A DNA stretch of 64,000 bases, taken from positions 16,182,001 to 16,246,000 of the forward strand of contig NC_086383.1 of assembly GCF_036588685.1 (NCBI RefSeq). The letters run 5' to 3'. The stretch comes from Mytilus trossulus. Its lineage: Eukaryota. The notes under the pieces are model-generated. The model ran no database searches, was not told where the DNA came from, and saw only the letters and a list, made by a program, of their open reading frames with translations. The translations under genes were made by a program, and so were the position numbers. Positions 1-64,000 of the stretch are shown here, one piece after another. The number at the start of each line of letters is the position of its first letter. The stretch's first letter is position 1.

Positions 1-554
1 TTGAGAACCAAATTCCAAAAAGTTTTGCCAAATACAGCTAAGGTAATCTATGCCGGAACTAAATGTTATGAACAATTGCATCCTATTTTTCTGCACAAAG
101 TATATTTTGTTATATCGAATTTTAATTTGATTCTGCTTTTATTGAATATTTTGTTTTGTTGACATTTTATTAAGGTTTTACGAGTTCGGTGATATTTTCC
201 AAAATTATTCCGTTTGTCGTAAAATTGAAAATCATTCTAACATAAAACTAATTTATTACGTGGTGGGTTGTAGATTTGTCGCCTTTTAACCTGCGCTGTG
301 ATGATTTGAAGATTGAAGAGTACGCAAATTCTGAAAATCTTATTGTCTAATTATCAATTGATTTCGATTTTTTTTATATTTTTTTTGATAAAAAAGTGGT
401 ATGAATGCCAGTGAGGTACATACCACATAGTCATTGAAGTATGAATATAAAACATATGAACACAAAGAGATTAAGAGAAAATGTTTCAACTAGATTAAGT
501 AACCATTCCATTTGGCAGCTTTGGTTAGAGGATATTTATTCAAACAATACTTAC

Positions 555-626
555 AGGTATACCAAATCAACGTTAGAGGAGAACAGTTCAGGTTGCAGGA
601 TGGTCAATTCGTTGCCATCAACATTT
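555..626 (-). CDS. LRR gene, 72-nt LRR exon (NVDGNELTILQPELFSSNVDLVY)
   Basis: aag acceptor, gtaagt donor, 72 nt, phase 2-2, LRR consensus. Confidence 0.88.
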
Positions 627-3600
627 CTTTTAACAGGATTAAAAAAAAGAAAAATTTTAACTTCTTGATGAAATATTTATACACGAATCAATTAATAAAA
701 AAAACCGCTTTTTATTCATTTATGGATAAGAAAGTCGAAAGACTTAAATTTACAATCGATTTTCGTTCTGATCGTCTTTTATTGTCGCTATTTCATTTTC
801 ATAGCGCACTTCTTCTTCTTAATATGTCAGAAGATTTAAATGATTCAGAAACATAAAAAAAATAATCAGAAGATGATTAAATTGTTCTGATTGACATCTT
901 TAAAATAATCGTAATTGCAACTTAAATATTGTCATAAAGTATTATGCATATGCCTTTTGGCTAACAGTTGACCATATTGTTATTTGAGAAACAAAGGTCT
1001 TAATCATGGATACTTGTGAGTATTGTGTCCGAACTGCTTCTTATAGACTATCAGTGCCCCAGGACATCATCCCTTTAGCAAACAAGTAGTAGATATTGGC
1101 ATAGTTTATATGTGCAATTTATTCCCGAAAAATAATGTTACACTGAAACTAGGATTTTTACTCCTAAGCGTAAAGTTGACAACGGAACGTGTTCTTAGTC
1201 TTTATTGACACGCTTTGCCTTCATTCTACAAATGTTTCATACTATAATCTCTGATATTTTTTTTTTCTAGAAACACATGTCGTTGGATGTTATGGCTTAA
1301 TAAACGTTATACGGTATGCTCATTTTGATACGAATCGATTTATTTTAATTGATATTTGAAACTCATCTCATAATTTGTACTTAACATGTGCAATAAGACG
1401 GGTGCCACTAGTGGGACAGGATCTGCATTTCCTCCCGAAGGCATAAGGTCACTCAATGCATTTTGTTCAGTTCGTTTTGCTCAATCTATAGTTTTCTATC
1501 TGTATTTAATTAACGTGTACGTCTTTTCTATTTCTCTAATTTTGTTGTTCATAGCAATGTCAGTTTGTATTGGCTTATTATATTTGAATGTCAACTGGTA
1601 TCTTTAGCTTTAATTAGTTTGTTTGATTTTTAGTTAAAGAGGTAAGGTTGGTAAAATCGTCGTGCTTGAGATGACTGATATTGTAATAAAATACTTACAT
1701 TTTCATCAAAGCAATATTTCGCCGAAACAGGTTTTCCGGAAGAGTTGTTAATTTATTCTTTCCTAGGTCTCTGGAAAACAATTCAATTGAATAATCTTGA
1801 ATATGAAGATTTGATACACTTAAAATGCATAAATGCTTGACAAAAGCACTACGCGTACACGAAAACTCGAAAAAAGCAAAACAATATCGCTCCCTGTTAT
1901 AAAAATTTATTTTCTGACGACCTTCATTTTAAAGCCACTATGAACTTTACAATGAAGAAACACAACATTGAAAACAACACATAATAATTTCCATGCGTCC
2001 GAAGCGCTTTTCTGGATATTACTTCATCAGAAACGCTTAAACCGAATATTTGAAAGTAAACGATTTAAGATTCGAAACGAAACAGTTGAAGAGCTTCATT
2101 ACCAAAAATGAACATACAAAATAGCCGAGTCCATCTAAGGTTTGATTGAGGAAGTTAAAACCTTAGTTTCTAATGATTTCAAAATTTGTAAACGGACAAT
2201 TTTAGAAATGTGTGTTATAAATCACCGAGCTGAAGATACCCTCAGAGACTGATAGTCAACAAGCAGAGGTATAAAACTATAAAACCCCGGAAGATTTAGG
2301 AAAACCCGTTTGAGCGACATAATTTTGTTCTATTTGAAATTATAAAATTAAGAATGGAAACTATGCTTGTACATCGCTATATAGATGTGCTCCAGATTCT
2401 GTCGTCTTGTTTCTTTATTTATGTGCGAACCACCCATACAGGAGGCCGTCTAAAGTAATGAATCGACGCTGACATTGTAATTTCACTTTATGTTCCACAA
2501 TGAACATGACGTTATCTTACTAAATAATTGATAGCTTGGTGACTATGTTGAACACATCTATTGCACTAAACTAAAAAATAAACAATTAAACAGTTACTGC
2601 CCGACTCAGGGTGCCGGATATTCTCGCTGTGCTAAAAACTTAATGGTGGCCTTGGGCTGTGTTCAGCTCTTTGGTCGGGGTGTTGTCTCTTTGGTTCAAT
2701 ACTTGTTTTCATTCTGAATTTTATAGCTTAGTTTGCCTCGTAGTTAGCTTAGTTAGACTGATATCTTGAAATTTACAATGATGTTTGAGAAGATAACTTT
2801 TTAAAAAAGGGAAGACTTTAGTTTCCCAGTTGTTAATTTTTCTTTTGAATGTAGAATAATTCCAGCAGGGACAGCACGAAGAGTGAATACGCACCAGTTG
2901 ATACGATATTTCAAAGCTTGTTTTTCCTCTCGTGACTTCCTTAATAGAATGTGGCTGCTTAAAAGAACACTTTTCAGCAAAGGGTTCCAAATAACATTGA
3001 AGTCATCTTTTTTAACATTTTGGAGTTGTCTTTTAGGGTTTGTTGACCCTAATATCTATGTTAAATATGATTACAGTATGTGAAGTTTGTCGTTACAAAA
3101 CTCTCTTTATAAAGATTTTGACATCTCTAAATTAGACTCATCTCCAAATTTGTATTTATCATGTGCAAAAAAAAAGGGTGCCACTATTGGAGCAGGTTCT
3201 TCTTTTCATCCCAGTGGCCTTATATCCCTCTTTGCTTTTCGTTTGGTTCATTTTGCCCAATTTGTAGTAAATATGTTTTGTTTTGTGAATTTGTTTGTCC
3301 TGTCGTTGTTTTTTTTCCGTAGCAATGTATGTTTATTCCGACTTATGTTTGAATTCTCACTTTGTATCGTCTGGCTCGTTTCTATTTAGGTTGTTTTTTC
3401 TTTTAAGATTTCATGTGTGAATTTTCGTCGTGTTTTTAATAACTAATACAGGAATAAGATACTTGCATTTGCAACAAAGACATATATGTTTCAAACAGGC
3501 TTTCCGGAAGAGTGGCTAAATCATTCTCCCCTAGGTTTCTGAAAGAAGAAAAAAATTATGTTAAATTTGAAAGTCTTTTTTTTTCTAAGTTGTTACTAGT

Positions 3601-5018
3601 GACTAATTTTGAAGGGAAGATGAAACAGCATATTTAAAATAAGTAGGTTGTGCAATCTTTTCCGACCAAGAAATATTGTTGATAAATACTGTTATATCAT
3701 AAGCATACGATGCTCTTAATTTAGCCAAAAAGAAGTTGGTACCACGTTCTTGTAATTTTTGTCTGAATTCAAGTTTCAACAATACATGAGCTGAAAAAAA
3801 CTATATTATAATAAAGAAGATGTGGTATGATTGCCAATGAGACTATAAACAAAAGCCCAAAATGACACAAACATTAACAATTATAGCTCATCGTACGGCC
3901 TTCAACAATGAGCGAGCCTATACCGCATATTGTCAGCTATAAAATGGCCCGATAAGACAATGTAAAACAATTCAAGTTCTTGCAAAACTGTGTAAACTTA
4001 TAAACAAAATATGAATGAGAGGGTTATTCCTCCTGGTAAGTTTGTTTTCATACTTTATGTCTGTGTTGTTCATATGTAGATGTTTAATGCAATTATGCAT
4101 AATCTTTAACTGTGTTATTTGTAGTAAATGAAAAATAAAACTCATTCCAATGATCGTTTAACTCTCTACATTATAAAATAATATTCACTAAATAACAGCC
4201 AAGGAATTATTCTAAACGGAAAGTCCGTAAGCAAATGGCAAAAATTAAAAGCTCAAACATATCAAACGAATGGATAACAACTGTCATATTCCTGACTTAG
4301 TACAGGCATTATCTTATGTAGAAAATTGAGAAAAACCCTAGTTTTATAGCTAGTTAAACCTCTCACTTTTATGACAGTCGCATACAATTCATGAGTACCG
4401 GTATGTTAGTGTAAAGAAAACACCGCTACGAGGACTTGATAATTAGAAATCACTTGTGTGTTAAATCATTCCCTTAACAAAGATGACATTTTTGTGAATT
4501 TTTACTGTTTGAAATATGAATAAAGTATTTTCAACCGTAAGATTTCGGCCGCCTGATATGATTTCCTGTTTGTAAGGGTGTGCGTTTGCCCACAATTTAG
4601 TTTTTAAGGAAGACTCTCTGGTTAGTTTGCTCAAATTTCACGGACTTTTAATTACGTTCAAACTTTGAGATTTGAATGTTCTTTATAAGTAGATAAATTC
4701 TGTAAGTCTAACGAGTCATTATACATGTTAAGCAATTTCAGTTAAATGATGACATTGTGCAATGATATGTTGTATAAATGGCAGAGAATACATAATATAT
4801 AACATTTATTTTCTATTTATAATGACTACTTACACCACTAGTGATGTGTTAGCGAAGCTTGGTACTTCTATAAGGCCTCTGCTTTGGCAATCATAGACGA
4901 GTCCATTGGTATAACACACAATATCACAGATAGATGTAATGTTACAATCTTGATTGGCATTGCAACTCTCACCAATAAATAATAATATAGTTATTTTCGT
5001 GCACCAAAGTAAAGACAT
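555..5018 (-). CDS. LRR-containing secreted/membrane protein, 5' portion (signal peptide + LRRNT + at least 3 LRRs); continues beyond the left edge
   Basis: Joining exons 5018-4834, 3538-3467, 1770-1699 and 626-555 gives MSLLWCTKITILLFIGESCNANQDCNITSICDIVCYTNGLVYDCQSRGLIEVPSFANTSLVV-NLGENDLATLPESLFETYMSLLQI-DLGKNKLTTLPENLFRRNIALMKI-NVDGNELTILQPELFSSNVDLVYL. This has an LRRNT (C..C..DC..RGL..VP) and 24-aa LxxNxLxxLPxxLF repeats. All introns are phase 2. Confidence 0.88.
1699..1770 (-). CDS. LRR gene, 72-nt LRR exon (DLGKNKLTTLPENLFRRNIALMK)
   Basis: ttttccag acceptor, gtaagt donor, 72 nt, phase 2-2. Confidence 0.9.
1995..2036 (-). ncRNA. Type I hammerhead ribozyme-like motif within a retrozyme/Penelope-type repeat
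   Basis: Minus strand reads GCGUUU-CUGAUGA-AGUAAUAUCCA-GAAA-AGCGCU-UC-GGACGC. The CUGAUGA/GAAA core is intact, stem III is short and palindromic, the cleavage triplet is UUC, and stem I is GCGUUU/GGACGC. Stem II is weak. Confidence 0.6.
2790..3083 (+). mobile_element. Degenerate Penelope-like element reverse transcriptase C-terminal fragment (intronic)
   Basis: Translates as KREDFSFPVVNFSFECRIIPAGTARRVNTHQLIRYFKACFSSRDFLNRMWLLKRTLFSKGF. This matches the PLE RT thumb motif as I recall it (KRDDFNFPIVNFPF.CSNIP..PAYGVYISQLIRY.RAC...DF..R..LL...L..QG). Confidence 0.75.
3467..3538 (-). CDS. LRR gene, 72-nt LRR exon with GC donor (NLGENDLATLPESLFETYMSLLQ)
   Basis: cttctttcag acceptor; the donor is gcaagt where the duplicate exon at 1699-1770 has gtaagt. 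Confidence 0.75.
4834..5018 (-). CDS. LRR gene, first coding exon (signal peptide + LRRNT)
   Basis: ATG at 5018 follows an in-frame stop and an acceptor (ccacttacag, exon start 5037), which implies an upstream non-coding exon. Ends GT|gtaagt, phase 2. Confidence 0.85.
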
Positions 5019-5372
5019 GTCGATTCTTTATCCCTTCCTGTAAGTGGTATGAATGACAAGGTTATTAGGAACTTTTTATATATTGTTCGTTGTATATATG
5101 TTTGGAGCAAACTTGTATTTATCTATTCCCTTCTTTGTTCCTTAACTTATTTACTGTCATATCAAATTATGTTTTCCTTTGTAAATGAAGAATGCGGATA
5201 ACAAAAAAATAGTAATCATCTTACTCGTTATTTCTATATAATTTAAATTTGGATGTAACGCGACTTCTGATTGGCTGACGTTATTTTATCATCAGCCCAT
5301 ATACAAAATTTAGTCATGTGACTGTGACGTCAACAACGTTTTTTCATTGTTTTCTACGGGAATTAAATTACA

Positions 5373-5529
5373 AGAAATGACTCTAATATTTCTTTCTGTC
5401 TATGAAGAAAAACATAAAAAAAAATGTGTTGCATACTGTTAAATAACCCGCTACGCGCGTTATTCATTGTGCACCAAATTGTTTATGTTATTTCTTCAAA
5501 GACAGAAAAAATATTACAGTCATTCCTTA
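5373..5529. repeat. ~155-bp imperfect palindrome at the end of a non-autonomous DNA element (Crypton-like)
   Basis: Arms agaaatgactctaatatttctttctgtc... and ...gacagaaaaaatattacagtcattcct around a central cccgctacgcgcg. Confidence 0.5.
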
Positions 5530-8500
5530 ATTGGACTATTAAAAACAAAAATTTTATAGCGTTTATGAAAATTAGAACACACTTTTATTCAGTTTCGGCA
5601 TTCATTTTATATTTTGTTAGTTAAAAAAGTATCTTTGGACCTTTTATTGTTGTACCCTTCTTATGTTACTATTTTACTGAAATCTACTTTTCTACATTGT
5701 TGCTTGAAACGTATTTTGTGATATTTTAGGAAGTGGCAATATTGTATCTATGACTTATTGGAACTTTATTATTCACTTGTAACGATAAGCATTATAGATT
5801 GTGTACGTTTGGATATAACATTGCATGTACTTACAAATTAACAGTGTTTGACAATTGTACTTAAGGATATATGTTTTCGCGATTTTATCTCCTGATATTA
5901 CTATTATTTTTCTCGAAACTTGCTTGGCTTACGAACTCCCACTTGTAATTGTAGGTGTATTTTTTGTATAAAAGAAAGACATGTCCACCATACCATAGTT
6001 AATTAGAATCATTGTACTCATATTCATACATATACATATCACTCATGGTCATACGAAGAGTGAGTGTACTTGCTTTTAAAAGTTCATATATCAAGCATGG
6101 AAAAGTGGTTTCTATTGCCGATGATACAATATCTCATTAAAGATTAAATAATACGAATGTGAATCACTACAGACCAATACTAGGCCTTTACCGATGAGTT
6201 AAATGCATTCCGTAGAGTAAGATAAAATACAGGCCCAGATGACTCAAGATTAAATATTTCGAAGGAGAACAAAAAAAGTTTATACTAAATTGAAAATCTT
6301 TAAAAGTTTGATAATTGAAAATTAAACAATGCATTTACTGTTTACAAATGCAATATAATAAACAACGCAGATGAATTTATATATAAATACAGGAAAACAT
6401 TAAGGAACTAGGTATTTATCTTCAATATGAATAATCACATTTTGTCTATTAAGATGTCAAATTGTTCTAAAATGTTCTCCATAATTTCAAACTCAAGTGA
6501 CTTAGATTGATTTATGTAAGAAAACCTTTCATATTCCTTTTTGTTAGCAACATAGCCATTACATACTTATTGATACTAACAGATAAATTTGACTTGCAGG
6601 AGCAGCATTTTGTTTTCATTTAAAAGTGCTGTTTTAAACACTTATTAGGTATACACCATATTTAAGATATCGATTGAATATACGGCTTGTAGTGTTCTTA
6701 TTTTAATCATGTTATATTGTGAATATATATTCTCAACCATTCAGCTGTATCTTCCTCAGCCTGCTATTTCAATAATATATGACATAGACTGACATTATTG
6801 CTGATCCTGAATATCATTTTACAATATGAAAATTTTAATATACACTAAACGGGTATATAACCCCGTCAACCTTTGAGACTCGGGGATGTGTATTCATATA
6901 CATATATAGCCCCATCTAGAGTGCATAAAACCAAGTGTCGTGCTGAATCTAACATCTTAAACGATTCTCAACGATTAATCAAATACCACACGTGTCTTTA
7001 ACCAAGTCAGGAATATGGCAGTTGTTATCAAATAGTCTGTTTCATGTATAATGGCGTTTTGATATGATTTTGCACTTCAGAGTTTCTGCTGTTTCGTTGT
7101 TTTCCTCTTATAGTTGATGTGTTTTTTTCTGTTTTAGTTTTTGACCATGATTTGTTTTCGCTTAATCGATTGATGACTATTGCACAGCGGTATAATACTG
7201 TTGCAATTATTTAGACCATTGCAACTTTTATTATGTCTTTCGCTGATCCAAAAATGATATCAAACGGATTTTTCTTATCTTGCAAACTTGGCACCTAATT
7301 AGTCAGGGAGATCAAAATATGTCTGTACCCAGTCAGAAATATGACCGTTGTTGTCCATTCGTTTGATGTGTTCGAGCTTTTGCATTGCCATTTGATTAGG
7401 AACTTTCCGTTTTGAATTTTCGTCGGAGTTCAGTATTTTTGTGATTTTCCTTTTTATTCAATATAATTATTTCTTTATTTAATTCATCTCCCTCAAAAGT
7501 ATCCACAATTTCTGTAAATGATATGCAAATGTATATGATATAGGTTAAAACATGTTACTTCTTGAGTGAACCAAATACACTTTAACAATCTCTTAATAAT
7601 TTTCATTTATGTTATCGATTTCCGTCGATGGTAAATTTCCACCCCCACCCCGAAAAAACGATACAAATTAAACAGGAGTTATGAACATTCTGTCAAACTT
7701 ACCAATTAACTCAACAGCAGCATGTACGCAGTGAATAACACAATGATTTCCTTGTGTTTGTTTTCATATTTGATTTAAATACCTAGGTGAGATCTAGGTT
7801 AGAGTCCACGACACCAAACAGTTTACCAAGGGGAGAGTTGCGAAGCACAGTCAGTGTTACGTTGAAGCATATACCCGAAATTTTAACTCTTTAAATTCCA
7901 ATTTCTAGTATTAATGAAAGACACAAGGACATGTGAATTGAATTTCAATACAACAACTACCCACCAGTGACCAAATGCAGTGGATGTGGAGACTCTTTTA
8001 AAGGGAAAATGAGCAATAAGGGCCATTTTATTTGTCTTGTTGTAAATCTATACCACACAGCTTTTGCAAATAGTGACATTTTGGGTCTATATCGTTTATT
8101 CTGTTGCCTAGCAACCAGTATAATGATGGAGATAAAATCATTAAATATGCTAAATATACAGCTTAATGATGTTCGCTTCTCTTGTTTTTTAATATCTGCC
8201 ATATATTCAGATGTCTGGTTTTATGAGTGTAGTGTCATACAAAAAAATCCCCGCTAACCCTTACATTTTTCTTTTCATTATGTTATCATATATAGTTTAA
8301 AAACCCATATATGAAAATGCTATAAAATCCTGTTATTTTTTCATAATATTTGAATAAAAAAGGGTGCCAATGTTAAATGTATTAAAAGTCTAGAGATACT
8401 TTTTTTCCCACCAAATGGTCAATGGCTTATATCTCCTCAACAAGAACACCGACCATTAATTTTGTTCTGCTTTTCTAGTTCCTTTATTTATATACTATCA

Positions 8501-9149
8501 ATTTGTAACGGTCTTTATAAAAATCTTTTTATTTTGAAACAAAGTAGCTAACATCATTAAATCTATTCATATTTGAAATCAACCATGTTTAACATGCAGT
8601 AAATTATACATTTATACCCTGTTTGAATTTCAAGAAAACTGATAATATCAATGAAATGAGATATGAACAATATGTAAATGAGACACAAACTAGTCGACAC
8701 ACTTACATCTATAGAAAGAATATAATGGTACCATTTGCAACAGCAATCGAAAACTACACAATGGTATCACGTACCCGTGACTAAATATGAATCGTAATTT
8801 TAAAAGATATAGTTAGTTTTGTCAAAATATAGTCATACTAGTTTCCATTTTTATATAGAAATTTGTAATAACGCATTATGTCTCGTATACTAACGCCATC
8901 ATTTGAGCTACATTCCGTGATCTATCAGTGTATGAAGGGGTTATTCATCGCTCCTACAGAAATACATCATCAAAAAAAAAAAACATTTGTTGATTTGCTT
9001 CAAACATTGTCGAATTTAAAAGAATTTTCCGGTATCATGGGAGCTCCATACCGTGATTTATCAGTAAAGGAAGAGGTCCTTCATCGCACCTACAAAAAAA
9101 CATCATCCAACAATAACCAAAAAATTATTGGTACAGATAGCTTCAAAAA

Positions 9150-9440
9150 GGTATCAAAGGTACCAGGATTATAATTTAGTACGCCAGACGCGCGTGTCGT
9201 CTGCATACTACTCATCAGTGACGCTCATCTCAAAATATTTATTAGACCAAACAAGTACAAAGTTGAAGAGCATTGAGGATCCAAACTTCCAAAAAGTTAT
9301 GCCAAATACGGCGAAGGTAATCTATGCCTGGGATAAGAAAATCCTTAGTATTTTGAAAAATTCAAAATTTTGTAAATCGGAAATTTATAAAAATTACCAC
9401 ATTATTGATACCCTTGGGGACGAAACGTCCACCAGCAAAC
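9150..9440 (-). mobile_element. Retrozyme-like repeat copy with a mutated hammerhead (9181-9226)
   Basis: Minus strand reads GCGUCA-CUGAUGA-GU..AC-GACA-CGCGCG-UC-UGGCGU (GAAA changed to GACA). Flanks match the other copies in the window. Confidence 0.65.
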
Positions 9441-10174
9441 AATGTCGAATTTAAAATGTTTTTGAGTTTAGCTGTTTTAAAGTTAAGAGCTTACTTTACT
9501 CCTGTCTGTCTATCGTTACATTGGCCTTGAATAGATGTACGTGAGTCAACGTTGCAACGTTCCTTTAGATTTATAGATGTATTTAAGATTTGATCTCGTC
9601 AAAATATGCGTGAACCATTCATCATCGAACGTTAAAAAAAATGAACTTAAAATCGATTCACAAATGTATCAAACAAATAACGCATTCCATTGGTTCAAAT
9701 GTGTTAGTTCACGAAATTAATATCGGAATAATGTGTTTCTATATATAAGCAATAATGTAAAGTTTTGATATCGATTAAGAAAAATTCATCAATTTTGTCG
9801 GAAATATAACAGTGCCGTCAATATCATGTTTCCTTTTTTCATCATAGATTTATGATAATAACCTTACTATCCCACACATTCCAAAATTGATATACGGACA
9901 TAAAAAAATGAAAGAATAATCTGTATACCACCATGCAGATATGACATTAGATTTTTTTCACCTCAGAAATGAAAAAAGCAAAATTTCCATTTTATTTAGA
10001 AACGAATAGGGCTAAATGTTCAACGTTTATCAATGTTATATTTAGGGTTTAAACAGTAAGAGTTACATCATTTCATTGTTTACCTGCCTAATACTTGAAA
10101 AGATACGGACATAGATTACGAGTTGTTGCAAGTTTTGTCTCCAAGTGTAACACAACATAAAGCGAAGATGTGAT

Positions 10175-11060
10175 TGTTTCTATTATTATTATTCATATGA
10201 TGTGCCTGTTTTGTTGACATTGGTGTTATCATTATCATTTCTATGCTGTATTTGTATTTTTACTATTGTTTCTATTATTATTATTCATATGATGTGCCTG
10301 TTTTGTTGACATTGTTGTTATCATTATCATTTCTATAATGTATTTGTATTTTAGCTATTGTTTCTATTATTATTATTCATATTATGTGCCTGTGTTGTTG
10401 ACATTGTTGTTATCATTATCATTTCTATGCTGTATTTGTATTTTAGCTATTGTTGCTACTATTATTATTAATATGATGTGCCTGTTTTGTTGACATTGTT
10501 GTTATCATTATCATTTCTATGCTGTGTTTGTATTTTAGCTATTGTTTCTATTATTATTATTATTCATATAATGTGCCTGTTTTGTTGACATTGTTGTTAT
10601 CATTATCATTTCTATGCTGTATTTGTATTTTAGCTATTGTTTCTATTATTATTATTATTCATATGGTGTGCCTGTTTTGTTGACATTGATGTTATCAATA
10701 TCATTTCTATGCTGTATTTGTATTTTAGCTATTGTTTCTATTAGTATTATTCATATAATTTGCCTGTTTTGTTGACATTGTTGTAATCATTACCATTTCT
10801 ATGCTGTAATTGTGTTGAAGCCATTGTTTCTATAATTATTATTCGTATGATGTACCTGTGTTGTTGACACTGTTCCAATCATTAATATTGGTATGCTGTA
10901 TTCGTATTTTAGCCATAGTTTATATTATTATTATTCATATAATGTGCCTGCTTTGTTGACATTGTGCTCATCATTATTATTTCTATATTGTATTTGTATT
11001 TAAGCCATATTTTCTATTAATTATTATTCATATGATGTACATGTTGTGACATTGTTGACA
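10175..11060. repeat. Tandem minisatellite, 92-bp unit (dimer of related 46-bp halves), ~9.5 copies; degenerate monomers continue to ~12030
   Basis: Unit tattattattattcatatgatgtgcctgttttgttgacattgttgt + tatcattatcatttctatgctgtatttgtattttagctattgtttc, starting at 10181, 10273, 10365 and onward. Confidence 0.95.
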
Positions 11061-11399
11061 TTGATTCTCTTATAAATGTCCCTATGATGTACAAACGTAC
11101 GTGTATTGTTGACTTTATATTCATAATACTTTTTTCTTTGATGTAGCTCTAGTGTTAATTTTAAATAATTACAGGTTGTATCGGTTTTGTTGAAATTGTT
11201 TCCATTACTTTTATTAATATGAAACATGTGTATTGTTGACCTTGTTTCTGTTATTTTTAGCTAAATGATATATTCGTATTGTTGACATTGTTGTATTTTT
11301 TTTATTTATATGATGTATTTGTATTGCTGAGATTGCTTTTATATTTTTTATTTATAATACATGATGTATATATAGTGTTGACATTACTCCTATTATCAC

Positions 11400-11809
11400 T
11401 CCCCCAAGGGTAACTGGGGTATATAATATGGTCACTTAATCTTCTCCCGATCGGCAGTAAGACGCTTGCCGAAGTGGGGCGTCCGTTTTGCTGTGTGGGA
11501 TGCATCAGGTCGCAGTCACGTCCGGTCAGAATATGATGCCTCGTGTAAAGATAGTGCCACGCTCTTTGCACGTTAAGAACCCTTGCAATAACTCTCTGAG
11601 GGATCCGTAGGTGGCCTGTTGCAAGACAAAATTTCTGTTCCTATCCAAGATACCCTACTTTTCCGGTGGCAGTCCAAATTTCTCCGACCATCATCCAAGA
11701 TGGCCTCTATTGTATCAACCTACCTATTGTATTTATTGTGAACTTGTTCTCGTCCTGAATATGCATGAAATATTTGCCACTGGACGCTAAGCAACCAACA
11801 ATCAATCAA
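11400..11809 (+). mobile_element. ~410-bp SINE-like retroposon (Deu/Nin-domain-like) with 12-bp TSD
   Basis: TSD tcctattatcac at 11388-11399 and 11810-11821; (AATC)n tail; central gcacgttaagaaccc...ccggtggcagtccaaattt resembles the Deu domain; second copy at 17646-18046. Confidence 0.8.
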
Positions 11810-12049
11810 TCCTATTATCACCAATATATATATTATGTACCTGTAGAATTGACCTTGTTTATGTTAATTTTATTGACATAAGGTATTTATAATCATTTGA
11901 CGTATTTGTATTGTAAACATTCTTTCTGATTATCTTTATTTCTATGATATATCTAGCGTTATCTAAAGTGTTGTCATTGAACCTATAATTATTATTCTGA
12001 TATCAATGATGTATTTGTTCGTATGACATTGTTTCCATATGTTGTTGTT

Positions 12050-12478
12050 GGCCCAAGCTGACTTTTAAAATGTAGATATCATTGAAAAAGCTCGAAACTA
12101 TCTCCCTTTGGTGCAAAAATGCTATTTTTTTGCATTTAAATTTAAATAATTTTTTTACTCATCGGTGACCTATATTTTTTAGTGTTGTTTTCAATAAGCT
12201 ATTCATTAACTAAATAATTGTAAAACTAAAGCGATTTATGTAATTAGGTTCTTTTTCATTTCGATATTTCCTTTTTTTCTCCTATTAGTTCAACAGAAAA
12301 AAGTACTTTTACAAAAATGTATGTTTCTTTCGAAGGCAGATTGTGAGCGTAAATGATCGGTGATTCCTCTTTTTTATTCTATTTTTCTATTAGGTATAAG
12401 ATAAAGTTTATTTATAGAGAAAATAAGCGAAATCTTAAATTAAATAAAAAAAAATGATTTAGACCGGCGAGCCCCCTT
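12050..12478 (+). mobile_element. 5'-truncated copy of the TTAA-flanked MITE seen at 29548-30109
   Basis: Colinear similarity ending agaccggcgagccccc-ttaa. Confidence 0.75.
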
Positions 12479-15400
12479 AAGTCTTATTTTCGGCTGACTC
12501 TTAACTGATGAGTATTTACGGCTAAAATGACGTAATTGTATTTTCCATATCAAACTCCGCGGCCTTTTTAGTCGACATCTAGGGTACACGTGTATTCTTC
12601 ACTTACTGATGTAGGGAAAGAAAAATGTTCAGTAACGAAATCAACAAATGGACGGAGTTTTACTGTACATACCTTCCTCTTTTTTTTAAATCTAATAAAT
12701 GTATTATGTCTAGTACTAGTATTCCTCCGTAGAATGTATTATTCATATCCTTGTCATTTGATCTCTGATAGATATCTGTTTTAATGACAATTGTGTCGCA
12801 TCTCTATGTTTTTTCATTGACGTTTTAAAACAATAATAAAAAATCATTCCAAGATCTATAAATTGTCGTCAAAAATCTGAATACTACATATGTATCCCTC
12901 CTTATAAGTGGCAGTTTATTTCAGTAATACTTTCCACCTGTCTAGTTGTTCGTCTGTCCGTTTGTCCAAATGTGTTATGCCACATTGTTTTCAGCACCAA
13001 CCAAACAGAATGACTTCATATTCTGTCTTAAGCTTTACACTGTTGATCGTAATATGTAAACAATTTATGGATCTGCTAGACTCCTAGTTACTGTTTAAGG
13101 TGGTACCCAACAATTCCACTAAAATTAGTTTGGTTCGTTTAATTTTCAAAATTATTTTACAAAATATTTACTTTGACCCTTAAACAAAAATATAAAAAAA
13201 ATTGAACCAACTGTTTTGTCAGAACAATAACACTGGTTATATAGCAGTTTGACAAACATCAATTTTGTTTATAATTACAACGATCAACGTACTTTTCAGC
13301 ATCATTCAATTTAAAACCATCATTTGATTCTTTATGGTTTTTCATCCAGCATCAATGCAAAGAAAACTAGATAATATGTTCTTCTACAAATGTCTGTACC
13401 AAACCAGAGTATGACAGTATTTTTTTTCTCATTCGTTCCGTTGGTTGATAAAATTTGACTTTGTCTGTTTTCATGGACTCTCTACTTTCTTATAATCATT
13501 GGAGTTCGGTACTTCTTTTTGACTTGTAAACCTTTAAACTACACACAAAAAAAACCAGTATAATCGTTATACACAACAATTTCGGAGTTTCAGTTTCATT
13601 CAATTCCGAAAACATCCCTGTTAGCCTACCATCTTAATGTGTTGGTGTATGCCACAATGCACATTTAGAAAAAAATAAAGCTAATTTTGTTCAATAATGA
13701 AATATTGAAAAATGGTAATACCCGATAAGTTCAACTACCTGTATTTTGACATTCAAACCATTACGCAGATTATATTTACCTCAAACATATGTTTGGTATA
13801 ATTTGACGCCTGTTTTTCTTCGCCTCCAACACATAATTGCAAATATCTAATTTTTTTAAACGTGACTTTTTAAATCTCAAGAAATTTATTGTATCAGGTA
13901 TTCTCTCGTAGAGTTTATTATTTATATCCTTGTCATTTGATCTCTGATAGACATCTGTCTTAATGACAATTATATTAACTTATGAAATCAAAACAAATTA
14001 AATCCTATCCAAGATCTATAGTGCAGCTGATTCGTTCATATTTTCAGAAGAATTGTGTCGGTTTGATGCTACAAGCATGTAACTTTACACAATTGCAGAT
14101 ATATGGTTGCCGTCATTTTCAGCTATATACCCACTCTGAAATGTACAATATGGCGGCAATTTTCAAGATGTCTTCTATTCAGTCAAATTTTTGCACCGAT
14201 GTATAATTTAAAGCAAACACAATTCAAATCAATTCTTTTAAAAAACATTAAAGATATAATTCAACGGCTCTAGTTAGTCATGACGTTATATTAGACTTTT
14301 AATTTGTTCACCAAAATGGCGGAAAATTTCAACATGGCCACCACAAAATAACAAAACTTATACAAGGCTTTGCATATAATACTTCTATTGAATTGCATTT
14401 TGCAGTTCATACAATATTCTAGGGATTAAGTTACATGTAATTTGTTTGCTAGACTATTTTAATACAGATCCCATACATGTTTTTAGGACGCTATCAGGAT
14501 TTGTTTGACCATTAATTACCATCTGAGTCATAAATGATGATATATATATTCCACTTCTTATTGCCAAACTCATTTTCCCTTCCTCGATTATAGTAACATC
14601 AACATGACTACTAAAAAATACTAATCATCGAATTTCCACGTTCAATCAGAAACATTACGAATGCTATCAGTTGACATGAAACTGCACACCCTTTCGAATC
14701 ACCTGCGTTGACTTCTAGTTGTGAAGAAAATGAATTCGTGTTGTTTATGCTTTCAATGCTGTGTTATTTACTCTTTATTTTTCAATGTCTTTGTTGTAAA
14801 CCAGTGAAAGTCTAGTTTATCCAACGTACAGATGTAGGAAACCTTTTTTCGTTTTAAACTTATACATTCGGTCAAGTTTCATATAATTTACATGTACCAA
14901 TGGCTTTACATGTTTTTAATTTGGTGATTTGGTTAGAAAAGAGAAATTTATAAATCGACTGTTAAATGCTTGTTGCAAAGTACCACCCGAATATGAGTCA
15001 TCATTTTATCTCAACAAGAGCACACATGCAGGTGTAACTTGTTGTACAGGACCCTTCTTGGGCAACTGAAATCATCCCCTGATTTTATCTGTTCAGTTTT
15101 TAGATTTTTCCGGAGTTATGTCTTGCCTGCAGTCTTTTGCGTTTTATACCAATCATCTAGTTTTGTTTTACTTATGATTTGTTGTGTGCCTAAGGATCTT
15201 CTCTATCTTTTTTATTATATAAACAATGACATGTTATCAAATTGAATGCAGTTTTCAAACTATATTTTTATGGTAGCCCAGTCTGATTTTTAATACCACC
15301 CTACATAACATCATCGTCCTCGCCCATTATAATGTTTCTACCGTGACTTCCGTTTTATATTTTTAAAACCAAATTTCATTAGCTCATTAATAAATGGTGA

Positions 15401-16321
15401 TACTTTTTTTAAATAAATGCCTAATAGGGCATACCCCATCTACGTTTAAACAGATGTTAAAGTCAAAATAGCACTCTAGGTTAAAGGCCGAAACATTCCT
15501 CCAGCTAAATCTTTCAAATTCTTGAGAATGTTATATGTTTGCTTTTAAGCCATTACCGATATAGAACATCATTTGGTTTACCTCATCACGTTATATTATT
15601 TCAAAGGTGTATTCAAACTTGTTAACGAATATTTCTATTTCTAGACAAACCATCATTAGGTTACTGCTGTAGTTGTGTGATTTTGATGATCAATCTGATT
15701 GCCCAAACTTTTTCTTGTACAAACGTGTTATTCTTTTCATGGGTTTGATCATGTTGATCTTAATTTGACAACTTTATTTATAATGTTACAAACTGGATGT
15801 TGATACTTGGACTCCTAATTCCCCTCTTCTTAACCAATCATATGAACTTCGTACTTTATTTGGCCTTTTTAACTTTTTTTATTTGAGTGTCATTGATGAG
15901 GGTTTGTAGACTCAACGGGCGTCTGCCGTACACTATTTTTATCCTAGTATTTATGATAAGTTTATTAACATACTTCTTACCAGGGTTTCGTATTCAGTAA
16001 AAACATATGTCAGAATCTATGAACACCTAACGTTACCTCATGGTAAGGTCTTGTTAATGATACAAGAGAGCCTCGCAATAAAATCTGCTTTTCATGAAGT
16101 TATGTGCTTTCTTTATTAAACGCTTGTTGACCCCTGTTTTCTAATCATTCCCTAAAAGTTCTCAACGAAGCAGTTTCTATATGAAGACCTACATATCAGA
16201 TATCCTGCAACAATTGGTGTCTTCTCTTTTGTCGAGTGGTTGTCTTTTTGACGAATTTTACACTTCCATTCGCAATCTAATTTAATCTGCCATGTGTTTT
16301 TTTGCCCAGTTCCACTGTGCC

Positions 16322-16558
16322 AATTTTTATAAAAGCACAAACGATTGACCACAAGTGATAATGACTACAAGTCTCGGAATATATTGGCACATTGTTTAAT
16401 TATATTCATTGAATGCCATATTTGATGCCTCCCTAAAACAATTTTTGCAAAGGCACATACGATTGACCACAAGTGATAATGACTACAAGTCTCGGAATAT
16501 ATTTACACATTGTTTAGTTATATTCATTGAATGTCCTATTTAATGCCTACCTAAAACA
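16322..16558. repeat. Local tandem duplication, 2 x ~118 bp
   Basis: cgattgaccacaagtgataatgactacaagtctcggaatatatt is repeated at 118-bp spacing. Confidence 0.9.
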
Positions 16559-17645
16559 TTGGTCAATGCAGAATGATATATAAAGTCGGTTGACCATACA
16601 AGGTAATATTTGAATTTACATTTGAAGGCTTGACTATTTTATATTTAACTTTGAAAGGTACATCAATTATTTCATAATCTCAATCCAAGTTTCTAAAAAC
16701 TGGATGTATAGTGCATATATTTTTTTATTTGAGATTTTGAGAAAGCGTCACAACATGCAGTTAATGTAGAAAAATTAGAAAAATGACATTTTCAGGACCA
16801 GTTTATTTCCGTATTTTCGATTAAAAAAAAAGTGCCACATTGAGCATCTTTTCCGCAATGTCAAGCAATGCTTGAATAAATATATAGTCATTCCTGTAGG
16901 CTATTTATTTTTCCCATATTGTCACTTACCACAGCTTCAGAATGAACCCATTCTTATTAATTTTCAGCCTCAATTATGTAAAACAAGCACGGTGACGTAT
17001 GTTTTTTTTTGTATTTTTTTTATAACTCGCCAAGGCCTACCACATATTTCAAAATCCTAAAAATGACATTATATCGAGAAACTGTAGTGGATGGCCTTAA
17101 AAAGGAACAGACAAAGTTGTCATTAATATTGAAACAAAAGATGATAAGAATACGTTCCATTAAATGGCCAGGGTGGTGTTTCAGGTTCAGTCTTGTTTAA
17201 TACCAATGAAGCTGGGAATGAATTTAAGATCACAAGCAAATTGCGTTTGCTGCCAGAGACATGTGTTACATATACTCTTTTCAGATGTATACAAAATGAA
17301 AAAAACAAAATAACGAGGAGAATCTTCAAATCAAAAAGATGCTCATGGAAAAAGCACCAGTTGTGGTGCATCAGAAACATCAGAATTTGCTTAGGGATTT
17401 TTAAGGCTTCTCTCAAGGCATTTTGTTAAATTTAAAATTGAAAACCATTTGACTACTGCAGGTGGACAAGTCATTCCTTTATGGATCTATCCCCGTTAAA
17501 TTCTGTGTTTTGTAGATGTCTTCAACATAATATTATATGCACCTGTCGTCGTTGACTCCAAGCCACATCTTTTTTTTTTATATTTGAACTGTTTCATCGG
17601 GGAATTTATTTCGAAATTGTATGGTGCCATTTATCAAATGCCTGT

Positions 17646-18046
17646 TTTCTCCATGGGTGACTTTGGAATAGAAGTATGGTCACTGAGTTTTCTTACGACC
17701 AGCAGTAGCATGCTTGTCAAAATGAGGCGTCGATTTTGGCTTTGTGGGAAGTTTATAAGCACGCCCGGTCAGAATGGGGACGTTAATTTGATGCCTTGTG
17801 CATTGAGAGTGCCAGCTCTTTGCACGTTAAGAACTCTGCCACATCTCTTCGAGGGGTCGGTAGGTTGCATGTTGCAAAGCAAAATTCTGTCCAAATTCAA
17901 TATATCCGAAATTTCCAGTGGCAGTCCAAATTTCCCCGACCATCATATAAGATACGACACCTGTTATATTGAGATTTCGTCCTGAATATTCATAACATAT
18001 TTGCAACTGGATGTAAGCAATCAACAATCAATCAATCAATAAATAA
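17646..18046 (+). mobile_element. Second, more diverged copy of the ~400-bp SINE, with 13-bp TSD
   Basis: TSD atcaaatgcctgt at 17633-17645 and 18047-18059; (AATC)n tail; same 5' start as the 11400 copy. Confidence 0.8.
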
Positions 18047-18683
18047 ATCAAATGCCTGTCGGACAAAAAATTATATCTGGTAAGGATTTTTCAAAATCTG
18101 GAAATGGTAAAAATAATAACCGATCAAATAACTGAATGTGCAATCTAGATAAGCACACACGAGGAAGCCGACAGAAGATTCGTTTTACATATTCTACAGA
18201 TACATGCAGACGAACAATTTAAATCAAAGCGCGAAAGCGCTGTAAAGGCAGTTAATTACAGGTTGTGTGTATTTCTAGTCCAGTTATATCATTATCTTCC
18301 ATAGAACAGAGGTGGTTTGTAGAATTTAAGATTTAGAGTTCTTTTGTACCTAGTTCACCTATATCTACAGTCTACTGTTTACAGTATATTTTCTGTGCCT
18401 CGCCATGAAATGCATTTTTAGCCATGGCCTTGTCAGTTTGCTTTAAATTTATGAGTTTGACTGTCCCTTTTGGTGTCTTTTTCCCTCTTCTTTAGACATA
18501 TAAGAACTTTTCCTTTTCAATATAAATAGACTATTTTTAATTATTGATTGTATACGCATATTCTATGACTCCCATAAAAAATATTTCACAAAGATTGACT
18601 AGTCTCTGTACTGTGTGTATAGCAAGAACATCAAGTAACATAATGGTAAATGTACATAGTAACATGTCAACTTTTTTTATGAC

Positions 18684-19831
18684 CATACCTGCCAACTGTC
18701 AGTATTTGCAGAGTATTTCCCCCATCGAGCTCGAGGCTCCCAAATGGAAATTTTGTAAGAGCAATTTTGTCGACTATTTAAAGAAAACAATTATATCAAT
18801 AATGGCTATGAGCTTGTTAATGCATGAAGAAGCCAAAACAAGCCAAAAACCACATTAGAATATATTTGAAGGGAATCCATGACAAATCGCCCCATTAGCA
18901 AATAGCCCCACTTTTTCACTAACTCGCCCCACTTTTTAAAAAAACCTGCCCCAACCTGAATTACCAAATCGCCCCACTTGTGAACTGTGTTAAATCCCGT
19001 TAATATTACTCCTGCCAACTCGCCCCACCTAATAGAAAACGATAATATCTAGATAAATATATTATTAACCAGGAAGAATTTAGTAATGCCAACTCGCCCC
19101 ACTTGTGTAAAAAGATGTTATCCCGTTGTATATAAGTTAAATTCTATTTATATTACTCCTGCCAACTGGTCCCACCTAATGGAAATCAGTAAAATCTAGA
19201 TAAATATATTATTAACCAGGATGAATTTAGTAATGCCAACTCGCCCTACTTATGGTAAAAGATGTTATCCCATTGAATATAAGTTCAATTCCTTATATTG
19301 CATTATGATACAATTAACAGGTTTCTTTTCAATTGTTATGCAAATAACTAAGCTTCAAAACTTACAGTTATTCTTCAACGATCATTTTTTTTTTAGAATT
19401 ATAATTTCAGTATATATCAATAATAGTAATTAAATTAATTTTCGGTTTGTTTGTATTCTGTGTAGATTAGTTTTCATTAAAGTGGTGCGAGTTTTTATTT
19501 TTAATTATATATATATATATTAATCTAAATATTACCGTTTTTTTATAAGTAGGGCGAGTTGGCAGGAGTAATATTAATTTAAACATGATTTAACCAATTT
19601 CACATGTGGGGCGAGTTGGCAGGAGTAATATTAAACATGATTTAACCTATTTCACATGTGGGGCGATTTGATAAATCAGTTTGTGGCGTTTTTTTAAAAA
19701 GTGGGGCGATTAGCCAGTGGGGCGACTTGTCCTGCTTTCATTTGAAGGCCCCCTTGAAGGTTTTGTATGACTATATGAACCATTTTTCACGTAAAACCCC
19801 CCATGTGCATTTTGAAAAGTTGGCAGATTTG
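18684..19831. mobile_element. hAT-like MITE (TIR catacctgccaact) interrupted by a MULE-like insertion
   Basis: Left TIR at 18684, right TIR agttggcagatttg at 19818-19831; uninterrupted relative at 30557-30822. Confidence 0.65.
18873..19739. mobile_element. Non-autonomous Mutator(MULE)-like foldback element with 9-bp TSD
   Basis: Perfect TSD atttgaagg at 18864-18872 and 19740-19748; long imperfect TIRs built from tcgccccac motifs; internal ~147-bp tandem duplication. Confidence 0.85.
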
Positions 19832-22214
19832 TTTCTAACTCCAGACAAAATCTACCGGTATGCATGAAAAAGAAGTTTTCAATTAAGGCTCTGTGGCCAT
19901 AACAGCTGTCTCATTAGCATTTTAACCACTTCCCATATTTGCAATTAAAACAATAGAAGAAAATTATTCAACGCAAAAACAAAACTTACTTGTAAATATG
20001 AAATTCTCTTTACGGTATGAGTTTTTCTCATGAGATTGTACAGTAGTACCTGTAACTGCTTATACCTATTTCTTATTCACTTTTGCTTGATAAACTCACT
20101 AAATATCATATACATTGTACCGCATCTCCTTATTTTTATATGCATTCCAATGACATGAACAATTGTAATTTAATTCTATATACCAAAGCAAAATGAACTG
20201 CACCACTTTCATTCACTAGTATGCATCTTTTGGCGAAATACAAGTTCTTAAATGACACAATATATATTTATTGATAAAAAAAATTAAATTTAGTATACAA
20301 CTCTTTAACAGGTATAAAAAAAAAGCACAGCTGTGTCATAACTTGTGAAATCTGTGCTGAAAACATAGACATTGATGGTATTTGAGTAATTCCATATGTG
20401 AAGCTCAACATTAACTCGTCAGTTGGTGGTGGACAGTTATAGTTCCTTTCTGCAGGCTAGGATGAATGACTTTTCAGGAAAACCAATTTCACAAATCAAA
20501 ACTTTCCTCTAGATTTCTCCTACAATATTCATCCAGTTTAGTTCTTTTGTTTTAATTGGACACCGTCCTGATTTTTAATTTTGCAAACCATTCAGTCTCT
20601 TGCTTGCAAATGGTGCATGAAAATAGGATGGGTATGGCAGTAGACAAGTCTCTTTAAAGTGGGTTTGTGCCCTGAAAAAAAGTTTTTTTTAAAACTTGTG
20701 CAACACACATACCTAAATAACTATAACATAGAAGAGAGCATCATTCGTGTCAATGTTTTGTTCCTGTTTACATTGTCATTGATATTTTTTCAGAAAGCCT
20801 GAGGCATAGCTCATGAATTCCTGTCATTACATCCTAAATTAACATAATTACTGCTAGAATAATTATCAGTATGATATACGTACACTATCATTGTACAGCC
20901 CAAGTCTTCAGTATATATCGAGGTATATATAATTGTTGCATTCATTTACTCCTGTGTTCAGTCGTTCAAAAATATTTAAACATCAACAAATGAACTTTAA
21001 TAAGGACAAGAAAACACTAGAAAAGATACGTACATACAACCCGTGTTTAAGTGTATTTGAAAGAGAAATATATCTGGTTAAACGATGTATAAAGGAGAAA
21101 TATATCTGGTTAAACGATGTATGACATGTATAAAGGAGGAAAAAATTGTAGATATTGCATTACGATGCTTTCTACCTAATAGCACGTGGATATGTTTACA
21201 TATTTAGACTTGACCCAGTATGACCCGTACCTTGTAGGTCACCGCCGTCGTTTAAACACTAGACTACAGTCGTGTATACGACAATAAAAAGCTTACGCCT
21301 GTACTATTTGTGTGAAGTAAATGTGTTTGTTCTGTACATTTAAATTGTTTTACCTAATAGCAAGAACGTATATCTATCCGTTTCCTTCTCATTTCACTTT
21401 GTCAGATTCTTCGAGCTTCTTCAAAACATACGTATTACTGCGCCCGGAAGTGAAAAAAATATGAGAAATCCTCGTAAAATAATGCTATTTTCAATTTTGT
21501 GGAATCCATTTTGTTATATTTATTATACAAAGATAAAAAAAGTTACGATTAATTATGAATTTGCATATCATTATACGGAACGTTTATGGACTAATTTTCC
21601 ATAGCTGTACAAGTCGGTCATTTTGGCGGGAAATCATGTACACATACACACGTAGATTGGCTGGTACCCGATCGTAATGTTACACATCACATATATCAAA
21701 TAGCTAATACCCGGAACGTAGTACCGGGAACCAGGATAATACGTAGACAACATACATAACTAATACCGAAATTGAAAACGCTTTACGGTTTCTCGTTCAT
21801 AAACCGAATTCCGCTTTGAATTATAGAAGATGCAATATTAATCATGTTCAGTCGACTTTTCATTGTTATATCAACGTCTGAACTAATTAAAGAATCTTTA
21901 GATGTCAGATAACACTCGAAATTGACCCGACCTCTTTCCACACGGAATATACAAATAATGATAGTTTGTAGTCAGGTTGACTGCTTATAATGCAAAATAC
22001 ACACTAATAACAAGTTCAATAAAACGAACAATACACACTGGTCGATTCTTTAGTCCCCACTGTAAATAAAAGAAACAAAAACCATAACATACCATAAAAA
22101 GAAGAGGAGAAATTCGAACATTTCCGGATCTATTTCTGATCAAAAGACTCCCTGCATAGATTGCGTATGAAAAGATGAACCTCATGACTTAAAAGTCAGG
22201 CCTTTAAGCACTGC

Positions 22215-22410
22215 CTTTAAAAATGTAATGTTTAGAGGGAGAACGATTGTCAAATGTTCTGACACTGATGTTGTAGTTCTCTCTGACTATTCATTTTCCT
22301 CCAAAGCTTAATACAGATCACCTATGGCTATTTAAGGTTTTTGTCACTAGTGGTTAGGTTGGTACACCACACATCCCCGTACATGGGCTATGTTGTTCCC
22401 TTTCAAATAT
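22215..22410 (+). pseudogene. Degenerate XPG/PIN-like nuclease fragment, probably from an Academ-type transposon
   Basis: RGRTIVKCSDTDVVVL ... DHLWL ... HIPVHGLCCSL resembles the 'IV.S.DTDV.VL...LW...G...RYIPVH.I' motif; contains stops and frameshifts. Confidence 0.4.
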
Positions 22411-22964
22411 TTTTATCTGGGTAGAATACGGTTAGATTACTGGGATAGCAGCTACAATAAAGGGGTTCATTTTGTTATATGGGAAATTATTTAAAGAAGC
22501 TTAACATAGACAGTGAAATATACGATGCGTCTATCACGAGTCAAAATATGGACTATATCACACAACCAACCTCCAGATCTGTCCTACAAATTAACCCTGA
22601 CAAAATGATGGTACTCTTCAAAGCAACTTCCAACGAATTAACACTACCGTGTTGTGTGTTTCAGCAGTCCCAAGTCCTGCAAGATGTTTGGTAGGGAAAT
22701 AGCCAAGTTATCTTGGTGTGATCAATGACGGTTATGTATATGCAGATGAATTCAATCATGCGAAAATGTAAGTTTAAATCTACAAAAAAAGTATTCTACA
22801 ATTTCATATCAAATAAGTAAGCAATAATTTATATCTGTAAAGCGTGTTAAGAAGATCTAAAAAGGTAAACAAATGCAATGCAAGGACCATAAATATATGG
22901 TGTGTGCGTGAATGTCTTCCTGGAATGGCTTCATTTTTAAAAACTATTCCTCGAATGAAAATAA

Positions 22965-23700
22965 AAGTCTGTTATTTAAACTTAGCTGTATTTTGTAAAA
23001 ACCTTTTTGGAGATTTTGGTACTCACTGCTCTTAAATCTCATATTGTTTTGGCCTTTTTAATTTCTGTGTTATTCGAGCGTCACTGATGGGTCTTTTGTA
23101 GACGAAATGCGCCTCTGGCATTAATACAATACTTCAATCCTGTCATCTATGATGGGTCTATTTACAATTACTGGATCAATGCAAAATGTTTGTGGAGTTT
23201 TAATTCCTTTATAAAATAACGACCCCAGAAGTCAGCACTTCTGTGTTGACATGAATAATCATTGATATGATCATAATTTAAAGAGAACTGTTAACAAATT
23301 TCAATTATTTTTAAATACTACGGCTTTTCTACTTCAGGAAAAGATCACCTAACTGTATTTTGCAAAACTCTTAGGAATATTTGGTCTTCAATGCTCTACA
23401 ACTTCGTATTTTATAAGTAAACTCATCATAGATACTAGGACTAAATTTAGTATATACGCCAGACTCGCGTTTCGTCTACAAAAGACTTTTCAGTGACGCT
23501 CGAATCCAAAAGAGTTAAACAGGTTAAAAAAAAAAGAACAAAGTTGAAGAGCATTGAGGACCAAAATTCCTAAAAATTTTGCCAAAGTCCATTTTGATTT
23601 TATTTTTATTCGAGAGTCACTGCTGAGTCTTTTGAACACGATACGCACGTTTGGCGTAGATACAAAATGTCAATCCTTGTATCATAGATGATGAGTTTAT
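22965..23700 (+). mobile_element. Tandem retrozyme-like array (~366-nt period) interrupted by an inverted partial copy; three hammerhead-like motifs
   Basis: Repeat period from 22981 to 23348; HHR-like motifs at 23078-23120 (+), 23456-23501 (-) and 23612-23657 (+), all with core or stem mutations. Confidence 0.75.
23456..23501 (-). ncRNA. Type I hammerhead ribozyme motif (G8->A variant, probably inactive)
   Basis: GCGUCA-CUGAAAA-GUC-UUUUGUA-GAC-GAAA-CGCGAG-UC-UGGCGU. Confidence 0.55.
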
Positions 23701-25734
23701 GAAAACAGATAAATTCTTTCATATGCTTATACGGAGATATGAATAGGAGCTAAAGGTTGCTTTTTATCATTCCTTTTAAAGATATTTACATCTTTTACAT
23801 AACAAAGTCTTTTTGAACTATACGTTCTCAATATCCTTGAACCTAAAATAAAATTTGTTTTAATCAAAAATGTAAAGATAAGAAGATTTGGGTATAATTG
23901 CAATGTCATCCACCAGAGGTCAACTGCCATGCAAGTTATCCGATATAAAACAACCTCAACATCGTATGAGTGGCTCGAAAAGGCTCATTTATGAGGTACA
24001 ATTGAAACAGCCTAATCAGTGGTCCGAGTATTGACAAAATAATAAATACGACAAACAGCAACCAACGACAACTAAAGATTGACAGGCTAAATAATAAAAA
24101 AAATCTATGGATGTAAGAGGACGACCATTTGATTTTCGGCGTGCACGCAAGGTTTTGAAAGTAAATGTCTTTGCCTGGTAAACGCGGACTACCCATCTTT
24201 TGAAAACCACAATGGGTATTTAGGTGCACGACCAGATTTTTGTTTGCAATGGTGTTGTTTATTTACGCCTAAACATAGTGGCACATCTCTTTTTTAATCC
24301 TGTGGCATAGTTATGATGAGATGATTTGCTTCTTTTGCATGACTGTTGTACTGATTTCATTTTGTACAAAAGATGGTTCATTTAGCTAGAATATCAACAA
24401 AACAAAAATTAATGCTGACCGTAATGTTTACTTTAGTTAAACAATCTTTAAAAGTTAATAGAAACAAATAATGTAACAGTTTTTGGCTACACCACGAAGT
24501 ATTTAATCATAAAAACACCATTTGCATACATTTTAATGTATCTATTACATAATTAAGTAGAACAACTAACAATAAAGTCAACGACATGAGTGTTTATTCA
24601 GTTGGAATTAAAATAAAAGGCATAATCTCCGATTTAAAAAAAAATTACCACGGACGGAGGACATATAAATTTATTCATTTCTTAGTTTTCGTTTCTCCGC
24701 TTCAATTATGTGAATCAAGAAAAAAATCCGAACAATGGGTAACAATTGCATCGAAAAGAGAAAATCGAGTGATCCTTTCTGTATTAGGGCGTGTTTGAGT
24801 TGAACTAGTCTGCCCTATAACGAAATATTTAATTAGAATGTATTTAAATGTTTATGAATTTTGGAAAATTCCATCTGACAACCGATCAGACAATAGTTTT
24901 AAACTAGTTGAATGCAGACAATACATTAACCGATGCTCATTATTTCAACTTGATTCAAGCCAACGTGGTCACTTTTGTATTCTCCAGTTAAAACTTTGCA
25001 AAAATGCATGCGATATCCCTGTCCATGGATTCTTCATCTAGCATCTGCACTAAACAAGTTTTTTCATCTATTCTATTATCTGCTGGTTAACAGTGCTCTC
25101 AATGATCGGGAGTGGAAGCATTCAATAGTTTATTCCACCACGGGGACAATTCCTCCAAAACAATGTTTATTTTACCATTTTCAATTTTGTTTTAGCCAAT
25201 TTATCTTCCTTTTGCCAAATGATCCTGATTTCAATTTGATTGGCCGTCTCATTTTCAAATAGGACATTTTAACAACCTATAACATTAATTCCACATGTCA
25301 TTCTTTACTTTTCTTTAATAAATTATCACTAAATTGGAATGAATTTTAATAACTGACCCTTTAATTTGAATATTGGTGTGCTAATTTATATATTTATCCA
25401 AAATATAGTAGCTGAGCTTGCCACCATTATCATTTTATCTCTTTTATAACACTATTAGTATACCAATTTGCTAAGTGAATGAAATAAGATACTTTGCCTA
25501 ATGTTGCAACAAGAGTTTATTATACAAAATCTGATTTAACTTCAGTTCCATAAAATGCAGTAAATGCATTTAGTAGAAAATAATAAATTAAATTAATGTT
25601 TTGCAACATGAAACACAGGCAATGATTGTTTACAAAATTGAAAATATAATGAACGTGTATAGCTACAGATGGAAGTGAATAGTTAATTTGATAAAGAAGA
25701 AAACATCTCTCATCTCCGAGCATATAATACGGTC

Positions 25735-25850
25735 TTCCATATTCCTATCGAAGATCGGATGTTCTTTCAAGGCACTCCGGCTTCCTCTACTTATAACAAC
25801 TGATCCCACCAACTACCAAAATAGTGTGCTAAACCATAAATCAATCATAG
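25735..25850 (+). mobile_element. 3' fragment of a V-domain-like SINE
   Basis: ggcactccggcttcctc motif and a ...aaaccataaatcaatca tail; related reverse-strand fragment at ~55080-55230. Confidence 0.45.
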
Positions 25851-26127
25851 TTAATTACACTGAATATGTTTTGTAACCACGAAGATGTGATATCCCTTTT
25901 GGTATAAGGTTTCACTAGAGACAAATAACCTTCCAAACAAAAATATGTATATTCATGATTTTTTTTTTGATTTTTCGAACGAACACAGAACGAATACTTT
26001 ATTAATATTCATATAATTGTATTGGCTTTTAAAGCAGTATCACAGACATATCTGACAATGGATGTAAAATTGGTTCACTTGTTGTGAAGTTCTATACAGT
26101 AAATAATACTTACTTATCCTGTTTAGG

Positions 26128-26443
26128 CGGTGAAAATTTATATATATTACGACATAGGGCGAAAACAACAAGGAAACATTTCTACTTTTACCGCCATGGA
26201 TAAACCCACTGACATATGTTCTATTAAATATGGACATACACAGAAGATGTAGGTTCGGGGAAGACAAGTCACGATAAAGTTCTTTATAGATCAGAAAGGG
26301 ATTGGAAAGTAATAGACATACCATTGAGTTCACAACATGGAATCAAGGAACCTGTAGCCTTGTGCTTCAACCAAGAATATAGTAAACTGTATATTGTCAA
26401 CGAATGGGGGAAATCAGTTTTGATTTTTGATGTTATTTCATGA
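26128..26443 (+). pseudogene. Frameshifted C-terminal NHL/beta-propeller fragment (TRIM-NHL-like)
   Basis: YDIGRKQQGNISTFTAMDKPTDICSIKYGHT, then a frameshift, then ...VLYRSERDWKVIDIPLSSQHGIKEPVALCFNQEYSKLYIVNEWGKSVLIFDVIS*. The ending is typical of a final NHL blade (GI..P.ALCF.....KLY.VN..G.SV..F). Confidence 0.6.
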
Positions 26444-29180
26444 ATGAATGAAAATACAGTTGTTGTGTTTAATATAAATCGATTACATGACCTGCGTCAG
26501 ATGGAAATTGACATTATGCAAGTGCACGTATACATATACTTTGTGCACGTATAGGACTTTTAATTATTTCAGAACGTTTGTTTTACAGCTATCTATTTAA
26601 AATGAACATCATTATATGAAAGAGGAAAATTATAGAGATTGAGATACGGTCCTTTTTGCCAAATCAGTATATTAGGAATACTCCATCTAAATTGTTCTTT
26701 TTTCAAATTATGTTGTAATGGTTGAATGTTTAAATGTTGTCTTCGTTGGTGCTAACGTTTGCAAGTATTTTTATACATGGCTGAACATGTTTTTTTTATT
26801 TTGATGTATTTGCTAAATCTTTTCTAGGTGTTTGTCTTACTATAAAAAAACAAAAGTAAAAACACAAAAATACTGAACTCCGAGGAAAATTCAAAAAGGA
26901 AAACTCAAAATCAAAAGGCAAAATCAAAAGTCCAAACACATCAAACAAATTGATAACAACTGTCATATTCCTGATTTGGTACAGGCATTTTCTAATGTAT
27001 TTCAGTCTTCAGAAAAAAAAGTTTATTCATAAGGTTAATTTTTGCTTATGGTTTCTCTTTTTTTTTTTTAAATCAGGTAGTACACACTTGTGTGCCACTT
27101 AAATTGTATTGTAAAGCTTATGTTCGTGTTATGTTCCAATTGTTGTGTTGATAAACAACTACTCCGATCCAAGTTTACTGAGGTATATATGTATGAGCAC
27201 TTAAACATTACGAATTTTTAAAAAAAGAAAAAAGAGATATAGTATAATTTAAATGAGACAACTAGCAAAAAAAGTAAAAATGAAGTTCATGTGAGCACTT
27301 AAGCCAAGCGTATGACCTCAAACAAAAAAATTCCATTGTCGACTATGAAAGTCCCGACAGTGCTTATATGAAACGAATCAATTAAAAAAAGAAACGGCCT
27401 ATTTCTTAATATACAATTTGCGAAAAAAATAATGTGACTGTCATTCATCAACGACAACCACCGAACTAAAGGCTCCGGACTTACGCCAGGCGCATAACAA
27501 CTGTGTTTGATTGAAATGTGTTTGTGTAATTAGTTAAAACTTTTACTGTTTTAAACAGAAGTGTATCAGAACACCACACTATTAAAATTAGTTGAAAAAG
27601 GGGTTACCTAATTAGATTGATATAAGGCAGAAAAACATCAAATAAAACAGATCAGACTTGGCAGGGTATTTATCCTTCCCTCATCTCAAACTACAATCAA
27701 ATCACCAAGCAGAGTTTTTAAAGAACTTGTAGTTACTAACAGCTCTATCAAAACCAATAACAACTAATTAAAAAGAATCACGTATCTTATATTTAAAGTA
27801 AAGACTTCATTCACAATCAGAGAAAAACATGACATTGTGCAATAAACGTATTTACACTTTTGGTATTTAGCTGTATTTTGCCTCCGAATGACCTTTAATC
27901 ACCTCCGAATAACCTTTTGACGTCAAACAACAATCACTTTTAAGTTGTGACGTCAAATGTTTTGAATTATGATGTCAAAGTTTACGGGAACCTGTGTGAT
28001 TTTATGTAATGGCGGACAAATTTGCATACAAGTGTAAATACGTCTATACCATAATAATTATAGATATCGACAGAACAACGACGTAAAATATAGGAGGGAC
28101 TTTTCCGGCTGAAATACGTTTTTTTACAGGTAAAGCTTGTAAAGTCAATCTTGCAAAACAAATATTTGTATCTTTAAAAAGGATTTTGTAAAGTTTTTTT
28201 TAGTAATTTGAGTTAACGAAATCCCAGACTTGATAATGTTCCAATATTACATAAGGTTGGGTGCAGACCAAACACTACAAAAAGTAAACAAACGTTAATG
28301 CCGCGTTAGTCTACTTCAATTTTCGCTTGTAGACACGCGTTTTCTATCATTACGTTAACGCGGTCAAAACGAATATTTGTAATGTCAAACAAGGTTTACT
28401 CTGATTCCGTTTAGTCAGTGCGTGTAGTAGACTGGCGTTTATTATCAGATTTGACAAGTTTAAGTTTACGTGCACTCAAATGTAAACGACGTTTACTTAA
28501 GATTTCACAAGTGTATGTTTACGTGCACTTGAAACTAAACATGATAAATGCGTGTTTATTGTTCACGTTAACTTATTATGTAAATTTCAAAAGATACTTC
28601 GTATACATGTGTATATATTTGTTATCTTGTTAAACTGAGTTGAAATTACCTTCATCAGTTTTGGAAACTGACTGTCATGAATATTTCAACTGTAAAACCT
28701 GTCCCTATGTGCTATTTGGTAATTTTAAAGCGTTTCTCATGAAAAGGGAAAACTAGCCTGTTCACGCTTTAAACAACAAAAACAAAGAATAAATTATAAA
28801 ACCACAAGAAATAACACTCTAAACTAAAGCAAGAACCACACAAACCCAATTTTATTCAAAACCAGGGATGATTTGAGGTTATCCTCAATAATGAAAAGAT
28901 CTTGCTATACAATTGACACCAGTAGAATTGCTAAAAAAATTACAAATTTTGTGATAAATCTAATTAGTTGATTAAAAATTCGAGGGAAAAATAAATTCAG
29001 ATCTTACACGAACTGGATACGGCCTACATCAATTTTGTAAACCAACTGTCAATAAATATTCCAACAGTAAAACTATGTGGGATTTTGTAATTTTATTGCG
29101 TTTTTCGTCACAAGGGAATTCAAGACTGTTCACGGTATACACAAAATAAACAATATAAACATAGTATAAATCTTAAATAC

Positions 29181-30532
29181 GAAGGGCCAAGTGAGCATTT
29201 CTCATCACTTTGGTCCGGCGTCCGTCGCCTGCCGTCGTTAGCTTTTAAAAAAATCTTCTCCTCTGAACTAATGGGCCAAATTTTACCAAACTTGTCCACA
29301 ATCATCATTGGGGTATCAATTTAAAAAAAAATGTGTCCGGTGACCCGGCCCGCCAACCATGATGGCCACCATGACTAAAAATACAACATAGGGGTAAACT
29401 GTAGATTTTTGCTTATATCTCTGAAACCAAAGCATTTTGAGCAAATCGACCTGGGGGGGGGGGGGGATTGTTAATCAGGTCAAGTTCTATCTACACTGAA
29501 ATTTTCAAATGAATTGGACAACCCGTTGTTGGATTGCAGCCCCTTAAGGAGGCTCGCGGGTATAAGATTTTCAGAAAAAAATTAAACATTTATTTTTCAT
29601 AACAAATTTTATTAATTACCTTTAGTAGTTGGTACTTTATCATTTGGTACAAAAATCATTCCAAAAAATCGATTCGTGTTGGCCCCAGGTGACTTTTAAA
29701 ATGAAGATATCATTGAAAAAGCTCCAAATTATCTCCCTTTGGTGCAAAAATGCCATTTTTTGGCATTAAAATTGAAATATCTTTTTTAACTCATCGGTGA
29801 CCTATATATTTTATTGTCGTTTTCGAATAAGCTGTACATAAACCAAATAATTGTAAAATTTAAGCGATTTCTGTAATTTAGTTCTTTTTTAATTTCGATA
29901 TTACCGCTTTTTCTCCTATTAGTTCAACAAAAAAAATGACATTAACAAAAATGTATGCTTCTTTCGAAGGCCGATTGTGAGCGTAAATGAACGGTGACCT
30001 CATTTTTTTATTTCATTTTTCTACTAAGTATAAGATAAAGTTCATTTATAGAAAAATATAGCAAAATCCTATATTAAATAAAAAATTTGATTTAGACCCG
30101 CGAGTCCCCTTAATTGGTAATTTTAAGAAAATTTTACAGCTTTTTGTTATTATCTTGAATATTATTATAGAAAGAGATAAACTGTTGTCAGCAATAATGA
30201 ACAGCAAAGTAAGACCTAAAAATAAGTCAACATACCCAAGATGGTCGATTGACCCCTTAAGGATTTATTGCCCTTAATGTTCACTTTTAAACAACTTTCA
30301 TGAATTTTATACATTTTTTTTAAATATTTTCATAGTATTTCCCACTGTAACTACTAGGCCAAGTTCATTATAGATAGAGATAATTGTAAGCAACAAAAAT
30401 ATTCTTTAAAGTAAGATCTACAAACACGTTACCATCACCAAAACACTATTTTGTCATGAATTCATCTATGTCCTTTGTTTAACATGCACATATACCAAGG
30501 TGAGCGAAACGTGCTCTTTAGAGCCTCTAGTT
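29181..30532 (+). mobile_element. Helentron-associated non-autonomous element (HINE/DINE-1/pearl-like), 5' end eroded
   Basis: 5' gaagggccaagtgagc...cgtccgtcg microsatellite-like head, and 3' ggtgagc subterminal repeat followed by hairpin gctct-tt-agagc and ctctagtt. Confidence 0.65.
29548..30109. mobile_element. TTAA-flanked MITE (Kolobok-like) nested in the HINE
   Basis: TIRs ggaggctcgcgggt / acccgcgagtcccc; TTAA at 29544-29547 and 30110-30113. Confidence 0.8.
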
Positions 30533-30556
30533 GTATGAATAAAATCCTGTATACTG

Positions 30557-30822
30557 CATACCTGCCAACTGTCACTATTTGCGGGGGATTTCCCCCATGA
30601 AGGCTCCGAAATGGAAATTTTGAAAGAGCAATTTTGTTCACAATTTTAAACAAAACATTTGATTTTACAAGGGCTATAGGATTGTAACAGAATGAAGAAG
30701 CCTAAAAACAACATTAAAATATATATTAAGCCCCCCTTGAAGGTTTTGTAAGACTGTAAAAGCAATATTGCACGCAAAACTGCCATGGGCATTTTGAAAA
30801 GTTAACAGCCTAAACAGGTATG
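30557..30822. mobile_element. hAT-like MITE, uninterrupted relative of 18684-19831
   Basis: Starts catacctgccaactgtc and ends caggtatg; colinear with both flanks of the MULE insertion. Confidence 0.6.
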
Positions 30823-32244
30823 ATACTGGAAATGTAAAATCTAGAATTAAAAAACAAAAAGGAGTCCATGTCAAAAGATATAAACAATTCACTAAAATTA
30901 TTTGCAAGTTGGTAAAAGCATTTTTGATTTTTGTCCGAAAACTGGAAAATTATCCTTTTTTAATGAATAAAACCCTATTAACTTAGAAAGGTAAAATCTA
31001 AAAAAATTTAAAACCAAAGGGAGCTCAGGTCAATAAATATAAACAATTCAACAAAGTTAAATGCAAATTGATAAAAGCGTTTTTGAGTTAAATGTCCCAA
31101 ATGTTGATGACGGACGGACAATGAAATTGAGACTGAAAATGTGTCAAAGAGACAACAACCCAACCATAGAGTAGACAAAAGCTGATGGCCAGCAATGGGT
31201 CGTCAATATGTATCTGTATTCTCATAAACCAAAATACATCCTGTAAACAGGCGTATAAAAAGTAGCACAATTCTGTTGTTGACTAAACAGGTCAGGATAT
31301 GTATTTTCATTCTCTAAAGTTAACCTCAACCAAATGTGATAAAACTTAATCATAATGATAATTACTACAAAATACAGATCAAGTTTGAATTTTTGTGATG
31401 TCACTTAAACTATTCAAGAGTTTGCCTGTATGCTAAACTTTTGAGACTACAAGCCGGAAGAATAATTTAAAAAAAAAGTTTAGTTGGAAAAGAAGAATTT
31501 TACTTGTCGTTTAGTGCACAGACTGCGAGTTATATGTCCTTTAACATATAGAAGAATTTCTAAATTTTTCAATTACTTATATGTAAGTTTACCTAAACAA
31601 AATGTTATGAATTGTATACTCAATACTTATTGCCACACAATCGGACCAAGTACACATTGCATCACTCTCAACATCCCTCAATTATGTCTTATTATAACTT
31701 TATGCAAGCAAGTTCATTATATGTGTCCAATGGAATTTATTTAAATAACGGAAAAAACCCATTGCTTTCATGTTTCACTTTGCGGTAAAAATTTCCTAAA
31801 AATCGCCATATTTGGACGGAGCCCAGTGATGAATTTGTATTCTATATTCATATCTGTAGATTTAATTTATAATTTTACTGAAGATTAAATGTATCATTTG
31901 CCCACTGTTAATTTTTGAAAAGGTTGAAAGATCAATTTATCATTTAAAGCATTATAAAATTAACTAGGTTAACAATGATAGATGGTTTGTATGCCGCTTT
32001 CAGCAATATTGTGATATTTCGAGATGTTTTGGATGCAATTAGATGTCCTGAATATTAGTTCTCAACCAACCAGATTCAACATTAAATATTATACAAATTA
32101 CAATTGGTTCCCTTGCCCAAAGGAGATATGTTAAATTGTTCACCATGTTTCCCCCGAAGTTAGTGTCCGAGGGAAAATGTGTCTGATTTAGGGTAAACAA
32201 ATCTAGGGAAGCCGGTTAGTGTCAGGGTAGAGTTTTATTTTTAA

Positions 32245-32660
32245 ACTAAGCTAACTTGTTTAAACGACTTAGCTAAGTTGTTATAACGACTTAGCATATT
32301 AATCTTGTTATAACAACTTAGCTTACTTGTTTAAACGAGTAGGCTAAGTTGTTATAACAAGATAAATATGGTAAGTCGTTATCACAACTAAGCTAAGTCG
32401 TTATAACGACTTGGCATATTTATCGTGTTATAACAACTTAGCTAACTTGTTTTAACGACCTAGCTTACTTGTTTTAACAACTTAGCTAAGTTGTTTCAAC
32501 GACTCAGCATATTTATCTGGTTATAACAACTTAGCTAACTTGTTTTAACGACTTAGCTTACTTGTTTAAACAACTTAGCTTACTTGTTATAACGACTTAG
32601 CTTACTTGTTATAACGACTTAGCTAATTTCACTCGTTATAACAACTTAGCTTACTCGTTA
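32245..32660. repeat. ~18-25-bp unit tandem array containing a ~140-bp spacerless palindrome
   Basis: Units such as aacgacttagcttacttgttat; palindrome centred on gttt|aaac at 32332/32333. Confidence 0.9.
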
Positions 32661-34677
32661 TTCATTCTTTGCTTCATTTACTTTTTTATCTTACTATAAT
32701 CATTGCTGTACTAATTTTGTAGAAATTAAAAATATTTCTCTGAATAAAAACTACAATATCTTAATCTTACTATGTTGGATTTAAACCTATTATAGTATTT
32801 CGATCAACAAATGTATGCATTATTTGACAGAGATCAGTTGTCATTATCAATAGCACAATTAATAATGCAAGTTAATTCCATCACGTCAAGTTATCGAAAC
32901 ATAAGTTTTGATAGCAATAGTTTAGTATGGTTATCAGAAAACAATTGCGATACATACTATGTTAAAAGAAAAGGCAGATAATTGAAAGCTTGCAATTCAG
33001 TCGTTCATTATAAAGTTACCAGTTTCCAACAAATGGCTGGCAAAATGTAGATTTCAGTTGTCTAATCAGGGAATGTATGAAAAAAGTTAAGACAATATCA
33101 TTGGAAGGATTGTTTTTGGTCATTTTTCGTATAAAAAACATGATATTTATATCTCATTTTATTTTTTTTTCATTGACTACATGTATGTAAGGTATCAGAA
33201 TGTGTGTAGTTTATTTTCATGTTATTATTTGATCATAACTAATCATCTGATATGATGAGGATTGCAATAATAACAGTTATGCCTGGATTTTTTCCCCTAA
33301 AATAAAAAAAAAAATCCAAAAATTCAAAAGTGACCTTTTTTCAAACAAAATTTAAAAAAAAATAAAAAATATACCCTCTGAGATATTTTTATCAAGAATG
33401 CATCATATGCAGTATTTTATAATGATCATCTTCGTTTTTGCCAAAAAATCTGAAAAAAAAAATTTTGAAGCCATAAAATTGGGTTATTTTGTGATTTTTT
33501 GCAAATCTTGATTTTTTGAAAAACATCAAATTTTAAATTTCAAATTTTTTACTTTAGATGAAAAAACTTTCGAAACTTTCAAATGTATTTTGAAACACTA
33601 ATATATAATAGCTGAAGAGCAAAAGAAAATTAGGGATAGATGTGTCCAGTGTATTGGGAAAAAAGCGGTAAAAAAGGGTAAAAATGGAGTTTTCATCGAG
33701 CATTTTTGGCGTTTTTCAACCAAAATCAGAGCAACTTGTTTCCATGGCAACCAACACTTCAAATTTTTAAATGAGTATTATTTTTGTTGTCAGTGCACCA
33801 TTACTAACCCATGATCTGAAAATAAAGGATATCCATGAGTATGCATTTCTCATTTTCTTTGAAATCCTTTGATGCTTACAGAGAATGACTCTTAAATGAA
33901 CCAAACTAACACTCTTAACAAAAGCAAGAGCAACACAAACCCCTTATATTCAAAACAAAGAGTGAGCTGAGGTGATTTTCTACGGTAAAAACATCTTGCT
34001 ATACCATTGACTCAAGCATAATTGCTAATATAAGTTAAAAATTGGTGATAAGTCTAATAAGTTGATTTCAAACTCGAGGAACCATTTGACGATCTTTTGG
34101 TGACAACAGTTAAAACATATCGATTGTCATTTTCGATACAAATATTTCAGAACTGTCATTCAATTCGTTATAGCGTCCGTTTCAAACTTTTGAAGGGATT
34201 CGTTAATGTTCATTCTAAGTTTTATAACTTTATCATAAGACAATGGAAGCTCATGAATATAGTTTAATTTTCAGATATAAACTTTATAAGCAGACGCTGC
34301 TGTAATAATGTTGTTAAATGGATTGGAAAGGTCTACACTTTGGAAGGAAGCTGATATCATCTTAACCTTCTTAAAGTTTTGTTCTCCACTGAACTTGCAT
34401 TAACAATAGGGTATTTTGTATATGAAACACAAGAATGGAAGCGGGGGATAGGAAAACATATTTGTCGTCCATACATATGTTATGATTACCGTATAAATAT
34501 TTGGCACCATCGGTTAAGAATCAATCGCTTCTCGTGATCTTATACAGACGATGATATGCATGCATGTCGTAATACAACAAATATGGATCGTATCACTAAT
34601 ACTCCCAGCTAGTAACATGTTTCTAAATACGAATTATCCGGTTCACAGAGACAATCATACCGCTATTTATATGCATG

Positions 34678-34930
34678 ATATATGCGTCAAGGTGTCTCTA
34701 AAGAAGTAAACCAATGATTTCAGGATTTTACAGCATACAATAATTGATATATCGACGTGTTTGAAAAGGTAACTTTGTTTAAACTGAAATGATATCATCG
34801 TTATCTATTGCTATTTAAGAAGTGGATTAAGTTCACAAAATAGGTAGCATACCTGAGAAACCACTGTAAAGTTATTCAACTTCCTTATGTGTAATCCTTT
34901 GTAAACACAAATTCATAAACAATCGACTTA
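34678..34930 (+). promoter_or_regulatory. Putative proximal promoter of receptor paralog A, conserved with paralog B
   Basis: Colinear blocks tatgcgtca, aatgatatcatcgttatctattgc, gaaaccactg..aagttattcaacttcctta, tgtaaaca and tcataaacaatc are shared with 62075-62300. Confidence 0.65.
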
Positions 34931-35003
34931 AGTTGTTTAACTTTTATTAAATTTAAGATATGCTTCCTTGTTTTGTGTCTTAACGTTATATAGGGGGTTT
35001 AGA

Positions 35004-35064
35004 ATGAATGAAAGAATGTGGATTATCATAGTGGCCTTAGTTATAGATATAAAGTGTGCGAATG
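35004..35064 (+). CDS. Paralog A exon 1, signal peptide MNERMWIIIVALVIDIKCAN
   Basis: ATG, hydrophobic core, G|gtaagt phase 1; equivalent exon in paralog B. Confidence 0.8.
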
Positions 35065-36898
35065 GTAAGTTTTACTATCAATTCAATATGGGATCTGCCA
35101 AAATTGTCTTTTTATCAAATATATTACTCTGATCTTTATTTAAGCGGCTAAGAATAGAGACACAATAATTAGTAAAAACTCTTTAACCAAATACAGATTT
35201 ACAAAAGTGCTGCCTTCTTCAGTGAAAATTTCCATGCTAGAAATGAACAATACTTATTTAATTATAGGTATTATTTTCCTTGCTCACAAAAATGTCGTGA
35301 TATCACTATACTTTATACAAAGGTTCTTAACCTGTTCATCTTTTCATGTTTTAATTACTACGATTATTCTATCAAATTAATTTGAAGATTTACACCTGAT
35401 GTACTAAAATTAATTTCAATAAATACTCCAAAAAAACTCGTCCGATTAAGTTTTACTGAACAACTGATATAATTATAGTTTTTGACAAATAGCCGATCGA
35501 ACGTTTATTTCTTTTCCTGTAATTATTATTTATGCTGCTAAATGCTATACATTTCTGTAATACTACATTCCAGATCGCAAAAAAAATATGTCTAGCGTGT
35601 AGATGAAGAGATATACACATCTTTTAATTACGACTTGTGCTGAACAGCTGCTTTTATTTCAAACACTCACATGTTCATGTTTAGGATTACTCACTTATAC
35701 GTGTGTGCACTGATAAATATTGATGTAGTATGTTTGTTGTGTTTGATAACAGCGCCACCTGTAATAAATCACAAATAGCGAAATCTAATGATGAAATTCA
35801 TTGTATTGCAGCCACGGTATGTCAATGCTATATGTAATGCGCACACTGTTATATCATTCATCAAATAGTGCGTGCGTAATCTGTTATTACATTTACATAT
35901 AAATTTAAAATCATGAATAGAAATTGTTTGAAAGCCTAAGTGTTACCTTGTGAGGATTAATGATTATTACCGATAACTAAAATGATACAAAAACAGAATT
36001 AAGCTTCGGCACTTTACTGCGATTCATAAGGACATCAAACATGAATAACTCTAAATATGGTTGGTTGACCAATTATCTTTATATCTACGTGAGGTTTGGG
36101 GTTTATTTCGAACAAACAAGGCCTTTATAACATTTTACATCAGCAATAAATCAGAAAAAAAGGAATCTTAAAAAACTAGTATATTAGTAGGCGAACAATT
36201 TATTTTCAAGTACAAAATGTGTTCCCAGTATAATGAGAGACTTGTATAAAAGTAACACTATATCAGACAGTGAATGGCTTCTTTGCTTATTTGGCAATAT
36301 CTCTCTACATATAAATCTATTTTTGAATCTATTTTGAAAATGGCCCAATTAAACTGTATTACAAGCACTGACGGCCTACCCGGATTGCTATAAATACACC
36401 ACACAAAATGAATTCATCGATCAAATATGCAACTTCTTGTTCGATTGGATGCATGAAACGGAAGGCTGTTTTAGATAATATGATCAAACGGTTGAAAACT
36501 TTTTTTTCATTTGCTATAATCATTGATAATGTAAGGGTTACTCAAGTATATATTGTATTTCATAATTTTTATTTCATGGAGTTATTATTCAACCGTTACT
36601 TTTCTGCGTGATGATTAAATATATTTCTATTTTTTTTTCTTTTTTGGTTGTAAAAATCAGAACTTGTTTAATAATAATCATTGGAACAATCATATACCAG
36701 ATACCAACTTCATTTTAACAATTAGCAAACCTCCTACAGTATCATCAGCAATAAAAGGCACCGTTATTACAAAAAAAATATTTAAAAGACAGACACCAAA
36801 ATATTGACATAGTTCTCTCTTTATGTAAATTTTATCACTAAATGTCTTTCTTGATTCCGTGATGTTGGATTGCAGCCGATTTGACACAGTTTTTCCTT

Positions 36899-36930
<32 letters not shown>

Positions 36931-39900
36931 CTTTTTCCATTTATTAGAAAATGTTATAGCACTTTGAAACCTAGATATCGTTGTGTTAATGTAAACAGTT
37001 TGTACTTTTTTTTCTCAAGATAAAGATGTTTAAAATTTCATCATTAAATATTTATATTAATTCTTTAATGTATTGTTAATAAAATTGAGAAAGGAAATGG
37101 GGAATGTGTCAAAGCGACAAATCCGACCATAGACATGATAGAGCCGACAGCCACCAATGGGTCTTCAATGTAGCGAAAAACTCACACACCCGTAGGTTTC
37201 CTTCAGCTGGCCCCTTAAAAATATGTATACTAGTACAGTGATAATGGACGTCATACTAAACTCCGAATTATACACAAAAAACTAAAATAAAAAATCATAC
37301 AAGACTAACAAAGGCCAGAGGCTCCTGACTTGGGACAGGCGCAAAATTGCGGCGGGGTTAAACATGTTTATGAGAACTCAACCCTCCCCCTATACCTTTA
37401 ACCAATGTAGAAAAGTGAACGCATTACAATAACGAGTTTAGTATTTAATATTTTTCCATTTCTAAGCTTCGTATTTGTTTTTTAGTATGTGGATTTTATT
37501 TGAAAGGAGCAAAGACTGGCGTCCAGAATATGACCCAGCACACAGTAAATTGAATAATGTAAAAATGAGACAACTGTTCGGCTAAAGACGTCAAACGCTT
37601 TTTGTCATAAATTACCCGACAAATTTAACAAAAGATAGGGTATATCAAGGTAGCGACTGACGTCTGACTAATTAGATGAATGGGGTTGAATATTAAAATA
37701 CTACTTTTTGATAAATATTCCTGAAGTAATTAACATAGAGAAGTTAGTTTTTACTTTTTCCAGTATTATATATTTGTTCCACCCTAACCGTATTATATTG
37801 GCATAAAATGTTACATTTCATCGGACTCCTCACTTCCTAGTAAAATAAGCAGATGTGACAATAGATTAGACTACATGTAATATATCAATCTTGAAGGGGT
37901 ATTACAATGCTCCTATATTATTAAATCTAAAGCTTGTAAACTATGTCCAAATCGTGTTGATCCATTGAATTTTCTCAAAAGGGATTCTTGAAAGAACGTT
38001 GTCGATGATGTATAACTATAACCATCATTTAGAATGTATGATAAACACATTTCAAGAAAGACTTCAGTAAAACAAAATGCGTCACAAATGTAAATCGTCG
38101 CTTCTGAATGCTTGCAAAAGTATTCATCTTAATAACAATCCCCCAATAAATTATCTGCATAGAATATACTATATTTTAGTAAATATGTTAATAAAATATC
38201 AACAGACACATAGGTTTGTTTTTAATTTTTTTCTGACAATGCATACGTTAAAATTGTCGCAGTGTGACCGACATTCATTAAAACTGAATTGATAGAGTTG
38301 AACGGCATACGGGTACGTCAATAAGATAGCAACCCAAAAGGTCTCTTAGGTTAAATATGGTTTTGTAGAATATCACAGGTGACTATACAAGATAAAACTA
38401 GACTTTAACTAACTTAGCATTTAAACATCGGGATTTTTTATATCATCAACTATTGAAATAACACAGATCTGCAATTTATGGATATAGCAAATAGATTTCT
38501 ATATGTAAGGTAGTGCATCTAGGGACGTGTTCACATTGACATAAACTCACACATACACTAAACATAATTACGTTCCCATTGATAAAACTCAATGTTGACA
38601 TGTAGTTGAAATCATGTTTTGTCTACATGCAATCCATAGTCGATGTTAGCCTTGTGTAGATTAAGTGAACATAAAAAATGGGCATTCAGAACTTTCATTT
38701 TCCCACGTATATTTGAAAAAGAAACGATTTTTATATAAAATTGATACTTATAACACTTATTAATAAAGTTATTTACAGAAATATTTTTCTAAACTTGATA
38801 TATGTATTTGTTATAAAAACACTTTACTTAGCCTTATTAACCCCTTATCAAGACTCATCAATCATCATTGCCGAACACATAATTTATTTGAAAAAGTCTT
38901 CCCGAATCGACTGGACGTACACACTGACAGAAATATTTGCCACTGGTCTTTTCTCAATCAACGATTCACTCATAAATGTATTACTGAAAAAGGCTGAGGT
39001 GAATTGATTGTTTGTGCAGTACCGTAGATCCGTTAAAATACAATTAGAAATGAAAAAAAAACATTATCCCACTCTTTCCAAAAACTCCTTGGAGAAAAAA
39101 TACCATTTGAAACAAACAGTAGTGATCCTTAACATCGCAATTGATTTTCTTCGTCTATAAGCACACTGATGCAGCCTACGTTTTTAATGCGTAATCGAGA
39201 CATCCTTAAACTCCTGCAAATCCTTCCAAAATGACTTTCTTAAAGGAGCAGCCACTTTACTTTAAAAAAAGGGGGGTCTGAGTTCTGAGTTCTCGCGCGA
39301 AAGTTTATATTTAGTTTTTTTCGATGGTACCAATCCACTATTTAACACTATAATGTATGGGGAAACTTTGGATTCAGAATATTTGTTCATTCTAATCATT
39401 TGTGTGACCCGATTTTTTTTTATATTTAATCAAATTGTGGGAAAATCCATCCCCCTCTTTTTATTTTAAGTCAAATGGTCGTTCCCTAACTACTAGAAAA
39501 GTACAGTAGACATGTTTACAATTATTTTAATGTAATGTACACTGGTTTCACATTAAAGTTGTTCACATCTATACACATAGTTTATTACCTGTACATAAGA
39601 TTTGTTCACACTTGTAAACTATATGTCATTTAAATGTCCATTACGTAGAACCGAATGCAAACTTTTCTAGCAGTTAGGGAACGACCATTTGACTTCAAAA
39701 AGGGAGGGGAAGAGGGAATGGATTTTTCCTTGAAAAATATTCTGATCCCTAATTTGATAAAAACAAAATTCTGATCATACAGATGATTAAAAAAATTATT
39801 CTGAATTCAGAGCTTCCCCATACATTAAAGAGTTAAATATTGAAAAAAACAGTTGGTTGCTAGCATCGAAAAAACCTGAATAAAAACGTTCGCACGAAAA

Positions 39901-42900
39901 AAATCTCATTCAGACCCCCCCCCCTTTTTTTTTTGAAGTTATGAAGCTCTTTTATGAAAGCCATTTTGATGATTTGCAGTAGTTTAAAGATACTAAAGAT
40001 GCCTCAATTACGCATTCTGTTTGTTTCTTCTTCTATTGTTGTTTTTTTTTCTCCAAGGAGTATTTGGCAAGGAGGATGTTATGTGGTTTTTTTTTTATAT
40101 TTCTACGTGTATTTAACGGATCTGAGATACTAGACAAAGAAAACAATTTACCTCGCACTTTTTTTAGTAATGCTTTTATGAGTGAATCGTTGTTGGAGTA
40201 AAGACCAGTGGCAAATATTTCTGTGTACGTCCAGTCGATTCAAGAAGAACTTTTCAAATGAATTATTTGTTCGAAAATGATGATGCTTTGAGTCTTGATA
40301 AGGGGTTAATAAAGCTACGTTAAGTGTTTTTATAACAAATAGATATATCAAGTTTATACAAATATTTCTGTTAAGAACTTTATTGACAATTGTTATAAAT
40401 ATCAATTTTATTTAAATATCGTTTCTTCCTTAAATGTACATGGTAAAATTAATGTTCTAAATGCCTAGTTTAGTGTACACTTAACCTACACAAGGCCTAC
40501 ATTGACTATCGACTGAATGTAGACAAAACATGATTTAAACTATATCAATGGGAACGTATTATGTTTAGTTTATGTGTGAGTTACACGAACACAACACCGA
40601 GTTTAGTTCAATGAGAAGACGGCCTTATATTGTCTTTCATACATAGATAGGTTCATTTAGATTAGAGACCAAACTGCATTCAACAGCAACACACAGTGAG
40701 GTTTATTTTATGGAATTGTGTAAAATTGTTTAAATGAAAAGGTATATAATATTTGCTCTTCTATATTCAACCCTGAGAATGCTTTGACTACTATAAGATT
40801 TTAACCCTGTACGTGAAACAAGTACGGGGCATTGTATGCTACGTCATTGTAATGGATAAACTATCCTTACAATATAGTGTAACGCATACCGCTGACAGTT
40901 GTTGATTTTTTTTCTCGACCGAATGATGCCCTAATCAAAAGTATGGTCTGTTGACGTCCAGTATTTGTTTGTTATGCGTATTGCAATTCCTGATTTTGTC
41001 TGCTCCAATGAACCTCCCTCTCCAACCTGATTGCATTTAATTCCCTTTATGAAGACAGTTGAACTTTCAATAGAATACATTGAACAAAGTCAAGTCAGTA
41101 TTGAAATTAACTAAACTATTCAAAAATCAAAAATTAAAAAAAATTCTAAAACAATCAAATGAATTACATAGTGCCCATGCCGTATAAAATTAACTCTCCG
41201 AAATAAGTTGTTTGATACGGGTATACGTATGACAAGTATGTATATACCCGCTGGGTATACAGTATATTGACCATTTTTATGAAGTAATGTGGTTCAAAAA
41301 CTATTGTCATTGGAGATAGCTTTGAATGCATGAATGATTTCACAACTGACTTACAATAATCAAAAAGTTGTCAATTTGATCATTTATAAAAGTGTAAATA
41401 ATGTTACAGTTAAAGGTACATTTGTGATAACTAAGATTGCTGTGACGGTTGTGTCCTTTTTGTAACAATCTTCTAAATAGCCAACGGTAATTTTTTTTTA
41501 CAAATGTTCCAACCTATCCCGCACTGTAAGACATTTTGTATCAGTGACTTTTAAATCTGAATGACTATATCATTTTTTTTAAAGTTGCGACACTGAAGCT
41601 ATTACTATATAATAGTTGCAGCAAACAAATCTAAACCGTAACAAAGTTCGGCGTTGAAGCAGATTATTTATGACTGCTTCAAAGTTTTTGCGTTGGGAAA
41701 GTTTTTACATAAATGTTACAACTTTTCAAATGATTTCAACAGTCGCATTAAGACTCTGTGATAACATTTCCGGTGTTTAAAGACTAGTAGTTTATTTATG
41801 ACTGTTTCAACTATTTTATCGTTGTTGCAGTCGATTTGTGTGTAAGGTAATTTTTTAAAAAGTTGGAACAGTTTCAAAATAACTACAACAGTGACTTTTG
41901 ACAATTGTTTAAACTTTTACAAATATCATCAGTCGTAGAACGAATGTTACTGGCACATATGTATGGCAGTGATTTCTTCGTCCATTAGTGCATATATATC
42001 ATTAAAACGTTTAATCCCGCTGCAAATGTTTACACCTGTCCTAAATCAGGAATCTGATGTACATTAGTTGTCGTTTGTTTATGTAATTTATACGTGTTTC
42101 TCGTTTCTTGTTTTTTATATAGATTATACCGTTGGTTTTCCCGTTTGTATGGTTTTACACTAGTAATTTTGGGACCCTTTATAGCTTATTGTTCGGTGTG
42201 AGCCAAGGCTCCGTGTTGAAGGCCGTATATTGACCTATAATGGTTTACTTTTATGAATTGTTATTTGGAATGAGAGTTGTCTCATTTGCACTCACACCAC
42301 ATCTTCTCCCTATATCTATAAATGTATTGACTTTACAAATACATTGAAATATCGATATATATCTTTTAAACGAACCAATTTTAGTAAAAGTAAGGGTAAT
42401 TGATTCCAAAGGCAATGTATGTATTTGAATAGAAGAAATATCAAAATCAACAAATTGGTCACTATTTCCTAAAAAAGTAGAAAATAATATTAACAGTGTC
42501 TGTTGTTTGATTTGTTTTTCTTATATAAGTATCATTAAATGTATGGTTTATTCTAGCAAATAGTGTCCAATATGGTCAAGTATATCATACAGTACCTATG
42601 ACCTGGCAGGCTGCCTCTGATAAATGTGACACTAATAGATTAGAGTTTGAAGAAGATGTGCTGACAAATATTGACGTGCTGAAAGAAAAGGAATTTTGGC
42701 TTGGCATGGCCATTTACCGTGTATCTACACCTTGGATTGAAATTTTGGGTAGGTCGCTTTGGATCCAGAATTAACAAATCATGTTAAATTCAAAGATTAT
42801 TTACCGAGTTTCGTCAGAAACTGTAATTCATAACAGTACAAAATCAAGTCGCCTATTAAAGGTGTCTTCTGATTGTTGTTGTTTCATATACTCAAAATAA

Positions 42901-45900
42901 AAAAAAGTATCCTTAAGTTGTGAATAAAGTACTTGCCCAGTTTCGGCCATCTTGTTATTTGCCTATAATTTTGGACTCATTTTATTTAAAAAAATGCGAA
43001 ATCGATATCATTTTGAATTATTTATTTGAAGCAACAATCATAGATTGTTTATGTTGTAATGTTCGATTTTTTATGTTGTTCTCCTTTTTAAGTTCACTGT
43101 TTTTCATACAGGTTGCTTCGCAGTACCAGACAGATTAGATATTAAGAAAAGTCCTTCAATTGTGTTATGTCAGAAACAGTGTGAATCATATCAGTTCTTT
43201 GGTTACAGTGTAAGTATTGACTTTCTATTTTGAGTGTTCGTTTTTTTAAATAAAATTGTGAAACCTTTGTCATTGGCGTTGCACACACTTAATTATTCGT
43301 GTATTTTGTATTAAAATGCCGTATGATCTTTTATGACATACAGCCACCAATGTGTGAGGGAACTTTGGCATTACTTTTCATCTACTAGTTGTAAAAGAGT
43401 GGTGTGCTTTTATGTTCTAATGGTGAGTTTTTAAGTGGTGGTTGAGATTTGATTCTACTATTTAACCATTGTTCTTTAATTACGTGTTTGCTTTGTGGTT
43501 GTCTAATATATGAATCCCTATATTAGACATATATTAATGTCAAAAGACGGAAAATAAACCAGAATGAAATCGATTCATTTGAACACTCAGAAAATGCAAG
43601 ATTAATCGTCCCTAGCTTCCATCAACTTTTCTTTATCGTTTCAAATGTCTTTCTATGAGCATGATGTAAAACGTAGTTATATTGCTGATCAGTCCATCTT
43701 AATCTTGATTGATATACGAACAGTGAGTTTTCGTGGGGTTTGTGTTGCTTAATAAATTGTTTTTGTTTTTATTTAATGTGTCATATTCTGTTGTTTTGTC
43801 TAATTTTCTTTTCTTTTTTAGTCATGGCGTTGACAGTTTATTTTCGACTTATGAGTTTGTATATCCCTTTGTTATCATTCGCAATTTTTTCATCTTCTAG
43901 ACCTAACCTTATAATTGCTAGACCAATAATATGAAAGACAAGTTAAGGAATAGTATGTTTCAATTTAATCGATCGCAGTTAAATATATGTTGATATAAAC
44001 TCAGCATGAACAATTGTTTGTAAATCCTGAAGAACTATGTATAATGATATGCTTTATTTACAAAGTACATGCAAATAGATAACTCATATTTAATCACTTA
44101 AGTTTTTTCACTTTTTCGTCCTATAAGGTTTGTGAAGCTTTGTTGTATATTCGCTTTTTACAATGATATGTTCTCATTTCAGTTTTAAGACTGATCTTTC
44201 TTGTCCCGACTGGTATATATTTCATATTAAACAGTTTTATTTTCACTATGTATCTTTTATTCAACTTTGATTATAGCTTTCCATTTCAGAATTTATAGTT
44301 ATCTTAAATTTTTAAAATTTAATTGATTGTAATCTGAAAAGATATTTCTGGTTCCTATATAAAAACAATAATGTATTACCCTTATAGGAATCGACATCAA
44401 AGTGTTCTTGTCTACGAGATAAAGGTAGATCATACAGTATAAAGAATTGTATAGAACAAAATAATTCAAAATATTTCTTCGTTTATAAAGGTAAGAATAA
44501 TTTATTGTAAACTTCACTTATTACAAAATAAATCATTTAGATATAAAAGTGTTACATATAAATGTATGAAGGAAAATATTATATTATCTTTACTTTGCAC
44601 TTGAGTTCTACTTACAGTTGTGAAATATGATCCCAATTCGATAAATCCAGCCATATACTCGCATCATCCTTGATTTGTTGACCCATATGGTTTTATCTAC
44701 TGTTTTGTATTTTTTTTAATTAATTGCCTACACAGAAGATATGAAAACGGGAAATAAAGTTGCCAATGAGACCACAATTCAAAAGAAATCCAATCACGTA
44801 AATTTAAGCAGTGTAATCTAACAGTGTATGAGTATCTAGATGTTAGTTGTTCTTTAATTCATGATATTGCTTTAATGCATGTAAATTTTAACACATTTAG
44901 TATTCAGATCGAACGTTTCTGGCAACGACAATGATAAATGTACAACTCTATACTGTTCTGGTGGCAAATCTGAATTAACAGCAGTAAACTGTAATGAAAC
45001 AAGTTTTGGAACGAATAGTATATGTAGTAAGTGTTAATTTTTATGTAATATGTAATTGGATTACCTATATTGAATACATTTGAATGTGACAGTGTGTTTT
45101 TAACTTTTTTAAGCTATGTGTAGTGACCCCTTCAGATTAAATTGGTATTTCATTTTTTATTTATTTTGATGTGTTCCTTCCTGAGTATCAAAGTATTCTT
45201 TTCACTATAGATATACGATGATGTGGTACGAGTGCCAATGACAAAACTCTCCATCCGAGTCACAATTTGTAAAAGTAAACCATTATAGGTCAAAATTTGG
45301 TTATGAACACTGAGTAGTGGCTCACACCGAACCTCTATCTATAAAGGTCCCCAAAATGACTTGTGTCAAATAATTCAAACGGGAAAACTAGCTGCCTAAT
45401 TAATATGATTAATCCAACAAGAAACAGTTATGAACCACATCAACAATCGACAACTACTAAACATCAGATTTAGGACTCCGGACAGGTGAAAACAAATGCA
45501 TATTTTAGGCCACCATGAAAAAAGTTGAAAAATCTGTATTTAACGGCGATAACTGATATGAGGAGACAATTAATTTTATGATTTTAGCAATGTGACTTTT
45601 TCTATATATTTTTTTCTGGCTGATTATATCTCAACTGGTAATAATGAGTTTAGAGGATATATTTTTTTAGTGTAAAAAAAACGAAAAAAACCGGATGTTG
45701 TGAGATGGCAATTAATCACACTCGGCATTTAGGTAAGGTACACTTTAAAAACACCTGCATGAATTTACGTCTCAATCATATTCTTCTGAATACAGTATAT
45801 TCATTTATCAACAGTATGCTAAATCTGATTGTACCATATCTGAACCTAAATATAAACACTTAATAAATTATGTAAGTCTGAAGCAGCTTTTTTCTAGATA

Positions 45901-48900
45901 AACATTCATCGTTTATGTTCAGACCTTGACATTCGAAAGCCAGGGTGAGTTAATACGCTACAACTTTAAGAGCAATATGACTTAAAGAGGCTTAAACATT
46001 TTAGCAAAATTCAATTTAGGTCAATTTTGCCTTATGAGTTGGAAACGTATTTCTGGAATTGTGAGCCTGGCATTTTGTAAAACAATTATACACTCTCTAA
46101 CTGGTTACTACGGATGACCTTGAAGGCAAACAGTCCATAAACAGCAGCATTGAACTTGTAAATTCAATAAACACTTTTTACATTTTGTGCATATTTATCG
46201 CTTTTATGGATACATACCTTTTATTTATATCATGTTTCAAGACATCTGGTTTTTATTTCATGTTCCATCACTATTTTATTCATTTCTTTCAAGATAACGG
46301 GTCCGCAGCCGGTTGGGGTCTATCATATTCAGCTGCCAAACAAAGCTGCATGGGTATTTATCAGCTTTTACTTTCACCTGAAATTTACTGTCAATTAAAT
46401 GGTCATCAAAACCAAGCGGTGCCCATGTGGTCGAATGTTTTTCGAGCGGACACCGACGCTAAGCTGACACAAGGTAAATAGAGAAATACTAAAAGATATG
46501 TAAATTTTATGTAAACCAATTGGTTGTTTAAATTTATTTGATGTAGGTGAGATCACATTTCACACACTTGTGTCTGTTGTGACGAATTTTTCTTTTTTTT
46601 TAGATTTGTTTTCAACTCGTGTAAGTCGCGAAATAAATCACTTCTTTTTTTCGATTTTGGAATTTTTGGGATAAAGTTACCGGAAAAGTGCTGCATTATC
46701 GAGAATATTATCTACGATAAAGCTCTGACTCTACACATCTTTTGTAGGATTTTTTTCAAAACTTTCAGGAAAGCTTTCTATGTTTTAGCTCGCCCTCTTT
46801 AATAAGCTTGGTGGTTTTAAAATGTTGCAAAGCTGATATTTAACAATTGTAATATAAAACAGCAATCTTTATCTGACCTGTTACGATCTGCTTACCAATT
46901 CATATCAATAGTTATCTCTCCCATTGTTTCATGCGGATTGTATTATGAAGTCTTTTCTATTTTATGTGCTTATATATTTTTCTTATTCTTTTTTTTTGTC
47001 GTCTTTTTTTTTTGTTTTTGTCATGTTGTGGTTAGTTATTTTCCATCTGTGAGTTTTCATATTTCTTATTGTATCCTTCTCTTTTTCTTTGGACAGGAAT
47101 ATTTGTTTAGAACATGTGTAGATTATGCCATTGTATGGTATCGAGTTAATTGCGTCAGCCAATTAAAGGTTAAAAGTTTGAAGATTACAGATGTATCATT
47201 TGGGCTTTACAAGTGAATACAGACAATGCATTGTGTTTTTCATTACCAAATTTGAAAAGTTATCTTGGAAACAAAGCTTTCGTAGTAGCAACGGAACTCA
47301 TTTGTACAATGCGCTACATTCGTATGTAAAAACTTATATTGTAATACATATTCATAATTTGGAATACGTTTAAGGTACGTGTTTGAGGAGAGTGATCATT
47401 GGATTCTATGTAGGGAACGATTGCATCAACAAACAAAAAGAGACATATTATAGGAAACAGTAATTGCATTTACAAGTTTCTTTGATTTGTAATTAATCCA
47501 AACAGTATATGTAAAACCATTATACCATTTTCAGGCGAAGCGGGAAACAAAGAACCGCTTTACTGCCTAGCAGGCTCGTTTAAGGGGGAAAATGGCAAAA
47601 AAGAACTTGTTATAACCAGAAGATTTTGCAATAAGCAGTTAGACTATTTTGTGTGCAGAACAGGTATATAAATCACTTCTTAAATACATGCAGATCTTAC
47701 TTTTATATTAAGCGTAAGGCAACAATAATATACCGATGGTCATGAGTCATAAATCGATTTAAAACATATATTCAATCTATACTTGATTAAAAACACTTTT
47801 TGATTACACTTTGTAGAAAAATATATGCTAAACCACTAATTATATATATAAATCAGCTACAGCCGAGGTGTAATATCTATACGAGAATACTTTCATTTTT
47901 TTTCTGATAATAGTAGCATAGTCTTCATTTCCCCCTGTCCATATCGTAATAGTAACTTAGTGCATGACAACCTCTGTTAAAGCTAAGACACTTCTCATTA
48001 AATGTGATCGGAAAACCATATCAAGGTATTCTTTTTAAAAGTACCACACAGATCACTTCGTTTTAATGGTTTACAGTGTAGACGTTCAATTACATACACA
48101 TGCAAATATGGCATTTTTCTATTGAAATTAATTGTGCTCCATTATTGTTTAGGTACAGTTCATTCAGTAACTTCAAATGAAAGTTTAGTTGCTGTACCAA
48201 TTCCAGAGAAGATTTCAGGCACGACACATTCATCTCATGTTCAAGATAGCAAGCATGGTATCTATGATGTTAATTTTTACAAAAGTATCGTGTTTTGTTT
48301 GTTACTTGATCTTTTTAGAACGGGATGTTTTACCGATCCAATATGTATTTCTATTTGAATAATATTGGGTAAATAAAGTGTACCAGGCATAGTATGCAAA
48401 ATATATTATCAAACCGATATGACAACGATAGCATAACTTCATTTATTTTTCTGAGCACGTTAAAAAACACGGAATTCAAGTTTCATTTTAAAATTTTAAC
48501 TATAAATTGAACTCTCTTATGTCAACTATTTCGTATAAAAATCAAAAAAAATACTGTAAAGTCTTCGGTGTATTTGTTGATTGAATCAGTTTGATTTACA
48601 TTGTATCACTGATTTTGATTTTTCTTGACAATATTGTCAATGCTTTTCATCGTTTACCATGTTTACGAAAAAACACAATATAAGTTGAATATTTAGTCGA
48701 TTTATAAATAGAGTCATTCTAATTGGCTTATAGAGTGTTCACACATAAAAAGTGTTGATATTATTGTAAAATCGGTAAGATTTTGTGAAATGATTTTAAA
48801 ATAGATCTTCAGATTTGTTAACAAACTTCGTCTTATTTAACCGCCGGTTGAGTTTACCTAATCACAATATTTTCAAAGAGAACTTTTAGCAGTCTACTGA

Positions 48901-51582
48901 TCTTTGAAGATGTTATGCTATTTTTGTATCAAATTTAATTTCAACAAACGCATATAAACACATTGTTTGTAATTGAACCATTAAATGTTAAAAACTGCAA
49001 ATGGAAGAAAATTTCAGTCTAACTATTACCTTGTTATTTGTATATGGAAACAAATAATGCAACTGACTAAAAATAAGAATTATGAACTTTCCCTATGAAA
49101 CATCAACTATTTATAACTCCTGAATCAATTTATAATGGGTTGAGTTCAGGATTTAGTATTTTGTTTTAAACAAAAATTGGCGAACGACGTTCCTGAAATA
49201 GTCTTCTTCTATAATATTTCCCCCGATTTTCAACATCTTTCAATCCAAAAAAAATAATGATCTGTAATAGAACAGTCTTTCAAAATTTTAAGTGATTGAC
49301 AATAGACACAAATTCAAGAAATCTCGTAATTAGGAAACACAAGCAATCGTGAGTACTATTTTTTTATCCGCATTTTACAATTTCTTTTATGTATTTCCAA
49401 TTTTTCAGATGAAAATAGAAGAGCTCTAAATGAAAGGCAGCTATTTATATTTAACAAGTTCAACATTAAAAATCATATTAACACAGCACTATGTGAAACA
49501 AATGTTAAAAACCCTAAAATGTGCAAATATTTTTATGAACGCATTATTTTAAACAAACTAAAGCATGCAGTAAATATCTTATAGTTGCATATACAGTTAT
49601 TGCATTGAATAACAATGTATTCGCTATTTTCTTAAGGTGCAGCCACTTCTACTACTCAAAACCAAATCATAATTGCAACACAGGAAATGAAGGAAGATTC
49701 AAGCGGTAGTTTTAATATAGGTACATGGATTTTTTAAAACTGAGTTTTTATCAGCTTCTAAGCATGATTGTGTCCTTCAACGTTTTGAAGAAAATGTATA
49801 CATGTTATAACAGAAAAACGACAAACGAAGGGCTAACCAAACTCATTAGTCGAACACGAGATGACAATGTCATTGCAAAAAGAAAGGCACTTGTGCACAA
49901 AACATAGAATAAAACAATGAATGCCGAGCAAAACCCATCAAAATCAGTTGCTATATACAAAAAGTACGATTGGTAAACTATCTTTACGTGCTTATTACAG
50001 TTGATCAGCTATAGTACTCAGGTTTTATTTGCAACTCAACGAACGAAACTTCATTTTTACAAATAATCATTGAGCATTACTTATTACTATAATAGAAAAA
50101 CAAACTGTATCAACCCCTCTCAGAAGTGAGACTTGTATTCCTTATCCTTTATAAGGCAATGTGCTATGATTGTCAATAGGACAAAGTTTATATGAACACT
50201 AAGTCTTTTTCTTCTAAATGTTGTTTTTGTATCGAATAAAAGTTGAATATATATTATTCACATCTGTATCATATGTGTTGTCTGTATTTATTAGATCCTG
50301 TCATTGGTGGCATTGTAGCTGCGGTAATACTTATAACTGTTTTGCTTGTGGTGATTTCATGCAAAATAAGGTCAGAATAAATGTGTGCTCTGTGATAGAA
50401 AGTGTTTTAATTTTCGTGTGCAATTTGTATCACACCATAAATCGAAATTTTATAGTGAGAAATACATCCATTTTTGTTTTACTTCACCGCTATGATAATT
50501 ATCACGGAATTAGCTTGCATGTTTGTCTATCATATACATTTTTACTATCGACCTGCACCATTTTTTTGAACCGCTGTGGATTGGAGTACTGGTCGGGAAT
50601 ACATTTATAAAAAGATTTCTGAAATGACCGGAGTTTACTTTTTACATAATATTTTAAGAGTTGATGAACACTGTAGCAGTTCAATTTAAACCTTTCCTTG
50701 AAGAAATTGTCAGAGTTTCTTGATCTTTTGTACAAAGACTCTTGTGGAATTCGTCAATACTTGGGGCATAGATCGTACTTTTTCCTTAGTCAGTGTATAA
50801 GTTAGTCATACATTTATAATGCGTACGCTTTTTAATGTTTATTATACTTAATTCCAATGTATGTTACCATTTACTTAAAAGTACATACAAAGAGCTAGGA
50901 TACATCATGTACCCTTGTATCTTGTGTTCAAGTCTCTAGGGTTTTTATTCCTAAAAATTAAAATTCCAAACAATAACGCAGCTCGGGAAGTACAATTTGG
51001 AATTTCCTACTTTTCCTATTTATCTCTGATATATTAAGTATCTCTAAGACACTTTTTGCAAAGATATAAACAGATTTAAATGATGTTTTCAGTTCATGTG
51101 GATTTTTCAAAACGACTAGTATGGATAAACAAGAAGTCTCATTTTCAACAGCAGTTAGTGAACATTCACAAAATTCAGAAGTGCGAACAAGTGAGATAAC
51201 GACCTCTAACGAATCATATGGCTTATCTCCAAACAACTCAACCAACGTGTATGCAGTCGTAAACAAAATTAAAAAGAACGAAATCCAAACAACCGAGGAC
51301 ACTTATATTGAGACATCATTCGGAGAATATGATCGATTAAACGGGGTATCGAAACGGAGAACAGATGCAAAGGAAAATTTATATAACAGTCATGCAGGTA
51401 TTCGTAACGAAAATGACCCAACATACGACAGTTCCAACCATGGAGGAAGAACACTCCAATTTGATAACGATGTGTATGATCATACAGACACATTATTAAC
51501 GGACGGTAGTGACTACGGTTATTCGTCGACACTCAAATCAGAAGCTAGAAATGAAAATGATATATACGATAAGGCTGTCTAG
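35004..51582 (+). CDS. 547-aa type I transmembrane protein: CTL-like domain with nested WSC-like module, second CTL-like domain, S/T stalk, TM, multi-tyrosine tail (paralog A, 11 coding exons)
   Basis: Exons 35004-35064, 42557-42748, 43112-43209, 44388-44490, 44901-45026, 46294-46473, 47535-47663, 48153-48257, 49637-49720, 50295-50370 and 51093-51582. All introns are GT-AG with compatible phases. Total 1644 nt open frame, ending in TAG. Confidence 0.88.
38521..40625. repeat. ~2.1-kb foldback: two ~970-bp inverted arms with a ~160-bp spacer, in intron 1 of paralog A
   Basis: Arm 38521-39502 is the diverged reverse complement of 39661-40625. The ORF track shows mirrored translations at 38741(+) and 40405(-). 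Confidence 0.9.
42557..42748 (+). CDS. Paralog A exon 2 (N-half of CTL-like domain: MTWQAASDKC...FWLG...WIEILG)
   Basis: ttctag acceptor, gtaggt donor, 192 nt; same size and about 48% aa identity to 62858-63049. Confidence 0.92.
43112..43209 (+). CDS. Paralog A exon 3 (WSC-like: GCF...LCQKQCESYQFFGYS)
   Basis: atacag acceptor, gtaagt donor, 98 nt; about 69% aa identity to 63646-63743. Confidence 0.92.
44388..44490 (+). CDS. Paralog A exon 4 (WSC-like second half: ESTSKCSC...NC...FFVYK)
   Basis: cttatag acceptor, AAG|gtaaga donor; phase 0-1 fits both neighbours. Confidence 0.88.
44901..45026 (+). CDS. Paralog A exon 5 (C-half of CTL-like domain: DKCTTLYC...VNC...SIC)
   Basis: tttag acceptor, gtaagt donor, 126 nt, phase 1-1. 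Confidence 0.85.
46294..46473 (+). CDS. Paralog A exon 6 (second CTL-like domain, N-half)
   Basis: tttctttcaag acceptor, CAAG|gtaaat donor; LSYSAAKQSC...MWSNVFR. Confidence 0.9.
47535..47663 (+). CDS. Paralog A exon 7 (second CTL-like domain, C-half: YCLAG...FCNKQLDYFVC)
   Basis: ttttcag acceptor, CAG|gtatat donor, 129 nt. Confidence 0.9.
48153..48257 (+). CDS. Paralog A exon 8 (Ser/Thr stalk)
   Basis: gtttag acceptor, G|gtatct donor, 105 nt, phase 1-1. Confidence 0.75.
49637..49720 (+). CDS. Paralog A exon 9 (Ser/Thr stalk)
   Basis: ttttcttaag acceptor, TAG|gtacat donor, 84 nt, phase 1-1. Confidence 0.75.
50295..50370 (+). CDS. Paralog A exon 10 (transmembrane helix VIGGIVAAVILITVLLVVI)
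   Basis: ttattag acceptor, AAG|gtcaga donor, phase 1-2. Confidence 0.9.
51093..51582 (+). CDS. Paralog A exon 11 (cytoplasmic tail with 10 Tyr, stop)
   Basis: gttttcag acceptor in frame with ORF 51121-51582. Confidence 0.92.
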
Positions 51583-53153
51583 CGGCAACATTTAATATCC
51601 CAAAAAGGATTTTGGTAATGCAATTCTTTGGAATATAAACATAATAATCCTATACTTTTTGATCAAGGTTATTAATTGTAATAATTTTCCATATTTATTT
51701 CTTAACCAAGCATACAACTGGCGGTCATATTAACTACATTTACTAAGCATCGTCATCATAACTATGTTTGAGGTATTTTGATCAAGAAATGTAATAATCA
51801 TTATTTTCCTTCGTGGAAAAAAATATCTATACAAAAGATATTTCTAGAAAAATTATAAAAGATAATACTCCAGCGGTCTAATATGTCTAATGAATCTATC
51901 CGTTTTATCCATTTGTATTTCACCAATAATAGAAGGCACATATTATTAGATGTATAGTTATTACAGTTTGTAGAAAATTCATTCAAAACTTATCATAATT
52001 CAATAATCATGTTAAACAATACCTGTAATGAATAATAGGATTGCTCTCCGTTACCTACAAGTTACTATGCAAAATTCTAACAAATTATCATTTTTGAGAA
52101 TATATAATTATGGCAAACATAGCTTTTTTTACCTCTGTAGTATATTTAAATGTAAGTCCTTGGTTTTATTTTTATCTGTGAACTTATTGTGTCACCATGC
52201 AAAGAAAAAATGATATAACGTGCATATAGTGTAGAATATAAAAAAAAAGCCAGGCATTCTATGAGCGTCACTAAAATTGCGCTACCCAGACAGCAAAGAT
52301 AAAGTGTCAAAAGTAGTATAAATTTGAAAATGATGATCTTAAAAAATCAATCCCCGATAGACCAACAGAAAAACGACGTGAAACATATAGAAATGATTTG
52401 CGGACAACTGCAATGATCGAGTGCCCGTGTTATTTCTATTTCATAACGAACATTGACACATATAACATGTATAACTATTGCAGCACCGTTATTTCTAATA
52501 ATTCGGAGATTAATATTTAGTATTCTGATTCTACTTGACGTCTGTTAGATGGAATCGAAAAATTGTATATGGGAATAAAAATAAGTTCTCATTTTTGCAT
52601 ATAAATTAATTTCAAACCAATACAGGCAGTCTCGAAATAAACATTCAGATTTTAAAATAAATCTGGAGCAATGGTTGTATCCAAATGTTCATGAAAATGT
52701 GATAAATTTGATCATCTCTACTGCTTGAATCTAGTATGCTAATGGTAATCATCGACATCGTAGAAGTAGAAGTAAAAGGATTATGATTTCTTTCTTTATT
52801 ATGTTGAGAATCCTTTGTACGCGGCATGATTTGCACCAAGTAAACACAATTGTGATAAATTTTGAGCCAAATTGGTTCTAAATATTTAATACATATAGAA
52901 CACGATTTTTTTATATATAAACAAATATCAAAAATGTCTGCCAAATATGTTCATCTGTGTCAGAGAGTTTTGAATCTCGGTAAATTAATGTACTTAAATT
53001 AATGAAAACAAAAATGTATAGAAATTGAAAATATCACTAATATTCCATGCGAATACAATGCTTACTATTAGTCGGACACAAATATTAAAAACCGGATGAG
53101 GAATCAAACCAGAAATAATACATAACCGTTAAGAAACTAGTTTATAAATCGTT

Positions 53154-53199
53154 ACGCTTAACGTATGTTTCTTCTACAGGAGAATCATCAGCGATGCGT
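53154..53199 (-). ncRNA. Diverged hammerhead-like motif with intact core
   Basis: CUGAUGA-UUCU-CCUGU-AGAA-GAAA-CAUACG-UU; 4-bp stem II, stem I only partly paired. Confidence 0.4.
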
Positions 53200-56100
53200 A
53201 ATTCAAATCAGTTTGAAATCATAATAAGTTACAAACAGTTTTCAAAAACGTGTACCAAAAACAGTTTATAGAATAAAAAAGGATATTGGATATCTATCCA
53301 TGACAAAAAATTAAATACGTGCACAACTAAAAAACGTAAATAAAAACACACAAAAACCAAAGGAACCGCACTTGTGATGCTATTATTCATCTCAAAGTCA
53401 AAGTGAAACCTACGCAACACGGATCAAAATAATGCCATCTGTGCTTTAAATTCCTTATTTGTCGGGGAGTATGTGCATTATGTTAAAGAACAAATAGAAA
53501 TCTGTTTACAATCAATAAACATAAAAGACACCATAATATTTATGTACAATCGTAACCGATAATTCAGACTACGTTCTTTTCAATCTAAAAAATATTTTTG
53601 TCATCGGACTATTGGTAATTTATTTTATCTAGAATGCTAACAAAATTAAAAACAGCGTGTTCATTACATAAACAATACAGTACACATATACTAAATATCA
53701 ATAGTATGGTGTTAACGAAACGCGCGTCTGGCGTAAATATAACTTTTTAATACTGATATCTATGATGAGTTTATTAGAATATACGTAATAACTGACACTA
53801 ACGTGTGAAGTCTCAAACGACAAGAGTAGGTATAATCTGAATACAGCAAAGCCAACTGTGGACAAACATAGACACCTTTTTTGACATTTTTTTGTCATGT
53901 TGTTTGGAAGGTAAATCCCCAATTTGCAAATTTAAATGTCTGAGTTTTCAAAAAGAAGATGAATCCTGAAAACGCTATTTTATTATTTAGTAATTTATTT
54001 CCCTGTCCTGAGTGTTCATTAATATGTGATGTATTCCTGTCACATAATGTTTTAATTTTTTATAACATTGCAATGTAAGTGGGATATTTGGCTAGCCATA
54101 AAGACAGGTTAAAACATTTTTTTTTCTTAAAATATACTGTCCTGTCAGGGTTATGATTTTATCAAATAGTCAATTTTATTGTGTGTTGACATTTGTGTTT
54201 GTTGTAGTTCTATGATTCTGTTGTTCTGTTGGTTTTTTTCTTAAACATGACGTGTTTCACTCGGTTTACGTTTGTGACCCGGGTTAGTTTAATCGATTTA
54301 TGACTATTCAACGTTGGTATACCACTGTTTGTAAAGGTTTTATTTATGTATTTTCTAACCAAAATAAAAATATTAAAATTGAATTGTGTTTCATAAATGT
54401 TATTATTTGTATTTCTTGAACATTTTGGGTTTTCTTCTCAATCAAAACTATCTATAAACAAAACATCTTATGTTTATAGTAGCTTCAAACAAACAATTGT
54501 GTAAATGAAATAACTGATGCTTTGTCTTACCTTTACATACAGATATATAACGAAAATAGTAATAAACTGTTATAAAAGGAAGTATTATGTCATAAAACAG
54601 TAAACACACTCGAAATACAAACAATATTGTTAAATATCTGTACGCTCTATAACAGAACTAATGAACATTTTTCTATTTAGTATTGCTAATACAAACAAAC
54701 ATTAAGTATACTATAAAACATTACTAATACACAGCACTTAAACTTATAAACATAACTAGTACGCATAATAATGAATATAAATACAAATAACATAACTTTT
54801 ATAACCAAACGTTACTTATGACACATACACATTCTTTATAATATAAAACATTATTTATACTTAAACAGAATATTCAAATTAATTAACATTATGAGCATTA
54901 TACTAACAAACCATACTAATACGTATTAAAAAATAATTCCTTCATGTTGTCCATATTTAACACTGTACGTTAGCGATGTGTAAAATATAGTCCGGTTTAA
55001 TGCCTACCAATGTTAAAATGACATAAGAACATGCAATAAAGGATTTTTTCAATTCCAATAGGATCTAATTTTTCTGATTTTTTGGTGTTTTAACGCCACT
55101 TTTATGCACCGCTTTTGGGATGTTTCGTTGCGGTGAGTTTTTATTGGTTGGGGGAAGTCGGTGCCCAGAGAAACCCATCGACCTTTGATGGGAAAACTAA
55201 CAATCATAGTCAATTGGGATTGAAGTCAAATCTAATAGGACAGATGCTGCTTGTTTAAAGGTCAACGCGCACGAAAATACCGTAGTACATTTCATTTTCA
55301 TATTTGATAAGTTTAAAAAACTAATGGCAGTTAAAAATCATGATGTTGAATACCAATATTTAAAACTGTAAGCTGTTAAAAAAAGTCATCAGTAGATTCG
55401 GGTTACAAACTAAAACATGGAAGCAATATCAACTATAAGAGGAAAACAATGAAACAACAGAACACTCAACAAAAAACAAACGACAATTCAAAATACAAAG
55501 AATGAACTATAAGATAACAACTGCCAAATTTCTGACTTTGAACAGGACATTATGCAGAAATTAAAACATTGTTGTGACGTCATTCTATTGTTTACCCGTT
55601 CTTTATTTCAGTGCTTGGACTATCATTTACCTGTGAGAAACCATTGTTACCTTTAAACTTTCAAATAATAGCGCTCCTCTTACTTAAAAACATTTAGGTA
55701 GCATAACTGATTCTTACAAGTAAATGATAGTAATAAAAAAACTAATAATACCCCAAATTGGTTTCATCATTTGAACAAAAAAACAAACAAAGAACAAATG
55801 ACAATTATTAATATTTTTTTTTAGATATTAAAGTCACCTTCCGAAACAATAACCCAATATTTATATCACAGTAATTGTTCTCATATTCTCGGGTTGTCTC
55901 TTTTCGCACTCATTCAATTGGTCGTTAATGCTCGTTGTAAGTCTTGTTTTTGTTCTTCAAAAGATTTATCCTCGTCCGTCTTTGGTTATCAAAATTGACA
56001 TTTGGTGCTGCTCTTTTTCTTCCCAACATTATTTTCAACTACAATTAAAATGCAACCAAACCCAATAAACTAATGCTTCTAACGTTTGATAGGTTATGTC

Positions 56101-57019
56101 GCAATACAAGGACCATAAACAACCTAAACCTTATCATGTGTGCAAAGTACGAATCTAGAGCTTACTTTATGAACTAGTTATACGGGACTTCAATAGTTTT
56201 TATAATTTTCAGGTTTCTGCATTGATTTACAAGTTGATGTTTTTCAAAAGTCTGGTATCATTGCTTAAATATGAATATAAAGCAACACTTAGCTTACAAT
56301 GTATGAACGAAGACGAATCTGGGCGGCAGAATACAGGAAGACTTTACTTCATGCAATTTGTCAAATAAATCGGTCGTGTGTCCGATTCGCACTTTATTCG
56401 AAGGGGTCGTTTTATAAAAGATAAGATAAGATTTTTTTTCAAAAGGAAATCGAGAGACAAGATTAGGTTTCGGTTACGTTAAAAAACACAAGGAACATTA
56501 GTACACATCTAAAGGAAAAAACAAAACAAAACAGAAAAAAGGGGAGGGGATAATCAGATGGTACCATTTGGGTAAACAATAACAGTCTCTTGAAAATTCC
56601 GAAAAACAAACAAAACAAAAGAATATAACTGATTGTGATCTCTTCATTTGTTCATATTTTAAATTATATATTTAAAATAAATCGACTGCGGTGCAATCTA
56701 TGTTCTATTTTTTTTTATTCACCTAGTAACAAATAAAACCCGAGAGGAAACAAGGAACTAATAGGAGAGGACTACATATTGAAATATAATATATGTAAAA
56801 CTTGCCATTATTAACTGCTGTAACTATATCCTTTTGTAATCCAGACTGAAATTGAATATATCTTAATAGTTCTGAATGCACATTTGACAACAAAATCACT
56901 AATAACGACATCACTTTTTTCGCTAACTGTTTGCATGCATTAAAGATATACTTTCATCAGTTCATCTATTTCGAAACAAAAACACATGTAAATGTATTCA
57001 CGGAAAATATGAGTAGTTC

Positions 57020-57185
57020 TTGGCAAAACTTTTAGAAATTTTGATCCTCAATGCTCTTCAACTTCGTACTTTATTTGGCTTTTTAACTTTTTTGGATTCG
57101 AGCGTCACTGATGAGTCTTTTGTAAACAAAACACGCATCTGGCGTATATACTGAATTTAGTCCTGGTATCTATGATGAGTTTATT
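57020..57185 (+). mobile_element. Retrozyme-like repeat fragment with a decayed hammerhead (57101-57145)
   Basis: gcgtca-ctgatga-gtcttttgtaaac-aaaa-cacgcatc-tggcgt, with G->A changes in the core. Confidence 0.65.
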
Positions 57186-58600
57186 TGCACACCCAAAAAT
57201 CATGATACGCATACTCTGTGTTTTATTCTTCATGTAGCAATACATGTTGTTTACCTTCAGCTGTACTTTCTTTGTCTATTGTTAAAGCTGAGCTTCTGTT
57301 TTAAAGGGCCAATATGTAGGATATATTTTAATATAAAGAAAGTTTATTCACAAAACATTTTTTACACTATATGAAAATAAATCTGTGCTTTTTTTTTTTA
57401 CCTTTTTCGACGTGTTAATCAATGTTTTAATAAAGATATAATGCTCTTACAGTCCATTCTGTAGAATAGTGAACAGGTTTTCGGCCTACAGAATGGGAGT
57501 TTCACGCTACATTGAAGACGCATTGGTGGCCTTCGACTGTTGTCTGCTCTATGGTCGGGTTGTTGTCGCTTTGACACAATCCCCATTTCCTTTCTCAATT
57601 TAATTAATAATTATAAACATAACGAATGAACACTTACATTACTTTAACAATCTGTTTCTAGTTCATGAACTTACAGAAAAATGTTTGGACAATGATTGCA
57701 TCACAATCATGAATAAACCCAAACAATTTCAATAAGTTAATTGACTTAAAAAAACTGACATCACATTCTCTGGATGGTAGGCAAGAATTTCAATTTCTAC
57801 ATCCCCACAAACATGACAAAGTAAAGGATTTCTCCATTATTTCCAAAATGATCAATTGATACCGTGTTGAAACAAGTATCCAATCCTGCCTCTGTTTCCA
57901 GTCCACATCTTCTTGTATGCCTATTTGTCAATTAAAGTTCACATTTTCTACCTCAAATGGTCAATTTAGAATTCTTTTCACAACAGTATCATCTGTAACC
58001 ATATATCTGACACAATTTACTTTAAAAATATACTAGAAGTGTTCAAACAAAGCCATATTTGCATTAGTTGTATGTATGCAGATACCAGTCTGAGATATAA
58101 ATTCACTTAAAATGTTATAGAGATGACTTCTAACATCTAATTTTTGCATAACTTCCAAGCATAGTTATTGTTTTCTATATCAAGAGCTTAAAAATCATAA
58201 AATCATAGCATTTACAAGTTAAATTATTTGTTTTATGACCAAGGGTTAGACAATTTTCTATGTTTTTTGCCCCTGGGGCCTGAAATTTCCTAATTTATTC
58301 TGCTGTTTCTAGCAATTTGGAATATTTAGTACATATTCAGGATAGACCACACTATTGTATGTTTTGTTGAAATATTTTTGTATTTCTAGCTTGTATTTTT
58401 TATGCCGTGGTGACAAAAAAAGCAGATTTAGGTGTTACGGCTTACTTTTGGGTTATCGATAGGACACAAACACCCCATAAATAATATTCAGGAAGGATCG
58501 ATGAGTTTCAATGACTGCGAAGAGTAAATATAAGCACTTCTTAACAATTTAACTTACAGATATGCAAATATTATAAATTATTTTGTATTCATGACTTTAA

Positions 58601-58872
58601 GGTAGTACCTAACACTACAGGGAGATAACTCTGTAATATCAGCTAAACGTTTTAATTACGTTGCTTTGTGAAGGCAATATAAAGCTTCACAATGATCAAA
58701 ATTAGTGTTTGTCAAACTGCTATATAACCAGTGTTATTTTTCTGATAAAACGCTTGGTTCAAATTTTTGGATTTTTTTATATTTATGTAAAGGGTCAAAG
58801 TAATTAATTTGTCAATATTTTATGAAAATTAAACGAGCCAAATTAATTTTAGTGAAAGTGTTGGGTACCACC
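58601..58872. mobile_element. TTAA-flanked MITE (Kolobok-like)
   Basis: TIRs ggtagtacctaacac / gtgttgggtaccacc with TTAA on both sides; partial copy at ~13099-13270. Confidence 0.8.
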
Positions 58873-59011
58873 TTAAGTAAACTATGCATACAGTGAGTGC
58901 AATCTTCATGAAATATTTATAAAACTTCATATTTAAGTTAATTTCTTTAAAATCTGTGAGATAAAGCAAATTTGGTTAAATTCTGAATGTTATCTCTTTT
59001 ATTCCTATATA

Positions 59012-59458
59012 GGTAGCATTTCTGTAAATATTGACTATGTAATTTCCCATAGGAACTCCTTTTACGGCTGAAACTGTACCACTTCTACTAAATGTTTTGA
59101 AAAAAATCTTATCCTGGAATTAAAAGTTCATATGCACTACAATTTTTTTCAAAGGTCAAAATATAGGGCTGTGCGGCATATTTTCAACGTTTGTATGCCC
59201 TGAACTTTTCAGATTTTAAACTTACACTGATTTTCTTAACTACCCTTACATCGAATGAAGGGTAACCACAGATTTCAATGTAAACAATATGCACATGTAT
59301 ATTTACTGATAACATTCCCAAGTTATGTCTCTATGAGATGGAACACAGAGAGCATGACTGGGAACCAGTATGTAAACAAAATTAATTTTCTATGAATATT
59401 CTAAATCTCCCCAAAAGAGGCGTGGTTTGAGAAACAGCTGTATTTACAAAGTGCTACC
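59012..59458. mobile_element. MITE with 4-bp TATA flanks
   Basis: TIRs ggtagcatttctgtaaata / tatttacaaagtgctacc; TATA at 59008-59011 and 59459-59462. Confidence 0.7.
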
Positions 59459-60415
59459 TATAACACTAGATTCTTTCATATAAAAACAATAAGAAAACAT
59501 CAATGTCTTGTGTAAAGCAAGTTCACATTTTATATAGAATTGAAAGCAAACTTTTGGAATATCACGAAATCAAATGTTCAAGGAAAATTTAATACAGACA
59601 TTGAGTTAGGCGTTGACATTAAAAGCAAACAGATGATGTCACATTGTTTGGTTGTCAAAAAGACAACATTATTTCATGGAAATTTAGTTTAATGAATATT
59701 TTCAACCAAAAATTATTATTTCAATAGAATGACTTCAAACTTTTCATTAAAATAGGAATAATCGTATTGCAATTCAAGCTTGATATACGTGAAACATGAT
59801 TTTACTAATGCAGCTAAATAAAGGCGACAGTAGTATACCGCTGTTCAAAACTCATAAATCCATGGACAAAAAACAAAATCGGGGTAACAAACCAAAACCG
59901 AGCGAAACGCATTAAATATAAGAGGAGAACAACGACACAACACCGAAACGCAACACACATACAAACAGACCAATCATCAGACAAAACACCACGAGAATAA
60001 CAAATGTAACATGAAAACCAAATACATGAATTTGGGATAGACAAGTACCGTGCCACGTCTTATCTCAATATCTCAAAAATAAGAGAAAACACAAACGACT
60101 CAACGTTAAAATGCAACACAAAGAGAAACGAACAATATTATAACAATGACCATCTTCCTGACTTGGTACAGGACACTTTTAAAGGGGAATAAAAGTGGTG
60201 GGTTGAACCTGGTTTTAAGGCATGCCAAACCTTGCACTTTAATGGCAAAGTTAAATATAACATTGAAATGACAACATAATATAACAGGACTACAATACAA
60301 ATAAATAGGAGAACATATTAGACACAGAAAAACATGATTAATAGATAACAAAAAGCATCAGGTTTAAAATTCAATACGCCAAAAACGCGCCTTGCCCACA
60401 CAAGACTCACCAGTG

Positions 60416-60895
60416 ACGCCCAGATATAAAAGATCGAAAGTGAAAAAAGTACAAAGTTGTACAGCACTGAAGATCAAAAGTTGAAAAGGTTTCGCAAAAT
60501 ACGGCATTGTTTTTATGCCCGGGATAAGAACATTCTTATTATATAGAACAATTCATGCTATTGCAAACAGTAAATTTTATCAAATGAATATGAAAGAGAT
60601 ATACACAAAGAAACTAAAGTATTAACTAATTACAGAAAACTAAACCTGAATACATAACGCCTAGATATAAAAGATCGAACGTGAAAAAGGTACAAAGTTG
60701 TACAGCACTGAAGATCAAAAGTTGAAAAGGTTTTGACAAATACGGCATTGTTTTTATGCACGGGATAAGAACATCCTTATTATATAGAATACTTAATGCT
60801 ATTGCAAACAGTAAATTTTAACAAATGAATATGAAAGAGATATACATAATGAAACTGAAATATTAACTAATTACAGAAAACTAAACCCAAGTACA
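60416..60895. repeat. 2 x ~241-bp tandem duplication of retrozyme-related sequence
   Basis: acgcc.agatataaaagatcgaa... at 60416 and 60657; decayed hammerhead-like motif at ~60375-60420 (-). Confidence 0.8.
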
Positions 60896-62074
60896 TCACA
60901 AAATAGACACACATCCGAATCAGTCCAGGCGTCAACGTAATTAAAAAAATTGTGACGTCACATACGATGGCGGAAAGGCAGAAACGTTATGCCGCATTTG
61001 AATTTATGAAATTTAGAAACAGCATGACGTCACATATGAAAAACTATCATTCAAAAATGAGATAGAATTAGGATTGATTTAGAACTAAATACTGATAATT
61101 CATTTAAACAAAATGCATATTGCAATACTTATTAATAGCAATTAACTGTAATATATATATGTCCAGTTTGTTATGAATCCAACTTCAAAATTAAATAATC
61201 GTACAAAATTTAATATAATTAATAAAGAGGAGGTGGTTTTCTTATGTCTACAACGTGTCGCTAGGTAAACGCAATATTCAACAGTAGACCAAGCTTTGGA
61301 TTTATCACAGTTGTCCCTATCTACAACGATCTCTCTCAGTGATTGTTCTATGAATTCTTTCCTTAGAGATTACATTACATAGCGACAACAAAGGATGTTA
61401 AAAAAACTATTACCCATTACAACAGAAGTTTTAAAGAATAACATCAGTAAAGATAACCATTGTTTGGCTAATTTATCCTGTTTTAACGGATAGCTGTACT
61501 AATTTCAAAATGTATTGACTGTGTATTTCTATGTCATATATAGTCACTGTCCCGAAATCCCTTTTCCTCATGATTAACTTAATGAAGTTGCCGGAACTAT
61601 ATTTAATTATTCATCACGACCTTTTCAACCTGTCATTGTTTCCAAAGTATACAACGAAGCGTCTAACGACTCAAACTGATTTTTTTAACAAATATTAGAA
61701 AACACATATTCCACTTGTAAATGTATTTTGTAAAAAACCGTTAAATCATTACGTTTTATGCTTATTGTTGATATTTTATTCCATACTCAAACGAATTTCT
61801 TTACCACCGATTTGTTTCAACCGTTAACATTTTATTGCTCTGTTTTATCCGCCAGTTATGTGGCCTTTTTAAAAGTGGATTTTCCACAATATTTCAATGA
61901 AATAACAATAAACCAATAAACAACAATTGAAAATGTTTTTGTTTAGATTGTATAAAGACAATAATAGTGACTTGACAGAATTCGACACGAAACGGGGGGA
62001 AATCTCGACAGAGCCTTGCATTCCCCCGATTTTAAGCCTCATCCTTATGTAAATTCAATACACTATTATTGTCT

Positions 62075-62300
62075 AAATATGCGTCATTGTGTCTGTTGTA
62101 ATTTGGCCAGACATACCAATGTTTAAAGGGTTACTTAGTCTACAAGAATGATATCATTGTTATACATTGCAATTATACTTTTATATGTTTCAGTAGTTTT
62201 AGTGAAAAAAGAATTCAACCTACAAGGGAAACCACTGAGAAGTTATTCAACTTCCTTAATGTGTCGTCATATGTAAACATTACATCATAAACAATCAGCT
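62075..62300 (+). promoter_or_regulatory. Putative proximal promoter of paralog B
   Basis: Conserved with 34678-34930 at a similar distance from the ATG. Confidence 0.65.
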
Positions 62301-62379
62301 TTAAAAGATTTATAAATATCTCTCATGTATCACATACACTTCATTTTTGTGTTACTTTTAGTTTCAAAAGGTAGTGTCA

Positions 62380-62443
62380 ATGGCTGAAGAAGTGTTTTGG
62401 ATTATTCTATTATATTGTGTTATAATTAAAAAATATGTGATCG
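62380..62443 (+). CDS. Paralog B exon 1, signal peptide MAEEVFWIILLYCVIIKKYVI
   Basis: ATG...G|gtaagt, phase 1. Confidence 0.8.
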
Positions 62444-62857
62444 GTAAGTGACGAAAAAAGTAGTTGTACATCAAATCTTTCAAAAACTACTTTGTAAAAG
62501 AAATATCTGATGGAATTTGTTATGCCCGTCAGGATTTAGGATTAAGGTGAACTAGTGAAAAAAAGAATTTAATTTGTATTTTGAAAACATGTTAGATAAA
62601 AACATTCATTAACTAAATTGTACCGACGGGATTTGTCTATAATACTTTAACATGTTATATTCTAGTTTTTGTTTTCCTAATTACGAAAACTCACAGATAG
62701 ATACAAATAAAAGTATATCAAAGCATAGACTGAGATTATATATATATACATATGAACATTAATTTCTGATTTAATTAAAACAAATTTGTGTAATGATATC
62801 GTAATTTCTAATTTTAATAGATTTATATATTTATATATATATATACATTTCTTTCAG

Positions 62858-63049
62858 CATACAGTTTTCCAATTGATCAGGCATTTTACACAGACAGTAA
62901 TACTTGGAAAGTTGCTTCTGAAATATGTGGTAATGGTGGATTAGAGTATAACGAAATGGTGTTGAAAAATATTCCATTGCAGCGAGAGAAAAAGTTTTGG
63001 CTTGGAAAAGCTATGTATCGTTTAACTTCATCTTGGATTGAAATTCTAG
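62858..63049 (+). CDS. Paralog B exon 2 (CTL-like N-half)
   Basis: tttctttcag acceptor, TAG|gtacat donor, 192 nt; NTWKVASEIC...FWLGKAMYR...WIEILG. Confidence 0.92.
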
Positions 63050-63645
63050 GTACATAAAATGGGAAATGTAGTTAGTAAAAATATAGTAATACCTTTATAA
63101 AGAAGTTTAGGAAGCCAAACTCTTACTTTCAAATATTCCAAAAATTGCGTTTATTAATAAAACAATATGATTACCATATATAGGTTTTCAGCTATCAAAT
63201 GGCCATTTACCTTTCCTGGTCAACGGGAACATTAATTGCCCCTTTTATTAAAACGAATTCGTGTAATGATATCGTAATTTCTACTTCCAATAAATTTTGA
63301 TACTTGAAATCTGAAACCTTGTATAATTCTATTCAGACCAAATCGGATGGTATTATTGATTCATTATTATTCGTTTGATACCATTTTTTGTGGATTTCGT
63401 GGGTATCGGTAAGGAGGTAATGCATAATTCGACATACCCTCGAGGTTAATTATCCACAAACTGTAAATTTTCTTTAATGCACGATAATTGGTACCAAAGA
63501 AAATAGATAAATTTACTGTATGCATTATTGTGTTGAATCTTCAGATATTGTAAAATAGTTTGGTTTTTGGATGGTTGTTTTGTTGACGTTTATCATAAAA
63601 TTATATGTGATTGTGACGATGTTAAGTTCTATGTGTTTAAAACAG

Positions 63646-63743
63646 GTTGCTATTCAGTGCCAGACGGTCAGATAAGTAAGAAAAGATCTTCAATCGTTTT
63701 GTGCCAAAAACAATGTAAATCATATCAGTTCTTTGGTTACTGT
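63646..63743 (+). CDS. Paralog B exon 3 (WSC-like); gene continues past the window end
   Basis: aacag acceptor, gtaagt donor, 98 nt; GCYSVPDG...LCQKQCKSYQFFGYC. Confidence 0.92.
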
Positions 63744-63769
63744 GTAAGTATTTGATTTATTTAAACAAA

Positions 63770-63989
63770 ACCGTACGACATGTTGATTTCGCGGGGTGTA
63801 AATTTTCGCTTATTTTCGCGGATAAAACAAAAACGCCAAAATAAATTCCGTCAATTCAAAAGTTTACATGGAAATGTTTTAATAAAAGTTTTGAATCCGC
63901 CAAATGTATAACCGCCAAAATATTTCGTATACCTTATTGAAGGTAAATCTCGGAATTTTACACCCGCGAAAATAACCCGCTATACGGTA
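63770..63989. mobile_element. ~220-bp Tc1/mariner-type MITE
   Basis: Imperfect TIRs accgta...tttcgcggggtgtaaatt / aattttacacccgcgaaa...tacggt, followed by a on the right (TA-like flank). Confidence 0.6.
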
Positions 63990-64000
63990 TTCTGTTTGCT

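What the first reader, a model, noticed from the sequence alone, without database searches (positions are those of the whole stretch)
42557..47663. Domain-in-domain ectodomain: a WSC-like module apparently inserted into the long loop of a C-type-lectin-like domain
Seen in the sequence: exon 2 encodes the first half of a CTLD-like fold (TWxxAxxxC ... FWLG, the 'WIGL' strand) and exon 5 encodes the missing second half (C...C...xxC). Between them, exons 3+4 encode a WSC-like pattern (GCF..LCxxxC..YxFFG..CxC..C..VY). Exons 6+7 form a second, uninterrupted CTL-like domain. No EPN/QPD/WND Ca2+-sugar motifs are present. Established: the CTLD long-loop region after WIGL is the variable ligand-binding part, and WSC domains bind glycans such as beta-glucan. 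Inference: a glycan-binding module replaces the canonical lectin loop, giving an unusual pattern-recognition architecture that standard HMMs may miss because the CTLD is split.
Basis: partly seen in the sequence, partly recalled or inferred. Interest (0 to 1): 0.85.

Follow-up and report, generated by a model that had tools for sequence, protein, structure and literature searches.

The report
Mussel lectin receptor with nested domains

Summary
Six GT-AG exons (42557-47663, + strand) give an open 275-aa ectodomain inside an 11-exon, 547-aa type I membrane protein. Spliced contigs in three public runs show all five introns. The family is found only in Mytilus, and the genome is probably M. trossulus. 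Pfam sees no domain in any of 31 members.

Structure predictions of the two closest database homologues support both folds:
- WSC/PAN-like insert: yeast Wsc1 and KREMEN1 are the top Foldseek matches. It has six of the eight WSC cysteines at WSC spacing, and the same phase-0 intron as canonical mussel WSC domains.

In two AlphaFold models and the ESM Atlas model, exon 2 packs with exon 7, not exon 5. Exons 5+6 form a separate compact CTLD/Link-like unit. So one CTLD appears to host two nested modules at its long-loop position. Cysteine counts fit this (4+6+6). All of this rests on predicted structures of homologues; the joined window protein was not folded. Ligand and function are unknown.

First readers noted the same idea on three other pieces of this genome (unchecked).

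Verdict: partly supported, a new variant of a known kind, moderate interest.

The parts
35004..35064 (+). Exon 1: start codon and signal peptide (aa 1-21)
   Evidence: tblastn of P0002/P0042 N-termini; ATG and GT donor; completes the open 547-aa model
42557..42748 (+). Exon 2: N-terminal half of the outer CTLD (beta1, alpha1 with Cys44, alpha2, the FWLG 'WIGL' strand); aa ~21-85
   Evidence: Open frame and splice sites; spliced contigs; CTLD matches start here in both homologue models
43112..43209 (+). Exon 3: first half of the WSC-like module (Cys86, Cys104-x3-Cys108); aa ~85-117
   Evidence: Joints 42748/43112 and 43209/44388 in run X2. Best conserved exon (84% identity to P0002; dN 0.16). 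Ends at a phase-0 intron in the same place as canonical mussel WSC exons
44388..44490 (+). Exon 4: second half of the WSC-like module (Cys123-x-Cys125, Cys138, FVYK end); aa 118-152
   Evidence: Spliced contigs. Wsc1 and KREMEN1 are the top Foldseek matches of the homologue models. A local WSC HMM places its best domain on this region
44901..45026 (+).
   Evidence: Spliced contigs. Aligns as one unit with the exon-6 segment in the ESM Atlas model. Not part of the CTLD match in the P0030 model
46294..46473 (+). Exon 6: helix plus hairpin segment (Cys212, Cys226; WSNVFR strand); the second part of the inner unit; aa ~194-254
   Evidence: Spliced contigs in X1-X3; Atlas part searches
47535..47663 (+). 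Exon 7: C-terminal half of the outer CTLD (beta3 Cys264, Cys285, beta5 Cys294); aa ~254-297
   Evidence: Spliced contigs. All CTLD alignments end here. The fragment test places it against the exon-2 fragment (weak support)
48153..48257 (+). Exon 8: Ser/Thr-rich stalk
   Evidence: tblastn to P0002/P0042; GT-AG borders and open model; pLDDT below 50 in the homologue model
49637..49720 (+). Exon 9: stalk
   Evidence: tblastn; open model
50295..50370 (+). Exon 10: transmembrane helix
   Evidence: Hydrophobic stretch VIGGIVAAVILITVLLVVI; helix 360-382 in the P0002 model
51093..51582 (+). Exon 11: cytoplasmic tail of about 160 aa with 10 tyrosines (YAVV, YIET, GEYDRL, YDSS, YDHT, IYDKAV end) and the stop codon
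   Evidence: 67-78% identical to homologue tails; motif list; motifs conserved in both subfamilies

Best explanation
The gene encodes a Mytilus-specific type I membrane receptor of 547 aa. It has a signal peptide, a compact cysteine-rich ectodomain (aa ~22-297), a Ser/Thr stalk, one transmembrane helix and a tyrosine-rich tail.

The ectodomain is best read as one C-type-lectin-like domain whose two halves lie far apart in the sequence. Exon 2 supplies beta1-alpha1-alpha2-beta2. Exon 7 supplies beta3-beta4-beta5. The canonical long-loop (Ca2+/sugar) region is replaced by about 170 residues that hold two nested modules:
- a truncated WSC/PAN-like module (exons 3+4);
- a second compact CTLD/Link-like unit (exons 5+6).

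Shown: the exons, their splicing and transcription, the restriction to Mytilus, the cysteine pattern, and the absence of EPN/QPD/WND.

Predicted on homologues 59-84% identical per exon: the folds and which segments pack together.

Inferred: the CTLD acts as a scaffold that presents the WSC-like and inner modules where a lectin normally binds its ligand. A glycan or protein ligand is then sensed and reported through phosphorylation of the tail tyrosines, including a conserved GEYDxL-type YxxL motif. The phase-1 symmetric exons let modules be added, lost or swapped among paralogues.
For: Gene and expression:
- Open spliced frame.
- All five introns are present as GT..AG joints in contigs of three runs.
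- Two paralogues on the same contig (the tandem neighbour and one at 27.08 Mb) share the exon order, with dN/dS about 0.38.

CTLD:
- P0002 model: pLDDT 76-95 over residues 27-298.
- The model range is always about 24..297. For example, E-selectin 1-120 aligns onto 26..297.
- Foldseek, which needs contiguous matches, finds no significant CTLD in either model. That is expected for a split domain.

Inner unit:
- ESM Atlas model of P0002: residues 153-256 align as one body to Lectin_C/Xlink clusters (TM 0.59-0.75, 80-101 aligned).
- Residues 195-297 align only as separate halves, TM <=0.41.

Cysteines conserved family-wide: 1 (E2) + 3 (E7) = 4; 6 in the WSC module; 4 (E5) + 2 (E6) = 6. The counts are even for the nested pairing and 5+5 for the tandem pairing.

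Fragment test (E2, E5 and E7 pieces of P0002, partner E7): weak support, score 0.49 against a best control of 0.01.
- The score falls to 0.01 when the E2 piece is replaced.
- The mark was reached by 51 of 78 solved complexes and 2 of 108 mismatches. At 0.60 or under it was reached by only 5 of those 78, and by all 4 mismatches that passed.
- The runs agree in >=80% of contacts; partner pLDDT >=63.

WSC:
- Foldseek's top hit for the P0030 model is yeast Wsc1 7pz2_B (E 7.7e-3, prob 1.00, TM 0.52). KREMEN1 5fws aligns at rmsd 3.0 over 98 columns.
- The Cys spacing C..C-x3-C..C-x-C..C equals C1-C6 of KREMEN1, whose disulfides are C1-C6, C2-C4 and C3-C5 (PMC5014086).
- A phase-0 intron lies three residues after the conserved Gly, as in canonical WSC exons of this genome.
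- UniRef names P0047 'WSC domain-containing' and P0002, P0004, P0043, P0045 and P0050 'C-type lectin domain-containing'.
Against: - No structure of the window's own protein was predicted. The joined model has no reference and was left out. Everything structural comes from homologues and from shallow alignments of 31 rows.
- Coordinates of the models were not available. The pairing is deduced from the first and last aligned residues, from trimming, and from part searches.
- The linear order N-half, C-half, N-half, C-half is what a simple tandem duplication gives. Predictors can swap homologous halves.
- Internal duplication is not detectable by sequence (hhalign and shuffle tests).
- The inner unit is confident in one model only (P0002), not in P0030.
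- Pfam WSC and Lectin_C do not match. The local WSC HMM is weak (domain E 8e-4 to above 1).
- Some gene models have exon 5 without exons 6/7 (P0024, P0048, P0020) or exons 6+7 alone (P0044). That fits tandem domains if those models are complete.
- No ligand, tissue or signalling data exist.
Confidence: 0.6

Rival explanations
1. One reading: two tandem CTLD-like domains. Domain 1 is exon 2 + exon 5 with only the WSC-like module (exons 3+4) in its long loop. Domain 2 is an uninterrupted compact CTLD made of exons 6+7. One extra disulfide links the two domains.
For: - The linear order of the halves is what tandem duplication produces.
- Exon 6 has a TW..A...C-like start and exon 7 a C...C...C end.
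- Gene models exist with exons 2-5 only (P0020, P0024, P0048) or exons 6-7 only (P0044).
- A WSC-less model, P0004, joins exon 2 directly to exon 5.
- Exon 5 and exon 7 share an LYC..G...EL...CN motif. The C1/C2 shuffle z is 3.5 in P0002 only.
Against: - Both AlphaFold models place the CTLD match from the exon-2 to the exon-7 segment.
- A contiguous exon 6+7 CTLD should have been an easy Foldseek hit, but none reached E<0.1.
- In the Atlas model, exons 6+7 align only half by half, while exons 5+6 align together.
- Cysteine counts would be 5+5, which needs an inter-domain bond.
- The truncated gene models are mostly unreviewed 'unnamed protein product' or partial entries.
Confidence: 0.27
2. 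There is no true domain-in-domain. The ectodomain is a string of small, independent cysteine-rich modules. The CTLD and WSC resemblances are generic beta-hairpin and disulfide patterns that the predictors over-interpret.
For: - No Pfam or PDB sequence match.
- No Foldseek hit below E 1e-3.
- Shallow alignments.
Against: - The result is reproduced in a 31%-identical subfamily.
- WIGL-type and alpha1-Cys motifs are present.
- WSC-specific cysteine spacing and a shared intron position and phase.
- UniRef names based on other profile methods.
Confidence: 0.1
3. The locus is a decaying or untranslated member of a fast-evolving family, so the architecture has no present function.
For: - The family has many truncated gene models.
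- The introns are full of high-copy repeats.
- No run on record as RNA holds the stretch.
Against: - All 11 exons are open with canonical splice sites.
- Spliced contigs carry the exact joints in three runs.
- dN/dS of about 0.38 against two paralogues.
- All 16 ectodomain cysteines are kept.
Confidence: 0.03

Closest known systems
C-type lectin-like domain superfamily, NK-receptor-like or compact CTLDs without a Ca2+ site (best structural matches: tetranectin 1htn, LLT1 4qkg, NKp80 8qmd, MBP-C 1bv4)
   Different: The two halves are about 170 residues apart. The long-loop region is replaced by whole domains. There is no EPN/QPD/WND. The Pfam Lectin_C model does not match. The protein is type I, whereas NK-type CTLD receptors are type II (the last point from my own knowledge).
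WSC domain (Pfam PF01822; KREMEN1 5fws, yeast Wsc1 7pz2), a PAN/Apple-like fold
   Same: It is the top Foldseek match. It has the GC start, the C-x3-C on the helix, the C-x-C on the strand and a sixth Cys, which match the KREMEN1 pairs C1-C6, C2-C4 and C3-C5 (PMC5014086). It has the same phase-0 intron as canonical mussel WSC domains.
   Different: It lacks the C7-C8 disulfide and the CGG motif, which PMC9024836 calls specific to Wsc-like domains. It is about 67 aa rather than about 82-95. It falls below Pfam detection. It is nested in another domain rather than free-standing.
Polycystin-1 / PKD-REJ type proteins, which carry a WSC domain and a CTLD in one ectodomain (from my own knowledge; PMC10140915 lists polycystic kidney disease protein orthologues among CTLD proteins)
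   Same: WSC and CTLD modules are combined on a membrane protein.
   Different: There the domains lie side by side in a very large multi-pass protein. Here the WSC-like module is inside the CTLD of a small single-pass receptor. No sequence similarity was found.
Bivalve-specific CTLD-containing proteins with extra domains (Saco et al. 2023, PMC10140915)
   Same: That survey reports bivalve-unique, uncharacterised architectures that combine CTLD with WSC, with a putative immune role. This family fits that class.
   Different: The survey lists domains found by HMMs. It does not describe a split CTLD or a nested arrangement in the passages read. This family escapes Pfam altogether.
hemITAM-bearing C-type lectin receptors such as Dectin-1 and CLEC-2 (from my own knowledge)
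   Same: A CTLD receptor without a Ca2+ sugar site whose own tail carries an acidic YxxL motif (GEYDRL here).
   Different: Opposite membrane topology. The tail has about ten tyrosines. There is no evidence of Syk-type signalling. The resemblance is a lead only.

Membership tests
C-type lectin-like domain (CTLD) superfamily | Double-loop alpha/beta fold (beta1-alpha1-alpha2-beta2 ... beta3-beta4-beta5) | tested here: met
C-type lectin-like domain (CTLD) superfamily | Four conserved cysteines (alpha1-beta5 and beta3-loop) and a WIGL-type motif | tested here: met
   Cys44 in MTWQAASDKC, and EFWLG, in exon 2. Cys264, Cys285 and Cys294 in exon 7. All are conserved in 8-9 of 9 full-length members. 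Disulfide connectivity itself cannot be tested here.
C-type lectin-like domain (CTLD) superfamily | Match to the curated sequence model (Pfam Lectin_C PF00059) | tested here: not met
   No hit at E<=10 for the exons or for any of 31 members. UniRef still names several members 'C-type lectin domain-containing'.
Ca2+-dependent carbohydrate-recognition domain (true C-type lectin) | EPN/QPD motif plus WND in the long loop and beta4 | tested here: not met
   None of EPN, QPD, WND, EPS, QPN or EPD occurs in the 547-aa model. The long loop is replaced by the insert.
WSC domain (PF01822) | PAN/Apple-like fold, beta1-beta5-beta3-beta4-beta2 sheet on one helix | tested here: met
   Foldseek on the P0030 model: Wsc1 7pz2_B at E 7.7e-3, prob 1.00, TM 0.52; KREMEN1 5fws at prob 0.84, rmsd 3.0 over 98 columns. 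On the P0002 model: Wsc1 at prob 0.91, plus HGF and plasminogen PAN domains. The strength is moderate; no E value falls below 1e-3.
WSC domain (PF01822) | Eight cysteines, including the WSC-specific C1-C6 and C7-C8 pairs and the CGG motif (PMC9024836) | tested here: not met
   Six Cys are conserved (C86, C104, C108, C123, C125, C138), matching C1-C6 in spacing. C7, C8 and CGG are absent from exons 3+4.
WSC domain (PF01822) | Match to the curated or a local sequence model | tested here: inconclusive
   No hmmscan hit. The locus is not among the 150 scored six-frame matches in its own genome. An HMM built from 9 canonical WSC exons of this genome puts its best domain on the insert in nearly every member, but with domain E from 8e-4 to above 1. 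hhalign gives P 0.0028 over 32 columns.
WSC domain (PF01822) | Gene structure shared with canonical WSC domains of the same genome | tested here: met
   Canonical copies split as ...YAGVE | YGFECFCG at a phase-0 intron. This gene splits as ...FFGYS | ESTSKCSC, also phase 0, three residues after the conserved Gly.
Domain-in-domain (nested) architecture | The host domain's two sequence-distant parts pack into one fold around the insert | tested here: met
   CTLD alignments span model residues about 24-297 (P0002) and 22-318 (P0030, with 168-256 trimmed) using only about 90 residues. The fragment test gives weak support: 0.49 against a best control of 0.01. These are predicted models only.

The most novel reading that the evidence does not exclude
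One CTLD has lost its ligand-binding long loop and instead hosts two whole modules: a truncated WSC domain and a second CTLD/Link-like unit. The second unit is built from what look like the C-half and then the N-half of a duplicated CTLD. That would make it a segment-swapped or circularly permuted arrangement created by internal exon duplication with a four-residue linker. Phase-1 exons would then let mussels add, drop or exchange these modules among paralogous tyrosine-tailed receptors.
Probability: 0.4. Interest if true: 0.7.

Novelty: new variant of a known kind. Interest (0 to 1): 0.55.

Why it matters
Bivalves rely on very large, fast-changing sets of lectin-type receptors, and most of them are uncharacterised. 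This family shows a route to new recognition surfaces that domain catalogues miss. The CTLD is used as a scaffold, and complete modules are spliced into the place where the sugar-binding loop normally sits. Because the host domain is split, Pfam reports no domain at all, so surveys that count HMM hits will overlook these genes. If the nested and swapped topology is real, it is a clean natural example of domain insertion combined with half-domain swapping through symmetric-phase exons. It would also give a defined target (ectodomain about 275 aa, 16 Cys) for structural and glycan-binding work on mussel immunity.

Tried and rejected
- Pfam on each exon, on 10 homologues and on all 31 alignment rows: only noise.
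- Family profile against PDB sequences: only transmembrane and low-complexity noise.
- hhalign of exon-2 against exon-6 columns, and of exon-5 against exon-7 columns: no signal. Pairwise shuffle tests gave mean z of about 0. An internal duplication is therefore not shown by sequence.
- RNA evidence: no run on record as RNA holds the stretch. The three small-share runs nevertheless gave spliced contigs. Contigs cannot give expression level or strand.
- A tblastn hit suggested that the neighbouring paralogue encodes the whole WSC module in one exon. Translation showed stops; its exon 3 ends at the same GT as here. This was rejected, so no contiguous WSC reference was available to fold alone.
- Model coordinates are not exposed. 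Contacts, PAE and disulfides could not be read. Whether it is a circular permutant stays open. The Atlas alignments to small CTLD/Xlink-like clusters are sequential and end at residue ~245.
- Pfam WSC six-frame search of the genome: 150 scored matches, none at this locus.
- Coarse dN/dS per exon shows no positive selection (0.12-0.73).
- The joined 547-aa or 275-aa sequence was built only inside local scripts, to check frame, length and cysteine numbering.

Full report
WHAT IS THERE. The window is AT-rich animal DNA, about 31% GC. It is G000 contig C11, 16,182,001-16,246,000, in a 1.3-Gb genome. A family member from Mytilus trossulus sits on a contig of exactly C11's length, 71,253,669 bases. 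Earlier notes of this scan name the same species. The genome is therefore probably M. trossulus.

The six exons of the finding have GT..AG borders and read as one open 275-aa frame:
- 42557-42748
- 43112-43209
- 44388-44490
- 44901-45026
- 46294-46473
- 47535-47663

Adding exon 1 (35004-64), two stalk exons, a transmembrane exon and a tail exon gives an 11-exon, 547-aa type I membrane protein. Introns flank exon 2, exons 3+4 as a pair, exon 5, exon 6 and exon 7 in phase 1. The intron inside the WSC-like module is phase 0.

TRANSCRIPTION. No run on record as RNA holds the stretch. When the three small-share runs were laid on it, however, contigs 93-99% identical carried all five predicted joints with GT..AG ends. 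Record 6 of X2 covers exons 2-3-4. Record 5 of X1 and record 16 of X3 cover exons 4-5-6-7. Intron-less contigs can only come from spliced RNA, so the exon model is confirmed in close relatives or other individuals.

Two paralogues on the same contig, the tandem neighbour starting at window 62851 and one at 27.08 Mb, keep all six exons in the same order. Three further copies at 27.0-27.06 Mb match for only some exons. The two full copies are open, with dN/dS about 0.38.

FAMILY. A full HMMER pass of exon 2 over 1.84 billion representatives found only 37 proteins. Word-indexed searches with two full-length members found 12 and 10. Every named hit is from Mytilus (coruscus, californianus, edulis, galloprovincialis, trossulus). 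The window's own protein is not among them. The nearest is P0002 (M. coruscus, 532 aa), 59-84% identical exon by exon. Pfam finds no Lectin_C or WSC in any exon or in any of 31 aligned members, and a family profile finds no PDB relative. UniRef, using other methods, names several members 'C-type lectin domain-containing' and one (P0047) 'WSC domain-containing'.

STRUCTURE. I folded the two natural homologues that carry the same exon set.

P0002, folded with alignment A1, gave pLDDT 76-95 across residues 27-298. P0030, from a subfamily only 31% identical and folded with A2, gave confident exon-2, WSC and exon-7 segments. Its exon-5/6 segment (168-256) was below pLDDT 50.

WHICH HALVES PAIR. Every CTLD alignment starts at the first strand of the exon-2 segment (model residue about 22-27). 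Every one ends at the last strand of the exon-7 segment (about 296-301 in P0002, 310-318 in P0030). E-selectin, whose chain begins directly with beta1, aligns residues 1-120 onto 26..297.

In P0030 the stretch between is trimmed for low confidence. The aligned residues can therefore only be exon 2 plus exon 7.

Foldseek needs near-contiguous matches. It found no CTLD below E 0.1 in either model. That would be odd if exons 6+7 formed an ordinary uninterrupted CTLD.

The ESM Atlas holds its own model of P0002. Its part 153-256 (exons 5+6) aligns as one body to Lectin_C and Xlink clusters (TM 0.59-0.75, 80-101 residues). Its part 195-297 (exons 6+7) aligns only as 195-245 or as 246-297 (TM <=0.41).

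Conserved cysteines number 1, 6, 4, 2 and 3 in exons 2, 3+4, 5, 6 and 7. That is 4 and 6 for the nested pairing, and 5 and 5 for the tandem pairing.

A fragment test used the exon-2, exon-5 and exon-7 pieces of P0002, with exon 7 as the partner. It gave weak support: score 0.49 against a best control of 0.01.
- The score fell to 0.01 when the exon-2 piece was replaced.
- The mark was reached by 51 of 78 solved complexes and 2 of 108 mismatches. At 0.60 or under it was reached by only 5 of those 78, and by all 4 mismatches that passed.
- The runs agree in >=80% of contacts, and partner pLDDT is >=63.

Together these favour one outer CTLD (exon 2 ... exon 7) whose long-loop position holds exons 3-6.

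THE INSERT. Foldseek's best match for the P0030 model is the yeast Wsc1 sensor domain (E 7.7e-3, prob 1.00, TM 0.52). KREMEN1, plasminogen, HGF and plant S-receptor-kinase PAN domains follow. The P0002 model gives the same set more weakly. WSC is a PAN/Apple-type fold (PMC5014086, PMC9024836).

The six conserved cysteines (86, 104, 108, 123, 125, 138 in the window protein) have the spacing of KREMEN1 C1-C6. The KREMEN1 pairs are C1-C6, C2-C4 and C3-C5. The C1-C6 bond ties the two ends of the module together, which suits insertion into a loop. The WSC-specific C7-C8 pair and the CGG motif are missing, so this is a truncated, divergent WSC.

This genome has at least 150 six-frame WSC matches, many split into two exons. 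In canonical copies the split is a phase-0 intron three residues after the conserved Gly (...YAGVE | YGFEC...). This gene splits at ...FFGYS | ESTSKC..., also phase 0. An HMM from nine canonical WSC exons of this genome puts its best domain on the insert in nearly all members, but only weakly.

WHAT REMAINS OPEN.
- The fold and topology of the exon 5+6 unit rest on one AlphaFold model and the Atlas model.
- By motif, exon 5 looks like a CTLD C-half and exon 6 like an N-half. That suggests a swapped or permuted copy, but sequence tests do not show a duplication.
- Several database gene models lack cassettes. P0004 lacks exons 3+4 and P0043 lacks exons 5+6; both stay in frame and keep even cysteine numbers. 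Others lack exons 6/7. Most of these are unreviewed, so they do not decide the topology.

FUNCTION (inference). There is no EPN/QPD/WND, so classical Ca2+-dependent sugar binding by the CTLD is unlikely. The CTLD probably serves as a scaffold that displays the WSC-like module and the inner unit.

The tail has ten tyrosines, mostly after acidic residues. Its motifs are conserved in both subfamilies: YAVVN/YSVVN, GEYDxL, NxYxSH, TYDS and a terminal IYDK. This points to phosphotyrosine signalling.

Tandem paralogues, fast divergence and restriction to one genus fit a lineage-specific recognition receptor, perhaps an immune one. Bivalve-unique CTLD+WSC proteins of unknown function have been catalogued (PMC10140915), but the passages read there describe no nested layout.

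VERDICT. This is a new variant of a known kind, of moderate interest, and it depends on predicted structures of homologues.

Noticed in passing
window 62851-63744 and on to G000:C11:16,250,385: A tandem paralogue starts inside the window (exon 2 at about 62851-63051, exon 3 at 63646-63744). It continues beyond the window end with the same exon order, stalk, transmembrane helix and tyrosine tail. It is 38-71% identical per exon to this gene.
   Followed up: partly
window 43754-43924, 45122-45463, 46832-47173: These intron stretches have summed contig depths in the hundreds to thousands in all three runs, with many partial matches and loose ends. They are high-copy repeats or transposon fragments, some apparently transcribed.
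   Followed up: no
database proteins P0004, P0043, P0014, P0045 (Mytilus coruscus / edulis / Logan): These gene models lack whole cassettes: no exons 3+4; no exons 5+6; no exon 6. All the skipped blocks are phase-1 symmetric, so exon skipping or shuffling would stay in frame. Whether they are real isoforms or genes, or annotation gaps, is unknown.
   Followed up: partly
G000:C3:28.0-29.0 Mb (loci L012-L038): A large cluster of canonical WSC-domain exons, many nearly identical. Each domain is split at the same phase-0 intron. This looks like a tandemly repeated multi-WSC gene family.
   Followed up: no
window 43121-43210 joined to 46361 in run X1 (record 2, 1437 nt): A contig with 15 mismatches in 90 bases joins an exon-3-like piece to the middle of exon 6 ('between: not known'). 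It is probably a transcript of a paralogue with a different layout, or an assembly chimera.
   Followed up: no
window 51093-51582: The cytoplasmic tail has 10 tyrosines. GEYDRL resembles a hemITAM-type acidic YxxL. The C-terminal IYDKAV is conserved as IYDK(A/S)(V/T) in both subfamilies.
   Followed up: partly
protein P0001 (ENA, 1038 aa): This was the best-scoring hit of the exon-2 search (E 6e-25), through 15 repeats matching query residues 12-40. It also hits 14 unrelated Pfam families. It looks like a repetitive or low-complexity artefact, not a relative.
   Followed up: no
window 35065-42556: Intron 1 is about 7.5 kb. It separates the signal-peptide exon from the ectodomain exons and holds repeat-like sequence.
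   Followed up: no
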